A stretch of 64,000 bases of DNA from Candidatus Peregrinibacteria bacterium (GTDB lineage Bacteria > Patescibacteriota > Gracilibacteria > UM-FILTER-43-11), in the NCBI GenBank assembly GCA_016934215.1, contig JAFGTE010000013.1:39119-103118 (forward strand), in the 5' to 3' direction. Of this stretch, positions 1-64,000 are shown in pieces (the stretch's first letter is position 1; every line of letters begins with the position of its first letter). Position numbers and translations under genes: made by a program. The notes beneath the pieces are model-generated. The model had not been told where the DNA came from. It worked only from the letters and a program-made list of their open reading frames with translations, and ran no database searches.

Positions 1-422
1 TGAGACCCTGAAATGACTTTGAGGGTCACATCGCCGTATCGGAGAACAGTTCCCCAGAACCCTTTGATCACAAAGGCAACTCCTTCTGTATCTTCGTAGC
101 CGATCCGCTGGGACGTGTTAGAAAAAAGTCCATGCCACTCCACAATAATGATACTCATGTCAGTAAAAAGCCAAACATCAGAATGCCAATCGATGAGTTC
201 ATAAAATAACTTGATACACGCCAGAATCATCCAGGCAACAATAACAAGTACGAAAACGGGACTTTTAAAACCAATAAAATAAAGGATCCATGGCAGCATA
301 AAGCCAAAAAACAATATCCCGACAAAGGGGCCGGCAAATTCGGCCCAGTGTTTATGGGCGGCATAGAGCACATTTTCCCCTTTTTCCAGGTGTTTTTTGA
401 AAATCAGCTTATCGACGAACAT
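1..422 (-). CDS. Partial membrane-flanked (bacterial PH-domain-like) protein, runs off the window edge
   Basis: Manual translation from ATG at 422 gives MFVDKLIFKKHLEKGENVLYAAHKHWAEF..., followed by two hydrophobic segments. The 'L.xGE.v....+.Hw' start resembles bPH_2-type proteins. Not in the ORF track because it is truncated. Confidence 0.65.
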   Translation of the reverse strand, partial: MFVDKLIFKKHLEKGENVLYAAHKHWAEFAGPFVGILFFGFMLPWILYFIGFKSPVFVLVIVAWMILACIKLFYELIDWHSDVWLFTDMSIIIVEWHGLFSNTSQRIGYEDTEGVAFVIKGFWGTVLRYGDVTLKVISGS

Positions 423-519
423 TTGTTTTTGGTTTTACTGGGGCCATTATCCCAAAAAAAACTGGACTTGTAAATGCTCGCCAATCCCTATAATCTATAC
501 GGGCTAACCTGCTTCAAAA

Positions 520-1509
520 ATGCAGACATTTAAACCCGAATTAGAGTATCGAAGGCCAAAATCAGGCAATGTCAGGAAGTTTTTTAAGGAAACCGGCTTA
601 TTTATTGCAGATATCTTTTACAACGCCATTGTTATCATTGTACTGGTGGTACTGATTCGCAGTTTTCTGATTTCCCCTTTTCGGGTGGTCGGTTCATCGA
701 TGGCTGACACGCTCGACAATAAGGAATTTATACTGATCGACAAGCTCAGTTATCTGGTGGGTGATATTGAGCGCGGCGACCCGGTTGTCTTTTTACCGCC
801 TGCTACCAGCAAAGACACACCCAAGTTTGAAGAAATGGTTCAGGTTAAGGCTTCCGGGACCGGTGTCTTCAATTTTTCTGAACTGCGACACGTCAAAAAT
901 GCTGTTTATTGTGATGGTCATTTGCTTAGCGCTTTTTGGTTCTGTAAAGAAAAGGTGAAACCCGGAGATCTTGTTTATTACGCTCCTCAGAAGGAAGTCG
1001 CAGGCAGTTCAGGAAAACAAACCAACTGGAACCTGGTTAAAAGAATTGAAGTGGATGAAAATACCTATAAACAAGGTACGATCGCTTTTGAAGGAGAAAA
1101 AGAAACTATTTACACCGTGCGGGTCTATGGATCAAAAGGGCCTGAATATTTTGTGAAGCGTGTTATTGGCATTCCGGGTGATACAGTTAAAATTGACGGG
1201 GGGCGCGTTTACATCAAAAGGTCTGAAGATCAGGATTTTTGGCAAATTGATGAATCTTTTCTGAACTCAGAAAACCTCAATAGGACCTATATCAGCCAAA
1301 AACACCGTCAAAATGTCTACGAGGTGCCGGAAGGTCATTATTTTGTTATGGGAGATAACCGGAATCATAGTAATGACAGCCGGAGCTGGCTTGAGCCTAT
1401 CACACAGGAAGCCTTTGCTTTTGTGCCTGAAAATAATATCAGCGGTAAAGTTTTAATTGTCCTTTGGCCGATTAATAACTTCCGACTTATTGAATCGGCC
1501 GATTTTTAG
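520..1509 (+). CDS. lepB: Signal peptidase I with a large internal insertion
   Basis: N-terminal TM helix, catalytic Ser box VVGSSM, Lys box YFVKRVIGIPGD, box E GDNRNHSNDSR. Confidence 0.93.
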   Translation: MQTFKPELEYRRPKSGNVRKFFKETGLFIADIFYNAIVIIVLVVLIRSFLISPFRVVGSSMADTLDNKEFILIDKLSYLVGDIERGDPVVFLPPATSKDTPKFEEMVQVKASGTGVFNFSELRHVKNAVYCDGHLLSAFWFCKEKVKPGDLVYYAPQKEVAGSSGKQTNWNLVKRIEVDENTYKQGTIAFEGEKETIYTVRVYGSKGPEYFVKRVIGIPGDTVKIDGGRVYIKRSEDQDFWQIDESFLNSENLNRTYISQKHRQNVYEVPEGHYFVMGDNRNHSNDSRSWLEPITQEAFAFVPENNISGKVLIVLWPINNFRLIESADF

Positions 1510-1520
1510 CAATATTACCC

Positions 1521-1549
1521 TTGAAAAAAGGTCCAAAAAATGATATAAT
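1521..1549 (+). promoter_or_regulatory. Sigma70-type promoter for the anti-sigma/STAS pair
   Basis: TTGAAA, 17-nt spacer, TATAAT with extended TG. Confidence 0.6.
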
Positions 1550-1573
1550 GGACTGATAATAATTTATCAGCCA

Positions 1574-2197
1574 ATGGATCAGAACTCATCTCAAAATCCA
1601 GGTCCGCAAAGCGTTACCCCCGCTCAAGCTTCTATTCCTGCACCCCCTCCTTCACAAGATGCTTCCGCAACTCAAAAAGGTGCCGATTTAAAAGATCAGA
1701 GTGTGCTCAGTAAGAGTCAGGATCCTGCCACGCTGGAAGCCCCGCTCAAAATTACGATCATTCTTCCTACGAATGCTTATTTTATGGCTGGTATTCGTGA
1801 TTTTACTATGACCGTCACTCAGAATATGACAGGCTTCTCTCAGCAATGGGCTTATCGTTTTCAGTCGGTTGTGGATGAACTTACGAACAATGCGATTGAA
1901 TTTGGTTCTAAGGCCGGAGAAAATATCACCATCACTTTTGTGAGTGTAAAAGGAAAATACATTGAAGTTTACGTAAGAGATACTGGTACCGGTGTTAAAA
2001 AAATGACAGCGGCTGATATGATGCAGTATCTGGAAACCCATAAAAATATCGATCCGACCACCATTACCACCATTCGCGGCCGCGGCCTTTCTCAGATCGT
2101 GGCTAACTGGGCTGATAAAGTTGGATTCACTGACAATGAAGGTGGTGGTTTAACGGCTCATGTAGTGAAATACTTTGATGCCAATGAACAACTTTAG
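1574..2197 (+). CDS. RsbW/SpoIIAB-like anti-sigma factor Ser kinase (HATPase_c_2)
   Basis: N box DELTNNAIEFG, G1 box VRDTGTG, G2 box RGRGL; low-complexity Pro/Gln N-terminus. Confidence 0.8.
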   Translation: MDQNSSQNPGPQSVTPAQASIPAPPPSQDASATQKGADLKDQSVLSKSQDPATLEAPLKITIILPTNAYFMAGIRDFTMTVTQNMTGFSQQWAYRFQSVVDELTNNAIEFGSKAGENITITFVSVKGKYIEVYVRDTGTGVKKMTAADMMQYLETHKNIDPTTITTIRGRGLSQIVANWADKVGFTDNEGGGLTAHVVKYFDANEQL

Positions 2198-2222
2198 ATA
2201 AATAACGATTAATTACCAAGCT

Positions 2223-2720
2223 ATGTCAGATATTCAAATAGCCTTTCAGGACTTAACCCTCGGTGCAAAAGCTGCCAAACTCATTACTTTTGTGGGTCAG
2301 CTGGATGAAACCAATGTGGATCATGAGGCAAGAAAAATCTATCAGGTGATCACTGAAATGGCTGAGCCGGTCCTGCTTCTGGATTTTTCTGATCTTGAAT
2401 ACATGAATTCAAAGTCCATCGGTTATGTGACTGACTGGTTTACGCAAGCGAGCGCAAAGAACGGTTCGATTTCCATCATTGGTCCTAAACCAAATATTCT
2501 GGATATACTGAAAGTCGTTGGTATTACTCAGATCATCACTGTCTATAACACTCTGGAGGAAGCAAAAACTGCTCTCGGAGGAGCTTTTATTGCAGAGGTA
2601 GCCCCTGCTCCGGTTACCCCAGCTGCCCCTGCCGCATCCCCGCCCGCTGCCCCCACTGAGACGCCTGTTTCAGTCGCTCCCGCTGCCCCCACTGAGACGC
2701 CTGCCCCTCCGGCGGTTTAA
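2223..2720 (+). CDS. STAS-domain anti-anti-sigma factor (RsbV/SpoIIAA-like) with Pro/Ala-rich tail
   Basis: GQLD motif, LLDFSDLEYMNSKSIG phospho-Ser region, ILKVVGI motif. Confidence 0.88.
   Translation: MSDIQIAFQDLTLGAKAAKLITFVGQLDETNVDHEARKIYQVITEMAEPVLLLDFSDLEYMNSKSIGYVTDWFTQASAKNGSISIIGPKPNILDILKVVGITQIITVYNTLEEAKTALGGAFIAEVAPAPVTPAAPAASPPAAPTETPVSVAPAAPTETPAPPAV
2643..2703 (+). repeat. 25-bp direct repeat in the STAS gene tail (encodes PAAPTETP twice)
   Basis: CCCGCTGCCCCCACTGAGACGCCTG at 2643-2667 and 2679-2703. Confidence 0.8.
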
Positions 2721-2815
2721 TTTTTGTAATTGGTTTAATTTTAAAGAACACGCTTTTTCTTGCGGGTTCTTTTTTGTTATAATTACTTTTGAATCATTTT
2801 AGTCACTGAGAGAAA

Positions 2816-4249
2816 ATGAAAAAATTTTTACTTTTTTTAATACTGATCGCTGTCCTGGGCGGAGGGGTTTATTATTACCGAGCTATGATTTTTCCTGACA
2901 GAGGAAATACTCTCCGAGTTGTTATGAATACAGGGGCAACGGATATTTCGCCTTACGCTCTTAATTTAAATAACACAACCCGTATCAGAAATATTTATGA
3001 AGGGCTTGTGAGTTTTAATAAAAATTTAAAAATTGCTCCCGCCCTGGCCGTCAGCTGGGGCAATCTCGATAGCACCCATTGGGAATTCCGTCTCAGAGAA
3101 GGAGTGAAATTTCATGACGGCAGTGATTTTTCCGCTCAGAATGTAGTAGATTGCTTCAATAAAGCGAAAAACAGTTCAGATTCGCAAATTGCGAGCTATA
3201 TCAGTACGATCGAAGATGTGAGTATCAGTTCAAAGAACCGTATTGTCGTAACAACCCATTCTCCCGATCCTTTACTTCTTTCCAAATTGACGAAAATTTT
3301 TATTTACAAAGACAACAATATTGGGACCGGTCCTTATATGCTGGATGAATGGATTCAGGGCAAACGGTTTAGCCTGAAAGCATTTCCCGATTATTGGGGT
3401 GAAGCACCTTTTTTCCCCCAGGCTGAATATGAAGTCATATCAAATCGTTCAGAGCGAGAAAAAGCTTTTGCTGAAGGTGAGATAGATATTCTGGTAGGTC
3501 TTACTGAAGAGCAGGCGTTGGATTTGCCTAAAGATCAGGTCATTACCAATTATGGTCTTGAGGTGAATTTTCTGATGTTTCAATTGGATGATCCGGTTTT
3601 TGAAGACCGGAATATTCGCGAAGCCATTCAAACACTGATTGACCCTGATGAAGTGGAAGAAATTGGCAACCATTTTGTCAGAAGAAGCAATCAGTTTATT
3701 GCTGAAGGTGTATTTGGATATAACAAAGAGATTCCTTATTTCAAATATGATCCTGAAAATGAAGCCCGTGATTTATTCGGTAAAAGGCTTCAGCCGATTC
3801 GTCTGGATTATCTGGCCAGCTATGGAACGCTGGTCCAGTATCTTAAGAATAAGCTCCGGCTGGCCGGCTTCTCCGTAACGGAAACGGCTGATCAGCCCGA
3901 CGACCTTCTGGAGAAAATCGGCCGCAATGAATCCTCGTTCTTCTTAATCGGATGGCGCGCAGAAGATGGCGATGCCGGAGGATTTTTTGATGCCTTCATC
4001 CATTCTGACGGCCTTTATAACAATGGCCGATACAGTAACCCTGAAGTCGATGAACTCATCGAGCAAAGCCGGACGGAGATGGATCCTCAAAAAAGGCTGG
4101 TCATGCTGCAGGAGATCAGCGCCAAAGTTTCGGAGGACCTTATTGGCATTCCTCTCTTTGAGACTTCCAGACTTTATGGAATTGATAAGGGGGTCCTATG
4201 GGAGCCGCGACTGGACGGCGAAGTTCTTGCCGCTGAAATTAGCCGATAG
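2816..4249 (+). CDS. ABC transporter substrate-binding protein, family 5 (peptide/nickel type), orphan
   Basis: NIYEGLV, PALAVSW, FRLREGVKFHDGS and GTGPY motifs; N-terminal membrane anchor. Confidence 0.9.
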   Translation: MKKFLLFLILIAVLGGGVYYYRAMIFPDRGNTLRVVMNTGATDISPYALNLNNTTRIRNIYEGLVSFNKNLKIAPALAVSWGNLDSTHWEFRLREGVKFHDGSDFSAQNVVDCFNKAKNSSDSQIASYISTIEDVSISSKNRIVVTTHSPDPLLLSKLTKIFIYKDNNIGTGPYMLDEWIQGKRFSLKAFPDYWGEAPFFPQAEYEVISNRSEREKAFAEGEIDILVGLTEEQALDLPKDQVITNYGLEVNFLMFQLDDPVFEDRNIREAIQTLIDPDEVEEIGNHFVRRSNQFIAEGVFGYNKEIPYFKYDPENEARDLFGKRLQPIRLDYLASYGTLVQYLKNKLRLAGFSVTETADQPDDLLEKIGRNESSFFLIGWRAEDGDAGGFFDAFIHSDGLYNNGRYSNPEVDELIEQSRTEMDPQKRLVMLQEISAKVSEDLIGIPLFETSRLYGIDKGVLWEPRLDGEVLAAEISR

Positions 4250-4307
4250 TCCTTTTCATCAGAATAAATTTATGGTACGGTTATGAAAGTCCTTTTTAAA
4301 CATTTTT

Positions 4308-5618
4308 ATGTCCAACCCAAAATACCAATCCCCCAAAGGTGTTCACGATGTTTTACCGGATGATCACCTGTATTTCTCTTTTATTAAAAAGGTTGTCAGG
4401 CATCATTGCAGACGGGCCGGTTTCCGCCGCATTTCGACTCCCATATTTGAAAATATCGAAGTGTTTAAACGGAGTATCGGAGAAACATCAGATATTGTGG
4501 AAAAAGAGATGTTTCTTTTTGAAAGTAAATCCGGTAAGAAGTACGCGCTTAAGCCGGAGGGAACGGCCGGCGTGGTACGCGCCTATCTGGAACACGGAAT
4601 GAGCAATCTGCCGAAACCGGTGGAACTTTATTACATCGAACCTCATTTCAGGTACAACCGGCCACAAAAAGGCCGGTACCGGCAGTTTCATCAGTTTGGT
4701 TTTGAAGTGATCGGTGAATCTGATCCGGCGATTGACGCTCAGGTGATCTACATTTCTCATCGTATCAATCAGGATTTGGGCATTGCGGACCGACTGACCT
4801 TGCAGCTGAATACCATTGGCAGCAGTGAGGATCGTATTAAATTTCGTGAAGATTTAGTGAATTATTACACTGGCAAAGAAAGAAGTCTTTGTGAAGACTG
4901 CCGCAGACGAATGCATGAAAATCCGATGCGCCTGCTTGATTGTAAGGAGGAGGATTGTCAAATTCTGGCTTCTATGGCGCCCAAACTGGAAAATGTCATG
5001 AGTGACGAAAGTAAAGAACATTTTAAATTACTTCAGGAATATCTGGATGAACTGGGAGTTAAATATGAACTCAATCCTACTTTAGTTCGCGGGCTTGATT
5101 ATTACACACATACTGTTTATGAATTCTGGAGCAAGCATGACGGTGCTCAGAATGCGACTGGCGGAGGTGGTCGTTATGACGGTTTGGTTGAACTGATGGG
5201 GGGTGAAAGTACCCCTGCCGTCGGTTATGCAGCCGGCATGGAACGTATTGTGGAATACATGAAGGAGGCAGGTATTCGCCCCCCGAATAAAGATAAAGTA
5301 GATGTCTTTGTGGCCCAACTTGGTCTCGTCGCTAAAAAGAAATCCCTGTCACTGATCAATGAACTCCGTGATCTTGGAATCAATACAGTAGGCGCTATCG
5401 GAAAGTCTTCGATGAAGGGGCAGATGGGACTGGCTGACAAGCTGAATGCCAAATACAGCCTGATTCTGGGGCAGATTGAAGTACAGGAGGGCACCATCAT
5501 TCTGCGCGATATGGAAAAAGGCAGTCAGGAAACGGTGTCTTATGAAGGTATTGTGGAAAAGATGAAAAAGATTCTGGGCGAGAAAAAATTGTCTTCGAAA
5601 AAACTCTGGGAAGAATAA
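4308..5618 (+). CDS. hisS: Histidine-tRNA ligase
   Basis: PKGVHD, LKPEGTA, RPQKGRYRQFHQFG, LVRGLDYY and GGGRYDGL motifs. Confidence 0.97.
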   Translation: MSNPKYQSPKGVHDVLPDDHLYFSFIKKVVRHHCRRAGFRRISTPIFENIEVFKRSIGETSDIVEKEMFLFESKSGKKYALKPEGTAGVVRAYLEHGMSNLPKPVELYYIEPHFRYNRPQKGRYRQFHQFGFEVIGESDPAIDAQVIYISHRINQDLGIADRLTLQLNTIGSSEDRIKFREDLVNYYTGKERSLCEDCRRRMHENPMRLLDCKEEDCQILASMAPKLENVMSDESKEHFKLLQEYLDELGVKYELNPTLVRGLDYYTHTVYEFWSKHDGAQNATGGGGRYDGLVELMGGESTPAVGYAAGMERIVEYMKEAGIRPPNKDKVDVFVAQLGLVAKKKSLSLINELRDLGINTVGAIGKSSMKGQMGLADKLNAKYSLILGQIEVQEGTIILRDMEKGSQETVSYEGIVEKMKKILGEKKLSSKKLWEE

Positions 5619-5770
5619 TTTCTGACAACTTTAAAAAAGTTTTCAGTACTTTCAAAATATCTGACCTCGCTCTTCATCTTCTCGCTCAGCGTCAGGACTT
5701 CCCTCAGGGTACATGCCCCCTCGGGGTTCCTTCCAGCTTCGCTCAAAGCTTCATCACTCGCTAATTATAT

Positions 5771-6592
5771 ATGACAAAAACTTTTGGTATCGTCGGGCAT
5801 CCGGTGGAACATTCACTTTCCCCTGCGATGCATAATGCTGCTTTCAGGTCTGAAAGTATTGATGCTGAGTACAGGCTTTTTGATGTCCATCCGGACAATC
5901 CTGATAATCTGGCAAATTTTTGCTATGAGACCGATATGAATCGTATTGGCGGTTTTAGTGTCACTATGCCTTACAAGGAACGTATTATGGATTACTGCGA
6001 CCATTTCGATCCTTTGGCTAAAATCATTGGTGCCGTGAATACCATTAAGAATGAAAAGTCGAATCTAAACGGTTACAACACTGACAGTCCTGGCGCTATG
6101 CAGGCTTTACAGGAAAAGACTAAATTACCCGGTAAAAAGGCGCTTGTGCTCGGCACCGGCGGTGCCGGACGCGCTATTATTTATGGGCTTAAGGAATACG
6201 GTGCGCAGGTGCATATTTTTGATCGCATACTTTCGAAGATGGAAAAAACGGCTGAACAATTTGAGGTAGACACAATTGATTTAAGAACTATTAAAGAGGC
6301 CGAATTCGATATTATTGTGAATGCCACTCCGGTAGGCAGCTTTCCGCAAATTGAGCAGAGTCTGCTGACTGCCGAACAGATTAAACAAGGAGCCCTAGTT
6401 ATGGATATTGTGACTAATCCTTTGGAAACACAGCTGCTAAAGGAAGCTAAGAAAGCCGGTGCTGAAACGATTTCGGGCGAAAGGATGCTGCTTCATCAGG
6501 CGGCCGGCCAATTTACTATTTGGTTTGAGAAACCCGCCCCCTTTGAAGTTATGGAAAAAGCACTTTATGAGGAACTGAAAAAAAGGAGGTAG
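5771..6592 (+). CDS. aroE: Shikimate dehydrogenase
   Basis: GHPVEHSLSPAMHN, SVTMPYK, GAVNT, GYNTD, NATPVG and MLLHQA motifs. Confidence 0.93.
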   Translation: MTKTFGIVGHPVEHSLSPAMHNAAFRSESIDAEYRLFDVHPDNPDNLANFCYETDMNRIGGFSVTMPYKERIMDYCDHFDPLAKIIGAVNTIKNEKSNLNGYNTDSPGAMQALQEKTKLPGKKALVLGTGGAGRAIIYGLKEYGAQVHIFDRILSKMEKTAEQFEVDTIDLRTIKEAEFDIIVNATPVGSFPQIEQSLLTAEQIKQGALVMDIVTNPLETQLLKEAKKAGAETISGERMLLHQAAGQFTIWFEKPAPFEVMEKALYEELKKRR

Positions 6593-6624
6593 CATACCTC
6601 TTCAGAAAGATACCCACCAATGTT

Positions 6625-7251
6625 ATGAATCGAAAAAAAAGGGCTCAACAGATCATGCAGATTCTTGACCGACTCTATCCGAAGGCGCCTATTTTGCTTA
6701 AACATAAGCAAGACAACCACTTCACCTTTCTGGTGGCAGTATTGCTTTCAGCGAGAGCTACAGACAAAGTAGTGAACAAAATCACCCCGACACTTTTTGA
6801 GCTGGCTGACACCCCTGAAAAAATGATGAAGGTACCTGTAAAAAAAATCCGGGAGATTATTAAACCGATTGGCCTCTCCCCTGCTAAATCAAAGAATATT
6901 AAGGCGCTCAGTCAGATTTTGGTGAATCAATTTAAAGGTAAGGTTCCTGATTCCTTTGCAGCGCTTGAGAGTTTGCCTGGTGTAGGCCACAAAACAGCGT
7001 CGGTGATCATGGCCCAGGCGTTTCATCATCCGGCTTTTCCCGTGGATACCCATATTCACCGCCTGGCCAAACGCTGGGGACTTTCTAATGGCAAATCTGT
7101 AGTTCAGACGGAACGGGATTTAAAAAAAGTGTTTCCCAAAGAAAAATGGAAAAAATTACACCTTCAGATGATTTTCTTTGGCCGCGAGTATTGTAAAGCT
7201 CTGAAACACAAAGAAACTGATTGTCCCATCTGCTCAAGGTTTCAAACTTAG
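6625..7251 (+). CDS. nth: Endonuclease III (HhH-GPD glycosylase)
   Basis: LVAVLLSA, LPGVGHKTA HhH motif, PVDTHIHR; C-terminal Cys motif appears to have only three Cys. Confidence 0.92.
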   Translation: MNRKKRAQQIMQILDRLYPKAPILLKHKQDNHFTFLVAVLLSARATDKVVNKITPTLFELADTPEKMMKVPVKKIREIIKPIGLSPAKSKNIKALSQILVNQFKGKVPDSFAALESLPGVGHKTASVIMAQAFHHPAFPVDTHIHRLAKRWGLSNGKSVVQTERDLKKVFPKEKWKKLHLQMIFFGREYCKALKHKETDCPICSRFQT

Positions 7252-9284
7252 CGTACCAGAGCTATATCTGATACAAAAGTCTGATTGCGATTCAGTTCGG
7301 TTTCAAATATCGGTATCAGTGAAAAAGCGTTTGAAGAAATCGGATTGCTGTTCGTGACTATTAAGGAATCCGGTAAAATGATTTCTTTTTTTAACGTAAT
7401 ATTTTCGGCACCCGCCTGCTTTTCGGCAACAAACTGATAACTGTCTTCGGGATGGAAACTGAGATTAAAAGGTAAGAGGTAACGGATGGTGACTTCCTTT
7501 TCATCTCCTGCGTTGATGGGTCCGAGGGTGAAGGCAAATACGGTCCAGTCCAGGTCTTCGGATACTTCGATGGCCGTAAGATCGATACCGCTGGCATCCT
7601 GAAGAGCGCTGCCTTTTGGCACATAAACCCGCATATAATCAACGTTGGGGCCACGACCCAAAATAAAGTAAGCTGATTCTTCACCGAGGGCACCCGTGCC
7701 ATAACGGCTGATCAGATTGGCCAGTTTTGTTTCAGCATGATGATTCCAGGTGTGCGTTTTTTTAATCGTCAGGACATCTTCAATTTTTCCTTTCTCGCTG
7801 ATATGACTAAGGTGATGTAACTGCATGTGCATGTACTCATCACTTTTATTCCCACCGATCGCTGTAGTGATCACAGAAAGATAATCTTTTTTTTCAGCCG
7901 GCTTTTCTATAGCTCCATCTAAACCAATACGCACAATCAATTCCTGGACTCCCGGATGCATGGAATACATTTGCACATGACCTTCTTTAATGAGTTTTTT
8001 TCCTAAGTCAATCAGACGGCCCGTTTCGGAAAGATCAGGAATTTTTTTCTGCAGTACGGGGATCAGATCAAAAAGAAGCTGTTTGGGCGTAGCCGACTCA
8101 CTGAGTTTAGCTTCCGTATAAAAAGAAATGATGTCGCTGAAATTCCCGGCACGGATCTGAAACGGAAAACTGGGCAAAACCACCGGCCCTGTCAATTCCA
8201 GCAAGCCTTCAACCACATTCTGGTCAATGGCAATGACCGTATCGACCGAAGGCCCTTTGCTGTGTTCTAAAAACCACATAATACTCTGAGCGCTTGTCGG
8301 AAAGTCGGGGCTGTAATTGGCATCCCGCATGTATAAGCGGTCGGCCACCTGGTCAATTCCCGGCGGCGGATCGACCATATCGTGAAGCTGACCATCGGTT
8401 TCATAAACGTCCTTCGTCTCCATTTTGCTGATCTTTCCGTCGTTCACATCAACGATCATATAACTGCCAATGAAGCCGCCTGTCGCCCTGAGCTCGTGGT
8501 TGTTCTGAAAAAGCAGCAGATAGCGATGCGGCACGTCATCCCCCAGCAGGCTTAAGAGCACATCAAAATTCTCATCCACTTCCAGCAAAGCCGCCATCAT
8601 CTGACCGATTTGCGTGCGGGCTGAGGCGATTTTCCTTCGCAGGTCTTCGGGCAGAATGTCATCGTTGATCGTCGCCATTTTACGCTGCAGTGAAGCTGCC
8701 ATGGCCAGAATTTCATCAAAAGCTATTTTTCTTTCTTTGAGCGCCTCAACCAGCCCTCCGTCCTCTCCGCCGGCCATTGCCAGCATAGCCTGGGGCAGTT
8801 CATTAAAACTCAGCATCAGCTCCGAAAGCTCCTGACCAATCTGAGTTACTTCCAGCGCACTTTCGATTAGTTTGTTGGCCGCGTCCAGATACAAGCCTTC
8901 CGACATAAATTGCTCATTTTGCGAGATTATAGGTTCCGCCGTCTGACTGAGCTTTTGAAAACTGGCTTCCGCCTCTAAAAAATGTGTTTTGGCGGCGGCT
9001 GCATTCTTTGCCAGTAAACTCTCTGCCCCTAATTTTATGCTTTCATAGCCTTCATAGGCGTTTTCCTGCCCCTCAAATATCATTTCCCGCCCCAGTACGT
9101 AAGCGTTCCCGATGCTCAGAAACAGAAAAGCTACCAAAGTGACGATCGCAAATAGGAAAAAATCGCTTCGCCGGCCCAATTGGGGCGGATTGGTCCCCTT
9201 TTTGGAAGGCCTGATATCAAAAAATTTTCCCTGCATGGGTTCGAGTCTGATGCCGCCTTTTTTTGGACTTTTCTTTTCGGACAT
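7248..9284 (-). CDS. DUF4012-like membrane-anchored protein
   Basis: N-terminal TM, helical stalk, and YLLLFQNNHELRATGGFIGS, RDANYSPDFP, GGNKSD and YMRVYVP motifs typical of DUF4012 proteins. Confidence 0.8.
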   Translation of the reverse strand: MSEKKSPKKGGIRLEPMQGKFFDIRPSKKGTNPPQLGRRSDFFLFAIVTLVAFLFLSIGNAYVLGREMIFEGQENAYEGYESIKLGAESLLAKNAAAAKTHFLEAEASFQKLSQTAEPIISQNEQFMSEGLYLDAANKLIESALEVTQIGQELSELMLSFNELPQAMLAMAGGEDGGLVEALKERKIAFDEILAMAASLQRKMATINDDILPEDLRRKIASARTQIGQMMAALLEVDENFDVLLSLLGDDVPHRYLLLFQNNHELRATGGFIGSYMIVDVNDGKISKMETKDVYETDGQLHDMVDPPPGIDQVADRLYMRDANYSPDFPTSAQSIMWFLEHSKGPSVDTVIAIDQNVVEGLLELTGPVVLPSFPFQIRAGNFSDIISFYTEAKLSESATPKQLLFDLIPVLQKKIPDLSETGRLIDLGKKLIKEGHVQMYSMHPGVQELIVRIGLDGAIEKPAEKKDYLSVITTAIGGNKSDEYMHMQLHHLSHISEKGKIEDVLTIKKTHTWNHHAETKLANLISRYGTGALGEESAYFILGRGPNVDYMRVYVPKGSALQDASGIDLTAIEVSEDLDWTVFAFTLGPINAGDEKEVTIRYLLPFNLSFHPEDSYQFVAEKQAGAENITLKKEIILPDSLIVTNSNPISSNAFSLIPIFETELNRNQTFVSDIALVR

Positions 9285-9298
9285 GGTTTTATTTTAGC

Positions 9299-9745
9299 GT
9301 GAAAAGTATTTACGACCAAATCTGGGAATCCGCTTTAAAAAAGCTGGAAGTACGTCATCATAGCAAAGCGGAACTCTTGCGCAAGCTCACTGAGAAATTT
9401 CCGGGCGATCGGGGCACGATTCTTACGGTGATTGAGGAGATGGAGCGGGTTCAGCTTTTAAATGACCGCCGTTTTACCGAAGAGTTTGTGCATCATTTAA
9501 TCCAAAAACCGATCGGGCGTTTTAAAATCATGATGGAATGTAAAAAGCGAGGTTTGGATGAAGCTATGGTAGAGCAGGCTCTGCTGGACGCGGAATGGAG
9601 CGAGGAAAAGGCGATCAAAGAAGCTGTTGCCGAAAAACAGCGCGTGTTTCATGAAAAAGATGAACGCAAACGGAAACAGAAGCTGGTGAATTTCCTGAAA
9701 AACCGGGGTTTTACGGACCGTGTGATTTTTCGTTACTTTAAATAA
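9299..9745 (+). CDS. recX: Regulatory protein RecX
   Basis: RHHSKAELLRKL, LLNDRRF and FLKNRGF motifs. GTG start at 9299 chosen to avoid overlap with the divergent gene. Confidence 0.85.
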   Translation: MKSIYDQIWESALKKLEVRHHSKAELLRKLTEKFPGDRGTILTVIEEMERVQLLNDRRFTEEFVHHLIQKPIGRFKIMMECKKRGLDEAMVEQALLDAEWSEEKAIKEAVAEKQRVFHEKDERKRKQKLVNFLKNRGFTDRVIFRYFK

Positions 9746-9976
9746 AAGGTCCGCCCCCTTCCTTCAATGCTATACAAATAACTGTCACTCAGATATTTAT
9801 TTTTTCGGTATGTTTGCTTTTTCTGGCTTATTAAAGCCATTTTTATTTCTGTTTTATGCATAATTAATGTCATTGAGACAGCAATTTGTATAATGCGTTT
9901 CTACTACACTGGGGAGCCGGAGCGGCGCTGTATTGTAAAATAATTTGCTTTCTGAAGCTTTTTTGTGTATACTTTA

Positions 9977-10010
9977 AGTGATGTAGGGCTTGACAGGCCT
10001 ACCTTTCACT
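9977..10010 (+). promoter_or_regulatory. Hairpin in the nusA 5' UTR, reminiscent of the rimP/nusA leader
   Basis: AGTGA-T-GTAGG...CCTAC-CTT-TCACT stem directly after a TG-n-TATACT -10 box (9968-9973). Confidence 0.4.
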
Positions 10011-10026
10011 GTAACCCAATGAAAAT

Positions 10027-11379
10027 ATGAAACCGCAATTCTTTGCTGCCATCCACCAGATCTGCGATGAAAAGAATATCCCCTATGAGCGCGTCATCGA
10101 CACGATCAAGGCCGCTTTAGCGACCGCCTACCGAAAAGATTTCGGAAATAAAGAACAGGAGGTGGAAATCGTACTCCAGGATGATAGCGATATCGCCACG
10201 GTACTTCTTGTCAAGGAAGTAGTGGAAGAAGTGGAAAATCCGAACATTGAAATCAGTCTGGCTGAAGCACATAAAATGAAAAAAGACGTGGAAGTCGGTG
10301 ATATTATCAAAATCGACGTCACCCCGCTCGAATACGGCCGTATTGCCGCTCAGAGCGCTAAGCAGGTGATTCTGCAGCGTTTGCAGGAAGCCGAACGGGA
10401 CGCGCTTTATGAAATGTTCAAGAACCGTGAAAATGAAATCATGACCGCCCAGGTCATGCGCGTGGAGAACGGCGTCGTGCATATCCAGATCGAAAAGCAC
10501 AACGTGATGCTCGGCCCCCGCGACCAGATTTCAAACGAAAAATATTACAACGGAAAACGCATTAAGGTATACCTCGACAGAGTCGTGCATACCAGTAAAG
10601 GGCCTCAGCTTTCCATCAGCCGCACTCACCCCAACCTGGTCGTGCGTCTGCTCGAAATGGAGATTCCGGAAATTGCGGAAGGTGAAGTGGAAATTAAATC
10701 AATCGCCCGTGATCCCGGCACCCGCAGTAAAGTCGCTGTGTGGTCCGAAGACGAAAAGATTGATCCCGTCGGCGCCTGTATCGGCCAGAAAGGGGTCCGT
10801 ATTCAGGCAGTGATGAACGAACTCAATGGCGAACGGGTGGATATTATTGAATGGACCAAAGATCCGAAAGAATTTATTGCCACCGCCCTTCAGCCAGCGA
10901 AGATTGCCGAGGTTATTATTGTGAATGCCGGCGAAGATCCTAAGGTGCCCAAGCGCGCCGCGGTTTTTGTGGAGGAATCGGAACGGCCTATGGCGATTGG
11001 CAAGCAGGGGCAGAACGTGCGCCTGGCGTCGGATTTAACGGGCTATGAACTAGACCTTTACAATCTGGAACAGCTCCCTGCCTTTAAGGAAAAGCTCAAA
11101 GAACTGATGAAGTCCGACCGTCCCACCACGGCGGGCAGGCGTATTGATGATAAGGAACTGGAGGCCGCTGCCACCGAAAAGGAACTGGAGGCCGCTGAAA
11201 AGAGTCTGACAGAAGAAGGCGGTGAATGGGGCAAGCTGACCAAAGCCATTACCAATAAACTCGAAGCCGCCGGCTATGCCAGCCTCGAGGATCTGAAAGG
11301 CATGGATTTAAAAGCTCTGGAAGGTATTGAGGGAATCGGTAAGGTGAGTGCCAAAAAGATTCTGGAAGAACTGAAATAA
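10027..11379 (+). CDS. nusA: Transcription termination/antitermination factor NusA
   Basis: YGRIAAQSAKQVI, S1 and KH domains (ARDPGTRSK, GACIGQKG, AIGKQGQNVRLA), C-terminal HhH-like extension. Confidence 0.97.
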   Translation: MKPQFFAAIHQICDEKNIPYERVIDTIKAALATAYRKDFGNKEQEVEIVLQDDSDIATVLLVKEVVEEVENPNIEISLAEAHKMKKDVEVGDIIKIDVTPLEYGRIAAQSAKQVILQRLQEAERDALYEMFKNRENEIMTAQVMRVENGVVHIQIEKHNVMLGPRDQISNEKYYNGKRIKVYLDRVVHTSKGPQLSISRTHPNLVVRLLEMEIPEIAEGEVEIKSIARDPGTRSKVAVWSEDEKIDPVGACIGQKGVRIQAVMNELNGERVDIIEWTKDPKEFIATALQPAKIAEVIIVNAGEDPKVPKRAAVFVEESERPMAIGKQGQNVRLASDLTGYELDLYNLEQLPAFKEKLKELMKSDRPTTAGRRIDDKELEAAATEKELEAAEKSLTEEGGEWGKLTKAITNKLEAAGYASLEDLKGMDLKALEGIEGIGKVSAKKILEELK

Positions 11380-11391
11380 TATTTAAATACT

Positions 11392-11420
11392 AAAAAACCC
11401 CGCCCGTGGCGGGGTTTTTT
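11392..11420. terminator. Bidirectional intrinsic terminator between nusA and the pilin gene
   Basis: AAAAAA-CCCCGCC-CGT-GGCGGGG-TTTTTT between convergent genes. Confidence 0.9.
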
Positions 11421-11444
11421 AAATGTTAAATAATCAACTAAGTA

Positions 11445-12065
11445 TTAGTTGTAAACAACATAAATGGTATCATCAGCACCTAAAGCGTCAGCATCCTCAA
11501 TTGCCTGTGCAGTTGTAGTAGTCAACTCTGTGCCAATGTCTGTTGTATCATCCACACCATCCAAGCCATCAGCTAAAATATTTGCTTTTTGATATGTTTC
11601 AACATCAGTGATTAATGCATAGCCATTGTTATCAATGCCTCGGCTACTTAGAGGAATATAGACGTAAGAACCAACACAAATATTTGTATCGGTTGAATCA
11701 TAACGCGTTTGCTGAGATTCAGATGGTGAAGGGACAACGCCGCCCTTCAGGTAGCTTGCGATGTTACCAATAATATCTACACCATCCTCACCTGTACAAT
11801 TAGCACATGGAGATGTCGTATAATCTCTTAAACAATAAACCGTCGCATTTGTTCCGGGATATTGACCGTGGTCATCGAAATAAGTTTCGAGGGCCTGGCC
11901 GATGGCGTTCAGGTCCGCGATACGTCCTGTGTCACGAGCTCGAGCCTGTGCACCTGTAAGACGTGGGAGAATTGTACCCATCAAAATACCGAGGATGACG
12001 ATGACGATCATCAGCTCGATCAGGGTAAAACCTCTATGAAAAGCGCTTTTCGTAGTCTTTTTCAT
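11445..12065 (-). CDS. Type IV pilin / PulG-like prepilin
   Basis: Class III signal peptide G|FTLIELMIVIVILGIL and ARDTGRIADL motif. Confidence 0.92.
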   Translation of the reverse strand: MKKTTKSAFHRGFTLIELMIVIVILGILMGTILPRLTGAQARARDTGRIADLNAIGQALETYFDDHGQYPGTNATVYCLRDYTTSPCANCTGEDGVDIIGNIASYLKGGVVPSPSESQQTRYDSTDTNICVGSYVYIPLSSRGIDNNGYALITDVETYQKANILADGLDGVDDTTDIGTELTTTTAQAIEDADALGADDTIYVVYN

Positions 12066-12146
12066 TTTTGTTTTATTAAAGAAATAAATAAGTTATTTAA
12101 ATGTTAGCATAAAAAATTTGTTCAATGCAAGTCTTTTTTTTGCATT

Positions 12147-13343
12147 TTATACGGCAAGGTCGGAGGCGGATAAAATCGGTGTCATCACGGCCATGACCAG
12201 GAAGGCGACCGCGCCACCCAAAACGACCATAATAATCGGCTCCATCAGGGAGGAAAGACTTTTAACCATGGTGTCCACTTCGTCCTCGTAAAAGTCGGCC
12301 AGTTTCTTGGTGATCTGGTCGATCTGGGCCGTCTGTTCGGCGACACCGATCATGCCCACCACCATATTCGGAAAGTAGTAAAGGTCGTCTTTCATGTTTT
12401 CAGCCATGCCGATACCGTGTTTTACATCGTCGGCAATTTTATTGATACGTTCTTTATATAGTTGGTTTCCCACGCTGGCGGCCGTGATGCGCAGTGCTTT
12501 GATAATAGGAATACCGCTGGAAACCATGGTGGCCAGGCCACCGCAGAAGTGCGCAAGAGAAGCTTTTTTGGAAAGCTTTCCGAAAAGCGGCAGGACAAAG
12601 ACGATGCGGGTCCATATCCGATCGCCCCATTTAGTCGCTTTCCACCGAAGGAAAATTATTACAAAAACAACCAGGGTTCCGATTCCCCACAATACATTGG
12701 GCAGTCCCCAGGTCTTATTGACCAGCCAGTCTGACATACTTACTAAAGCCTGTGTCATGGCCGGAAGTTCCCCTCCAAGCCCTTCGAACATTTCTTTAAT
12801 CTTCGGCATCACGAGCACCATAATCGAAACAAAAGCGGCGATCATAATAACCACGATCACAATCGGATAAATCATGGCACCTTTGAGTTTGGACCTGAAA
12901 GCGGCTTGTTTTTCAGACTGCGTCGCGATTTCAATCAGGGTTTGGTTTAAGCGTCCGGAAGCTTCACCGGCTTCCACCATACCGATCTGGGCTTCTGAAA
13001 AATATTTGGGAAATTCCGCAAGCGCCTGAGAAAAACTGCTTCCTGATTCAATTCTTTCCACAATTTCTTTAATGATCAGTTTCATATGACCGTTGTCTGT
13101 CTGATCGATCAGAATATGCAGCGCTTTCACAATGGAGATCCCCGCATTGATCATGGTCGCCAGAAGTCTGAAAAAAGCGACCTTATCCGCTGTTTTGACT
13201 TTCTGATATTTCGCCAGAAATTGGTTCAGGGAGTCCATAAGACCACCCCCTCTGGCCCCGGCTTTCATGGGACTTTCCTGAGGCACTTCAGGCCCTCTTG
13301 GGCGTAATTCTTCAGCGCCGATATGTAATGAAGTTTCTGTCAT
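12147..13343 (-). CDS. pilC: Type IV pilus inner-membrane platform protein (PilC/GspF)
   Basis: LATMINAGI, GEASGRL, AMIYP and LMEPIIMV motifs; two T2SSF domains. Confidence 0.92.
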   Translation of the reverse strand: MTETSLHIGAEELRPRGPEVPQESPMKAGARGGGLMDSLNQFLAKYQKVKTADKVAFFRLLATMINAGISIVKALHILIDQTDNGHMKLIIKEIVERIESGSSFSQALAEFPKYFSEAQIGMVEAGEASGRLNQTLIEIATQSEKQAAFRSKLKGAMIYPIVIVVIMIAAFVSIMVLVMPKIKEMFEGLGGELPAMTQALVSMSDWLVNKTWGLPNVLWGIGTLVVFVIIFLRWKATKWGDRIWTRIVFVLPLFGKLSKKASLAHFCGGLATMVSSGIPIIKALRITAASVGNQLYKERINKIADDVKHGIGMAENMKDDLYYFPNMVVGMIGVAEQTAQIDQITKKLADFYEDEVDTMVKSLSSLMEPIIMVVLGGAVAFLVMAVMTPILSASDLAV

Positions 13344-13357
13344 TCTATTGATTATTG

Positions 13358-14752
13358 TTATCCGGATATTCGGAAGATTTCTTCCAAGGTGGTCAATCCC
13401 TGAAGCGCTTTAATAAAGCCATCCTGTTTCAGGGTGATCATCCCCTGTTTTCTTGCCGCATCCTCCAGTTCGGCATCAGGAGCATTCTTGATTACAAGCT
13501 GTCCTACTTCGCGTTCCAAAGCCAGAATCTCAAAAACCGCGACACGGCCTTTATAGCCGAGATTGTTGCATTTCTGGCACCCCTTTCCTTTATACATTTT
13601 CATGCCCTTTAAAAGAGCGGGATCCAGGTCTTTTTCTTTGACGGCTTTGAGTTCTTCCTGAATTTCTTTTGCCACTTCCGGTTCCACCGTTATTTCTTCC
13701 TTACATTCCGTGCAAATACGGCGTACTAGACGCTGAGACACAATCCCGCGAATAGAGGAAGTGATCAGAAAGGGTTTAACGCCCATATCCGTGATACGGG
13801 TCAGCGTTGATACTGCCGAATTCGTGTGGATCGTAGATAGTACCAGGTGACCGGTCAAGGCGGCGCGGATAGCAATTTCGATGGTTTCCTGATCGCGGAT
13901 TTCCCCCACCATGATGATGTCCGGATCCTGACGCAGGGCGGTACGAAGCCCCCTGCTAAAGTCATACTGAATCTCCGGACGAACCTGAGACTGGTTGAGA
14001 CCGTCCATTTGGTATTCCACCGGATCTTCAAAAGTCATGATGTTTACGCCGATTTCATTCAGCCGGTTGAGAACTGAATATAAGGTATTCGTTTTACCTG
14101 AACCCGTCGGTCCGGTCACCAGAATGATTCCGTTCGGCAGTTTACAAAAGCCTTCCATCAGTTCCAGTGAGCTTCCCCGCAGACCCAAATCAGGAAGATC
14201 AGGAATAGTTTTAGTCTTGTCCTGTAAACGTTTACAGATCTTTTCACCGTTTACTGTGGGCAGGGTGCTTACACGCAGATCAATGTTGCGGCCGTCTTCG
14301 GTGGTCACTTGGGTGCGGCCGTCCTGAGGAACGCGCTGTTCATCGATCTTCAGGCTCGACATGATCTTCACGCGGGATACCACGGCCGGATGGATATTAT
14401 TCGGGTATTCAACAATAAGCCGGAGTACTCCGTCGATCCTGAGGCGGATACGAACGGTCTTTTCTTCGGGCTCAATATGAATATCCGAAGCGCCCATTAC
14501 GAGAGCTAAGGTGATCGTATACATCACGATCTGAGGAATATTGCCTGCCAGAATGGCATTTTGCAGTTGTTTGGTCAGTGTCGCGGCCTGCCCTTCGCTA
14601 TTTACTTTGCCATTTGGTTTTTTTCCGGCCTCTTCCTTTTTAACCTCTTCTTTAACGGAAGGTACGGCTTTGGCCGGTGCCACTGCAGGCGCCGCTGCTG
14701 CCGCTTTAGCCCCCACTTCTTCCAATGGTGTAAGCGTTACCTGGTTTGCCAA
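13358..14752 (-). CDS. pilB: Type IV pilus assembly ATPase (PilB/GspE family)
   Basis: ASDIHIEP, Walker A GPTGSGKT, LRQDPDIIMVGEIRD, TGHLVLSTIH and Zn-binding CxxC pairs. Confidence 0.93.
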   Translation of the reverse strand: MANQVTLTPLEEVGAKAAAAAPAVAPAKAVPSVKEEVKKEEAGKKPNGKVNSEGQAATLTKQLQNAILAGNIPQIVMYTITLALVMGASDIHIEPEEKTVRIRLRIDGVLRLIVEYPNNIHPAVVSRVKIMSSLKIDEQRVPQDGRTQVTTEDGRNIDLRVSTLPTVNGEKICKRLQDKTKTIPDLPDLGLRGSSLELMEGFCKLPNGIILVTGPTGSGKTNTLYSVLNRLNEIGVNIMTFEDPVEYQMDGLNQSQVRPEIQYDFSRGLRTALRQDPDIIMVGEIRDQETIEIAIRAALTGHLVLSTIHTNSAVSTLTRITDMGVKPFLITSSIRGIVSQRLVRRICTECKEEITVEPEVAKEIQEELKAVKEKDLDPALLKGMKMYKGKGCQKCNNLGYKGRVAVFEILALEREVGQLVIKNAPDAELEDAARKQGMITLKQDGFIKALQGLTTLEEIFRISG

Positions 14753-14762
14753 AGGTTATTTG

Positions 14763-15551
14763 TTAGTTACGGGTTTTTTGGGGAATTCTGGAATACACAT
14801 TGAGCTTCACACTGAAATCCACACCTAAATTCTCACCGGTTTTTTCGTCTACCCCGCGATAATTGATACTGATATTGGATATGTTCATCAGGCGGATTTT
14901 TTTACTGACCACTGTCTTATCTTCTCCTTCACCCGTATACACATAACCTGAGCGATCAACCAAACTCAAAAACCGGTCAAATCCCGCCAGGCTCGAATAA
15001 ATGGAAGTGGAAACGGGAATGACTAAGTAACCGTCTTTCTCCTGAGGTTGTGACAGACTGATGGAAGTGAATTCGAAAGGCGGGTAAGCCGCTGCCACCT
15101 CCGTAGCAAAGGATTCAAACAGCTGAATCATTCCCAATTTATCGATTTCTGCAGGAAATATATCGTCAAGCGCTTTAAGGACTTCGGCGTGTTCTTCATC
15201 GTAAGCTGATTTGTGAAGATCTCTTGTTTTTTCCAGATCGGGAATGATTACGTCTTCATATTCCTGAATTTCTTCCTGCAACTGGGCAATCTGGGCCGGC
15301 GCCTTAAGGTAGGCCACCGTATTACTGTAAAAGAAGAAAACGGAATAAAGCAGAAGAACCATGAGTGAACCGCCAAGTTTGGCATAGGCCATCTTCTTAT
15401 TTTTTTCTTCGAGATATTTGGCCTTTTTGGCTTTTACCATTTGTCCGGCAACCAGTGTTTTGCCGAATATACTTTCCTTTTTTTTCTGGGCATCTGATTC
15501 AGGCTGATCTGCCTTATCTTTTCTGCCAATAATACTTTTGAATGAAATCAT
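14763..15551 (-). CDS. Putative PilO-like pilus alignment protein
   Basis: Single TM, coiled coil and ferredoxin-like beta pattern; located in the pil operon. Confidence 0.5.
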   Translation of the reverse strand: MISFKSIIGRKDKADQPESDAQKKKESIFGKTLVAGQMVKAKKAKYLEEKNKKMAYAKLGGSLMVLLLYSVFFFYSNTVAYLKAPAQIAQLQEEIQEYEDVIIPDLEKTRDLHKSAYDEEHAEVLKALDDIFPAEIDKLGMIQLFESFATEVAAAYPPFEFTSISLSQPQEKDGYLVIPVSTSIYSSLAGFDRFLSLVDRSGYVYTGEGEDKTVVSKKIRLMNISNISINYRGVDEKTGENLGVDFSVKLNVYSRIPQKTRN

Positions 15552-15572
15552 GGGGTTGGGTGTAAACTTTAA

Positions 15573-17117
15573 TTATTCATTTAATGTGAAAGAGAGCTGG
15601 AAACTGGAATGATAACGTCCTGTATCAGCATCCAGACTTTTACTGAAAGAGGTGAATTCTTTGAATCCTGTGAAGTAAGGCTTTGTGGTGTCTTCCGGAT
15701 TGTTTTTATCTTTGGGGAAGTATTTGAAAGCTTCCTCCAGTTCCACCAGTTTCGTCAGATTTCTGCCCAGCGGATCGCTGAGGGTGCCGCTCACCCGGAT
15801 CGCACCTTTCTCGGCATCAAATGAGTAATTGTTATATTCGATGTATTTGAAAAAATCGTTCAGTTCATAAACGGAATTGGTCACCTGTTTGATTTTATCA
15901 AAAATATCAGGCCAGTTAATGCGTTCGCTGATGAGCTTATTGACCGTTTCAACCGTTTTGTCTTCGTAGCCTTCTTTAAATAATTCAATATCTTTATTGA
16001 GCTGAATTTCCTCTTCCTGAAGATCTTCTATTTTAAGTGAGGCATTATGAAGTCTTCCGCCTGTATTTTCTGAAATACCCGCTAAACCCAGCACCGTATT
16101 GTCTTTATCAATCCATTCAACATACAAAAAAGCTGCGCTGAGCGCGATGAAGATGATCGTGAAGTTCATGAATATTCTGGAGAAAGTCAGAAGCCCTGCC
16201 ATTTCCTGTTTTTTAGCAGGCTGCTTTTCCTCTTCTTTTCTGACAATAATTTTTTTCTCTTCTTCTTTTTTTACTTCTTTCTTATCAGTTTTGGCCACGA
16301 TGGTATCGATGATTGATTTTTTATCGATTTCTTCTTCTTTCTTGCCAAACATCTTGGTAAAAAGATTGCCTTTGCCTTCTTCCGGCGCCTTTTTAATTTC
16401 AGTTTTTGGGGTGACGGGAGCAATCGGAACGGAAGCAGCAACGGCAGGGGCCGGCGCTTTCGGAATGACTGGGGCGGCAACGGCAGGGGCCGGCGCTTTC
16501 GGAGCTTCGGGAATTTTAAAACTGGGGGCCGGCTGTGGCATTTTTGGCATCCCGAGAGGTTTGATCGGAGCTGCCGGGGCAGGTTTCATAGGCGTTGGTT
16601 TGACTTCAGCCTTAGCTGGTTCCTCTTTCTTTTCTTCTTCCTTCAGTCCGATTCTGAATATTCCTTCTTTCTTTTCTTCTTTTTTGGGTTCCGCTACCGG
16701 TGGTTTTGTTTCAGCTGCTTTTTCGCTCACCTTACCTGTCAGTTTTTCCTGTAATTTTGCCGCTTTTGCTTCCCATTTGGCGGTGTCTTTGTTCTCAGGA
16801 TCAAACTCTTTAAATTCTTTTGTCAGAGCTACAAGCTTTTCAACGTCATTCTCTTTGTAGAGTTTCTTGAGCATATCGACATACTCTTCTGCTTTTTTTT
16901 CTTTTGCCTTTCTTGCTTCTTTGTCTTTTGCTTTTTCGATTTTCTGCATCAGCTTGTGAGCCAAACGATTTTCTGCATCATGTCTGATGATCCTGTCATA
17001 CAGGGTTTTGACGGCTTCAAAGTTTTCACCTTTGTAAGCCATTTTCATTTCCTGCTCCAGTGCTTTAATGTCCTCCGGAGCTTGGTATTGTTTATTTTTG
17101 TCTTCCTGCGGGTCCAT
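15573..17117 (-). CDS. Putative PilN-like protein with long charged/Pro-rich N-terminal extension
   Basis: TM near residue 320, coiled coil, ERINWPDIF motif and C-terminal FQLSFTL strand as in PilN; pil operon context. Confidence 0.5.
   Translation of the reverse strand: MDPQEDKNKQYQAPEDIKALEQEMKMAYKGENFEAVKTLYDRIIRHDAENRLAHKLMQKIEKAKDKEARKAKEKKAEEYVDMLKKLYKENDVEKLVALTKEFKEFDPENKDTAKWEAKAAKLQEKLTGKVSEKAAETKPPVAEPKKEEKKEGIFRIGLKEEEKKEEPAKAEVKPTPMKPAPAAPIKPLGMPKMPQPAPSFKIPEAPKAPAPAVAAPVIPKAPAPAVAASVPIAPVTPKTEIKKAPEEGKGNLFTKMFGKKEEEIDKKSIIDTIVAKTDKKEVKKEEEKKIIVRKEEEKQPAKKQEMAGLLTFSRIFMNFTIIFIALSAAFLYVEWIDKDNTVLGLAGISENTGGRLHNASLKIEDLQEEEIQLNKDIELFKEGYEDKTVETVNKLISERINWPDIFDKIKQVTNSVYELNDFFKYIEYNNYSFDAEKGAIRVSGTLSDPLGRNLTKLVELEEAFKYFPKDKNNPEDTTKPYFTGFKEFTSFSKSLDADTGRYHSSFQLSFTLNE
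16438..16503. repeat. 27-bp direct repeat within the Pro/Ala linker (PKAPAPAVA twice)
   Basis: GCAACGGCAGGGGCCGGCGCTTTCGGA at 16438 and 16477. Confidence 0.8.
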
Positions 17118-17274
17118 AGTTTGGTTGGTTTATTTTGTTCTTTTTTTGTTTGGCTTTGCCCGTTCGATATTTCTATCTAGGGGTATATCTTTTAATTTTA
17201 TCATTTTTTCATGCATTTTTCAAGTCTTTTATGCTAGAATAGGCGGGATTATTACTAACCAGGAGCACCCCTCA

Positions 17275-18346
17275 ATGAACCTTTCTGAACTTGCCAAAAA
17301 AATCAGTCAGGACCTCCACTATCTTTGAAGGCACTGGTATCAAGGAGAAAAAAGCTGCCGCTGAACAGAAATCCCAGCAGAAAGGACTTTGGAATGACCA
17401 AAAAAGTGCTGAAAAAGTGCTCAAAGAGCTGAAATACTGGACGGACCTTGAAGCACTTTGGCAAGGGCTTTCGGCAAAGGTCAAAGATCTTCAGGAACTG
17501 GATGAAATGGTCGAAGAGGGCAGCCCTGAGGCCGGTGAACTGGAATCGGAACTGGAAAAGCTTGAAAAAGCTTACCAGAAAGCGCATGTGGAGCTTCTTT
17601 TGAGTGGTCCTTATGACCAAAATGACGCCATTTTAGTCTTATCCGCCGGTACCGGCGGCGTGGACGCCCAGGACTGGACGGAAATGCTGCTGCGGATGTA
17701 TCTGCGGTTTGCTGAAAAAAAAGGCTGGAAAACGGAAGTGACCGATAAAACGGTCGCCGCGGAAGCCGGCATTAAGAGTGCCACCATCCACGTCAAAGGA
17801 ATGATGGCTTACGGGCTTTTAAAAGGCGAGCATGGGGTGCACCGACTTGTCCGGTTATCCCCTTTCAATGCCAAGAATCTGCGTCAGACTTCTTTTGCCC
17901 TGGTGGAAGTCCTTCCGGTCATCGCTGAAGATGCAGGAGTTAAGATCAATGAAAAAGACCTTAGAATCGATACCTACCGGGCCAGCGGAGCGGGTGGCCA
18001 GCACGTGAATACCACCGATTCCGCCGTCCGGATCACTCACCTGCCCACGGGACTGGTAGTCACCTGTCAATCGGAGCGCAGTCAGGCCCAGAACAAGGCT
18101 CAGGCCATGAGTGTTTTAAAGGGGCGGCTGGCCCAAAAACTGATGGAGGAAAAAAAGGAACGAATTGACGAGCTTAAGGGGGGCTACAAAGAGGCCGCCT
18201 GGGGCAACCAGATCCGTTCTTACGTGTTTCAGCCCTACACCATGGTCAAAGACCACCGCACGAACGCGGAGACCAGTCAGGTCGACGTGGTGATGGATGG
18301 AGAACTTGATCAATTCATTGAAGCCTATTTACTAAAAAGAACTTAA
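17275..18346 (+). CDS. prfB: Peptide chain release factor 2, expressed through a programmed +1 frameshift (about 356 aa)
   Basis: ATG at 17275 reads MNLSELAKKISQDLHYL, then CTT TGA at 17323-17328. The +1 frame continues EGTGIKE... and contains the SPF and GGQ motifs. Confidence 0.95.
17311..17329 (+). promoter_or_regulatory. RF2 autoregulatory frameshift site
   Basis: GAC CTC CAC TAT CTT TGA A: canonical TAT CTT TGA core with atypical flanks. Confidence 0.88.
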
Positions 18347-18365
18347 CCGTTATTCTTTTTTTACG

Positions 18366-18851
18366 ATGTTACTTCCTATTGAAACCGGCACAGACAATCC
18401 GATCCTCCGGAAAAAATCCACCCCCGTGGAAAAAATCACCAAGAAGACCTTAAAGCTCGTGAAAGATATGCACGAAACGATGATTGAGGCCAACGGCGTG
18501 GGTATTGCCGCGCCCCAAGTGGGGGTAAATGAACGGATTTTTCTGATGACCCTCGACAATAAAAAAGTCCTGCCGATGATCAACCCTGAGATTCTGGAAG
18601 TGTCGGAAAAAACGGAATGGGGGGAAGAGGGGTGCTTAAGTCTGCCCAACCAGTGGGGCAGTGTGGAACGAAGCAGGGCCGTGATGGTCCGCTTTAAAGA
18701 TTTAAAGGGGCAGACACTGACCATGAAATTCGAAGGTTTCGAAGCCCGTGAGATCCAGCATGAACTGGATCACCTGAACGGTATCCTGTTTACGGATTAT
18801 CTGGAAGACCATCAGATCGCTTTTGAGGTACGCGAAGGGGAAATGGTGTGA
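18366..18851 (+). CDS. def: Peptide deformylase
   Basis: GVGIAAPQ, EGCLS and HELDHL motifs. Confidence 0.96.
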   Translation: MLLPIETGTDNPILRKKSTPVEKITKKTLKLVKDMHETMIEANGVGIAAPQVGVNERIFLMTLDNKKVLPMINPEILEVSEKTEWGEEGCLSLPNQWGSVERSRAVMVRFKDLKGQTLTMKFEGFEAREIQHELDHLNGILFTDYLEDHQIAFEVREGEMV

Positions 18852-18859
18852 TGCTCTTT

Positions 18860-19615
18860 TTAATAGAAATGATTTTCAAATCGCAATTGCCAGCGGGGAT
18901 CGTGCGGATTGTTTTTTTGTAAAATCCTGTACAACCTGATTCCGTTTAAAATGGCTGCCTCATCTTCTTTGGCATAGAGCTGAATGATTTTTTTATAACC
19001 CAGCCTGGCGACTTTTTCATAAAGTGCCAATAAGATTCCTCCGCAAGTCGGAATTTTACTGATATTTGCTTTAATTTCATTATCGATTCCTGCATTGGCC
19101 AATAAAGTCAGCCATGAACTCGGTTTTTTACTTCTGTCTTTTTTTAAACGGGTACTGACTATATTCCGCATTTCTCTTTCTGTAAAAATCCGTATTTCAT
19201 TATTTTTCAGCCCCTGTTTCTGAATATAATGATTGATCAGGCGGGGTATTACCTGTTGATTCAGGATATGATCTTTTGATTCTTTTCCCGCTTTATTTAA
19301 TATAATCAACGCGTCTTTATAGTCCTTCCAGTTGATCACACTTTTGATTTCCTCAAACTGAGGAAAGGAGCAGAGGGGTTTTGCAGTCCCGCATTTAATC
19401 CGTTTTCCGTAGTGCTTTTCCACTAATTCCTTTCCGCCCATCTGGTAATAAACCACCTTTCTTTTAAAATCGATGTCATTTATTAATAAAGCCAGGTCCC
19501 CTTCCAGTCTTCTTGCCTCGGTAATCGTTTTAACCTGAACCGGCCGGATTTTTTCTCCGATACAAAAGTGTCCGGTAAAGATAATCGTGGCTTGTGATTG
19601 CATCTTATTTCCCAA
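18860..19615 (-). CDS. Hypothetical protein, last gene of the ABC transporter operon
   Basis: 251-aa ORF overlapping the end of the ATPase gene; no family confidently recognised. Confidence 0.6.
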   Translation of the reverse strand: MGNKMQSQATIIFTGHFCIGEKIRPVQVKTITEARRLEGDLALLINDIDFKRKVVYYQMGGKELVEKHYGKRIKCGTAKPLCSFPQFEEIKSVINWKDYKDALIILNKAGKESKDHILNQQVIPRLINHYIQKQGLKNNEIRIFTEREMRNIVSTRLKKDRSKKPSSWLTLLANAGIDNEIKANISKIPTCGGILLALYEKVARLGYKKIIQLYAKEDEAAILNGIRLYRILQKNNPHDPRWQLRFENHFY

Positions 19616-20357
19616 AATAGACCTCCTGAAGGCGCTGGTCGTTTTTGATGTCTTCGGGTTTTCCTTCCATGTAAATCTGTCCTTCGACCATCACGACGAC
19701 CCGGTCGATGATGTCAAAAAGGAATTTGAGATCATGTTCCACGATGACGATGGAATGGCCGTCTTTTTTGGAAAGTCCCTGAATGGTTTTGCCAAGCTGC
19801 TGGCGAAGCAGGGGGGCCACTCCGGCCGTCGGCTCATCGATCAACAGAATAGGCCGGCTGGAAAGCCTGAGACGCGACAGTTCCAAAAGTCTGAGCTGCC
19901 CTCCGGAGAGAATTCCCGCCTGAGATTTTTTGTATCTTAAAAGTCCAACTTCTGTCAGTGCTTCGTCAATGATCCGGTCCATCTTTTTTTGATGCTTTTT
20001 GGAAAAATTCCAGTACCAGGGAAAATCCCCTTCTCTTTCAATCGCGATCATCAGATTTTCTTCCAGCGTCATTTGTTTAAACACGCCCACCTCCTGAAAA
20101 CTGCGGCCGATGTATTTTCCGGCCCGCTGGTAGCTTTCCATTGAGGTCACGTCTTTTCCCGCCACAAATACTCTGCCGTGAGCTGGCTTTAAAAAGCCTG
20201 AAACTGCGTTGAGCAAGGTCGTTTTTCCGCAGCCATTGGGCCCGATGATACCGACGATCTCACCGGCTTTCATCGAGAAAGACAGATTATTCAGAATGAC
20301 ACTTTCGCCAAACTGAACGCGCAGGTTTTCAGTGGAGAGAATGGAGTTATTTTGCAT
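19605..20357 (-). CDS. Branched-chain amino acid-type ABC transporter ATPase (LivG/LivF-like)
   Basis: GPNGCGKTT, LSGGQ, LLIDEPTAG and VEHD motifs. Confidence 0.9.
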   Translation of the reverse strand: MQNNSILSTENLRVQFGESVILNNLSFSMKAGEIVGIIGPNGCGKTTLLNAVSGFLKPAHGRVFVAGKDVTSMESYQRAGKYIGRSFQEVGVFKQMTLEENLMIAIEREGDFPWYWNFSKKHQKKMDRIIDEALTEVGLLRYKKSQAGILSGGQLRLLELSRLRLSSRPILLIDEPTAGVAPLLRQQLGKTIQGLSKKDGHSIVIVEHDLKFLFDIIDRVVVMVEGQIYMEGKPEDIKNDQRLQEVYFGK

Positions 20358-20367
20358 GAAAAAAGGG

Positions 20368-21222
20368 TTAGCAGGAACGGTCGGCGCTGAGTCCTTTCGG
20401 AGAAAGGGTGCGGATCATCAGCATGACGAAGACGGAATACAAAAGCAGCCGCATGTGCCCCAGGATCACTGAAGAAAAATCAAAAAAACGGAGCAGTTCC
20501 GGAACCATAACCACTAAGAATGTGGCCACGGCCAGATAGAGAGTCTTTGGTTTGTGGGCCATGATAGCAATCGTCAAAGTCGTAAGGAGCAGCGGAATTC
20601 CGGAAAAGGAAGGATCCAGATACTGAATGCGCCAGATGGTCAGAATACCGGAAATGGCGGCCAAAAGCCCTGCCAGAATCACCACGGTCCTTCCCGCCTG
20701 CTTCCATGAAAACCCCAGAGAGCTGAGAGCTACTTTGCTTTCTTTGAGCGCTCTGAGCCGCCTGCCAAAGGAAGACTTTAAAAGAAAATATTCCAGCCCT
20801 ATTATAAGGACGGTAACAAAGGCCTGTCCCACTATCAGCGCGGGTAAGGTCTGGATAAAATCCGGGCGGGCGATTCCGGCGATTCCCAGTACCCCGCCGG
20901 TCACTGAATTCCATGATTTAAGCAGGGCGTCTGCTGCCACCACACTGGCCAGAGTCAGAACAGCGTAACTGTCCTGAGACATCTTTGTGTAAGCGAAGCC
21001 AAAAAACAAGGCTATTCCCAGCGCGAACAGAACTGACAGTAAAACGGCAGGGGGTAGAGGCAATCCTGCCTTCTGCAGAATCACCATGACATAAGCGCCG
21101 CTGGCGTAAGTGACCGGCACGGCCAGAAAAAAGATCCCGGTCACTGTTACGGTCAGATGCGCCCCTGCCGAAATAATCACTCCTTCCAGAAACTTTGCTG
21201 TAATACTTAAAAGGTATCCCAT
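20368..21222 (-). CDS. Branched-chain amino acid ABC permease (LivM-like)
   Basis: Multi-TM protein; TGGVLGIAGI and SFGRRLRALKE motifs. Confidence 0.85.
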   Translation of the reverse strand: MGYLLSITAKFLEGVIISAGAHLTVTVTGIFFLAVPVTYASGAYVMVILQKAGLPLPPAVLLSVLFALGIALFFGFAYTKMSQDSYAVLTLASVVAADALLKSWNSVTGGVLGIAGIARPDFIQTLPALIVGQAFVTVLIIGLEYFLLKSSFGRRLRALKESKVALSSLGFSWKQAGRTVVILAGLLAAISGILTIWRIQYLDPSFSGIPLLLTTLTIAIMAHKPKTLYLAVATFLVVMVPELLRFFDFSSVILGHMRLLLYSVFVMLMIRTLSPKGLSADRSC

Positions 21223-22091
21223 CAGCTGTTTCGTTTAGAGGAATAAAAGAGGCCACGGGGCCAGAGACTGAGCATAATGGCCGCCAGCAGAAAGACAAAC
21301 ACCATTTTCCAGGCGGCGGAAAAATCGCTGAAGCTGATGGCTATCTGCGGTACCAGCGCCACCAGATATGACGCAATGAAAGTGCCGGCAATATTGGCCT
21401 GGCCGCCGATCAGAAAAGCGATAAAGGCCATGATAATCAAATCAAAGCCCATTCCGGGTGTCAGAGCCGTATTGAGTCCGAGCGTGATACCGATAAAACC
21501 GGCCATCAGGATGGCGAGTAAATAAGTGACAAAACGCATTCGATGGGAATTGATCCCTTGTGCTTCAGCACTGTTGCGGTTTTCCGAAAGACTTCTCAGG
21601 GTTCTTCCGAAAGGCGTTTTTTGAAGCACAAAGGCCATTAAAAGAAAACACAGTATTCCGGCCGCAATGGTGATCAGGCCGGGCAGGGTGAGGTTGAGTC
21701 CGCTAAAATGGAAAGTCGGCAGAACGCCTTCGATTATACTTTTTCCATCCGATCCAAAACCGATTGCAATCAACGCCTCCAGCGCCACTCCCGCTGAAAA
21801 ACTGGCCAGCAGGGCGAACAGGTATTGTTTTCGTTCAATGTATTTTTCCAGCAGAAAGTAGGAAAAGACGGAAAAGATGATTCCTGTTACGACAGCTATT
21901 ATGCCCGCCAGGTAGAAATCGCCGGACCATTTCACGATCATATAAAACAGGTAGGCGATAACGGTCGACATCGCGCCGATACCCAGATGGAATACCTTGC
22001 TGACGCTGTAGATCATATAAAGCGGAATAGCGATGAGCAGGATCTGCGTACCGAGCACCAGGCTGTTTAGCAGAATCTGGAGGAAAAACAT
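21222..22091 (-). CDS. Branched-chain amino acid ABC permease (LivH-like)
   Basis: QILLNSLVLG start, TPFGRTLRSLSEN, LWPRGLF end; multi-TM. Confidence 0.88.
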   Translation of the reverse strand: MFFLQILLNSLVLGTQILLIAIPLYMIYSVSKVFHLGIGAMSTVIAYLFYMIVKWSGDFYLAGIIAVVTGIIFSVFSYFLLEKYIERKQYLFALLASFSAGVALEALIAIGFGSDGKSIIEGVLPTFHFSGLNLTLPGLITIAAGILCFLLMAFVLQKTPFGRTLRSLSENRNSAEAQGINSHRMRFVTYLLAILMAGFIGITLGLNTALTPGMGFDLIIMAFIAFLIGGQANIAGTFIASYLVALVPQIAISFSDFSAAWKMVFVFLLAAIMLSLWPRGLFYSSKRNS

Positions 22092-22108
22092 GACTTTATT
22101 ATTTAGGA

Positions 22109-23227
22109 TTATTGATTAACAGCTTCGCCGTTTTGCACTATGAAACGGCTGACAGGAATGTTCTGAACGAAGTTGTTTTCTCCGAAATAGATCTTTCCGA
22201 TGTAACCTTCGAAGCTTTTCTTCCGCAGGGCGTTTTTGACCTTTGCGGGATCAGGTCCTTCACTTTGAATGGTCTCTGTCAGAATATCCAGTACATCCAG
22301 GGCAGATGCCGTGTAATACATACCCAACGCTTCGATGACTCCCTTTTCGGCTTCGATGCCTTCGTAAACCTGTTGGAATTCAGGAGAACTTAAAGTGGGT
22401 GCGTCGATAATGATCATTCCTTCGTCTGCTTTGGCAGCGTTTATTCGTGAAACATTTGGCAGATAAGCATACTGGCTGACCAGCTGTACATCTGCCAGGG
22501 CCGGGATTTCCGCCAGCTGTTTAAGCAGATTTTCAGCGGTTATACCGGGATTCGGATTTAAAAATAATGCTTCCGGCTGACTGACCGCTACTTTTTCCAG
22601 CATGTTCCGGAAATCACTGCCTCCTTTCGGGAAGGTCTCATCAGCAATTATGGTCACATCGGAATCCAGGTTTTCACGCACCACTTTCTGCAGGCCTATA
22701 TTGTAATCATTCTGTTCTGTGATCATCGCTACTTTTTTATACCGGTTCAGTTCTTTGGCAATTCCCTGCCCCACCACGTCATCGTTGTAAGAAATAGTAA
22801 AAACAAAATCGCCTTCCTTTTCCACGTCCGGATTAGAGGACCATCCGGAAAGGAGTACTACTTGGTTACTTTGTGCAATCGGAGCAACTGCTAATGTTTC
22901 AGAAGAGCATGTTCCGCCCAATACAAAATCCACCTGATCGAAGTCGACCAGCTTCTGAAAAGCCAGTACTGATTCTGCACCGCTGCACTTGCCATCTTCG
23001 TACACCAGTTCAAATTGATAATCATTTGCCTGCTGATTTACCTTCTCCACCTGATAATCCAGCACTTTCTGAATTTCTATACCCAAAGCGGCAGCATCTC
23101 CGCTTAAAGAAGTGAGCACTCCCAGTTTGACGGTTTTAACCGGCTGATCTCCCGTACTTTCTATCACGGAAGCATTGCAGGCGGTCAGTAATAGAAAAGA
23201 AATAAGAGTTAAAAGTATTTTACGCAT
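22109..23227 (-). CDS. Branched-chain amino acid-type ABC substrate-binding lipoprotein (LivK/J-like)
   Basis: Lipobox LTAC; KLGVLTSLSG, YEDGKC, GGTCSSET and NDY motifs. Confidence 0.88.
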   Translation of the reverse strand: MRKILLTLISFLLLTACNASVIESTGDQPVKTVKLGVLTSLSGDAAALGIEIQKVLDYQVEKVNQQANDYQFELVYEDGKCSGAESVLAFQKLVDFDQVDFVLGGTCSSETLAVAPIAQSNQVVLLSGWSSNPDVEKEGDFVFTISYNDDVVGQGIAKELNRYKKVAMITEQNDYNIGLQKVVRENLDSDVTIIADETFPKGGSDFRNMLEKVAVSQPEALFLNPNPGITAENLLKQLAEIPALADVQLVSQYAYLPNVSRINAAKADEGMIIIDAPTLSSPEFQQVYEGIEAEKGVIEALGMYYTASALDVLDILTETIQSEGPDPAKVKNALRKKSFEGYIGKIYFGENNFVQNIPVSRFIVQNGEAVNQ

Positions 23228-23272
23228 GAATAAGGTAATTAAAAATTAGAATGGTGATGATATTATACAATT

Positions 23273-23359
23273 TTTTTCGACATGACAAGTGTATGTTTTC
23301 ATTTTTCTTTTAAAATAAAGCAAAAACTGCTATAATTGATGTGTCGAAAAATGTCGACA
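23273..23359. promoter_or_regulatory. Candidate operator sites between the divergent liv operon and the TrmB regulator
   Basis: TTTTTCGACA (23273), its inverse TGTCGAAAAA (23342), and palindrome TGTCGACA (23352). Confidence 0.35.
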
Positions 23360-23381
23360 TTTCAATTATCAGACCATAATC

Positions 23382-24110
23382 GTGTATAAAATCTACCTTC
23401 ATCCGCTGGGCTTCAGCAACAAAGAAGCAGAGGTCTATCTGGCCCTGAATACCTTTGGCCCCTCCCCTGCCGCCACACTGGCCCGCATCACAAACATTAA
23501 ACGGACTTCTATGTATGACATCCTGAATGCGCTTATGGCGAAAAATCTGATCGTCACTTTTAAAAAAGGACAAACCACTTTTTACGCCATCGATGACCTG
23601 AATAAACTCCTGCATAATGAACGGGAAAAAGTCCGGCTGGCCGAATCAGTAGTCCGGCAGCTGGATGCTGAAAAGGCCACACAGGAAGGGATTCCTATCA
23701 ATCACTACATCGGCGAAGAGAATTACCGTGAGATGTACGAAGATATCCTCCGTGCCAACCCCAAAGAACTGATGGCCTGGCTGCATCTGGATAAGTTCTA
23801 CAAAGCGCTGGATCCGGTCCGTGAGGAAGAATGGACCCTGCAACGGATCAAACAGGGCATGTACGCCCGCCTTATTCTGGTGGATACTCCGTTAGCCCGC
23901 AAATTCCGCAGGCAGGACAAAGAAAGGCTTCGGTCAACCGTCATCATTCCGAAGGAATTCGCCTTTGATACCAACTGCTTTTTATACGAAAATCACATCA
24001 TGCTTTTTGATGCCGATAAAGTCGTCACGGGCATACGCATTAACCATCCGGGAATCTACACCATGCAGAAACAGATCTTTGAGATGACCTGGAATTACTT
24101 TAAAGGTTAG
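23382..24110 (+). CDS. TrmB-family HTH transcriptional regulator
   Basis: LGFSNKEAEVYLAL...IKRTSMYDILNAL wHTH and a C-terminal effector-like domain. Confidence 0.85.
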   Translation: MYKIYLHPLGFSNKEAEVYLALNTFGPSPAATLARITNIKRTSMYDILNALMAKNLIVTFKKGQTTFYAIDDLNKLLHNEREKVRLAESVVRQLDAEKATQEGIPINHYIGEENYREMYEDILRANPKELMAWLHLDKFYKALDPVREEEWTLQRIKQGMYARLILVDTPLARKFRRQDKERLRSTVIIPKEFAFDTNCFLYENHIMLFDADKVVTGIRINHPGIYTMQKQIFEMTWNYFKG

Positions 24111-26853
24111 ACGGAATATCAATACCGTTATTTTCCAATTGTTCTGCCACTAGTTCTTTGGCTTCAAGTAATGAAATAAAAGTCCGTCTTACATCCTCTC
24201 GTTTATAGTAGGAATCATCATAGCTATCCAATGCCTCCTGAACATTTTCATAGATAAATTTAATACCGTTAATGGATGCCTTTGTTTCATCCGGAAGCAC
24301 TAAATTATCTTCAACTCGAACAGCCCAGGAAAGGATGGCATCAGCCTCCCCCTGGATTTCATTCAGATTCAGCGGTTCATCACCTGAGTAGTCTCCTTTT
24401 GCATAGTCCGTTCCCCTGTGTCTCATATCTTCAAAACGTCGGCGTAACTGCTCAGCTATTTCGTAAGTATATTTTTCCTCACCGGGAATCCGCGCTAAAA
24501 AACATCTAAAATCGGTATGTTTGTCTTCATCATAAATGGGAGCGAGCAAGTATTCATAGCCGAATCTTCCCCTGAAATCTGAATAACTTTCCGGTTTTCC
24601 GGTTACTGTAACGAATTCCTGCCCCTGACAGGCATATTCTCCATCATTCCAAAGACTGCTGGCATTTGCCATTTCTGTGAATTGAGGATAAAAACGATGA
24701 AGCTGCAAAGCATCAAAACGCTCCTGCGTGTAAAGCCACTGTTTGGCTATCGGTTTGGCCTTTTGAGTTGAAAAGACTTGGATAATCCGCAGCCTTGTTC
24801 CAATGCACTCCATTTTCCTCTCAGGACTTACTTCTTTACAATATTTTTCTGCTTCTTCTCTATTCTTTTCTTCTGCCCTTTTCTCCGCCTCTTTGTCACG
24901 TGTAACCAAAAGTGTTTCAGCAGTTTTCGGATTTTTATAAACATAAACCGTCTCTGGCTCTTCGTCTATCCGACTTTGTACTGAATAAAACCCCTCAACC
25001 TTACAGGTTCGGTTGTAATCGCCTAATACACGATAGGCAACATCAGCCTCTATCGCACATTCTTTTAAATTTCGCTCAGCCTGCTCAAAATCTTTAAAGC
25101 TGTTTGCCCCAAACGCCGATGTATCGCGCTTGACTGTAATCACCACCTGACGATCTTCTGTCTCAGGCCGCTCGACTGCTTCGGTAAATAATCGCTGATG
25201 TGGTATTTGTTCCGCGTAGGGACGACTGATATCAATATCATGTTCCATAAGCAGTAAGCGGTTTGCCACCGCAAAGCGATCGACTGCATCAATCCTTTCC
25301 AGATCATTCTTCGACATTTCATTGGGATCCTCCCGGTCTAAAATATACTGCTTAAAAACCTGTTCAACCTTTTCGAAGGTCTCTGGCATTATTCCATATC
25401 TGTTTTTAAGATCCTGGCCGCATTTTTTAACCAAATTATTAAAAATACTTAGGTTTTCACTTTTGTCGATGACTCCATGCCAAGTGTCATAACGAGAATG
25501 ATAATAGAAAGAGATATTTTTCACTCTTTCTTCGAGTGCCGCATCCATGGCTTTTTGTCTTTGTTCTTCCACTCCCTGCTGATAGGAAACACCAGCTTTA
25601 TAGGTGCCGCCTACCCCTGCCGCCCCCAATGTCAGGGCTAAAGCCAAGCGTGCCCGCGCCAGGGTTCTTTTGGCTGCCAGTGAATAATAGTTTTCAGCGG
25701 TTTTAAGGTGGATTGTCTCAAATGATTTCCCTTCCAGAAGGTCAAAAAGGGGCTGAAGCTGGGCGCATTTTTTATAACTGCCTTTTTTACCTTTCATCAG
25801 TCTTTCGATGATCTGGTCATACACTTCCTGCCGTTCCACTCCGCCATGAATACTGCGGCCATTTAGGATATCCGCTAAACGGACAGCCACTTCACAAAGT
25901 CCGTAATATTTGGCATTGGGGTTTTCATTCATCGCTTTGGGCACAGTTCCCTCAAAGGCCATATCAAGCACTTCGTATTCTTTTGAAATAGCATACAAAA
26001 AACGGGCCAGTTCTAAAGAACTCGGCTGAGCAGAAAGTGTCAGATCTTCCAAACCGCCAAGCGCCCCCTCAATGTCCAATTCACCCGATTCTTTTGCCTG
26101 TTTGAGCGTCTTAAAAAGGTCTTTATGAAGAGGGGCTTCCTCTGCGTTTTCAACCAATACTTCCGTCTGCCTGAAATGTTTTTTGGCAAGCACCCTGATC
26201 ATCTCCGCTTCCTCTTCAGCCGGTATGGCGCGCCGGTCATCCACCTGATCATTAAAAATGCGGCTCAGGGCCGGAATGATGACAAATTGCAGGTTACTAT
26301 GCCAGCCTTTTTGACCATACCAAAAGCCGCGAATATGTTTGATGCCATAATCGATCATGGCCAGAATTGCTTCCTTGTCATATATCCGGCGTTCACGTTC
26401 CCATCCCATAAAATCGGCAATTTTTTCGCGCGTGGTCGGAGGAATGAACTTTCCCAGATAAAAGGCGTGATTACCTGCTTCCAGCTGAGGACGTTCAATT
26501 TTCTGATCCGCAAATCGAACACTTTCCCATTCCCGCAGTTCTTCTTCCGCTTTTTCATCTAAAAACTGTTCCTGCTCAGTGACAGGTTTTTGTGCCAGTT
26601 CTTTCTTAAGCTTTTCTCTTAGTAAGTCTTTCAGTCTTTCCTTTCGCTGTGTACCGTTAAGCTCCCAATAACTGATTCTTTTTTCTATCTGCCGCCATTT
26701 TTGATGGGTTTCTCTGAGTCCGACCTTTTCACCAACTCGCGGCGAATAACTGACAAAATCAGCCATCGGTGATGGGCTGGAAAAGGCTTCCCGTAAGGTT
26801 TTAGGAAGCGGAATCGCTTCCGGCCTGTAATGTTCGTGTTCAAAGTATGACAT
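24100..26853 (-). CDS. Large hypothetical protein with one central TM segment
   Basis: 917-aa ORF with hydrophobic segment LALALTLGAAGVGG; no recognised family. Confidence 0.7.
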   Translation of the reverse strand: MSYFEHEHYRPEAIPLPKTLREAFSSPSPMADFVSYSPRVGEKVGLRETHQKWRQIEKRISYWELNGTQRKERLKDLLREKLKKELAQKPVTEQEQFLDEKAEEELREWESVRFADQKIERPQLEAGNHAFYLGKFIPPTTREKIADFMGWERERRIYDKEAILAMIDYGIKHIRGFWYGQKGWHSNLQFVIIPALSRIFNDQVDDRRAIPAEEEAEMIRVLAKKHFRQTEVLVENAEEAPLHKDLFKTLKQAKESGELDIEGALGGLEDLTLSAQPSSLELARFLYAISKEYEVLDMAFEGTVPKAMNENPNAKYYGLCEVAVRLADILNGRSIHGGVERQEVYDQIIERLMKGKKGSYKKCAQLQPLFDLLEGKSFETIHLKTAENYYSLAAKRTLARARLALALTLGAAGVGGTYKAGVSYQQGVEEQRQKAMDAALEERVKNISFYYHSRYDTWHGVIDKSENLSIFNNLVKKCGQDLKNRYGIMPETFEKVEQVFKQYILDREDPNEMSKNDLERIDAVDRFAVANRLLLMEHDIDISRPYAEQIPHQRLFTEAVERPETEDRQVVITVKRDTSAFGANSFKDFEQAERNLKECAIEADVAYRVLGDYNRTCKVEGFYSVQSRIDEEPETVYVYKNPKTAETLLVTRDKEAEKRAEEKNREEAEKYCKEVSPERKMECIGTRLRIIQVFSTQKAKPIAKQWLYTQERFDALQLHRFYPQFTEMANASSLWNDGEYACQGQEFVTVTGKPESYSDFRGRFGYEYLLAPIYDEDKHTDFRCFLARIPGEEKYTYEIAEQLRRRFEDMRHRGTDYAKGDYSGDEPLNLNEIQGEADAILSWAVRVEDNLVLPDETKASINGIKFIYENVQEALDSYDDSYYKREDVRRTFISLLEAKELVAEQLENNGIDIPSNL

Positions 26854-26980
26854 TGTCAGCTATGATATTATACTTTATTTTATGTTTTTGTCAACTATTT
26901 CCGCGGTTGTGAATTTGCCCTTTTTCATGTATAAAGCTGGGGCGTCAACAAAGTCAAAATCCGGGGTATAATGGCGACGC

Positions 26981-27065
26981 GCCCAGGTGGTGGAATTGGT
27001 AGACACGCCGGCCTTAGGAGCCGGTGCCGCAAGGCGTGAGAGTTCGAGTCTCTCCTTGGGCACCA
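26981..27065 (+). tRNA. tRNA-Leu (anticodon TAG)
   Basis: Acceptor stem GCCCAGG/CTTGGGC, D-loop GGAATTGGTAGAC, anticodon arm CCGGC-CTTAGGA-GCCGG, long variable arm, GTTCGAGT T-loop, encoded CCA. Confidence 0.97.
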
Positions 27066-27103
27066 CTATGTTATAATTAAGAGGCATCCATAATAAAATA
27101 ATT

Positions 27104-28237
27104 ATGAAGAAAATACTGCTCACATTATTTGCGGCGTTGCTTTTTTTGCCGACTTTTGTGCAAGCTGCTACTTTTCAGGCAGGTGAAGAAATCTATATAG
27201 ACCAGAGCACTTCTGACGATCTTTATACATCAGGGGGTATCCTGAGTGTGACAGAAGAAGTCAGCGGGGATTTGATTGCAGCCGGCGGAAAAGTGATGCT
27301 TCGGGGCAGAATTACTCAAGATCTTACGGCTTTAGGTGGAAATCTTATGATCGATGGTGAGGTGGATGATGACATTCGTGTCATCGGAGGCAGTATCCAT
27401 ATCAATGCGATAGCCAAAGATGATCTTATGGGTGTGGGTGGGGATGTCACGCTAACAGATAATACTTTTGTGGGCGGAGACGTGAATCTGATTGGGGGCA
27501 GTCTTGTTCTGGGGGGTGTCATTAACGGAGATATGAGACTTGCCGGAGCTTCTATTTACCTTAACGCAGATGTAAAAGGAGACGTCACACTGCTCAGTTT
27601 CGAAAAAATTACTTTCGGGCCCCGGGCCCGCATTCAGGGAACACTCACTTATGCGGCTGAGGAGCCGCTCAAAATGCCCGCCAACCTGGTGAAAGGCGGT
27701 ATCATTTTTAAAGAAATTGAAACAAGCCGCGTCAAGGAAAATCTGCCGGCTATTATGGCTGGATTTTCCATTTTTTCTTTCCTGGCCACTTTGTTTTTCG
27801 GTTTAATTCTACTTTGGCTTTGCCGTTATTACATTCTTCATGCCTCTGAAATCGCTTATGATGCCACTTTAAAAACGGTCGGCGTCGGTTTTTTGGCGCT
27901 GATTCTTTCGCCAATTATGGTGCTTATCTTACTGATTACAACCGTAGGCATTCCAGCCGCACTAGCGCTTCTGGTACTGTGGCTGGTTTTCCTCTACATG
28001 GCAAAAGTGATGGCGGCGATGCTGATTGGTTTTAAACTGGTCAGAGTGACCGATAAAAGTAAATTCATCCGAATGTTTGGCAGTTTCACTCTGGGTGCCG
28101 TCATCTATACCCTGATTGATATGGTGCCGGTTGTGGGCTGGGTCATTAATTTGGTTTTTGTCCTGATCGCGCTGGGCGCCATGACCTTGTACGAATTTGA
28201 ACTTTTCTATCAGCTTCGTAAAAAGAAGATCGTTTAA
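27104..28237 (+). CDS. Membrane protein with N-terminal beta-helix (bactofilin-like) repeats
   Basis: Signal peptide, repeated (G/D)DLxxxGG units, five to six C-terminal TM helices. Confidence 0.75.
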   Translation: MKKILLTLFAALLFLPTFVQAATFQAGEEIYIDQSTSDDLYTSGGILSVTEEVSGDLIAAGGKVMLRGRITQDLTALGGNLMIDGEVDDDIRVIGGSIHINAIAKDDLMGVGGDVTLTDNTFVGGDVNLIGGSLVLGGVINGDMRLAGASIYLNADVKGDVTLLSFEKITFGPRARIQGTLTYAAEEPLKMPANLVKGGIIFKEIETSRVKENLPAIMAGFSIFSFLATLFFGLILLWLCRYYILHASEIAYDATLKTVGVGFLALILSPIMVLILLITTVGIPAALALLVLWLVFLYMAKVMAAMLIGFKLVRVTDKSKFIRMFGSFTLGAVIYTLIDMVPVVGWVINLVFVLIALGAMTLYEFELFYQLRKKKIV

Positions 28238-29023
28238 ATGGATCTAATTGATACCCACTGTCATATCAGCCACCTAAAAAAAGGACAGAAGGCCGTCATT
28301 GACCGCGCCTTTAAAGTAAATGTTACAAAGTTTGTGGATGTTGTTTGCTCAGTTGGTGAAATCCAGTCTTCGCTAAAGCTGGCTAAGCAGTATGATTTTG
28401 TCTGGAGTACGGCCGGCATCCACCCGACCATGCTGACGGACAAACTGGAAGAAGATCTGGGCAAGGTGCGGGAACTGGCAAAAAATGAGGAAAAAATTGT
28501 GGCCATCGGGGAAATCGGTCTGGATTATTATCACGATAAATTTCCGCACGGCCAGCAGGAAGCTTTTTTTGTGGCGCAACTTGATATTGCCCGCGAGCTG
28601 GATCTACCGGCCATCATCCATCTGCGCAGCAGCAAAAATCCGGGGGGGAATGAAGAAGTGTTTGAAGACGCCATCCGGATTCTGATGCGCGAAGATTTTA
28701 AAAACGGGGTGGCTCATTGCTTCAGCGGCAATATGATCGAAGCGGAAAAGATATTAGACCTGGGCTTGATGATAAGCTTTACGGGCATCATCACCTACGA
28801 AAATAATGACGTTTTGCGGGAAGTGGTAAAAATGGTGCCATTGGATCGCATGATGCTCGAAACAGACAGCCCCTATTTAACGGTAGAAAGCCGCAAAGGC
28901 AAGGCCGGCGAACCGTCAGACGTAAAAGCGATTGCGGAAAAAGTAGCTGAAGTAAAAGGCGTGCCCTTTGAAGAAGTGGCTCAAATTACAACGGCAAATG
29001 CGGAGCGGTTTTTTGGAATTTAG
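28238..29023 (+). CDS. tatD: TatD-family deoxyribonuclease
   Basis: IDTHCH, GIHP, AIGEIGLDY, HCFSG and LETDSPYL motifs. Confidence 0.93.
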   Translation: MDLIDTHCHISHLKKGQKAVIDRAFKVNVTKFVDVVCSVGEIQSSLKLAKQYDFVWSTAGIHPTMLTDKLEEDLGKVRELAKNEEKIVAIGEIGLDYYHDKFPHGQQEAFFVAQLDIARELDLPAIIHLRSSKNPGGNEEVFEDAIRILMREDFKNGVAHCFSGNMIEAEKILDLGLMISFTGIITYENNDVLREVVKMVPLDRMMLETDSPYLTVESRKGKAGEPSDVKAIAEKVAEVKGVPFEEVAQITTANAERFFGI

Positions 29024-29028
29024 CGCAG

Positions 29029-29047
29029 GTAGGTATATCTCTTTTTG
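29029..29047 (+). repeat. Dispersed repeat copy 1 (GTAGGYATATCTMTTTT family)
   Basis: GTAGGTATATCTCTTTTTG; related copies at 53852 and 56969. Confidence 0.55.
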
Positions 29048-29103
29048 TCATTATTCTTGACATAGGCTTTTTTTAGCGTATCATAATTAACCTCTTAACC
29101 CGA

Positions 29104-29892
29104 TTGACGATGCATAAGCAAGAATCTGGCACACCCCATTTTGACGACTGGATTTCACGTTATTCCGAGGCACTGAATTCTGCTGTTAAGAAACAGCGAC
29201 CGGATATTGCCCCTCTGACTCCTGATATTCAAAGGTACTTGGCCCAGACTGAAAGTTACACTAATGATCATGCATTAGAAACAATGAGATTAGCCATGGT
29301 ACTTCGAAAATATTATAGAGATATACTGAACCCTCTCCCTCTTTCTTTTGACGAGAGCGTAGAATCTGTTACTAAAGGCATACTTCCAATCACTGAAGGG
29401 TGTGGTGCAAGGATCAAGATCGCTGAATTGCGTGGTGATTGTATTCGGGCACATGTCGTTGAACGCTATCCCCTTCAGGAAGCACAAACAAGAATGATTC
29501 AGATAATGGAAACAGAATACGGTGAAAGGTATGGCGGAATTATCCCGGAATCACCCAGTCATTCTGTTAAAGTGGCACCACCTATTATTCATCACTCATT
29601 TGATCGACAAACAAGCCCTGATGATCGACAAACAAGCCCTGATGATCGACAAACAAGCCCTGGATCTTTAAGTCCTGAAAAGAAAGCAGCATTCCTTAAA
29701 TTGCTTGATTCGCCTGATGACCTGGGCCGTTTTGTAAGGGCGGCATACCGTATTGATATGGCAGCCATGGAAACACAGGAGGCTGTCGCTCGTGCAGAAT
29801 TTATTCAGACGAATCCTGATCCTGCAGCTTTTGTTGAAGGAGTGATTGATGCAAGTACCTTAAGAGACATTATTAGACGATCCACTAATTAG
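29104..29892 (+). CDS. Hypothetical protein containing a DRQTSPD tandem repeat
   Basis: 262-aa ORF with a TTGACA/TATCAT-like promoter upstream; the true start may be ATG 29110. Confidence 0.6.
   Translation: MTMHKQESGTPHFDDWISRYSEALNSAVKKQRPDIAPLTPDIQRYLAQTESYTNDHALETMRLAMVLRKYYRDILNPLPLSFDESVESVTKGILPITEGCGARIKIAELRGDCIRAHVVERYPLQEAQTRMIQIMETEYGERYGGIIPESPSHSVKVAPPIIHHSFDRQTSPDDRQTSPDDRQTSPGSLSPEKKAAFLKLLDSPDDLGRFVRAAYRIDMAAMETQEAVARAEFIQTNPDPAAFVEGVIDASTLRDIIRRSTN
29601..29662 (+). repeat. 21-bp tandem repeat, about 3 copies
   Basis: TGATCGACAAACAAGCCCTGA repeated head-to-tail and in frame. Confidence 0.92.
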
Positions 29893-31210
29893 ATTGTGGG
29901 TATATTAAACTTATGGTTTCCTGAACACTTCTGAATTTGGTAGCAGAAGCTGTCTTCTTGAATCCCATTTTCTCAGCCTCTTTTAGCCTTTTTTCCATTT
30001 GAGGAACCTGACGGAGTTCGCCGGAGAGGCCAAGTTCACCCAAGGCCGCCATGGTGGCAGGTAAGGGTTTTTTGAGTTTGGAGCTTGCGATGGCCAGGGC
30101 TACGGCCAGGTCGGCGGCAGGTTCATTTAATTTTAAGCCGCCCACCACATTCACATAGACGTCTGTGGAATCGAGTTTCATATTGGCGTAACGATTAAGA
30201 ATCGCGATGATGATGTTGAGGCGATTGAGGTCAAAGCCGCTGGCGGTGCGTTTGGGATAACCGAATTGCGTATAATTGGTCAGCGCCTGAACTTCGACCA
30301 GGAAAACCCGCGTGCCTTCTAAAATCGGTACGATACAAGAACCGATGGGATTTTTGGCCCGGCCTTCAAGAAAAAGAGCGGAAGGGTTGCTGACTTCTTT
30401 TAGGCCGCCCGATTCCATGGCAAATACGCCGACTTCATCCACCGCTCCGAATCGGTTTTTAGTGGAACGAAGCAGGCGGAACTGATGGAAGTTGTCGCCT
30501 TCCAGAAAGAGAACGGTGTCGACCAAATGGGTAAGTACCTGAGGGCCGGCCAGATTCCCTTCTTTATTCACATGGCCGATGAGAAGAATGGGGATTTTTT
30601 TACCCTTGGCTATTTGCATCAGCTGTTCGGCCACATAGCGCACCTGTGAAATAGAGCCGGCTTGCGACGGGATTTCGTCTGAAGCCATGACCTGCACGCT
30701 GTCGACTACCACAAATTCCGGCCGTTCCGCTTCGATCGTAGCCAGAATACTTTCCAGATCGTTCAGATTGATGAGGCCAACTTCATTTTTGAGTTTCAGA
30801 CGATTGGCGCGGCTGGCGATCTGGCCCACAGATTCCTCACCAGAGAAATAAAGGACTTTTTTGCCCAGTCCCGCCATTTTGTCACAGATCTGCAAAGTCA
30901 GAGTGGATTTTCCGATACCCGGATCCCCGGCCAGAAGCACCAGAGAATCTTCCATAAATCCCCCGCCAAGCACGCGGTCCAGCTCGCCCATGCCCGTGAC
31001 CTGCCTTTTTTCTTTAAGTCTTAAATCGCCAACGACGACGGCTGGTTTTACGGGCAGGGCGGCTGACCCGCCGCGGCGGGTTTCTGTTTTTCCCACGTTC
31101 ACCACGTCCTCCGCCAGCGTGTTCCAGGCACCGCATCTGGAGCACTGGCCACCCCATTTGGGATGCTGGGCGGAGCAGGCTGTGCAAACGTATATACTTT
31201 TTAATTTCAT
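29885..31210 (-). CDS. radA: DNA repair protein RadA/Sms
   Basis: N-terminal C4 Zn finger, GDPGIGKST Walker A, KNRFG motif, Lon-like C-terminus. Confidence 0.96.
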   Translation of the reverse strand: MKLKSIYVCTACSAQHPKWGGQCSRCGAWNTLAEDVVNVGKTETRRGGSAALPVKPAVVVGDLRLKEKRQVTGMGELDRVLGGGFMEDSLVLLAGDPGIGKSTLTLQICDKMAGLGKKVLYFSGEESVGQIASRANRLKLKNEVGLINLNDLESILATIEAERPEFVVVDSVQVMASDEIPSQAGSISQVRYVAEQLMQIAKGKKIPILLIGHVNKEGNLAGPQVLTHLVDTVLFLEGDNFHQFRLLRSTKNRFGAVDEVGVFAMESGGLKEVSNPSALFLEGRAKNPIGSCIVPILEGTRVFLVEVQALTNYTQFGYPKRTASGFDLNRLNIIIAILNRYANMKLDSTDVYVNVVGGLKLNEPAADLAVALAIASSKLKKPLPATMAALGELGLSGELRQVPQMEKRLKEAEKMGFKKTASATKFRSVQETISLIYPQSN

Positions 31211-31319
31211 ATTTTGTTTCCTTAGCTTGTCTTCAGTTTAGTAAACAAATGTTCACCTGTCAAAGGAAATTACTTTTCCTTTTAAAAAGGGTATACTTTA
31301 GCCAAATAATTGAGCTTTT

Positions 31320-32015
31320 ATGAACGAGAATGAAAAAAGACTTCAGCATCAAAGGCGGATGTATCTTCTTAAACTGATGACCAGCGCCGGAGGTGAGGAC
31401 ATTGATCTCGATACTTATAATTTCCACCGAGTCTATGTGATTTTCGGTTTCACCGGCAGCGGCAAAGATGCCGTAACAGAAGAATTTATGAAAAGAAATA
31501 AGAAATTTCCTTTTGCTAAATTCGTCAGAACTTTAACACGTGCTAAACGCCCGGGAGAAAATGAAATCTTTAGTGCCTACTTCGTGGAAAAGGAGCTCTT
31601 TAATCATCTGAAAGAACGGGGGCGCTTTTTTTACCATTACGAAAAGTATGACGGCAATGAATTTGGCTATGATACTTCTCATCTTATTTTTCTGCTCTCC
31701 AATAGTAACATTATTATGGTGGGCGGAGGCGAGCAGAATCTGCCGGGGCTTCTCAAAGGCATCAAGTCGGTTTTTCCCAGTATTCCCATAACAACCGTTT
31801 TCGTTAACCGTCCCAAAAAAGATATTCAGGACAGTATCCGGAAACGGGGCGGTGACCCGGCGCAAATCGAAAAACGAATTCAATATGTGGAAGAAAACTG
31901 GCGGGACCGTCCTTTGGACAATTTTGATTATTTTATCTGGGCGGAAAACCTGGAAGAAGGCATTGCTGAATTTACCCGTATCGTTGAAGAGACTTTAACG
32001 CCTCCGTCAGCTTGA
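31320..32015 (+). CDS. Guanylate kinase-like P-loop protein (divergent)
   Basis: GFTGSGKD P-loop, TLTRAKRPGE and IRKRG lid motif; about 35-aa N-terminal extension. Confidence 0.7.
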   Translation: MNENEKRLQHQRRMYLLKLMTSAGGEDIDLDTYNFHRVYVIFGFTGSGKDAVTEEFMKRNKKFPFAKFVRTLTRAKRPGENEIFSAYFVEKELFNHLKERGRFFYHYEKYDGNEFGYDTSHLIFLLSNSNIIMVGGGEQNLPGLLKGIKSVFPSIPITTVFVNRPKKDIQDSIRKRGGDPAQIEKRIQYVEENWRDRPLDNFDYFIWAENLEEGIAEFTRIVEETLTPPSA

Positions 32016-32625
32016 GATGCCCGACTTTGCCGGTATTTTTCTTTAACACGGGAAGTATTTTTTCCTGTGGTGAGCAGAACTGACAGGCCAGTTTTTTAAA
32101 AAAAACAAAATCAAAATCCGGAAAGGATTCCAATATTTTCTGAGCATCATAAAGATCGTACTTTCCCAATTCCAGCCCCCGGCCGGCAAGGATCTTGATA
32201 AGCACCAGGAGTTCCCGGGGAATCAGATAGATAGTGCTCTTATCAATCTTAAGGGTTGTTTTTCGGCGGATGATCTCTTCCGTCAGGCAGATGCTGCAGC
32301 GAAATGCCTTATTTTCGGGCTCAATAACGGATTCTGCGATCAGATCGTAGGAGTTACTGCCCACCTCAAAAACCCCTTTCAGTGAGTGAAAAACGGCTTT
32401 TTTTGTATGACGTTCAAATTTCAGTTCCAAGGTTTTTTCGAAGTCACTGATACGCTTTTTCGGAATCATAAAATCCATATCGTGCGAAAAAGGGCGATCG
32501 GAGCCATACAGAAAAGCAGCTGCTCCGCCCGTCAAAAGAAGCTCATTATGCAGGGCTTTTGGGAGCCGTTTTTTTAATATTTCCACAGCATCCGCTATTT
32601 CTTTCTGAGTCTCTTTCATCATCAT
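31972..32625 (-). CDS. Nucleotidyltransferase of the AbiEii/DUF6036-like superfamily
   Basis: LTGGAAAFLYG...RPFSHDMDF and C-terminal KILAGR...KYDLYD motifs. Confidence 0.6.
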   Translation of the reverse strand: MMMKETQKEIADAVEILKKRLPKALHNELLLTGGAAAFLYGSDRPFSHDMDFMIPKKRISDFEKTLELKFERHTKKAVFHSLKGVFEVGSNSYDLIAESVIEPENKAFRCSICLTEEIIRRKTTLKIDKSTIYLIPRELLVLIKILAGRGLELGKYDLYDAQKILESFPDFDFVFFKKLACQFCSPQEKILPVLKKNTGKVGHLKLTEALKSLQRYG

Positions 32626-32716
32626 CTTTTAATACAAGCCTATTATATCACCTGAAGGCAATGGTTGTGAGACGTAGCTTCTTTGATATAATGGCAACAT
32701 CATTAATCAATTAATC

Positions 32717-33592
32717 ATGGCTGACTTTAGAAATCTTACCAACTTTCCCAGACTTCCTCAGTTACGCGTAGGAGGAAAAATAAAAATCTATATCCTGGCC
32801 GCTATCGTGATCATCCTGATTATTCTGGATGGCCTTGTTTCCGTTCCTCCGGGACACGTCGGTATTATTTATGACCGCGGACGCGGGGTGCTGGCCGATG
32901 AACTTCCGGAAGGACTTCACCTCAAGATCCCCTTCTGGCAGGTCTCTTATTTAACCGACGTGCGCACGCAGGAATATACCATGAGCGTGGCGGCCGGCGA
33001 AGGCGCCGTTTATTCGGATGATTCCATGACGGCCCCCACGAGTGACGGACAGACGGTATGGGTGGATGCGACCGTTCTTTTTCATGTGGACCGCAATAAG
33101 GCGGCAGAACTTTTTGCCACGGTGGGTCCGGATTACGTTCAAAAGATTGTCAGACCCATTGCCCGCTCACAAATACGTTCACAAATAGCTAAATATACAG
33201 CCATTGATGTCTATGCTAAAAAACGTGATGATGCTGAAAAGGAAATCGATAATCGTATTAAAGAACTTTATGCCGAAAAGAATATTGTTCTTGAAAAACT
33301 TCTGCTCAGGCATATCGCTTTTTCGGAAGAATATGCGCAAGCCATTGAAGAAAAACAGGTCGCCGAACAGCGCATTCAGAAGGCGGAATACCAGAAACTT
33401 GAAGCCGCTGAGCTGAAGCAGAAGAAAATCATCGAAGCGGAAGCTGACGCGGAAGCGATTAAATTAAAGGGTGCCATGCTTCGTGCCAATCCGCAGGTCA
33501 TTCAATTTGAATTTGTTCAGAAGATGTCTCCAAATATCACCTGGGGCATCCTTCCCGATAATATTTTGCCTCTTGTTAACCTTGGCCAGTAA
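32717..33592 (+). CDS. SPFH/prohibitin-family membrane protein
   Basis: TM, VPPGHVG, EGLHLKIP, AIEEKQVAEQ coiled coil. Confidence 0.92.
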   Translation: MADFRNLTNFPRLPQLRVGGKIKIYILAAIVIILIILDGLVSVPPGHVGIIYDRGRGVLADELPEGLHLKIPFWQVSYLTDVRTQEYTMSVAAGEGAVYSDDSMTAPTSDGQTVWVDATVLFHVDRNKAAELFATVGPDYVQKIVRPIARSQIRSQIAKYTAIDVYAKKRDDAEKEIDNRIKELYAEKNIVLEKLLLRHIAFSEEYAQAIEEKQVAEQRIQKAEYQKLEAAELKQKKIIEAEADAEAIKLKGAMLRANPQVIQFEFVQKMSPNITWGILPDNILPLVNLGQ

Positions 33593-34308
33593 TGGATCCC
33601 CGAATCGATAAAATTGTTGAAGGCCTCAAAGATTTCTTTGAAAAGGCCGGTTTTAAAAAAGCAGTGCTTGGGCTTTCCGGAGGGGTCGATAGCGCTCTGG
33701 TGGCCAAACTGGCTGTGATGGCATTTGGCAAAGAAAATGTGACGGCTCTGATCATGCCCATGGAAGGCATCAGCCTGCCAAACAGCCTGCCCGATGCTAA
33801 AGCCTGGGCCGAAGAGCTTGGAATTAATTACCAAGTCATCGCCCTCAGAAATTATGTGGAGCGTTATAAGAAACTTCCCTGGAATGAAACGGAACTCGCT
33901 CACATCAATCTGCAGGCCCGCTTGCGCATGACTGTGCTTTATCACTTCGCCAATAGCCATAAAGCCTTGGTACTGGGAACAGGTAACAAAACCGAAGCCA
34001 AGCTCGGTTATTTCACTAAATACGGGGATGGTGCTGTTGATATCGCCCCCATCGGGAACCTTTATAAGACCGATGTCTGGAAGCTCGCTAAAGAACTTGG
34101 CCTTCCTGAACATATCATTAATAAAAAAGCCAGTGCCGAACTTAAAGTCGGCCAAACGGACGAAGGTGAAATTGGTATGAATTATGCTGAAATCGATGCC
34201 GCTCTACGTAAATTTGAATCAGGCGGTCTCGCTGAAACAGAAAACGAGAAAAAACTCCAGGCAAGGATTGAAGCGAATAAACACAAAAGGGAACTGCCCC
34301 GGTTATAG
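33592..34308 (+). CDS. nadE: NH3-dependent NAD+ synthetase
   Basis: GLSGGVDS, NLQARLRM, GTGNKTE, GYFTKYGDG and GQTDE motifs. Confidence 0.95.
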   Translation: MDPRIDKIVEGLKDFFEKAGFKKAVLGLSGGVDSALVAKLAVMAFGKENVTALIMPMEGISLPNSLPDAKAWAEELGINYQVIALRNYVERYKKLPWNETELAHINLQARLRMTVLYHFANSHKALVLGTGNKTEAKLGYFTKYGDGAVDIAPIGNLYKTDVWKLAKELGLPEHIINKKASAELKVGQTDEGEIGMNYAEIDAALRKFESGGLAETENEKKLQARIEANKHKRELPRL

Positions 34309-34315
34309 TTCAGTT

Positions 34316-34711
34316 TTAATCATTTCCTCCCAGCAATGTTAATAACCTGCTTGAAAAGCTTATCACTGCCTGACGGTCGTTTTCCTTTTTAATTCGGTTT
34401 AAATCTGCATTAAATCTATTAACAAGATTGCTTAACTCAGTTCTTGCCAAGGCATCACTTAAAAGTAATATAGCCCCTATTTCATCGCGGTTGGCTACAA
34501 CTTTACCCACCTCCTGTTCATATCGTCCTACAGGTGTAACCGCTTCAATTCCTGAAGCCAGCTGCTTTACTTTTTCCCTTACGATTCCGCGAATAGCCTC
34601 ACCCAGTAAAGCGCGTCCTTTAAGCCTGTTTCTGGCAGCTTCTCTGATATTTCTTTCAACTTCGAAAGCAGGTGCAATACTTTCCCTTTCTTCTTCTCTC
34701 TCTGAATTCAT
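34316..34711 (-). CDS. Hypothetical protein
   Basis: 131-aa helical, charged ORF. Confidence 0.55.
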   Translation of the reverse strand: MNSEREEERESIAPAFEVERNIREAARNRLKGRALLGEAIRGIVREKVKQLASGIEAVTPVGRYEQEVGKVVANRDEIGAILLLSDALARTELSNLVNRFNADLNRIKKENDRQAVISFSSRLLTLLGGND

Positions 34712-34737
34712 TGCGTCTTAATTAATTCGATAATTTA

Positions 34738-35073
34738 TTATTGCTCAGAATTAACGATAAGAGGCTCGATCAGTTTTCTGACGTTTGCCAGTTTTTCTTC
34801 ATCTGAACTCCCCTGCCTCAATGCTTCCAATACGTTGCCCGAAAGTTCCCATCTGGCACCGCTTTCAATCTTTTCAGTCCGACCCCGGGGATTCGTACCC
34901 ATAATATGAAAATAGTAACCGGCTATTTTTCTTACTGCCTCTGTTGCCTCTTCATAGTCACGTCCATCAGTCTGATTAAGCTGTTTTTGTATTCTGCGTG
35001 CTAATCTGCCTTTTTCTTCACTTTCGATTGTATCGGTATCGCGACGATCTACCGGTTCTGAGTTATATAGCAT
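34738..35073 (-). CDS. Hypothetical protein
   Basis: 111-aa charged ORF co-oriented with the previous gene. Confidence 0.55.
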   Translation of the reverse strand: MLYNSEPVDRRDTDTIESEEKGRLARRIQKQLNQTDGRDYEEATEAVRKIAGYYFHIMGTNPRGRTEKIESGARWELSGNVLEALRQGSSDEEKLANVRKLIEPLIVNSEQ

Positions 35074-35149
35074 ATTGAGGGACTTTATGAAATGGGGTTA
35101 TGAATATAACTAATACTTCCTATTAAGTCAATTTTTTGTTATAGAATAA

Positions 35150-35177
35150 TTGACAAAATTATTAAATTAATTATAAT
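35150..35177 (+). promoter_or_regulatory. Sigma70-type promoter
   Basis: TTGACA, 16-nt spacer, TATAAT upstream of ORF 35204. Confidence 0.55.
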
Positions 35178-35203
35178 AGTAGCGTTCCTAAACAACCCCA
35201 ACC

Positions 35204-35467
35204 ATGCGTATGGATTCTGAAATTGCCCAAATTGCAACTGCCGTTGAAGCTGTTCAGGGTCGGACTGATGCAGCAGCCACTCAGGTCAGACTCCAGGCCG
35301 GCGGCCGCCTGATTGAAGTCAGTCGTGGACGTTTACTGGAATCCGTAACCAGCCTGTCTCAGTTGTCTGACAAAGGTACTATTTCCGGAACAACGCTGGA
35401 ATGGATTTTCGACCGATTCCACGAAGAAGGTCACCGCAATGAAGAGGATAGGGTTTATCTGCATTAG
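35204..35467 (+). CDS. Small hypothetical protein
   Basis: 87-aa ORF downstream of a consensus promoter. Confidence 0.5.
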   Translation: MRMDSEIAQIATAVEAVQGRTDAAATQVRLQAGGRLIEVSRGRLLESVTSLSQLSDKGTISGTTLEWIFDRFHEEGHRNEEDRVYLH

Positions 35468-35478
35468 CAGAAACCTTC

Positions 35479-35901
35479 TTACCTCAGAGAATTCAGATAA
35501 TTCTGCAATATGATCTGCGCACTCAGAGCGTCGCGTTTGCCTTTTTGGTCTTTGGCTTTAAAGCCCTGTCCACGCAAAGATTTGACGGCGAATTCGGTAG
35601 AAAGGCGCTCATCAAAGAAGTCGATGCTCATCTGAGGCATGGCTTTTTTAAGTTTGTCGAAGAATTTCTGAGTTTTTTGAGCACGCTCCCCAAAGGTGCC
35701 ATCCATCTGAATGGGCAGCCCCAGAATGATTTTTATAACATCCTCTTCTTTGCATATCTTTTTGAGCTGTTTCAGCAGATTACTTTCACCGGAATACTCT
35801 AAAAAATCCCGCGGAAAAGCAATCTCTTTGTTGTAATCTGAAAGAGCGATTCCCACTCGTTTATCCCCGTAATCAATCGCCAGGTACTTTCCTTTATTCA
35901 T
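35479..35901 (-). CDS. ruvX: YqgF/RuvX pre-16S rRNA nuclease
   Basis: LAIDYGDKRVGIA, GLP, DERLST and DALSAQIIL motifs. Confidence 0.94.
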   Translation of the reverse strand: MNKGKYLAIDYGDKRVGIALSDYNKEIAFPRDFLEYSGESNLLKQLKKICKEEDVIKIILGLPIQMDGTFGERAQKTQKFFDKLKKAMPQMSIDFFDERLSTEFAVKSLRGQGFKAKDQKGKRDALSAQIILQNYLNSLR

Positions 35902-36244
35902 CTTTTTTTTCTTCTTTGGCTTTCTTGGTCTTGGCTGCTTTCTTAACTGCTTTTTCTTTTACCGGTTTTTCTTCTTTTTTAGACGGACCGGCATTGATAG
36001 CTCTTTGTATTCTGGATTTTTTGCGGGCCGCGTTATTTTCATGAATGATTCTTTTTTTTGCCGCTATATCAATAGCCGAAATGACATCAGGAAGGATCTT
36101 TTTAGCTTTTTCTATTTCTCCTTGCTGAACATAAGTTAAGAGCAGTTTGATCACAGACTTCATATGACTGCGGTAGTGACGATTGCGATCGCGACTGGCC
36201 GCATTCTGCTTCATTCGTTTGATGGCGGATTTGATGATTGGCAT
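35894..36244 (-). CDS. rpsT: 30S ribosomal protein S20 with Lys-rich tail
   Basis: PIIKSAIKR and IIHENNAARKKSR motifs. Confidence 0.96.
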   Translation of the reverse strand: MPIIKSAIKRMKQNAASRDRNRHYRSHMKSVIKLLLTYVQQGEIEKAKKILPDVISAIDIAAKKRIIHENNAARKKSRIQRAINAGPSKKEEKPVKEKAVKKAAKTKKAKEEKKDE

Positions 36245-36253
36245 TTTTTCTTA

Positions 36254-36288
36254 ATTCAAGATTCAAAATTCAAGATTCAAAATCTAAT
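36254..36288. repeat. Heptamer tandem repeat upstream of rpsT
   Basis: ATTCAAG ATTCAAA ATTCAAG ATTCAAA ATCTAAT. Confidence 0.7.
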
Positions 36289-36347
36289 ATTTATTAGCCT
36301 TGAATCATTGCTGAGGTATTTTAAGGGATTTAAGAATGAATGGCAAG

Positions 36348-37835
36348 TTAATTCACCAGAAAAACATCATAATCATTCCCCAGAATAATAGAGATATTGC
36401 TACGACTTCCTTCATAGATCTTTTTACCCCCTTCCTCAGTCTTCAGATGAGCCTTTAAGGAAGCCCGTTCATCGGCCCTCACAAAGCCGTCCAGTGCTAC
36501 TAATGTAGCTTCGTAAACTGGTTCAACGAGGCCGCTTTTTTCTTCCGTGTAATCGTAATATTCAACCAGACTTTCCTCCAGGAAGACTTTTTCGTCATTT
36601 TCGTTGTAATAATTGTTAATTTCCTGTATATCAAAACCAAACCGAATGAGCTGGTAAGCGGCATTTCTGGCAATTCCGGGAACGGTTGTGGCATTTAAGA
36701 TTTCAATTTTAGCCGGATGATAGAAAACTTCCCGCTGATGAAAGACCAAGTCTGTATATTTGTGGATCAACTCCAAGTCTCCGCCAAAGGGAATCAGAAC
36801 AAACTGGCCGTTATAGGATTCTCTTTCGGGCGTGTAGAGGAATCCCCCTTCCTGTCCGGGATCATCGTGAATGACTTTACGAACCAGTCTGGAACGGTCC
36901 ATGTGTTTGGCTACTCCCGCCATTGAAATCATTTCCCGAAGGGACATGTCGGTATTTACATTTTCCTGTACTGCGTAGTAAAGATCCTTTAGTTTGCCGG
37001 GCGAAGTTAAGACATCCTTACTGAGGGCTTTCTGCTGAACGGCTTCCAGTACCAGTTGCTGACGACCTGCCCGATCAAAATCCGACGTGGTCTTTCGGCT
37101 GCGTACAAACTTAAGAGCCGTTTCACCATCCATCTCCTGAAGACCTTTTTCTATCGTAAACAGCGTCCATCCGTCATCCGTTTCATTAGGATAATAAGGG
37201 TCATAAATGGTTTCCTGCACATCCACTGTAATGCCGTCCAGACTATCGACTATTTCTACAAAAGCATTGAAATCCAGGCGTACGTAATACTGAATTTCCA
37301 GTCCTGCAATTTCACCCGCTACCCGTTTAAACAGCTGGTAACGATCATTTTCTTCCTCAATAATAAATTTGTGGTTTCTATAAAGCTCATTGATCTTTCC
37401 CCCATAGACCACTCCCATGGTTTCATTACGGTTCACATAGAAGTCGCGGGGAATAGAAAAAAGAGAAACCGCATCTTTATCATAGTCAATGCTGGCCACC
37501 ATAATGGTATCGATCAGGTCCGCCCCATCGCGTTCATGACCGCCATCGCCCAGCAGCAGAATATTCGTATAACCATGTTCATCTTTCGCCAAATCAGAGC
37601 CTAAGGCGAAAATAAGTGACTTGGGGTTTAAATTCGAGACAAAACTATAAGCAGCACTGGTAACTTTGAGAACGATAAATATTCCGAAAATCATCAATAT
37701 TCCGGCGGCGAAATAATTTTTGGTTTTGGGCGGCAGATTTTTGAGGTATCCAAACAGCCCCACACTGTAGTGTCTGGCTGTTCTAAAAGGTTTCAGAGGT
37801 GGCCTCTTACGGATTTTTCGTGTTTTAAAAGTCAT
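36348..37835 (-). CDS. LCP (LytR-CpsA-Psr) family protein with LytR_C domain
   Basis: NILLLG, DTIMV, SIPRD, ALKFVRSR, SDFDRAGRQQ; C-terminal ILNAT...GIA. Confidence 0.9.
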   Translation of the reverse strand: MTFKTRKIRKRPPLKPFRTARHYSVGLFGYLKNLPPKTKNYFAAGILMIFGIFIVLKVTSAAYSFVSNLNPKSLIFALGSDLAKDEHGYTNILLLGDGGHERDGADLIDTIMVASIDYDKDAVSLFSIPRDFYVNRNETMGVVYGGKINELYRNHKFIIEEENDRYQLFKRVAGEIAGLEIQYYVRLDFNAFVEIVDSLDGITVDVQETIYDPYYPNETDDGWTLFTIEKGLQEMDGETALKFVRSRKTTSDFDRAGRQQLVLEAVQQKALSKDVLTSPGKLKDLYYAVQENVNTDMSLREMISMAGVAKHMDRSRLVRKVIHDDPGQEGGFLYTPERESYNGQFVLIPFGGDLELIHKYTDLVFHQREVFYHPAKIEILNATTVPGIARNAAYQLIRFGFDIQEINNYYNENDEKVFLEESLVEYYDYTEEKSGLVEPVYEATLVALDGFVRADERASLKAHLKTEEGGKKIYEGSRSNISIILGNDYDVFLVN

Positions 37836-37868
37836 GCTACCTGCGAAAATTTATCATTTTTGAGTCCG

Positions 37869-37916
37869 TCTGACAATTAAAATCCACCCCCTTTTGAGGA
37901 GATGGATTTTGTCAGA
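37869..37916 (-). terminator. Probable intrinsic terminator after rplL
   Basis: AAAATCCA...TGGATTTT inverted repeat extended by TCTGAC/GTCAGA. Confidence 0.55.
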
Positions 37917-37929
37917 TTTGCAGTTTAAT

Positions 37930-38334
37930 CTATTTCAGTTCAACTGTAGCACCAGCCTCCTCCAGCTGAGCTTTCATCTTTTCAGCATCCGCTTTCTTAA
38001 CATTTTCCTTGATTGTTTTGGGGGCTCCGTCAACGAGATCTTTGGCTTCTTTCAGACCCAGACCGGTAATCTCGCGAACGACCTTAATGACTGCGATTTT
38101 CTGCCCGCCGGCATTGGTCAGTTCCACTGTGAAGCTGTCTTTTGCCGCCTCAGCTTCTCCGCTTCCGCTGGCAGCACCCGCTGCAGCAACAGCGACAGGA
38201 GCGGCAGCGCTTACACCGAACTCCTCTTCCATGGCTTTAACCAGGTCAGCCAGTTCGAGCACACTGAGCTTTTTAACCTCATCAAGGATTCCCTTAGCGG
38301 CCTTGGATAATTTAATTTCTTTCTCGTCAGACAT
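37930..38334 (-). CDS. rplL: 50S ribosomal protein L7/L12
   Basis: [33 protein letters not shown] and [11 protein letters not shown] motifs. Confidence 0.98.
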
Positions 38335-38379
38335 AATGCAAATAAATTAAAAATTAAAGATTGAAAATTAAAAAATTAA

Positions 38380-38988
38380 TTAAGCAGTTTCCTCTTTCCC
38401 TTCTTCCTTAAGCCCCTCAGCCGGAGTTTTTTCTGTCTTTTCTTCCGTAACAGGGGGAACTTTTTCAGCTGGTTTGGTATCTTTATAAGCGTTTAAAACT
38501 CTTACAATACCACCCACTAAACTGTTACCGATACCGACAAAACCGGAAAGTGGTGAAATCATGGAACCAACTAATTTGGCTAGTAATTCTTCTTTGCCTG
38601 GAAGCTTGGCGTACTTTTGAATCACTTCGGGGCCAACTACTTTGCCGTCTACAATTCCTCCAAGCAATTTGATATTTTCGTTCTTCTTGGAATATTTATA
38701 GAGAATCTGAATTCCTGTTAACTCATCTTCGTATGAAAAAGTAGCGACAACCGGGCCTTCCATCACCGATTTATCCAGTTCGCCCACTTTATCTTTTGCA
38801 GCTAGTGTGATCAGGGTTTTTTTGGCTACTTTCATTTCAGCATTTTTTTTGCGAAGTTCTCTCCGAAGTTCGGAAATACTGGCGACATCAAGCCCACGAT
38901 AATCCGCAAAAACAACCGATTTACTGCGACCGAATCTATCAACAAGGTCTTGGAGGATTGCTTCTTTTTTCTGTCTGGTAATTGCCAT
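38380..38988 (-). CDS. rplJ: 50S ribosomal protein L10
   Basis: DYRGL, ELRRELR, VAKKTL, LPGKEELLAKL motifs; directly upstream of rplL. Confidence 0.96.
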   Translation of the reverse strand: MAITRQKKEAILQDLVDRFGRSKSVVFADYRGLDVASISELRRELRKKNAEMKVAKKTLITLAAKDKVGELDKSVMEGPVVATFSYEDELTGIQILYKYSKKNENIKLLGGIVDGKVVGPEVIQKYAKLPGKEELLAKLVGSMISPLSGFVGIGNSLVGGIVRVLNAYKDTKPAEKVPPVTEEKTEKTPAEGLKEEGKEETA

Positions 38989-38999
38989 AATATTAAAAT

Positions 39000-39130
39000 A
39001 AAAAACTCAGCGCGCAGACGATGAGACAGGACTAAGGATTAAGGACTAAGGACTAAGTGCCCCTATCCCAATCAATACCTTAGATGTGTATCTCGGCAGG
39101 TCTTACTAAATGCCTGCTGTCTGCGACAAC
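39000..39130 (-). promoter_or_regulatory. L10 leader (rplJ autoregulatory RNA) with putative terminator
   Basis: Minus strand reads GCAGACAGCAGG-CATTTAGTAAGA-CCTGCCGAG, matching the L10-leader core; downstream CTCA...TGAG followed by TTTTTT. Confidence 0.8.
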
Positions 39131-39172
39131 AAGCATTATATGGGTCTGAGAGCTGAAGTCAAATGTTTTTTA

Positions 39173-40876
39173 TTAAATCGATTTATCAGCCTTTTTGAGT
39201 CGTTCTTCCGCCTGGGGAAAAGAAGAGATGGCATGCAGCATGGCCTGAACACTGGCTACTTTTTCATCTCCGTCGACAGAGTAACCGGTTCTTTCTGTGT
39301 TGGTTGCCATACATCGCATGGTTACCATGGCAACCACTTCTGAATCCGCACCTTCATCTGTATTATAGGTTTCCCAATGAGTCAATTTCAAATTAAGTCC
39401 CAGTTCTTTTTCCAATGTCTCTTCCACAATCGGTAAAGATCCCCCCGTTGAGTCTCCACTTCCAGATTTTTCTTCTCCATTAATGGCATAAGTGAAATCC
39501 AGGTGTGTTCTGCGCTTTCCCCCTTTTTCCTCAGGGACCCGGCTCTTGGGATCAAAGTCTCTCAAATAAATCAGTTTGCCGTTTTCAATTTCTGCCCGCC
39601 TCACCACCTCGGGGTTACGGTAAACAAAGGTTCTGATGAAATTTAAACGTCCTTCCTTGCCCGCATAATCAGCATCTTCTCCCCTTTCAATGCTTTTTAG
39701 GTAATCCTCATAAATCCGGCTACAAATAGACAAAGGAAGATGGACCCCCATTTCTCCAAGGACTCCGGCGACTCCACTGCGCCCCATGGCCGGGCCCACT
39801 TTGTAAATATAGGCCGGTGCTCCAAAATCGGCTGGGTTCTTCTTAATGTAGGAATCCGGATCGGCATTGATTTTGTCTGCATGAATACCGGCCGCGGTGG
39901 ATCCGGTTTCATTGCCGACCACCCGGTGCTGGCTGAAATCTATACCAAAAACGGGGGCAGTTACTTCTGCCAAATGGCGCATATGCTCTGGATTTACTGT
40001 GATTTCATTGATCTTACCTGATGTTTGGAAGCGTTGCACTACATGAATTATGTCAGCATTTCCGGAACGTTCACCCACCCCCAGTACTGTCACCCCAAGC
40101 TGACGGGCTCCTGCCCGGTAGGCCTGAATCGTATTTTCTACCGCAAGTCCGTTGTCGTCGTGACAGTGGGCAGCGGTAATCAGTCTCCTGTAAGCAAATT
40201 CGGCGGCCATACCACTGACCAGCTGACTGTAATGTCGATGTAATTTTTCATGCTCATTGGGGTCATCCAGATTGCTGCCGGCCGTTCCATGCGTGTCCGG
40301 ATAATCCAGTGTCAGTTCCAGATTCGTTCGGTATTCAGGAGGTGTGAGTTCGTTAGCCCGTCTGATGGCGGCCTGAGTCAGCTCATCCATAAAACCTAAG
40401 TCTTTTACCTGGCTGGCTCCCTCAAAATAAATGTGCAGTTTTGGTGCCTGGCCGCGTTTAGTGAATTCCTTAATACTGTTTTCAATGCCGGAGGTCATCC
40501 TTCGCATGGCTTCTTCTTTACTCACCCCTTTGGCTTCACGAAGACACTCTGCCGTGGGTGTCAGCATGGACATACGCGCTCTCCCCTGATGAATAGCTTC
40601 ATCCAAAGTGCCTACCGCTTCTACAATGTCTTTTTCGACTCCATCACGTACAAAAGCAGCCAGTTCAATCTGCTTGGTTGTTTTAAAGATCTGGCGAATC
40701 ATATCACGATTAGGCCCACTCGTAGCCATGGGCATTTCGGCCACATTGACACCGGCTTCTTCCAGTGCCACCGCGATTTTAACGGCTTCATCGGTTTTGA
40801 TTTGTTTTTCGGCCGCCTGGGCGCCGTCACGCAGGGTGGTGTCAAAAAATATTACGTTTTCCTGTTCTGGGTTCAT
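39173..40876 (-). CDS. DRE-TIM enzyme of the LeuA/CimA family (2-isopropylmalate or citramalate synthase-like), divergent
   Basis: FDTTLRDGAQ, HCHDDNGLA, GVGERSGNA and AGIH motifs, plus a C-terminal allosteric domain. Confidence 0.85.
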   Translation of the reverse strand: MNPEQENVIFFDTTLRDGAQAAEKQIKTDEAVKIAVALEEAGVNVAEMPMATSGPNRDMIRQIFKTTKQIELAAFVRDGVEKDIVEAVGTLDEAIHQGRARMSMLTPTAECLREAKGVSKEEAMRRMTSGIENSIKEFTKRGQAPKLHIYFEGASQVKDLGFMDELTQAAIRRANELTPPEYRTNLELTLDYPDTHGTAGSNLDDPNEHEKLHRHYSQLVSGMAAEFAYRRLITAAHCHDDNGLAVENTIQAYRAGARQLGVTVLGVGERSGNADIIHVVQRFQTSGKINEITVNPEHMRHLAEVTAPVFGIDFSQHRVVGNETGSTAAGIHADKINADPDSYIKKNPADFGAPAYIYKVGPAMGRSGVAGVLGEMGVHLPLSICSRIYEDYLKSIERGEDADYAGKEGRLNFIRTFVYRNPEVVRRAEIENGKLIYLRDFDPKSRVPEEKGGKRRTHLDFTYAINGEEKSGSGDSTGGSLPIVEETLEKELGLNLKLTHWETYNTDEGADSEVVAMVTMRCMATNTERTGYSVDGDEKVASVQAMLHAISSFPQAEERLKKADKSI

Positions 40877-40897
40877 GATTAATAAAATTATGGAGGT

Positions 40898-40921
40898 AAA
40901 AAAAATCCGCCGGGTGGCGGA
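40898..40921 (-). terminator. Attenuator terminator upstream of the LeuA/CimA-like gene
   Basis: Minus strand TCCGCC-ACCC-GGCGGA-TTTTTTTT, ending 21 nt before the start codon. Confidence 0.88.
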
Positions 40922-40962
40922 GTAATGGTGCAGTTAGTTTTATTATGTGCAAAATTATCCGC

Positions 40963-41016
40963 CTAGGCAGGTTTCTGGATAATAATGCTAATAATGTTCT
41001 GGCTTACTGTGTTCAT
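40963..41016 (-). CDS. Ile-rich attenuation leader peptide MNTVSQNIISIIIQKPA (17 aa)
   Basis: ATG AAC ACA GTA AGC CAG AAC ATT ATT AGC ATT ATT ATC CAG AAA CCT GCC TAG; five Ile codons in six positions; overlaps the attenuator stems. Confidence 0.85.
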   Translation of the reverse strand: MNTVSQNIISIIIQKPA

Positions 41017-41024
41017 CGTGGGCG

Positions 41025-41053
41025 AGTTTAACGAGTGATAAAGAATATGTCAA
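41025..41053 (-). promoter_or_regulatory. Sigma70 promoter driving the leader peptide
   Basis: Minus strand TTGACA, 17-nt spacer, TAAACT, 8 nt before the leader ATG. Confidence 0.7.
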
Positions 41054-41101
41054 ATTTTTTTATCTATTTGCTATACTCATCAGGCAATACTTTATTTTTC
41101 T

Positions 41102-42034
41102 ATGAGACATTACATTGTCAATAAATCAGTGGCAGACACGCGCCTGGATCACTATCTTTCTAAGCAGAAACCTGATTTAACCCGTGCTTTTATTCAGAAA
41201 CTTATTAAAGGCGGTTCGGTTTTCGTGAATAGCAAAAAAATAACCAAGGCCAGCCATAAGCTAAAAGAGGGAGATGAACTTACTATCATCATTCCTTCCA
41301 TCAAAGAAGTCGGCATCGTGGCCGAAGCGATTCCGCTTGATATTGTTTACGAAGATTCCGATATTATTGTGGTGAATAAGCCGGCCGGAATGGTCGTGCA
41401 CCCCACGGATCACGGAGCGCATGTTTCAGGCACGCTGGTAAACGCTTTAATGCACCATTGTAAGGATTTATCAGGCATTGGCGGGGAAAAACGTCCCGGA
41501 ATCGTCCACCGCCTGGATAAAGACACTTCCGGTCTTATTATTTCGGCTAAAAATGATCAGGCACATCAGTTTATTTCAAAACAAATTGAGGGAAGAACGG
41601 TGGTCAAGAAATATTTCACCCTGCTCAAAGGCCATCTGAGCCCCAAAGAAGGCAGTATCGAGGCACCTCTTATAAAAAGCCATGCGGGAGGTAAAAAAGA
41701 TATGCAGATCTCCGGGAAAGCCAGCGCCAAATATGCCCTGACTCACTATAAAGTCGTTAAATATGTGGGTGATTATTCGTTGGTCGAGGTCCGGATTGTA
41801 ACAGGGCGAACTCACCAGATCCGCGTACATTTTAAGGCTATCGGTCATCCGGTCTGTGGGGACAGTATGTATGGTGATGCCGGGGCAAATGAAAAACTGC
41901 GTGAGCTGGGGCTGACCCGGCAGTTTCTGCATGCCACGGAACTGATTTTTAAACTGCCTAAAAATCAAAAAGAGCTCCACCTGAAGGCTGAGCTCCCGAA
42001 AGATCTGAATGATGTTTTAAAGAAGCTTATTTAA
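41102..42034 (+). CDS. rluD: RluA/RluD-family pseudouridine synthase
   Basis: S4 domain, VNKPAGMVVHP, HRLDKDTSG and GRTHQIRVH motifs. Confidence 0.9.
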   Translation: MRHYIVNKSVADTRLDHYLSKQKPDLTRAFIQKLIKGGSVFVNSKKITKASHKLKEGDELTIIIPSIKEVGIVAEAIPLDIVYEDSDIIVVNKPAGMVVHPTDHGAHVSGTLVNALMHHCKDLSGIGGEKRPGIVHRLDKDTSGLIISAKNDQAHQFISKQIEGRTVVKKYFTLLKGHLSPKEGSIEAPLIKSHAGGKKDMQISGKASAKYALTHYKVVKYVGDYSLVEVRIVTGRTHQIRVHFKAIGHPVCGDSMYGDAGANEKLRELGLTRQFLHATELIFKLPKNQKELHLKAELPKDLNDVLKKLI

Positions 42035-42338
42035 CCGCTGTTACTTCGACCAGACTATAAGGCTGTCTGTGCCCCTGAGTTCTTTCGTAGCGTTTCTTGG
42101 ACTTTTTTTTGAAGACACGGATTTTGGCTGCTTTGCCATGCTCTTTTACCAGCAGTTCCACCTGAGCACCGATGACTCTTGGCTTACCAATATCAGCTTT
42201 CTTTCCCTCAGCACGAAGTAAAACGTTGTCGATTTTTACCTTACTTCCTTCTTTGCTCTCTTTCAGTTTTGGCACTTCGAGTTTATCCCCCTGCCTGACC
42301 TTAAACTGCTTTCCGGCGATTTCTACAATGGCAAACAT
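42027..42338 (-). CDS. rplU: 50S ribosomal protein L21
   Basis: MFAIVEIAGKQFKV and GHRQPY motifs. Confidence 0.97.
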   Translation of the reverse strand: MFAIVEIAGKQFKVRQGDKLEVPKLKESKEGSKVKIDNVLLRAEGKKADIGKPRVIGAQVELLVKEHGKAAKIRVFKKKSKKRYERTQGHRQPYSLVEVTAVK

Positions 42339-42371
42339 GTCTAATAGCGGTTAAAATGCTGGCAAAGTTTA

Positions 42372-43466
42372 TCACTCCTTTTTGGGCTCGTCAAACCTTT
42401 TTAAGAAGTTCCTGAGGAGCTGTGCGCCTTTTTCTGCCCTTTCGCGATAGCGTTTAAGCAACGTATTTTCGTAAACCATGGCGTTATTGTAGCCTAAAGA
42501 CAGGCGCTTGAGATCTTCTTTCAGCTTTTCTCCGGAAAGCTCTGAAACCTGTGAAACATAAGTACGAAGTTCTGATTCTTCAAAAATTTCCTCTGTTTTA
42601 GGAGCATAACTGACGGGCAGTAAAGGGGTCTGGGTCAGAATAGCGGCAATCATAAAATGATAGCGCATGCCGATGGCAAATTCTGCCGTTTCCATGATTT
42701 GAAGGAGGTCCGCAAAGTGGTTAGGAAGATAAAGTTCCCCGCCCAGCTTGCTGACCAGCGGCTCGATCATCTGCATATCGTGTTCTTTAATCTGCTGCAT
42801 CGATACAAATATGAATTCAGCATGTTTGCTTTCTTTTAATTCCTGCAGGAAAGCTGTGAACACTGAAAGAATTTTTGGTTTATATTTGAGCCAGGGGCGC
42901 AATGAGATGATATAAGTTCCTTTACTTCGATTCTGTGTAAAATTCGGTTTTTTAAAAAGAAATACCGGATCAGCCGTTACGTGGATTTCTCCTTTAAATC
43001 CTATTTTCCTGAGAATCTCTGCCGAATACTGATCGCGAACCGTTACGACGTTAGCCTGATGGTAGGCCCAGCGGGTCAGAAAACGGCCAATACGGGTTTT
43101 CAGGGGGCCTATACCCGTCGCACAGATAAAAAGAGGTTTGCTGAGGAGTTTCACCCAAAGAATCTGCCAGGCCCACAGGAAACAGGCAAATAAATAGCTA
43201 TCCTGAAAGAGCCCCCCACCCCCCAGAATCACCACATCACTTTTTTTGAGAGCATGGAATGATTCTCTGAAGCCATTTCGATAAATAGAACGAATTCCCA
43301 ATGGGAAAAGCGGTGCCGCCTGGGTTCCGAAGAGTGGTTTGGTCATTTCGGGATAAGCCGAAAAAACGGTTACTTTATGTCCTGCTAATTCTTTCAGGAG
43401 CGCTGTTAAAATGGCATCGTCTCCAATATTGGTTGCCCCGTAGTTACCTATGACGGCTATTTTCAT
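42372..43466 (-). CDS. csaB: Polysaccharide pyruvyl transferase (CsaB-like)
   Basis: GNYGATNIGDDAIL, GGGGLFQD, TVRD, TADP, GMRYH and SYAPK motifs. Confidence 0.82.
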   Translation of the reverse strand: MKIAVIGNYGATNIGDDAILTALLKELAGHKVTVFSAYPEMTKPLFGTQAAPLFPLGIRSIYRNGFRESFHALKKSDVVILGGGGLFQDSYLFACFLWAWQILWVKLLSKPLFICATGIGPLKTRIGRFLTRWAYHQANVVTVRDQYSAEILRKIGFKGEIHVTADPVFLFKKPNFTQNRSKGTYIISLRPWLKYKPKILSVFTAFLQELKESKHAEFIFVSMQQIKEHDMQMIEPLVSKLGGELYLPNHFADLLQIMETAEFAIGMRYHFMIAAILTQTPLLPVSYAPKTEEIFEESELRTYVSQVSELSGEKLKEDLKRLSLGYNNAMVYENTLLKRYRERAEKGAQLLRNFLKRFDEPKKE

Positions 43467-43487
43467 CCCGCGCTGTTAGAAAATTTT

Positions 43488-44042
43488 CTATTTCTCTTCC
43501 CTTTCCTCTTTTTCGGGTTCCTCTGTACTACCTTCTTTTACTTCTTCCTTTGTTCCTTCTTCTGCTATCTCTTCTTCAGCAGGGACTTCTTCCCCCTTTG
43601 CTTTGGCTTCTTCTGCCAGACGTTTTTTCTCAGCTTCCACGGCTTCTGCGTACAATGCTTCCATTTTGGCTTCTTCTGCCGCTCTTTCTTCGTCAGTTAC
43701 ATGTTTTTCGGAAAGACGCGCGGATTTACCAAAGCGTTCGCGCATGTAATAAAGCTTTTGTCTTCGGACATTTGCCTTTTTAATTATGCGAATTTTAGTG
43801 ATATTCGGCGAATGAAAAGGAAAAACCTTCTCCACTCCGATTCCTTCAACAATTTTGCGAACCGTAAAAGTCTTTTCCACCCCCGCCCCATGACCAACTT
43901 TAATAACGAGCCCCTGAAATTTCTGAATTCGTTCTTTACTTCCTTCTGTAACTTTCTGGCTAACCTCAACCGTATAACCGGTTTTTATTTCGGGGACTTT
44001 TTTTAGGTTGGCCTTTGTGGCAGCTTCAATAGTAGGGTGCAT
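43488..44042 (-). CDS. rplS: 50S ribosomal protein L19 with acidic C-terminal extension
   Basis: KERIQKFQG, TFTVRK, GVEKVFP and VRRQKLYYMR motifs. Confidence 0.96.
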   Translation of the reverse strand: MHPTIEAATKANLKKVPEIKTGYTVEVSQKVTEGSKERIQKFQGLVIKVGHGAGVEKTFTVRKIVEGIGVEKVFPFHSPNITKIRIIKKANVRRQKLYYMRERFGKSARLSEKHVTDEERAAEEAKMEALYAEAVEAEKKRLAEEAKAKGEEVPAEEEIAEEGTKEEVKEGSTEEPEKEEREEK

Positions 44043-44107
44043 TGGATGATAATTTAAAAAAGCTTGTGTATTTTAGAGGCCTTCAGACGTTTTTGCAAGT
44101 GAAATTG

Positions 44108-44680
44108 CTAAACCATCTTAGCAAGTTCTTTCTTCAGTTTGTTGATCAGAGTGATATTACCCTCCGCTCTCAGAATTTCTTTCACGAACTTATCATTACA
44201 CTCCAAACGGTAAAGAAAGTCTTTCCTGGAAATAATGGTGAATTTAATATCTTTCTTCCCCTTGATCGATTCATCAAGGTATTTCTGCAATTTCTTTTTA
44301 TCGATTTCACCTACAATCAGGAGGTCGATATTAGAGATTTTACCAACGAATTTTCCGGAGAGCAGCAAGAGATCGACATCTCCCATCTTGGAAATAGCCC
44401 GCCCCATTTGTTCATCGTTGCTACTGGCCTTTACGAACATATCCCGAAGCTCACCAAAAATGATAAATTCTTTGTTGATGTAATAATATTTTTTACGGTT
44501 ACGCACACGGCTTTTTAAAAGGCCGATTTTTTTGAGATTGTCGAGCTCGCGTCTGACAGAATTTATCTGCTCATCCAGTTTACGAGTGAGTTCACGAATG
44601 AAAAATTCTTCATCGGGGCTCAGAAGAAATGTCCTGAGCAGCTTTACTCGGGCGTTGGAACTGAAGAGTTGTTTGAGCAT
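44108..44680 (-). CDS. Winged-HTH protein with nucleotidyltransferase-like C-terminal domain
   Basis: FSSNARVKLL...IRELTR...NSVRRELDNL wHTH followed by SGKF...IDLLIVG. Confidence 0.7.
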   Translation of the reverse strand: MLKQLFSSNARVKLLRTFLLSPDEEFFIRELTRKLDEQINSVRRELDNLKKIGLLKSRVRNRKKYYYINKEFIIFGELRDMFVKASSNDEQMGRAISKMGDVDLLLLSGKFVGKISNIDLLIVGEIDKKKLQKYLDESIKGKKDIKFTIISRKDFLYRLECNDKFVKEILRAEGNITLINKLKKELAKMV

Positions 44681-44950
44681 AATTCAAAGGTAAAAAGAAC
44701 GAATTATTTTTAAATGGACGGATTTTCGTTTTTTTATTGTTCCTTTTTTGCGTTGTTTTTTTCGAACACACAATTTATACATAGCTCGTTTTCCATTTGC
44801 AAGCTAATAAATTCTAAAATTTTTTTATTTTTAAAAAAACGGCTTATTTAAACCGTTATTTATGGTTGACTAAATATTTTTCTATTTTATATTTAGAATC
44901 CAAATTTTGCTCATGGGCAATTTATTTGTTCTTTTAATTGAACACAAATT

Positions 44951-45193
44951 TTATTCACCTCCTTCTTCACTATTTTCATCCTCGCCTTCAGTTTTTATTT
45001 TTGGCTGTTTCCACCATAAGACCAATAACCCTCCCATGACTGCTCCCAAACCGGCTACCTGTATGAGTACCAGAACCGGATGAGCGTTCGTCGGGATCAA
45101 ATACCAAACACAGGTTGCCCCAAACTGGGCGGCCGCAAGAATCAGCACCATTATTCCTACAATGATCGCACCAACCAAATAGAACTTTCGCAT
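44951..45193 (-). CDS. Small two-TM membrane protein (LapA-like topology)
   Basis: Two hydrophobic helices and an acidic tail. Confidence 0.6.
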   Translation of the reverse strand: MRKFYLVGAIIVGIMVLILAAAQFGATCVWYLIPTNAHPVLVLIQVAGLGAVMGGLLVLWWKQPKIKTEGEDENSEEGGE

Positions 45194-45302
45194 GATTTTA
45201 TTTTTATTTGTAACTCAGAGCTAATGTAGCACAAAGAGCTTTTCTTATCAAGAGCGCTTCAAATCCCCTCAATTTTTTACTGAAGGAAGTGGAATCCAAA
45301 AT

Positions 45303-47837
45303 CTAGTCCAGCTTCCGTTCGATCTTTTCAACTTTAAACACTTCCAATATATCGCCTATTTCTACTGGTTTGGGCGTGGAAATTTTGATACCGCATTCAG
45401 ATCCTTTTTCGAGTATTTTTACGTCTTCTTTCACTACTTTCAGTGACTCTAATTTTGTTTCAAAAAGCGTTTCGCCATTGCGGGTCAGACGCACCATGCT
45501 GCCGGCTTCTACCTTACCTTTCTTTACTTTACAACCGGCAATGACCCATTTCTTTTTGTTCAGGAAAATTTCTTTCACTTCCAACTCTCCAAGTTCAATG
45601 ACGTTGATTTCCGGCGTCAGCATACCGGACATGATGGCTTTAATATCTTCGATGAGTTTGTAGATGATTTCGTAGTTACGAATATCTACGTGTTCCTTCT
45701 CGGCCAGTTTCAGGACATGTTGATTTGCCTTCACGTGAAATCCGATCAACAGTGCCTGACTGGCGGATGCCATCACTACATCGGTGTCCGCAAAATTACC
45801 GACACCAAAGTGAATGACTTTGGCTGCTACATCAGGAGATTTGATTTTTTGGAGAGACTGCATAATGGCTTCCAGTGATCCCTTGGTATCGGCTTTCAGA
45901 ACGATCTTCAAAAAGTTTATTTCACCCGAGCTGATACCTGATACCAGGCGTTCCACCATGGAACCGCTCATTTTTTCTTCACGAGCCGCGTTCATGGTAA
46001 TAAGTTGCTGAGCCCTTTCTTTTGCCACTTTTTCAGATTTAAAGGACTGCAGCAAGTCACCGGCCTGAGGCACTTTAGCCAGCCCTGAAATACGTACGGG
46101 TGTGGACGGAGGTGCTGTTTTTAAAGTCTTGCCTTTATAGTCATGCATGGCTTTTATTTTACCGACTGAAGTGCCGACCACCATACTGTCCCCCACTCTT
46201 AGAGTACCGGTATTAATTAAAATCGTAGCCACCGGACCTAAGGCTTTGTCTAAATGCGATTCAATAACCGTTCCGACCGCCAGCCGATTGGGGTTGGCTT
46301 TGACATCTTCCATTTCTGCCACCAGCAGGATCATTTCAAGAAGTGTGTCAATTCCCTCACCTGTGTGAGCGGATACCGGCACCATAATGTTTTTACCGCC
46401 CCAGTCCTCTGCCTGCAGGCCTTGCTGGACCAATTCACCTTTGACTTTATCGGGATTGGCATTCGGTTTATCCATCTTATTGAGGGCAACAATAATCGGA
46501 ATTCCAGCCTCTTTGGCGTGGTTGATGGCTTCAATAGTTTGCGGTTTAACGCCTTCATCAGCCGCTACCACCAGAATGGCAATATCGGTTGCTTTTGCTC
46601 CGCGGGCACGCATACTGGTGAAGGCTTCGTGTCCGGGGGTATCGAGGAAGGTGATCAGATGACCATTCTTCTCGACCTGATAAGCCCCGATATGCTGTGT
46701 GATTCCTCCCGCTTCTCCCGCTACGACATTGGATTTACGAATATAATCCAGTAATTTCGTTTTACCGTGATCAACGTGCCCCATGATACTGACAATGGGC
46801 GGCCGGGTAATCAGGTTTTCTTTCTCGTCCTGAAGCAGTTTACTGAGGTCTCCTTTGAACATGCTTTCTATATCGGCCTCCTCTTCCTTCCTCTTGATCT
46901 GCACGCCCAGCTCATCCGCAATAATAGCGGCTGTGTCGTAATCCAGCTGCTGATTGATGGTGGCCATCATACCGTTCTTGAGCAGTATGGCAATGACCTC
47001 TGTTACCGGTAAACCGGTTTTTTCCGCAAATTCCTTAAGACTGAGAATGGAAGGAATTTCCACTGTGCCCACCTTGGCTTTGATTTGAGGTTGCGCTTTG
47101 GGGCCACGTTTCTGGCCGGCAGCTCTGTGTTTTTTCTGAGCACGGAAATGTTCACGGTCCTGTTCTTTCATGATCTTCAGCTCTTCCGCACTAAGGTCAT
47201 CAGCCATCTCTTCCTGATAGTCCACTTTGGCAATCCTGATTTTGCGGCCCGGATGCCTTCGGATGATTTCAAGTTCTTCCCCTTGTTCTTCGCGAGCCTG
47301 TTTTCCCCGTCTCTTCTTTTTGGTTTTATAATAAGTTCGGGGGAGTTCTTTGGTCGCTTCTTCTTTTTTCTTTTCAGCGGCTCCAATTTCTATTCGCCGG
47401 GATACATGAAGTGCTTTCCCGCTATCTGAAATGGCTTCGGGGGCGCTTTTGGGCACGTGACTGCGATCGGCCCTTCTTTCTTCTTTTTTTTCTTCCTTTT
47501 TCTCGTCCAAGCTGGCTTCTTTTCGCTTTTTGGCTTCGATTTCTTCCTTCTCCTTTTTGGTCATGGCCCGTTGAGGCTTCTTTTTTTCTTCCTTCTTTTT
47601 TTCTTCAGCTATATCTTCTTTCTTTTTAGCCACCTTGCCATCTTTCATAATAACGGTGATCTTTCGGTTCTTGAGTGTCGGTTTAATTTTCCCCTTCAAA
47701 AAACGTATGATTCCGATCGACAGGTTATCATCGATTTCATGGGTACCGGGACTGATACCAAAATTGGTTTTAGCCAGTTCCCGACGCAATTCCTGCGTCG
47801 TTATCTGAAGTTCCCGGGCCATTTCATTTAAATGCAT
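45303..47837 (-). CDS. infB: Translation initiation factor IF-2
   Basis: [26 protein letters not shown] and NKMD motifs. Confidence 0.98.
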
Positions 47838-47910
47838 AAAATCGGAAGATTATTCCTTTCACAAGCTCAAAAAGACTAACAAAAGCTAGAGTTAGTGTAA
47901 AGCTGAAAGA

Positions 47911-49296
47911 TTAATCGGATTCCTCGACGGAGTCAGCCATTTTTTCCATTACCTCCGTCAGGTCGGCCGGGCCGTCGAAAACATAATAGGCGTCTCCTAT
48001 CTTTTTATACGCTTTTCCACCCGGCTCTTCGAGTAAACTAAGCGTGATGATGGCTTCTTCCGGCTCTTCTAATCCGAAATCTGCGAACCCTACTTTCCAT
48101 ACGCCGCCGCTCACTCCAAAACTTGCGTAGTACCAGGTGCGCGGCATCAGCAGACTGAAGCCGGCCCGGTCATTTGCGTAAAGCATCGTTACATCCGAAA
48201 CCTCAGGCACTTCGTACTGCAGTTCCGACTTTTCATCATCATCAGAGTTTTCAGTCTCCTCGTTATCCGTTGGCGGCTCGTAGTCTTCCGGCCTTTCACC
48301 GGCATCCACCGTATTCAGATCACGATATGAAGCCGACACCGTTCCTTCTTCATCCGTCACACATTCATAGCGTGTCGGGCAGCCTCGCTGGCTGTATTCG
48401 GAAATACGGTAATGATTACAAGCGGGTACTGCAATATAAGGACAGCTGCTGAGGGTGCTTTCTCCGTCAATCGGCACGCAAATTCCTTCGGCATACTTGC
48501 TGTCGCTTTCAAGCTGACAGATGTACTTTTCCGGGCATTCCAGTTTTTCAAGTCCGCCACATTTATCACCCGTTAGCTGACTTAAGTAAATGAGTTCGAA
48601 GCTATCCAGAAGGTCGTAGAATGGGTCGAGTTGTGTTTCTTCGCTTGGACTGAATTTGATCAGGTAGATCTTCTTTTTGGGCGGATTAGGCACATAAAAG
48701 CCCATCTGAGCCCCATCCACAAAACGAAGGGCACGCTGAGCGCCAATCGTTACTTCAGTGGGTGTTCCGTCTTCCCGACTGGCGGCAAAAGCATCCAGAT
48801 CTGTTTCATCAGAAAAAACGGCAATACTCACAATTTCATTTTCCTCAAATTTAAGTCCCAAATCCCCTGCCCCCTCATCCAGCAGCCAGGTGCTGGGGTG
48901 GCTGAATCTGAATCCAAAAACTTTGTTTTCATAATCCGTCAGTTCCACCTGTTTGGATGCGTCCAGGTAGGCAATTTCACTCACTGAAAAAACATCGGCT
49001 GCATCCCCGATCCCTTCTGTCATCCTTCCTTCCACGCGGACTTCTTCATCAAGGTAACGATTGAGGTTGATTGTGGGGCTTTGAATAACGATGGTACCGT
49101 CATTCCTGGTGACCAGTTTGTGCGTTCCCTGCTGGTAAACATCAAGATTTTCCAGGCTTTCTATCACGCCCTCGTAAGAGCTCTGATTTGTTCCCACACG
49201 ATCCGCCAGATCGGGCCGGTCATCTTTACCACACCCCGCAAGCAGGGCAAGAGGCAGAAATAATATGATAATTAAACTGATATATTTTTTCTTCAT
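47911..49296 (-). CDS. Cys-rich multidomain lipoprotein (PsbP-like segments)
   Basis: Lipobox LLAG|C after MKKKY, so start ATG 49296 (or 49308) is preferred over 49443; YENKVFGFRFSHP and GFSLLMP repeats; CGGLEKLECP...C cluster. Confidence 0.65.
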   Translation of the reverse strand: MKKKYISLIIILFLPLALLAGCGKDDRPDLADRVGTNQSSYEGVIESLENLDVYQQGTHKLVTRNDGTIVIQSPTINLNRYLDEEVRVEGRMTEGIGDAADVFSVSEIAYLDASKQVELTDYENKVFGFRFSHPSTWLLDEGAGDLGLKFEENEIVSIAVFSDETDLDAFAASREDGTPTEVTIGAQRALRFVDGAQMGFYVPNPPKKKIYLIKFSPSEETQLDPFYDLLDSFELIYLSQLTGDKCGGLEKLECPEKYICQLESDSKYAEGICVPIDGESTLSSCPYIAVPACNHYRISEYSQRGCPTRYECVTDEEGTVSASYRDLNTVDAGERPEDYEPPTDNEETENSDDDEKSELQYEVPEVSDVTMLYANDRAGFSLLMPRTWYYASFGVSGGVWKVGFADFGLEEPEEAIITLSLLEEPGGKAYKKIGDAYYVFDGPADLTEVMEKMADSVEESD

Positions 49297-49397
49297 AAGA
49301 CCTTGCATTACAGTGGGCAAATTATACCTGAGCCTATATAAAAATTCCACAAGTGCAAAATAAATGTTATGGTTAAAGTACGCTAACGCATTGCGCC

Positions 49398-49982
49398 ATG
49401 TTTGTCGCTTTTGAAGGACTGGACGGTTCCGGTTCCTCAACACAGTCCAGAATGCTGGCAGAACGTCTTGAGAAGAACGGAAAACCAGCTCTGCTAACCA
49501 AAGAACCTACCAAGGATTCGCCGATCGGTAAATTGATTCGCGAAATTCTGCAGCATAAATTGAGTGTTTCCCCGGAAACTCTACAGCTTCTGTTTTCAGC
49601 CGATCGGGCAGAGCATCTGAGGAACGAAATCGAACCCGCCTTAAAAGGCAGTCAGGTGGTTATTACCGATCGTTATTTGTTTTCTACATTGGCTTACGGT
49701 GGAATGAGTGTGGATATGAAGTGGCTGAAGACGCTCAATAAAAATTTCCGCCTGCCGGATATCACTTTTCTTTTTAAACTGGCCCCTGAAGAATGTATTA
49801 AACGGATTGCCGGCCGGGGCAGTGATTACGAACTTTTTGAAAAAGCCGAGAAACTGACTAAAGTCTGGGAAAACTACGAAAAAGTAGCCGAGGAATATCC
49901 GAATATTTATGTGATTGACGCCACCAAAACGATCGAGCGGATTTCGGAGGAGATCTGGGGGAAGGTGATGGAGCAATTATAG
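49398..49982 (+). CDS. tmk: Thymidylate kinase
   Basis: FEGLDGSGSST, LLFSADR and TDRYLFSTLAY motifs. Confidence 0.93.
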   Translation: MFVAFEGLDGSGSSTQSRMLAERLEKNGKPALLTKEPTKDSPIGKLIREILQHKLSVSPETLQLLFSADRAEHLRNEIEPALKGSQVVITDRYLFSTLAYGGMSVDMKWLKTLNKNFRLPDITFLFKLAPEECIKRIAGRGSDYELFEKAEKLTKVWENYEKVAEEYPNIYVIDATKTIERISEEIWGKVMEQL

Positions 49983-50009
49983 AATGAGTAAATTTTTATT
50001 TTTTCTTTA

Positions 50010-50038
50010 TTGACAAAAATCAATTATTGTTTTAAAAT
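50010..50038 (+). promoter_or_regulatory. Sigma70 promoter upstream of folD-purF-purD
   Basis: TTGACA, 17-nt spacer, TAAAAT. Confidence 0.5.
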
Positions 50039-50150
50039 ATTCTCCTAATTTGCTCCTCAACAACTGAAAAAAGAATCGTTATTGTGTTTTTTATAAAAAA
50101 CCTTATAATCGATTTACCCCCAGGGGCTATTTTTATTTTTCCCTTCACAA

Positions 50151-50990
50151 ATGGCCATACTCGACGGCAAAGCACTGTCGGAGCAGCTCATCGATTCTGT
50201 CAAAGAACGAGCTAGTGAACTGAGTCCGACGCTGGCCGTTATTCTGGTAGGCGAAAATCCGGCCTCAATGGCTTACGTACGCAATAAAAAGAAGGCCTGC
50301 GAAAAGGCAGGAATCGAATATCTCGAGTTTAAATATCCCGATACTATTACCCAGGAATCCTTACTGGAGAAAATCAAAGAACTGAATGAAGATGATTCGG
50401 TGAATGGACTCATTGTTCAGCTTCCCCTGCCGGATCAGATTTATGTACCGGACATCATCCGGGCAATCGCTCCGGTTAAAGACGTTGATGGCTTCGGAGC
50501 CTACAATCTGGGTAAGACTTTTCTGAGTCCCGATTTTGAAGACCTGCCGCCAGCTACTCCACTGGGCATCGTCAAATTACTCGACCATTACGATATTCAG
50601 GTGCAGGGGAAAGAGGTGGTTGTGGTCGGACACAGCAACCATGTGGGCAAGCCTGTCAGTGTCATGCTCCTCAACCGTAATGCCACTGTCACTACCTGTC
50701 ACATTTATACCAAAGATCTATCCGCTCACACCAAAAGGGCGGATATTTTGATTGTGGCGGTAGGCAAAGAAAAACTGATCACCGCGGATATGGTGAAGGA
50801 TGGCGTGGTGGTCGTGGATGTCGGCATCAACCGCAATAAAGAAGGAAAACTTTGCGGAGATACCGATTTTGAAGAAATCTCTAAAAAAGCCAGCTATATC
50901 ACTCCTGTTCCGGGCGGGGTCGGACCGATGACCGTGGCCGCCTTAATTTTAAATACGATCCGCGCAACAGAAAGACAACATAAAGTTTAG
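50151..50990 (+). CDS. folD: Methylene-THF dehydrogenase/cyclohydrolase
   Basis: YVRNKKK, VQLPLP, KDVDG, DVGIN and TPVPGGVGPMT motifs. Confidence 0.96.
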   Translation: MAILDGKALSEQLIDSVKERASELSPTLAVILVGENPASMAYVRNKKKACEKAGIEYLEFKYPDTITQESLLEKIKELNEDDSVNGLIVQLPLPDQIYVPDIIRAIAPVKDVDGFGAYNLGKTFLSPDFEDLPPATPLGIVKLLDHYDIQVQGKEVVVVGHSNHVGKPVSVMLLNRNATVTTCHIYTKDLSAHTKRADILIVAVGKEKLITADMVKDGVVVVDVGINRNKEGKLCGDTDFEEISKKASYITPVPGGVGPMTVAALILNTIRATERQHKV

Positions 50991-51009
50991 CCCTTAAACC
51001 TTAAATTAT

Positions 51010-52515
51010 ATGTGTGGAATACTCGGAATGATCGCCAATAGTCCCGTTGTTCAGGACCTCTATGACGGTCTGGTCGTCCTGCAGCATCGTGGTCAGGACG
51101 CGGCTGGCCTTGCCACCTACAACGGCAGCCAGATTCATATTAAGAAAGGTAATGGTCTCGTGCGGGACGTCTTCCGTACGAAGAATATGATTCGCCTGAA
51201 AGGGAATATGGGGATTGGCCACGTGCGCTATCCTACCGCCGGTTGCTATCGCGAAGAAGAAGCTCAGCCTTTTTATGTGAACGCGCCTTTCGGCATTGTC
51301 CTTGGTCATAATGGTAATCTGACCAATTACGCAAAGCTTAAAAAAGAGGTGATCGACAAGGATATGCGCCACTTAAATACCAGTTCGGACTCAGAACTTC
51401 TTTTAAACGTACTGGCGCATGAACTGATTCAGCAGAAACCCAAAAAACACTTAACACCCGAGCAGATCTTTGGTGCCGTCAAGAAGGTTTATAAACGAGT
51501 TGAGGGTGGTTTTGCAGTCATGTCCATGATTGCTGGTCATGGCCTTCTCGCTTTTCGTGATCCTAACGGTATTCGCCCTCTGGTCATCGGCATACGAAAG
51601 GAAACAGGTAAAAAAACGGAATATATTTTTGCTTCAGAGAGTGTGGCGGTTCAGACCTTAGGTTTTCAGATTCTTCGGGATCTCGGTCCCGGGGAAGCGG
51701 TTTATATTGATCAGAAAACTCACAAATTACATAGCGAAATACTGGCCAGGGCCGAATTCACGCCCTGTATTTTTGAATTCGTTTATCTCGCCCGGCCTGA
51801 CAGTCTGATTGACAGCATCAGCGTTTATAAAACTCGTATTCGTATGGGGCAAAAGCTGGCCAAACAGATACTGCAAGACAAAAAAACCCCACGTATTGAT
51901 GTCGTGATTCCGATTCCGGAAACGAGTCGTCCGATTGCCCTCGCCATGTCGGAAATACTGAAAGTGAGATTCCGAGAGGGATTTGTGAAAAATCGCTATA
52001 TCGGACGCACTTTTATCATGCCGTCACAGCATCTTCGTCAGAAATCCATCCGCTATAAACTCAACCCCATTCCCCTGGAATTTAAAGGAAAAAATGTGCT
52101 TCTGGTGGACGACAGTATCGTTCGCGGAAACACCAGCCGAAAGATCGTGGAAATGGTAAGGCAGGCGGGTGCGAAAGAGGTTTATTTTGCTTCTGCGGCC
52201 CCGCCGATTGTGAATCCGGATGTATATGGCATTGATATGCCGACCCGCGGCGAACTGATTGCCAATCGCCTGACCATTCCTCAAATTGCCAAATCAATTG
52301 GAGTCGATCGGCTTTATTATCAAAAAATTGAAGATCTTCTGGAGTGTGCCCGTGCCGGAAATAAGAAGATCAAAAACTTTTGCTGGTCATCCATGGGCGG
52401 TCCATATCCTGCCGGACATATCACAGAGGCGGTGTTACAGCGTGTCGAAAAAGAACGTTTTGCTTACCAGACTTCTGCCGGTTCGACAGATGATGATCAG
52501 ATGCCACTTTTATAA
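51010..52515 (+). CDS. purF: Amidophosphoribosyltransferase
   Basis: N-terminal MCGI, LQHRGQDAAG, GHVRYPT and VDDSIVRGNT motifs. Confidence 0.97.
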   Translation: MCGILGMIANSPVVQDLYDGLVVLQHRGQDAAGLATYNGSQIHIKKGNGLVRDVFRTKNMIRLKGNMGIGHVRYPTAGCYREEEAQPFYVNAPFGIVLGHNGNLTNYAKLKKEVIDKDMRHLNTSSDSELLLNVLAHELIQQKPKKHLTPEQIFGAVKKVYKRVEGGFAVMSMIAGHGLLAFRDPNGIRPLVIGIRKETGKKTEYIFASESVAVQTLGFQILRDLGPGEAVYIDQKTHKLHSEILARAEFTPCIFEFVYLARPDSLIDSISVYKTRIRMGQKLAKQILQDKKTPRIDVVIPIPETSRPIALAMSEILKVRFREGFVKNRYIGRTFIMPSQHLRQKSIRYKLNPIPLEFKGKNVLLVDDSIVRGNTSRKIVEMVRQAGAKEVYFASAAPPIVNPDVYGIDMPTRGELIANRLTIPQIAKSIGVDRLYYQKIEDLLECARAGNKKIKNFCWSSMGGPYPAGHITEAVLQRVEKERFAYQTSAGSTDDDQMPLL

Positions 52516-52548
52516 GGACTAAGTATTAAGTAATAAGTATTAAGTACA
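52514..52548. repeat. Heptamer tandem repeat filling the purF-purD spacer
   Basis: AAGGACT AAGTATT AAGTAAT AAGTATT AAGTACA. Confidence 0.7.
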
Positions 52549-52550
52549 AT

Positions 52551-53855
52551 ATGAAGATTTTGCTTGTCGGGAACGGAGCACGTGAACATATTATGGCTGA
52601 AAAAATCGCTCAATCACCCCAGTGTGAGGAACTTTTTGTTTTTGCCAGCGCGGTCAATCCGGGCATTAAAGCCTTAGCGGCTGCGTATCAGGTGGGTGAT
52701 ATTAATTGCGGAGGTTCCATTCGTTCTTTTGCTGAAGTTAATAAACCGGATATAGCGGTAATCGGTCCGGAAAATCCGATTGCGGCAGGGGTGGTGGATG
52801 AACTTGAAGCGGCTGGCATTCCTTGCGCTTCTCCCACCAAAAAACTGGGGCAGCTGGAAAGCTCTAAGGCATTCACCCGTGCCCTGCTTGAAAAATATCA
52901 TATCCCCGGCAATCCTTATTTCCGCACTTTTGAATCCGATGAAGGCATGCTGGAATATGCTCAGAGTCTGGGGCAGTTTGTGGTCAAAGCCGACGGCCTG
53001 CATGGCGGAAAAGGTGTGCTCGTGCAGGGAGACCATTTTGAAACCGCTGAGGAAGGCATAGAGGCGGCCAAAAAGTTTATTGAGTCTGACGGCTATGTAG
53101 TGATCGAAGAGAAATTTATCGGGCAGGAATTCAGTCTGATGAGTTTTGTGGATGGCGAGCACGTCATAGATATGCCGCCCATCCAGGACCACAAACGGGC
53201 TTTTGTCGGTGATACCGGCCCCAATACGGGGGGAATGGGGTCTTATAACTTTCCCGGCAATCTTCCTTTCCTGACTCGTCAGGACCTGGAAGACGCTCAT
53301 GAGATCACTGTAAGAACGGCCGCTGCCCTGAAGCAGGAACTGGAAGTGCCTTACAAAGGGATCATGTACGGAGGCTTTATTGCCGTTAAAAATGGTGTCC
53401 GCCTGATTGAGTATAATGCCCGTCTCGGTGATCCGGAAGCGATGAACGCCCTCAGCCTGCTGGAAACTGATTATGTGGATATACTTAAGGCTACCATTGA
53501 TGGCACGCTGGATCAGCTTAAGATTAAGTTTTCCAGAAAAGCAACGGTCTGCAAATATGTGGTACCCGAAGGCTATCCGACCAATCCAAAAAAGAATAAA
53601 AAGATAGAAATCGGAGAGCTTCCTGAAAATATTGAATATTATCTGGCTTCGGTGGATCAGCGGGAAGACGGTATGTACATGCTGGGTTCCCGCGCCGTTG
53701 CTTTTGTGGGCATTGCAGACAGCACCGAAGAAGCTGAGGCTATTGCTCAGAAAGGCGTAGAGGCGGTCAAGGGCCCCGTCTTTTTCCGTGAAGATATCGG
53801 CACCAAAGAACTCATTCAGAAACGCATCGATATGATGGATGAATTGCGGGGGTAG
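52551..53855 (+). CDS. purD: Phosphoribosylamine-glycine ligase
   Basis: GNGAREH, LESSKAF, QDHKR, GPNTGGMG and EYNARLGDPE motifs. Confidence 0.97.
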   Translation: MKILLVGNGAREHIMAEKIAQSPQCEELFVFASAVNPGIKALAAAYQVGDINCGGSIRSFAEVNKPDIAVIGPENPIAAGVVDELEAAGIPCASPTKKLGQLESSKAFTRALLEKYHIPGNPYFRTFESDEGMLEYAQSLGQFVVKADGLHGGKGVLVQGDHFETAEEGIEAAKKFIESDGYVVIEEKFIGQEFSLMSFVDGEHVIDMPPIQDHKRAFVGDTGPNTGGMGSYNFPGNLPFLTRQDLEDAHEITVRTAAALKQELEVPYKGIMYGGFIAVKNGVRLIEYNARLGDPEAMNALSLLETDYVDILKATIDGTLDQLKIKFSRKATVCKYVVPEGYPTNPKKNKKIEIGELPENIEYYLASVDQREDGMYMLGSRAVAFVGIADSTEEAEAIAQKGVEAVKGPVFFREDIGTKELIQKRIDMMDELRG

Positions 53856-53870
53856 GCATATCTATTTTTG
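53852..53870 (+). repeat. Dispersed repeat copy 2, overlapping the purD stop codon
   Basis: GTAGGCATATCTATTTTTG. Confidence 0.55.
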
Positions 53871-54018
53871 ACGATATTGCCCCAGCAATGCTGGAACATT
53901 GTTCCAACAATACTCCAACAATGTTGTACTTTTTGATATGGGTGGGGGTCCGCCTTTCTGATCTTGTCAATAAGTCCTAAAAAATGTAATAATCAGACGA
54001 AAACTAACATAAAAAAAT

Positions 54019-54312
54019 ATGCCTGATTATTACTATGGTTTTCTGATCATTCTTGGACTTCTTATTGTCCTCGCAGCTTTAGTGGCCAAAAGGCGTTCTT
54101 CAAAGATCGATCACCTGCCCCCCGAGCATCGTGCCAAAGAAAATGAACTTTATGAGGCGTTTGGACTAGAAAAACCACACGAGAAAAAACCGCCAGCCGG
54201 TCACGAAGAAAAGGGGAAGGAAATTAAAACGGCTTTTGAATCCGGAAAGGTCACGAAAAAGGAAAAAGGGGGCAGAAAAAAAGGAAAAAGAGGAAGAAAG
54301 GGCAAACTGTAA
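54019..54312 (+). CDS. Small membrane-anchored hypothetical protein with basic tail
   Basis: N-terminal TM and Lys/Arg/Gly-rich C-terminus. Confidence 0.6.
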   Translation: MPDYYYGFLIILGLLIVLAALVAKRRSSKIDHLPPEHRAKENELYEAFGLEKPHEKKPPAGHEEKGKEIKTAFESGKVTKKEKGGRKKGKRGRKGKL

Positions 54313-54315
54313 GTT

Positions 54316-54600
54316 TTATACTATTCTTACTTCAATTCTGGGGTCGACTTTCTCCCGCAGGGTATTTTGAATAAAGACCAGGGTTCCTGATTCTGCAATG
54401 GGGCAGTTCCCACAGGCGCCGTAGTAACGAATCAACACATTTGTGCCTTCAATATCCATGATCTCCATGCCCCCTCCGTCCATTTCAAGGGCCGGATAGA
54501 CTTGTTCAGACAGCGCTTCATTGATTAAGAGCACCTGATCATCTATTTTCAGATCCAGAAAATCCCGCTTGTCCCTTTTTTTTGTTATTTTCCTAGTCAT
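54316..54600 (-). CDS. NifU C-terminal (NfuA-like) domain protein
   Basis: PALEMDGG and GACGNCP motifs; ATG 54600 preferred as start. Confidence 0.88.
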   Translation of the reverse strand: MTRKITKKRDKRDFLDLKIDDQVLLINEALSEQVYPALEMDGGGMEIMDIEGTNVLIRYYGACGNCPIAESGTLVFIQNTLREKVDPRIEVRIV

Positions 54601-55459
54601 TCTGTACTTCATTTAATAAAAGTCCCAACTGTAATTTGGATTCTTTGCGTTTAATAAGATAACTGAGGAAGTAATAACCGCCAAAAAAATATAACAAAAT
54701 GGTGCCGGCAATTAAAACAGGACTCAGATTGATGGTCGAAGAAAGCACAAAGTCATAAATGGCATGCAACAGCATCGCCAGTACCAGGCCAATCGTGATC
54801 ATTTCATTTTGGTACAAATGGGATTTTTTCATGTGCAGCAGATTCTTGAAGAAAATAAGCATAGGGTGCCGTTTTTTCTGAACATGCTCTAAGCGTAAAA
54901 TCGGAGAGGCAAAATAAGCATGTCCAAAAAAATAACCCAGCACTCCTGAACACAGCATATGCACCATAGTGACAATGGTGACCCGCGAAACAGCCAGCAT
55001 GGCAAAAGTCTGTATATTCATCGTGCCCCACTGGCTATTGAAATAAATCATATTTTCGTAAAACGAAAAGCCCAGGGCGCTGACAATGGCCAGCGTGATC
55101 ACATCATCGATGGAACGGAAGAAGCTTTTGTTGATCAGTTTCATGACTCCGAACTTAAAAAACTCTTCCATAGCTCCTATTCCCATAAAGGTCACAAAGG
55201 CGGCCAGTACCGTGCTGATGAAAATGGAACTGATGTTGCTCCGAAAATCAACGAGCGTTATTTTGGCAAAGATTAAATTAATACTGGTATCCCAATACCC
55301 TTTGTAAAGCAGAATCAGCTGAGCGGCAAAAATCCCCCCCGTAAATGTCAGAAGCACCAGCCATTTGTTTTCTTTGTGCTTTTTCATAAAGAGGGCCGCC
55401 CAGATCAGGGCGGGAATAATCGCAATCAGGAAGGTGATGGAATATTTTGGATCGAACAT
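54593..55459 (-). CDS. PrsW-family intramembrane glutamic protease
   Basis: EEFFK, ALGFSFYEN, HMLCS and HAIYD motifs; multi-TM. Confidence 0.88.
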   Translation of the reverse strand: MFDPKYSITFLIAIIPALIWAALFMKKHKENKWLVLLTFTGGIFAAQLILLYKGYWDTSINLIFAKITLVDFRSNISSIFISTVLAAFVTFMGIGAMEEFFKFGVMKLINKSFFRSIDDVITLAIVSALGFSFYENMIYFNSQWGTMNIQTFAMLAVSRVTIVTMVHMLCSGVLGYFFGHAYFASPILRLEHVQKKRHPMLIFFKNLLHMKKSHLYQNEMITIGLVLAMLLHAIYDFVLSSTINLSPVLIAGTILLYFFGGYYFLSYLIKRKESKLQLGLLLNEVQND

Positions 55460-55462
55460 AAT

Positions 55463-56920
55463 TTAAATGATTTCTTTGGCCATGTAGTGGGCTCCCAGAC
55501 TTTGGGGACGGGCCTGACAGGCTTCAATAATCTTATAGGCGACCAGCTGACGGTGCTGCACCCGGTAATCGCGGGCAGGAATGGTAATGATTTCTTTTTT
55601 AGCCTTTGCCAGCCCCTCAGCAGTGCGCACAATTCCTACGTTTTCCCACATGATCTGACCGATCCGTTTCCCGTAAGCCTTCACCTGATTGATATCCTCA
55701 ATCACAACGGCGGGTGACTCCAGGGAATCGATGTTAACATTTTTCCTGGCATCCATTAAGACACTTTTTTCCAGGGTTTCAGAAATAGCTTTAGAAAAGA
55801 CGATCGCTTCGAGCAAAGAATTGCTGGCTAATCGGTTTGCTCCATGTACGCCCGTACAGGCCACTTCACCGACTGCATAAAGGCCTGGCAGCTGCGTGGC
55901 GCCGTGTAAGTCGGTAGGCACCCCCCCACAGGCGTAGTGAGCCACCGGCGTAATGGGAATCAGATCTTTTGTAAGATCTAAATCGTGTTCCTTCAAAGTC
56001 TTTTGGATATTGGGGAATTTACTGCGTACTTTACCGGGGTCGATATGACGCATATCCAGATAAACAGGACCTGTCAGTTCTTCCACATAAACAGCCCGTG
56101 AAACCAAGTCGCGGGGTGCTAATTCAGCACGCGGATCAAATTTTTTCAAAAAACGTTCGCCCCGGCTGTTCACGATTTTGGCCCCCATCCCCCGAAGGAC
56201 TTCTGAAAGCAAAAAATGACGGCCATTGCTGGAAACCGCCAGAGCTGTCGGATGAAACTGAATAAATTCAATATCTTGCAGTTCCAAACCTGCATTGACT
56301 GCCAAAGCTAAGCCATCTCCCCCTGAACCGAGTGTATTGGTCGTCCGGCCGAAAAGCTGCCCCAGACCGCCGGTTGCCAAAATCGTATTTTTGGCAGCCA
56401 CCTTCTCCATTTTCTCTTCCTCTTCGTTTCTGATAAAGGCCCCCTTGCACTCCCCCTCATCCACGATGAGTTCCACGGCTTCCGTTTTTTCCAAAAAAGA
56501 AATATTTTTCTTTTTCTGGGTGGCTTTGATAAGCACTTCCAGAATATCCCGGCCGGTGAAATCCGAACTACGCCAGACCCGGGCTTTAGAATGCCCCCCC
56601 TCGAGCATGGGTTCTTTTTCTATTTTGAGGTCAATTGATTTTAGAAATTTAATGGCTTTAGGGGCTCCGAAAACGATCTGCCGTACCGCTGCTTCTTTGC
56701 AATGGCCTGCGCCGGTCCTGAGTGTATCTTCAATATGGCTTTCGAAATTATCGTCTTTGGCCAATACTCCTGCAATTCCCCCCTGAGCCCAGTAAGTATT
56801 CGTATTCCGGACTTCCCCCTTGGTCAGAACTAAAACGCTGCCCAATTCACTTAAAAAATAAGCCGTCGCCAGACCCGCTATTCCTGATCCGATGATGAGG
56901 TAGTCTGTTTGTTTTGTCAT
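55463..56920 (-). CDS. nadB: L-aspartate oxidase
   Basis: GSGIAGL, WAQGGIA, LEGGHS, QFHPT, HYACGG and GVHGANRLASNSLLE motifs. Confidence 0.93.
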   Translation of the reverse strand: MTKQTDYLIIGSGIAGLATAYFLSELGSVLVLTKGEVRNTNTYWAQGGIAGVLAKDDNFESHIEDTLRTGAGHCKEAAVRQIVFGAPKAIKFLKSIDLKIEKEPMLEGGHSKARVWRSSDFTGRDILEVLIKATQKKKNISFLEKTEAVELIVDEGECKGAFIRNEEEEKMEKVAAKNTILATGGLGQLFGRTTNTLGSGGDGLALAVNAGLELQDIEFIQFHPTALAVSSNGRHFLLSEVLRGMGAKIVNSRGERFLKKFDPRAELAPRDLVSRAVYVEELTGPVYLDMRHIDPGKVRSKFPNIQKTLKEHDLDLTKDLIPITPVAHYACGGVPTDLHGATQLPGLYAVGEVACTGVHGANRLASNSLLEAIVFSKAISETLEKSVLMDARKNVNIDSLESPAVVIEDINQVKAYGKRIGQIMWENVGIVRTAEGLAKAKKEIITIPARDYRVQHRQLVAYKIIEACQARPQSLGAHYMAKEII

Positions 56921-56968
56921 GTGTTTTGTTGCGCCTATTATAAGACAATCTGAAGATTCAAGCTAGGT

Positions 56969-56986
56969 GTAGGCATATCTCTTTTG
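56969..56986 (+). repeat. Dispersed repeat copy 3
   Basis: GTAGGCATATCTCTTTTG. Confidence 0.55.
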
Positions 56987-57035
56987 ATTGGGATTCCGCC
57001 TGATGCTGTTAGGAAAATTCAGAAGAAAGCTCGTA

Positions 57036-57986
57036 TTACGATTGAAAGTGAGTGGCCGCGGCTATCATAGCGGCATTGTCTGTACAAAAAATTTGTTCAA
57101 CTGGCCAGTATACCGGAAGTTTATCAGGGAGTTTTTCGCGAGCCATTTTCCGAAGCAGCTGATTAGCGGAAACTCCCCCGGCCAGATGCACTTCTTTGAC
57201 TTCATGTTCCTGCACGGCCAGAACCAGTTTGTCGATCAGCGTCCCGATGACCGCCTGCTGGAAACTTGCGCAAAGATCTGCAATGGTCTGGTCGTCCGTT
57301 TTTTTTAAGTTTTCAACTTCACGACGCACAGCTGATTTAAGTCCGGAAAAGGAAAAATTATATTTATTTTCTTTGTCGAGCATCGGCCGAGGAAAAGAAA
57401 AACGGGTCGGATTGCCTTTTTCGGCCATTTTTGAAACAGCGGGGCCGCCTGGGTATCCTAAACCAAGCAGGCGAGCGACTTTATCAAAAGCCTCTCCCGC
57501 CGCATCGTCCAGCGTCTCCCCCAGACGTTCAAACTGGTGATGCCCTTTCATCAGCATCAGTTCATTGTGTCCGCCCGATACGGTGAGCACCAGCAAAGGA
57601 AATTGAGGCGGATGTTTCCGTTCTAAAAAATTGGCGTACACATGACCCACGATATGATCGACCTCCATCAGGGGTTTTTGATGAATGTAAGCGATGGTCT
57701 GAGCGGTATTGATGCCAACTAAAAGTGAAGCAATGAGACCGGGATTGGTGGTGATCGCGATAGCATCGATATCTTTCCATTCCAAACCGGCATCTGCCAG
57801 CGCCTTATCGATGACCGGAGAAATCTGTCTTAAATGCTCACGGGCAGCGACTTCGGGCACGACCCCACCGGTCGCCTGATGCATATCGACGGAAGAAGCA
57901 ATAACATTACTGAGCACCTTCACGCCGTCTTCCACCACGGCGGCTGCCGTTTCATCACAGGATGTTTCGATTCCAAAAATCTTCAT
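57036..57986 (-). CDS. tsaD: tRNA N6-threonylcarbamoyltransferase
   Basis: Starts MKIFGIETSCDET at ATG 57986; GGVVPE, HIVGH, VSGGH, DDAAGEAFDK and TDNAAMI motifs. Confidence 0.96.
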   Translation of the reverse strand: MKIFGIETSCDETAAAVVEDGVKVLSNVIASSVDMHQATGGVVPEVAAREHLRQISPVIDKALADAGLEWKDIDAIAITTNPGLIASLLVGINTAQTIAYIHQKPLMEVDHIVGHVYANFLERKHPPQFPLLVLTVSGGHNELMLMKGHHQFERLGETLDDAAGEAFDKVARLLGLGYPGGPAVSKMAEKGNPTRFSFPRPMLDKENKYNFSFSGLKSAVRREVENLKKTDDQTIADLCASFQQAVIGTLIDKLVLAVQEHEVKEVHLAGGVSANQLLRKMAREKLPDKLPVYWPVEQIFCTDNAAMIAAATHFQS

Positions 57987-58016
57987 GCGCCCATTGTAGC
58001 ATGGTAAGATAAGCTT
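57987..58016. promoter_or_regulatory. Back-to-back extended -10 promoters for probably leaderless tsaD and lgt
   Basis: Plus strand TG-g-TAAGAT, 6 nt, ATG; minus strand TG-c-TACAAT, 6 nt, ATG. Confidence 0.6.
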
Positions 58017-58790
58017 ATGATGGATCCTATCGCCTTTGAAATCGGGCCGCTGGCCGTTCGCTGGTACGGCATTGCTTACGCACTCAGCCTGCTGATAACT
58101 ATCGGTATTCTGATTCTGCTTAATAAAAAACGGCCGGTTTTTAAAAACAATACGCAGATCTTTGATTTCCTGTTCTGGATTTTTCTGATCGGCGTGCTCA
58201 TTGGCGGACGGCTTGGTTATGTGCTTTTTTATAACCTGCCTTATTATCTGGAAAATCCGGGCAAAGTCATTGCGCTTTGGGAAGGGGGTATGTCCTTTCA
58301 TGGCGGACTGATCGGATCGGTCCTGGTCGCTTACTATCTGGCTAAAAAGAATCGTCTTGACCTGCTTAAAATGACCGATGTGCTAGCGGTGCCCGGCGGC
58401 CTTGTGACAGCCCTTCCACGTATTGCTAATTTCATTAACCGGGAACTTTTCGGGCGTATTATTGAGAACGAAAGCTGGAAATGGCTGGGGGTGGATTTTG
58501 GTGACGGAGCGCTCCGCTATCCTTCTCAGCTTTTTCAGTCTGCCGGGGCTGTTCTTCTTTTTCTGATTCTGCTCTTTATTTATAGAAGTAAGCCCAGGAA
58601 AGGTGTCACTACAGCCTGTTACTTTATATTTTATGGTTTGATCCGTTTTATAATTGAATTCTGGCGGCAACCTGATATACAGATCGGATTTTTATTCAAA
58701 TATTTTACGCTGGGGCAGATTCTGAGTCTGGCGATGATTATATTAGGTGTCATTGGCTTACGGTGGCTAAAGAAGCCCAAAATTACTTGA
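58017..58790 (+). CDS. lgt: Prolipoprotein diacylglyceryl transferase
   Basis: VRWYG, GGRLGYVLFY, WEGGMSFHGG, RIANFINRE and RYPSQL motifs. Confidence 0.96.
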   Translation: MMDPIAFEIGPLAVRWYGIAYALSLLITIGILILLNKKRPVFKNNTQIFDFLFWIFLIGVLIGGRLGYVLFYNLPYYLENPGKVIALWEGGMSFHGGLIGSVLVAYYLAKKNRLDLLKMTDVLAVPGGLVTALPRIANFINRELFGRIIENESWKWLGVDFGDGALRYPSQLFQSAGAVLLFLILLFIYRSKPRKGVTTACYFIFYGLIRFIIEFWRQPDIQIGFLFKYFTLGQILSLAMIILGVIGLRWLKKPKIT

Positions 58791-58820
58791 CAATAGTTAA
58801 ACTTAATGTTATTAATTATA

Positions 58821-58887
58821 GCCACGGTCTTCGCTGACCCTGGCTCGAAACCCAGTTTCTGAGCGGGTCGGGAGGCCGACCTGCTCA
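58821..58887 (+). promoter_or_regulatory. Structured GC-rich 5' leader of unknown type
   Basis: Three overlapping hairpins, including a 12-bp stem TGAGCGGGTCGG/CCGACCTGCTCA. Confidence 0.45.
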
Positions 58888-58903
58888 TTCAAAAGGAAAA
58901 GTT

Positions 58904-59440
58904 ATGCGATGGAGAAGCTACATCCCCATCTTTTTGATGCCCGCGCTTTTAGGCTGGATGCCTAAGCTTGATCTGGGCGATGACTTGGAGAACATCCTTT
59001 CATCCCACCCACCGTGGCAGGCTGCAAGCGCCCCCCCTGCCCCGCTCCAAGAGCAAGAGGAAACTTCGACAGAGGAAGATGCAGACAAGATCGATGAGAC
59101 TGACTGTTTCTACTCTGGCGTCATCCTGCTTGGCAAGGGCACCCCCCCACCGAGCATTATCCTCGAACACATGTGCGAGAAGGTTCTGGAGGATGGCTCT
59201 ACGACAAACTTCGAAGGGCAACACCGCGAAGTGAAGCGTGACAAGCGGGGGCGGTACGCCATCCCCTTCAGGAACGCCTACCTCAAGATGAGGAGTGGGC
59301 AACCTGTTGTCGTGTTCCTTCACCGGGGAAAGTGGGTAATCAAACCTCTGAAGCATCAGGAGGGTCGACTGTACGATCTCAATGTTGTTCTACGGAAGTT
59401 TGACCTTACCCCCATCCTCGACGACTCGTGGGCACCATGA
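58904..59440 (+). CDS. Hypothetical, probably exported protein
   Basis: 178-aa ORF with hydrophobic N-terminus, visibly GC-richer than its flanks, AAGGA upstream and a terminator downstream. Confidence 0.55.
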   Translation: MRWRSYIPIFLMPALLGWMPKLDLGDDLENILSSHPPWQAASAPPAPLQEQEETSTEEDADKIDETDCFYSGVILLGKGTPPPSIILEHMCEKVLEDGSTTNFEGQHREVKRDKRGRYAIPFRNAYLKMRSGQPVVVFLHRGKWVIKPLKHQEGRLYDLNVVLRKFDLTPILDDSWAP

Positions 59441-59458
59441 AGCCCAATGAGCAGGATC

Positions 59459-59503
59459 ACCTCCCTCACCAACCGCCGCCAGGCGACCGGTGAGGGAGGT
59501 TTT
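59459..59503 (+). terminator. Intrinsic terminator
   Basis: ACCTCCCTCACC...GGTGAGGGAGGT followed by a T run. Confidence 0.7.
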
Positions 59504-59524
59504 CCGAAAACGATAAATAGATAG

Positions 59525-59553
59525 TTGATTTTTGTTTTTAAATATGATATAAT
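59525..59553 (+). promoter_or_regulatory. Sigma70 promoter
   Basis: TTGATT, 17-nt spacer, TATAAT with extended TG. Confidence 0.55.
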
Positions 59554-59596
59554 GAAACATAAAAATAAAAAATTATCATATAATTAAAACAAAAAA

Positions 59597-60568
59597 ATGG
59601 AATTACTACATTTATTCAGACAATTCGAATGTGACCGAAACGTCTATGTGGGCGAATCTGCCCCAAAAAGACAGGAGGCAAAAAAAACCTCTGAAGCAGT
59701 GTCGGAACCAAGCTACGAGCAAATGGAAAAAGACGCAAAACGTCATATTGCAGTCGCTGAAGGAATTCTTAAAGACGTTGAGGATTTTTCGGGATTTAAA
59801 ATTGACCGAAAAGATCCAGAAAAAGTGTACCCGGAACTAAGAAAGAAACCAAACTTACAACTTGCGATATCAAGAATCGTTCAAAATATAGTAGATCTTC
59901 AGCAAGCTATAAGAAAACGAGATGTGTCTTTGGTAAAACTGGGAATGTCATCCAATACACTGAGGACCTATGGGCCTGAGTACTATCACCCAAAGTATGG
60001 TGTTACTTCTCCTGGCGATCCGCTGTTTGCTGTCTGGGCGCCTACAAAAGAATCCTATTCTTATGCTAAAAAAGGAAAGAAAAAGGAAAAACGCGAATCT
60101 CAGGAGTTGTCACCAGAGGTACAAATTGCTATTTTGGCAGAACGTTATCATGAACTGAATCCTAAGAACAGAAGGTACCTTACCAGTAAAGGAGTTCCGG
60201 AGAATGAACTTAAAGATAATGACACAGAAGGCAAAAAAGAAATTGAAATCGCTAAGAATAAAGACAGGCGGGAACGCAGTGCCATATCACGTGATATTTT
60301 GGCTTTAGTCAGAAGGGTTAAACCAATCAAGGCCGGAGATACTGAAGTTTATGCTAATGTGGCTATTCAAAGATCAGAAAACGGTGAAAATTATATGCTT
60401 GTTATCAGAGATCCTAGCCTTCCGAATGTTTGGGATGTGGCTTATATTGGAAAAGCCGATGTAAGAAATGCTAAAAGAGAAGCCGGAAAAAAGGTGGCAC
60501 CAGACGTTGCCGCAAATTATGCATCTTACAAGCTTGACGAAACAGAAGTCGCCTCAAAAACTGCTTAA
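59597..60568 (+). CDS. Hypothetical Lys/Glu-rich protein
   Basis: 323-aa AT-rich ORF with its own promoter; no recognised family. Confidence 0.65.
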   Translation: MELLHLFRQFECDRNVYVGESAPKRQEAKKTSEAVSEPSYEQMEKDAKRHIAVAEGILKDVEDFSGFKIDRKDPEKVYPELRKKPNLQLAISRIVQNIVDLQQAIRKRDVSLVKLGMSSNTLRTYGPEYYHPKYGVTSPGDPLFAVWAPTKESYSYAKKGKKKEKRESQELSPEVQIAILAERYHELNPKNRRYLTSKGVPENELKDNDTEGKKEIEIAKNKDRRERSAISRDILALVRRVKPIKAGDTEVYANVAIQRSENGENYMLVIRDPSLPNVWDVAYIGKADVRNAKREAGKKVAPDVAANYASYKLDETEVASKTA

Positions 60569-60588
60569 AAAAAGAATCAATTGCTACT

Positions 60589-60732
60589 ATGGATGAAGAT
60601 ACACAGAAAATAGCGGATTTGACGAAAGCCTTAGATCAATCTATACATCAGCTCAAGAAAGCCTATAATGAATATAAGGAAGATGCGGATCATGAAAAGG
60701 AAGATCCTGAAGCGCTGCTTGATGATTTGTAA
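60589..60732 (+). CDS. Small acidic helical protein (47 aa), below the ORF-track cutoff
   Basis: MDEDTQKIADLTKALDQSIHQLKKAYNEYKEDADHEKEDPEALLDDL; fills the gap before a terminator. Confidence 0.5.
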   Translation: MDEDTQKIADLTKALDQSIHQLKKAYNEYKEDADHEKEDPEALLDDL

Positions 60733-60752
60733 GGAGATTAAATAAATAACTC

Positions 60753-60790
60753 AAAAAGGTCGTCTCCATCATGGACTTCGACCTTTTTTT
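60753..60790 (+). terminator. Intrinsic terminator
   Basis: AAAAAGGTCG...CGACCTTTTTTT. Confidence 0.65.
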
Positions 60791-60811
60791 GTGCTATAAT
60801 ATATAGATATT

Positions 60812-62854
60812 ATGCTCAAAAAAATCCTTAAATATATCGGCTTGGGGGCCGCGCTCCTACTATTGGTTTTTCTGGTGATGCAGAGGGGCTGGTTTATGGG
60901 GATTCAGCATAGCCTGCAGAATAAATTTTACGACTACGATTCCGCCAGCAGTGAAATCGTGATTGTGGCTATTGATGAAAAAAGTCTGAAACCTGAAAAT
61001 CTGGGGCCTTTTAAAAGCTGGCCGCGTATGAATTACGCTAAGGCTATTGATGTTTTAAATGCCAATAACGCCGCTGCTATCGGGATCGATGTGACCTTTC
61101 CGGATCACTCCATTTTGGGCAGAGATGACGATCAGACACTTGCCGATGCCCTTTCTCAGTATGACAATGTAATTCTGGCTTCCCGTTATTATTTTGACGG
61201 TGAAAAGAAGGGTTATGAATGGCCTAATGAAACAATTCTCAAGGGCCATCCGGTCCCGGGCTGGATCAACATACAACTGGATCCGGATGGTTTTGTGCGG
61301 TCATTGCCGCTCTTTGCGGAATCGGATAAAGGGGTGATTGATGCCTTTTCGCTGGCACTGGCCCGAATTTATCTGCGTGCGGAACCTTCCGATTACCGGG
61401 TTGTAAATAATTATTTTGATTATTCCGAAACTATTCAGATCCCCTCCTGGACCGAAAAAGATAAAGAATCCGGTGAAGAAGTTCATTTTATGTATATCAA
61501 TTACTTCGCTCAGCCCAATAAATTCACTCATATTTCCTTTTTCGATCTGCTCAACGGGAATCTGGTTGATAAAAAAGGAAACCCGATCGACTTTCGGGAT
61601 AAAATTGTGATCATCGGCCCCACGGCGATCGATCTGCAGGATGATTATCTTTCACCGGTCAGCGAGGGGGTGCGTATGCCCGGCGTGGAAATTCATGCCA
61701 ATAATGTCCAGACAGTCATCACTCAGCAGTTTCTGCGGGATCAGTCTAAACTTAGCCTGTGGCTGACCATTTTGGGTATTTTAGCTGTAAATATTGCGCT
61801 TTTCTCATTACTTAAAGTCCGCTACACCATTCCGCTGGTTCTGGTAGAAGTATTCGGTATGCTGGTGGCCGGTATTGTGGCTTATGAGTCCCGCATTCTG
61901 GTAAACGTGGTGTATCCGATTCTGACCATTCTGCTCAGTTTTATCGGCACTTATTTACTGCGTTTTATTATGGAGCAAAGCCAGCGCCAGTTCATTGAAG
62001 GGGCTTTCGGCCATTACGTGAACAAAGATGTCGTCAGACAGATCAAAAAAGATCCTCATATGCTGGAACTGGGGGGTGCCAAACGTGAAATCACGATTTT
62101 CTTTTCGGATATTGCCGGCTTTACCACTATTTCCGAAAAACTGAAACCGGAAGAACTCGTTAAGTTTTTGAACGAATATCTGGGCGAGATGACCACTATC
62201 ATCATCACCAACCAAGGAACTTTAGATAAATACGAGGGGGACGCCATTATGGCTTTCTGGAATGTCCCTATCCCCCAGCACGATCACCCGCTGCATGCCT
62301 GCAAAGCGGCTCTGGAAAATCAGAAACATTTGGCCAAACTTCGTGAAAAATGGGCAAAGACCGGCCTGCCGGAGATTCATATACGTATCGGCCTGAATAC
62401 CGGTGAAGCGGTCGTGGGAAATATGGGTTCTGAGAACCGCTTTGACTACACCGCCATGGGGGATAACGTGAATCTGGCCTCCCGTCTGGAAAGTATCAAC
62501 AAGCAATACGGCACCCGCATTTTGATTTCAGAAAGCACCTACGAAGCTGTCCGGGATCATATGATCTGCCGGGAAATCGATCAGATTCGCGTGAAAGGGA
62601 AGCATGAGCCGGTGAAGATTTATGAACTGATCTGTAAAAAAGAAGACCAGACTAATGAAATCAACGGAAGACTGCATAAATATGCTGAAGCTCTGATGCT
62701 GTACCGCAGTAAACGTTTTGCCGACGCTCAGACACATTTTGAACTCCTTAGAGGTGATGGCCCCTCTGATTTAATGATTCTGCGATGCGCTGAATTCATG
62801 AAAAATCCACCCGCTGAAGATTGGGATGGCGTGTGGAATTTTGAAGTAAAATAA
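60812..62854 (+). CDS. CHASE2-domain class III adenylate cyclase
   Basis: CHASE2 motifs (IVIVAIDEKSL, WPR, DPDGFVR, MPGVEIHA), three TM helices, catalytic FSDIAGFT, DKYEGD and DYTAMGDNVNLASRLE. Confidence 0.93.
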   Translation: MLKKILKYIGLGAALLLLVFLVMQRGWFMGIQHSLQNKFYDYDSASSEIVIVAIDEKSLKPENLGPFKSWPRMNYAKAIDVLNANNAAAIGIDVTFPDHSILGRDDDQTLADALSQYDNVILASRYYFDGEKKGYEWPNETILKGHPVPGWINIQLDPDGFVRSLPLFAESDKGVIDAFSLALARIYLRAEPSDYRVVNNYFDYSETIQIPSWTEKDKESGEEVHFMYINYFAQPNKFTHISFFDLLNGNLVDKKGNPIDFRDKIVIIGPTAIDLQDDYLSPVSEGVRMPGVEIHANNVQTVITQQFLRDQSKLSLWLTILGILAVNIALFSLLKVRYTIPLVLVEVFGMLVAGIVAYESRILVNVVYPILTILLSFIGTYLLRFIMEQSQRQFIEGAFGHYVNKDVVRQIKKDPHMLELGGAKREITIFFSDIAGFTTISEKLKPEELVKFLNEYLGEMTTIIITNQGTLDKYEGDAIMAFWNVPIPQHDHPLHACKAALENQKHLAKLREKWAKTGLPEIHIRIGLNTGEAVVGNMGSENRFDYTAMGDNVNLASRLESINKQYGTRILISESTYEAVRDHMICREIDQIRVKGKHEPVKIYELICKKEDQTNEINGRLHKYAEALMLYRSKRFADAQTHFELLRGDGPSDLMILRCAEFMKNPPAEDWDGVWNFEVK

Positions 62855-62856
62855 GT

Positions 62857-63414
62857 TTAATACAGCACCCAGTACAGCCCAAAGGCAATGGTTACGATGC
62901 CCGCATTCATTCCCATTGTCCGCCAGTCGCGTTTAAAGGGCTTTTTTTTGTATTCTTTTTTTACAAAATAGCGGGTTACGTCATAAAAATAAGTGACCAG
63001 CACAAGAATCAGCAGATAAAGAACCACTGACTGATCTGAATAGAGTGTCAGGGCGGTGCCCGTCAGATATTTCGGCGTAAGCAAACCGACATAATAACCG
63101 CAGGCGGTCACGACAAGCAAATGAACCGCCTGATCGAGAAAGTAGAAAAACAGTATCAATTTAGGATAAGCTTTGTTCAGGACGGTTTTACTCTGATCAA
63201 TGATAATGTGAGTGACGTAAATGATCGCGATAGCGGTCCACACTTTGCTATCAGATAAAAAAGGCGCCAAAACTGCCAACAGGGTCAGCAGATGCACCGT
63301 GCTGTGAATGACGATTCCAAAGAAATGTTCCGATTTATACTTTACGAGACAGGAGGACTGAAACGTGTAATCTGCCAGAAAATGTACCAGATAGAAATAT
63401 AGGAGAAGGCTCAT
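62857..63414 (-). CDS. DUF3307-like membrane protein
   Basis: HFLADYTFQ, HIIIDQSK and LDQAVH His/Asp motifs; multi-TM. Confidence 0.8.
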   Translation of the reverse strand: MSLLLYFYLVHFLADYTFQSSCLVKYKSEHFFGIVIHSTVHLLTLLAVLAPFLSDSKVWTAIAIIYVTHIIIDQSKTVLNKAYPKLILFFYFLDQAVHLLVVTACGYYVGLLTPKYLTGTALTLYSDQSVVLYLLILVLVTYFYDVTRYFVKKEYKKKPFKRDWRTMGMNAGIVTIAFGLYWVLY

Positions 63415-63423
63415 CAGCGATAT

Positions 63424-63816
63424 TTAAGAAAGTTGATTGGCGCGTTTAACGACTTCATAGCTCACCGTGGAAGCAATTGACGGTTTTGTCTCCAGAAGCT
63501 GGCGGAAGTCATCTTTTTTGAGTACCAGTGCTTCTGTTTCATCAATGGCTTTTATGGTAGCGTTACGGGGTTCTTCTGAAACCAGAGCCATTTCACCGAA
63601 AAAGGCATTATTACTAAGCTCTGCGATAATACTGAAATCGCGCAAAACCTGCACTTTGCCGCGCTTAATGATATACATTTCCTCACCATAATCCCCCTGC
63701 TCAAAAATGACCTGTTCGGGGCCAAAGTACTGCATCTGTACTTTTTCGCCGATCGCTGCCAGATCTTCGTCACTGAGCTGAGCAAAGAAAGGAATAGCTT
63801 TTAGTATTTCAATCAT
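63424..63816 (-). CDS. Stand-alone cyclic nucleotide-binding domain protein
   Basis: IFEQGDYG, MYIIKRGKV and FFGEMALVSEEPRNAT phosphate-binding cassette; no HTH. Confidence 0.92.
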   Translation of the reverse strand: MIEILKAIPFFAQLSDEDLAAIGEKVQMQYFGPEQVIFEQGDYGEEMYIIKRGKVQVLRDFSIIAELSNNAFFGEMALVSEEPRNATIKAIDETEALVLKKDDFRQLLETKPSIASTVSYEVVKRANQLS

Positions 63817-63931
63817 GATTTTGTGTTTATTTTGTTAATTTCTTCGCAAAAGAGTATAGCATAGTCTTGATTTTTCCGAAATAGTGTGCTAAGTTGAAAA
63901 AACTGAAATATATTTTTTAATATCCTCTTTT

Positions 63932-64000
63932 GTGAAGTCGATTGTTGTCACCGGTGCCCGTGTTCATAATTTAAAGAATATCAGCGTGGAAATTCCGCGT
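63932..64000 (+). CDS. uvrA: Excinuclease ABC subunit A, N-terminal fragment (runs off the window)
   Basis: GTG start reads MKSIVVTGARVHNLKNISVEIPR, the conserved UvrA N-terminus. Confidence 0.88.
   Translation, partial: MKSIVVTGARVHNLKNISVEIPR

What the first reader, a model, noticed from the sequence alone, without database searches (positions are those of the whole stretch)
39173..41053. Complete isoleucine-sensing leader-peptide attenuator controlling a lone LeuA/CimA-like gene in a CPR-like genome
Seen (minus strand): promoter TTGACA-17-TAAACT is followed 8 nt later by an unannotated, nearly leaderless uORF, MNTVSQNIISIIIQKPA, with five Ile codons. Stem 1:2 is ATTATCC/GGATAAT and overlaps the Ile codons. 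Antiterminator 2:3 is GGCGGATAAT/ATTA-C-TCCGCC. Terminator 3:4 is TCCGCC-ACCC-GGCGGA-T8. Established: this is the architecture of ribosome-mediated attenuation, and citramalate synthase starts the threonine-independent Ile route. Inference: the enzyme is an Ile-regulated CimA-like synthase rather than LeuA. This is unexpected in a lineage regarded as largely auxotrophic, and no leuBCD or ilv genes are in the window, so the product may feed another pathway or a host.
Basis: partly seen in the sequence, partly recalled or inferred. Interest (0 to 1): 0.82.

Follow-up and report, generated by a model that had tools for sequence, protein, structure and literature searches.

The report
Isoleucine attenuator before orphan LeuA-like gene
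A tiny upstream reading frame rich in isoleucine codons, followed by switchable RNA hairpins, appears to turn on a lone and very divergent LeuA-type enzyme gene when isoleucine runs short, in a small-genome bacterium that lacks the rest of the pathway.

Summary
A promoter-like site, a 17-codon uORF with 5 Ile codons, 1:2, 2:3 and 3:4 pairings and a T8 tail precede a 567-aa LeuA-family gene.

The attenuator is not chance. The same design with an Ile-rich uORF precedes the only full-length relative of this gene found in 401 class genomes (28% identity, another genus). A covariance model built from the leaders found a family of about 40 homologous leaders in the class. Their enriched codons often fit the gene controlled:
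- Phe/Tyr leaders precede DAHP synthase.
- A Tyr leader precedes a Phe-hydroxylase-like gene.
- Leu leaders precede canonical LeuA.
- A Val/Ile leader precedes threonine synthase.

Folding with a ribosome mask gave the expected switch in 22 of 22 leaders tested.

The genome (1.01 Mb, 95.8% complete) has no leuB, leuC, ilvC, ilvD or ilvB family member, so the enzyme is an orphan. The enzyme keeps the catalytic residues and the full LeuA fold. It fails every LeuA, CimA and homocitrate-synthase equivalog cut-off and differs at conserved LeuA motif positions.

An Ile leader here against Leu leaders on canonical LeuA favours an Ile-linked role. Citramalate synthase activity remains untested. The mechanism is classical; the lineage, the leader family and the targets are new.

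The parts
41025..41053 (-). Promoter-like site: TTGACA, 17-nt spacer, TAAACT. The -10 ends 8 nt before the uORF ATG, which predicts a leaderless or nearly leaderless uORF.
   Evidence: 10 of 12 matches. G009 has TTGCCG-17-TAAACT ending 9 nt before its uORF ATG. In 22 of 38 family leaders the best promoter-like match ends 4-10 nt before the ATG. No transcript data are available.
40963..41016 (-). Leader peptide uORF: 17 codons plus TAG, MNTVSQNIISIIIQKPA. Ile is at codons 8, 9, 11, 12 and 13 (ATT x4, ATC x1).
   Evidence: Homologous uORFs are MKTFATQIITTIIIPA (G009), MKTFAQNIIIIIENSA (G019) and MPKNLQQNIILSIIISPHRGA (G024).
40977..40995 (-). Region 1: the Ile codons and ATTATCC, forming the 5' arm of the 1:2 anti-antiterminator hairpin.
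   Evidence: MFE fold. Masked when a ribosome stalls on the Ile codons.
40954..40963 (-). Region 2: GGCGGATAAT. It starts with the last base of the stop codon. It pairs with region 1 or with region 3.
   Evidence: A ribosome at the stop codon covers it.
40916..40926 (-). Region 3: ATTACTCCGCC, the 3' arm of the antiterminator and the 5' arm of the terminator.
   Evidence: 6 of 6 terminator-arm bases are paired in the 2:3 helix when the ribosome is stalled, and 0 of 6 when it is at the stop.
40898..40921 (-). Intrinsic terminator: TCCGCC-ACCC-GGCGGA followed by T8.
   Evidence: (-10.2 kcal/mol). The same stem occurs in two paralogous leaders of this genome and in three leaders of G009, G001 and G002.
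39173..40876 (-). 567-aa divergent LeuA-family (DRE-TIM) 2-oxoacid:acetyl-CoA condensing enzyme with a C-terminal LeuA-type regulatory domain. It is transcribed on its own; a separate promoter-like site and an L10-leader-like RNA follow it.
   Evidence: Pfam HMGL-like 116 bits and LeuA_dimer 25.8 bits. It is under all NCBIfam cut-offs. AF2 pLDDT is 94.8. The top fold matches are full-length M. tuberculosis LeuA. Catalytic residues are kept.

Best explanation
This is a classical ribosome-mediated transcription attenuator that senses charged tRNA-Ile.

Proposed mechanism:
- Transcription starts a few bases before the uORF ATG.
- A ribosome translates the 17-codon leader while RNA polymerase transcribes the leader.
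- When Ile-tRNA is plentiful, the ribosome reaches the TAG stop and covers region 2, which abuts the stop codon. Region 3 then pairs with region 4, and the TCCGCC/GGCGGA-T8 terminator stops transcription before the gene.
- When Ile-tRNA is scarce, the ribosome stalls on the five Ile codons and masks region 1. Region 2 pairs with region 3 as the antiterminator, and transcription reads into the gene.

The gene encodes a three-domain LeuA-type Claisen-condensing enzyme with intact catalytic residues. It belongs to a rare, fast-diverging clade with altered conserved LeuA motif positions. It most likely condenses acetyl-CoA with a 2-oxo acid other than 2-oxoisovalerate.

What is shown, what is inferred and what is open:
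- Shown by sequence and comparison: the anatomy, its conservation, the switch in silico, and the absence of the rest of the pathway.
- Inferred: the response to Ile in vivo, leaderless initiation, and an Ile-linked role for the enzyme. My odds for citramalate-synthase-like activity are about one in three.
- Open: what the cell does with the product.

The confidence of 0.82 refers to the attenuator mechanism.
For: (1) Anatomy is confirmed.

(2) The in-silico switch works. With the ribosome at any Ile codon, the 2:3 helix forms at -15.2 to -16.0 kcal/mol, against -10.2 for the terminator. With the ribosome at the stop, region 3 is free.

(3) Conservation. G009, another genus of the same family, has a 575-aa homologue at only 28% identity. 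It is preceded by MKTFATQIITTIIIPA (5 Ile), GGCGG...TCCGCC-AAACAA-GGCGGA-T6 and a -10 TAAACT 9 nt before the ATG.

(4) A family of leaders.
- Model R1 hit 22 of 31 family genomes at E <= 0.1.
- Model R2 hit 18 of 151 class genomes at E <= 0.001.
- Of the 26 leaders aligned in A6, 22 have a uORF start inside the aligned part.
- With the ribosome stalled, all 22 sequester 3-6 of the 6 terminator-arm bases, and 21 of 22 sequester 4 or more.
- With the ribosome at the stop, 19 of 22 free the arm to 2 or fewer paired bases.
- In 17 of 22, 0 of 100 shuffles did as well.

(5) The enriched codons often fit the target.
- 14 of 14 Phe/Tyr leaders of family f1 precede a DAHP-synthase-like ORF. The G000 copy was checked with Pfam: DAHP_synth_1 at 252.6 bits, followed by DHQ synthase.
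- A YYY leader precedes a Phe-4-hydroxylase-like ORF (named by eye only).
- A Val/Ile leader precedes threonine synthase, which scores over the NCBIfam cut-offs.
- 5 of 5 inspected leaders before canonical LeuA are Leu-rich.

(6) Enzyme.
- Pfam finds HMGL-like and LeuA_dimer.
- R16, D17, E152, T195, H237, H239, E269, R270, N273 and H332 are invariant in the 9-sequence subfamily alignment A4.
- The AF2 model has pLDDT 94.8.
- The top Foldseek matches are full-length M. tuberculosis LeuA over about 580 columns.

(7) No Rfam family matches the leader.

(8) The upstream gene is divergent (a pseudouridine synthase), so the terminator cannot belong to it.
Against: - There is no expression, Term-seq or Ribo-seq evidence.
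- The uORF has no Shine-Dalgarno sequence, so its translation rests on the inferred leaderless start. The promoter match is only a consensus hit: 6 sites were found against 4.0 expected in the 2.6-kb scan.
- The genome has no leuB, leuC, ilvC, ilvD or ilvB family member. An Ile-biosynthetic use of the product inside this cell is therefore not possible as we know the pathway.
- Other Ile and Leu leaders of the same family control unrelated small ORFs without Pfam matches. The sensed amino acid therefore does not always name the function of the target.
- The bona fide CimA genes of the class that I inspected (11 loci) have no such leader.
- By HMM score the protein is nearer to LeuA than to CimA models.
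- Masked folds use a fixed 13-nt footprint and thermodynamic MFE, not kinetics.
Confidence: 0.82

Rival explanations
1. The attenuator is real and the enzyme is a true (R)- or (S)-citramalate synthase (pyruvate + acetyl-CoA). Its product is passed to, or completed by, a host or partner cell.
For: - An Ile-specific leader is conserved in two genera.
- Canonical LeuA genes of the class carry Leu leaders instead.
- Conserved LeuA motif positions differ from canonical LeuA.
- The C-terminal regulatory domain is retained.
Against: - No LeuCD, LeuB or Ilv enzymes are present in either genome.
- CimA model scores are 74 and 52 bits against cut-offs of 450 and 950, lower than the LeuA model score of 140 bits.
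- True CimA (TIGR00977) exists in 24 of 401 class genomes, but in 0 of 31 genomes of this family.
- The 11 true CimA loci inspected have no leader.
- No exporter is co-transcribed. In G009 a terminator separates the gene from the EamA transporter that follows.
Confidence: 0.33
2. The attenuator is real, but in this auxotrophic family the branched-chain leaders act as sensors of externally supplied Ile and Leu. They switch on a starvation set of genes. The LeuA-like enzyme is a neofunctionalised relic of the lost pathway, with a new substrate or role.
For: - Family f1 lacks the pathway, yet it keeps Ile, Leu and mixed leaders before orphan ORFs: 105 aa, 167 aa, 165 aa and 184 aa, none with a Pfam match above the curated cut-off (the 167-aa ORF has one weak match at 12.9 bits) and none alike.
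- The enzyme is only 28% identical between two genera of one family.
- In G019 an Ile leader with a different gene sits at the same place, upstream of rplJ.
- The enzyme clade is very rare: about 8 clusters among 1.84 billion representatives.
Against: - Catalytic residues and the regulatory domain are fully kept, which suits an ordinary metabolic enzyme.
- Nothing is known about the orphan ORFs.
- The idea is not directly testable with sequence alone.
Confidence: 0.35
3. The enzyme is an ordinary 2-isopropylmalate synthase (LeuA), and the Ile codons are incidental.
For: - The best HMM and PDB matches are LeuA.
- Automatic names of relatives say 2-isopropylmalate synthase.
Against: - The score of 140 bits is far under the LeuA cut-offs of 532-748.
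- Canonical motifs are changed: RIHxFxATS, EDAxR, PDTVGY and AHESGIH.
- There is no source of 2-oxoisovalerate and no LeuBCD.
- Five canonical LeuA genes in the class use Leu leaders.
Confidence: 0.07
4. The leader works without a ribosome, for example as a T-box, a riboswitch or a protein-bound RNA, and the uORF is a by-product.
For: - There is no Shine-Dalgarno sequence before the uORF.
- Some mixed-type leaders have no clear run of one codon.
Against: - No Rfam match was found even at E <= 10.
- The leader is about 120 nt, too short for a T-box as I recall its size.
- The uORF, its length of 14-21 codons and the placement of its stop at region 2 are kept across the family, while the enriched codons change with the target gene.
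Confidence: 0.04
5. The arrangement is a chance combination of a short ORF and an ordinary terminator.
For: Consensus promoter-like hits are common: 6 found against 4.0 expected.
Against: - The upstream gene is divergent.
- Conservation across genera and the family of leaders argue against chance.
- 0 of 100 spacer shuffles reached the observed pairing and energy, and 0 of 200 shuffles of the whole leader fold as well.
- Only 4 of 8013 short ORFs have such an Ile run.
Confidence: 0.01

Closest known systems
Enterobacterial leader-peptide attenuators (trpL, leuL, ilvL/ivbL, thrL, pheL, hisL; Rfam Leu_leader, Thr_leader and others). The names are recalled.
   Same: - A short uORF enriched in codons of the regulated amino acid.
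- Four RNA segments giving alternative 1:2, 2:3 and 3:4 pairings.
- An intrinsic terminator just before the gene.
- A stop codon placed so that a finishing ribosome blocks region 2.
   Different: - There is no sequence or model match to any Rfam leader.
- The uORF has no Shine-Dalgarno sequence and starts about 8 nt after the -10.
- The host is a ~1 Mb genome of a Candidate Phyla Radiation class.
- The target is a single orphan enzyme gene, not a biosynthetic operon.
Actinobacterial leaderless leader-peptide attenuators, for example Corynebacterium glutamicum ilvBNC
   Same: The leader peptide is translated from a leaderless mRNA, and hairpins decide termination. I read passages of the Discussion of PMC11857589, which treats translation initiation of leaderless mRNA in that attenuator.
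   Different: - The phylum is different and no sequence relation was tested.
- There the target is a complete BCAA operon, whereas here the pathway is missing.
2-isopropylmalate synthase LeuA (M. tuberculosis 1SR9/3FIG/3HPS; N. meningitidis 3RMJ)
   Same: - Three-domain architecture: TIM-barrel catalytic domain, linker subdomains and a C-terminal regulatory domain.
- The R-D...H-x-H...E-R-x-G-N...H residues are kept.
   Different: - Identity to the solved LeuA structures is 16-24%.
- The score is 140 bits against cut-offs of 532 or more.
- Canonical motifs are altered.
- The gene is regulated by an Ile leader, not a Leu leader.
Citramalate synthase CimA (TIGR00977 type; Leptospira LiCMS 3BLE/3BLI)
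   Same: It belongs to the same superfamily and has the same catalytic fold (TM-score 0.79-0.82 normalised by the target's length). A link to Ile is suggested by the Ile leader.
   Different: - Scores are 74 bits against a cut-off of 450 for TIGR00977, and 52 against 950 for the Leptospira type.
- True CimA genes of the class are a separate set of proteins: 24 of 401 class genomes, none in this family.
- The 11 inspected CimA loci carry no leader.

Membership tests
Ribosome-mediated leader-peptide transcription attenuator | A short translated uORF enriched in codons of the sensed amino acid | tested here: met
   5 of 17 codons are Ile. Only 4 of 8013 short ORFs in the genome have such a run. 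The feature is conserved in G009, G019 and G024. Translation itself is not shown.
Ribosome-mediated leader-peptide transcription attenuator | Mutually exclusive antiterminator (2:3) and terminator (3:4) helices, with region 1 overlapping the regulatory codons | tested here: met
   In one search, 22 of 22 family leaders switch in masked folds.
Ribosome-mediated leader-peptide transcription attenuator | An intrinsic terminator (GC-rich stem plus U-run) between the uORF and the gene | tested here: met
   A 6-bp stem with 5 G-C pairs, a 4-nt loop and T8.
Ribosome-mediated leader-peptide transcription attenuator | Regulatory codons correspond to the pathway of the controlled gene | tested here: inconclusive
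   This holds for Phe/Tyr with DAHP synthase, Leu with LeuA, and Val/Ile with ThrC in relatives. A Tyr leader precedes a Phe-hydroxylase-like ORF that I named by eye. For this gene the substrate is unknown, and other Ile and Leu leaders control orphan ORFs.
Ribosome-mediated leader-peptide transcription attenuator | Read-through rises when the cognate charged tRNA is scarce | not testable with these tools
   This needs reporter or Term-seq experiments.
LeuA/CimA/homocitrate synthase family (DRE-TIM Claisen-condensing enzymes) | HMGL-like TIM barrel with the R-D, H-x-H and E-R-x-G-N residues | tested here: met
   Pfam PF00682 at 116.3 bits against a cut-off of 29. Invariant residues are listed.
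LeuA/CimA/homocitrate synthase family (DRE-TIM Claisen-condensing enzymes) | C-terminal LeuA-type allosteric domain | tested here: met
   PF08502 at 25.8 bits against a cut-off of 24.9. The full-length structural match to M. tuberculosis LeuA spans about 580 columns.
2-isopropylmalate synthase (equivalogs TIGR00973, NF002086 and others) | Score over the curated equivalog cut-off | tested here: not met
   The best score is 140.1 bits against a cut-off of 532.
Citramalate synthase (TIGR00977; NF042433) | Score over the curated equivalog cut-off | tested here: not met
   74.4 against 450, and 52.1 against 950. A search of the own genome with TIGR00977 finds no match at E <= 1e-60.
Citramalate synthase (TIGR00977; NF042433) | Uses pyruvate and is feedback-inhibited by Ile | not testable with these tools
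   This needs an enzyme assay.
T-box leader | Match to the T-box model, with specifier loop and T-box sequence | tested here: not met
   The Rfam scan of 38800-41300 at E <= 10 gives no T-box match and no other leader match in 40877-41053.

The most novel reading that the evidence does not exclude
In a family of small-genome bacteria that has lost branched-chain amino-acid synthesis, the ancestral biosynthetic attenuators were kept and re-used. They now sense host-supplied Ile and Leu. On starvation they switch on a set of lineage-specific genes. These are a neofunctionalised LeuA-type synthase with a new substrate and several orphan proteins, possibly directed at getting nutrients from a host.
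Probability: 0.3. Interest if true: 0.8.

Novelty: new member of a known kind. Interest (0 to 1): 0.62.

Why it matters
Gene regulation in the Candidate Phyla Radiation is almost unstudied. In the library I could search, no paper pairs leader-peptide attenuation with these bacteria:
- One search found 0 papers.
- One search found 0 papers.
- One search found 350 papers holding at least 2 of its 5 terms. None of the 15 listed holds 'transcription attenuation'. The only one holding 'leader peptide' uses it for bacteriocin precursors.

What this finding offers:
- A family of about 40 homologous attenuators with swapped sensor codons gives a ready read-out of which amino acids these cells monitor. 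Many of the uORFs appear to be leaderless.
- The family gives a functional hint for the genes behind the leaders, including orphan ORFs.
- The Ile-controlled, catalytically intact LeuA-type enzyme sits in genomes with no downstream pathway. It is a concrete, clonable test case for metabolic hand-offs or new enzyme chemistry in episymbionts.

Tried and rejected
- Rfam scan of the region found nothing in the leader.
- The metagenome scan with the protein returned only one locus at 25% identity (L015). It did not return the 2731-bp contig that holds the 59%-identical P0002, so the leader of P0002 could not be read.
- The genome-contig scan returned only the G009-like contig.
- No RNA holder was listed for the stretch. 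Laying 4 runs showed only the probable source assembly, plus short pieces of other organisms over the conserved TTLRDG region. Nothing can be said about expression.
- The first AF2 model, from a 3-sequence alignment, was poor (pLDDT 62.9). It was replaced by the 65-sequence model.
- The pattern CTCCGCCN{3,8}GGCGGATTTTT gave hits in 5 other class genomes. These were ordinary terminators without leader-like uORFs.
- R1 hits in G017, G026 and G010, and the R2 hit in G080, had no leader-like uORF. G020 and G122:C10 have uORFs with no clear enriched codon.
- In one search my script picked the wrong uORF for L097 and none for L091.
- My first masked-fold run placed the stall relative to the stop codon. 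It wrongly masked region 2 in leaders whose uORF runs through region 2. It was redone with the stall at the regulatory codons.
- I tested whether true CimA genes of the class carry Ile leaders. Across 12 loci, R2 gave two matches only, at E = 1.6 and 4.3. Neither a uORF nor a terminator was seen by eye in the 250 nt upstream of the 11 loci with a long ORF. This neither supports nor refutes the CimA reading.
- 23 of the 28 canonical LeuA loci gave no R2 match at E <= 1. I did not check whether leuA is internal to an operon in those.
- The two Leu-controlled ORFs (105 aa and 167 aa), the two Ile-controlled ORFs (165 aa and 184 aa) and the LeuA-like protein show no pairwise similarity in the three comparisons run.
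- I considered genetic code 25 for the own genome and rejected it. No tRNA(UCA) was found, and long ORFs are open under table 11.
- I did not try to infer substrate from individual pocket residues. The residue lists I recall for LiCMS and MtIPMS could not be checked: one search found no paper holding 'Leu81'.
- Supplementary files of papers were not consulted.
I added the field and sent the same report again.


Full report
**Observation**

- TTGACA (41053-41048), a 17-nt spacer, then TAAACT (41030-41025).
- 8 nt further, ATG at 41016 opens MNTVSQNIISIIIQKPA, with stop TAG at 40965-40963.
- GGCGGATAAT (40963-40954) follows, then ATTACTCCGCC (40926-40916).
- The terminator is TCCGCC-ACCC-GGCGGA (40921-40906) with T8 (40905-40898).
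- The gene ATG is at 40876.

The gene is a 567-aa ORF ending at 39173. The consensus scanner reports the same promoter-like and terminator-like sites. Promoter-like hits are common in that scan (6 found against 4.0 expected), so the promoter rests mainly on its conservation, described below.

The gene upstream is divergent. It is a pseudouridine synthase at 41102-42034 on the plus strand, so the terminator cannot serve it. Downstream of the enzyme gene lie a further promoter-like site, an L10-leader-like RNA and rplJ-rplL. The enzyme gene is therefore a unit of its own.

**Does the RNA switch?**

- The free leader folds into a long 1:2 hairpin over the Ile codons plus the terminator: -27.5 kcal/mol, z = -3.0, and 0 of 200 shuffles fold as well.
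- I then modelled the co-transcriptional state. Region 4 was not yet made, and the mRNA was masked up to 13 nt past the first base of the A-site codon.
- With the ribosome on any of the five Ile codons, region 3 is fully held in the 2:3 helix. That helix has -15.2 to -16.0 kcal/mol, against -10.2 for the terminator.
- With the ribosome on the stop codon, region 2 is covered and region 3 is free.
- These are thermodynamic folds with an assumed footprint, not kinetics.

**Is the arrangement more than chance?**

- In the whole genome there are 8013 ATG ORFs of 12-26 codons. Of these, 111 have 5 or more Ile, and 4 have 5 or more Ile within 7 codons.
- A scan looked for short ORFs with a run of one amino acid followed by a perfect GC-rich hairpin and a T-run. 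It returned 13 entries. Two loci stood out: this one, and a Leu-rich uORF on contig C11 with the same TCCGCC/GGCGGA stem at the same distance.

**Conservation**

- The protein has one close relative in 5.8 billion clusters: P0002 at 59% identity, on a 2.7-kb contig that I could not fetch. All other hits are 30% identical or less.
- Among 401 genomes of the class, only G000 (1061 bits) and G009 (866 bits) score high with the subfamily profile. The next best score is 158 bits.
- None of the 4 same-genus genomes has the gene.
- G009 belongs to another genus of the same family. Its protein is 28% identical over residues 8-553.
- Upstream of the G009 gene lie TTGCCG-17-TAAACT, then 9 nt, then ATG opening MKTFATQIITTIIIPA (5 Ile).
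- GGCGG follows, then TCCGCC-AAACAA-GGCGGA-T6. The same masked-fold switch works there.
- A leader kept while the protein drifted to 28% identity is strong evidence of function.

**A family of leaders**

- The own genome holds three more leaders of the same build.
- On C11, MVQNNALQLLLLLNVT precedes a 105-aa ORF without Pfam match or relatives.
- On C16, MNTWNVLHVVLVLNPL precedes a GC-rich stretch that may hold a small ORF.
- On C4, MHSSNYFFYGFYFKVR precedes DAHP synthase and 3-dehydroquinate synthase.
- A covariance model built from 7 leaders (R1) matched 22 of 31 family genomes at E <= 0.1.
- A second model built from 26 leaders (R2) matched 18 of 151 class genomes at E <= 0.001. That is 10 of 13 genomes in the family besides G000, and 7 of 137 in other families.

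Read by eye, the leaders fall into these groups:
- 14 Phe/Tyr leaders in the family, all 14 before a DAHP-synthase-like ORF. Only the G000 copy was checked with Pfam.
- A further Phe/Tyr leader in G009, also before a DAHP-synthase-like ORF.
- A Phe leader before a class-I DAHP-synthase-like ORF (G141), and one before a DhnA-type aldolase-like ORF (G144).
- A YYY leader before a Phe-4-hydroxylase-like ORF (G132). These last three names are mine, by eye.
- A Val/Ile leader before threonine synthase, which scores over the NCBIfam cut-offs (G016).
- Ile leaders before unknown ORFs of 165 aa (G019) and 184 aa (G024).
- A Leu leader before an unknown 167-aa ORF (G009).
- A Val leader (G087) before an unknown 126-aa ORF, and mixed hydrophobic leaders before unknown ORFs.

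Three R1 hits and one R2 hit were plain terminators.

Of the 26 aligned leaders, 22 have a uORF start inside the aligned part. For these 22:
- The stalled-ribosome fold sequesters 3-6 of the 6 terminator-arm bases in all 22, and 4 or more bases in 21.
- The ribosome-at-stop fold leaves 2 or fewer bases paired in 19.
- 0 of 100 spacer shuffles did as well in 17, and 1-7 of 100 did as well in the other 5.

In 22 of 38 leaders, the best -35/-10 match ends 4-10 nt before the ATG. Only 3 of the 38 have a Shine-Dalgarno-like word. Leaderless initiation therefore seems to be the common design. Leaderless leader-peptide attenuators are known in Actinobacteria (passages of PMC11857589).

**The enzyme**

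- Pfam finds HMGL-like (116 bits), LeuA_dimer (25.8 against a cut-off of 24.9) and a sub-threshold HCS_D2.
- All NCBIfam equivalogs fail. The best is LeuA at 140 bits against 532. CimA scores 74 against 450 and 52 against 950.
- A search of 1.84 billion representatives finds a thin tier of relatives: P0122-P0128 at 385-204 bits. General LeuA-like proteins follow at 172 bits or less. P0128 itself is nearly a canonical LeuA (479 against 532).
- In the 9-sequence subfamily alignment A4, which includes P0128, these residues are invariant: R16, D17, Q20, E47, T108, E152, T195, H237, H239, D241, E269, R270, N273 and H332.
- The 8 divergent members were compared with 56 canonical sequences. RIHxFxATS becomes R(I/M)x(M/L)L. 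EDAxR becomes EG(A/G)(S/T).
- In the same comparison, PDTVGY becomes (P/C)DT(H/N/T)G(T/S), and AHESGIH becomes (S/T)xxAG(I/M)H.
- The AF2 model from a 65-sequence alignment has pLDDT 94.8.
- Its best PDB matches are the full-length M. tuberculosis LeuA structures, at E about 1e-27 over about 580 columns. Catalytic domains of MAM synthase, homocitrate synthase, IPMS and Leptospira citramalate synthase follow.

The protein therefore looks like an active three-domain LeuA-type enzyme with changed conserved LeuA motif positions. Which substrate it takes cannot be read from this.

**Pathway context**

- The own genome is 1.01 Mb in 34 contigs, 95.8% complete.
- It uses the standard code: no tRNA(UCA) was found and long ORFs are open under table 11.
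- It has no match to Iso_dh, Aconitase, ILVD_EDD, KARI_C or TPP_enzyme_N. It has two class-IV aminotransferases.
- G009 also lacks Iso_dh, Aconitase and KARI_C. It has one TPP enzyme.
- By contrast, the five class genomes in which I found a Leu leader before canonical LeuA all have an aconitase-family gene (5 of 5).
- The record title of the G009-like contig calls it a Candidatus Gracilibacteria bacterium.
- One class member, G122, reads TGA as sense: 11 in-frame TGA codons lie in a short LeuA-like gene that sits behind a hydrophobic leader.

**LeuA or CimA?**

- I searched 28 canonical LeuA loci of the class with R2. Five matches lie just upstream of leuA.
- All five hold Leu-rich uORFs: MKNLTLGFLLLLLVREPR, MFSKIIPLLLILLEEIQVA, MMITKNLLLELLLLTR, MQKQLLLLELLLLRD and MTTIKTLLVNLLLLSPRG.
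- The other 23 loci gave no match at E <= 1.
- So where a leader precedes a canonical LeuA it senses Leu, while the divergent enzyme in two genera is behind an Ile leader. This is the best argument that the enzyme is linked to Ile and not to Leu.
- Against the CimA reading, true CimA (TIGR00977 over its cut-off) is present in 24 of 401 class genomes and in none of the 31 genomes of this family.
- The 11 such loci that I inspected have no leader, so no 'Ile leader = CimA' rule exists in the class.
- In this family, Ile and Leu leaders also control unrelated orphan ORFs.

I therefore hold two readings of the enzyme's role at about equal odds:
- It is a citramalate-type synthase whose product leaves the cell.
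- It is a neofunctionalised relic under a starvation sensor.

**Verdict**

- The attenuator is real, complete and Ile-specific by every test that sequence allows. Its mechanism is the textbook one.
- New are the lineage, a homologous and mostly leaderless family of leaders with swapped sensor codons that matches no Rfam family, and targets that include an orphan enzyme and orphan ORFs in an auxotroph.
- My literature searches found no description of leader-peptide attenuation in these bacteria. They cover only the open library.

Noticed in passing
own genome contig C11, L048:3421-3546 (-); ORF L048:3082-3399 (-): A paralogous Leu leader: TTGACA-17-TAAAAT, then uORF MVQNNALQLLLLLNVT, with the same TCCGCC/GGCGGA terminator. 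It precedes a 105-aa ORF with no Pfam match and no relative in 60 related genomes. The locus lies between two ArsP_1 permease genes.
   Followed up: partly
own genome contig C16, L050:1782-1905 (+) and about 500 nt downstream (C16:16400-16900): A third leader (MNTWNVLHVVLVLNPL) is followed by a ~300-nt stretch of 60% GC with no Rfam match. A possible 69-aa ORF there has an AAGGAG word before it. Leaders of the same type occur in the same-genus genomes G001 and G002. I saw downstream sequence resembling the C16 stretch in G001, and a peptide resembling the 69-aa ORF in G002, both by eye. Whether the region is coding or RNA is unresolved.
   Followed up: partly
own genome contig C4, L093:1375-1495 (+), genes L093:1511-2512 and 2516-3544: A Phe/Tyr-rich leader (MHSSNYFFYGFYFKVR) precedes DAHP synthase (with a ferredoxin-like N-domain) and 3-dehydroquinate synthase. 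The arrangement is conserved in 14 family genomes. I did not check whether the rest of the shikimate pathway is present.
   Followed up: partly
window 38990-39162 (-): A promoter-like site, TTGACT-16-TATAAT (39162-39135), is followed by an L10-leader-like RNA. Its Rfam RF00557 score is 26.9 bits, under the gathering score of 44. It lies before rplJ (38380-38988) and rplL (37930-38334).
   Followed up: partly
L069 (G019:C2) 1501-1624, ORF 1638-2135, rplJ from 2545: In another genus, an Ile leader (MKTFAQNIIIIIENSA) sits at the same place, upstream of rplJ. It controls an unrelated 165-aa ORF with no Pfam match instead of the LeuA-like gene.
   Followed up: partly
L103 (G132), L097 (G144), L098 (G141): Outside the family, three more leaders appear. 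A YYY leader precedes a Phe-4-hydroxylase-like ORF. Phe-rich leaders precede a DhnA-type aldolase-like ORF and a class-I DAHP-synthase-like ORF. I named these proteins by eye only.
   Followed up: no
L110 (G122:C9) 5980-7206 (-), 7334-7636 (-), leader 7649-7772 (-): This class member reads TGA as sense: 11 in-frame TGA codons lie in a 408-aa short LeuA-like gene. A hydrophobic leader (MNSRFSSLLVLILPSWGE) and a 100-aa ORF precede that gene.
   Followed up: partly
L112-L122, about 250 nt upstream of true cimA genes: Several copies of TTATCCACA-like words (they look like DnaA boxes; that name is recalled) lie in the intergenic region before bona fide citramalate synthase genes of another family. 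This may be a replication origin or DnaA control.
   Followed up: no
L006 3163-3227 and 3228-4172: In G009 the LeuA-like gene ends with its own hairpin and T6 terminator. An EamA-family transporter gene follows.
   Followed up: partly
own genome, all contigs: ARAGORN finds 38 tRNAs. None is tRNA-Ile(GAU) or tRNA-Ala, which probably lie in an unassembled rRNA operon. Three tRNAs carry a CAU anticodon.
   Followed up: no
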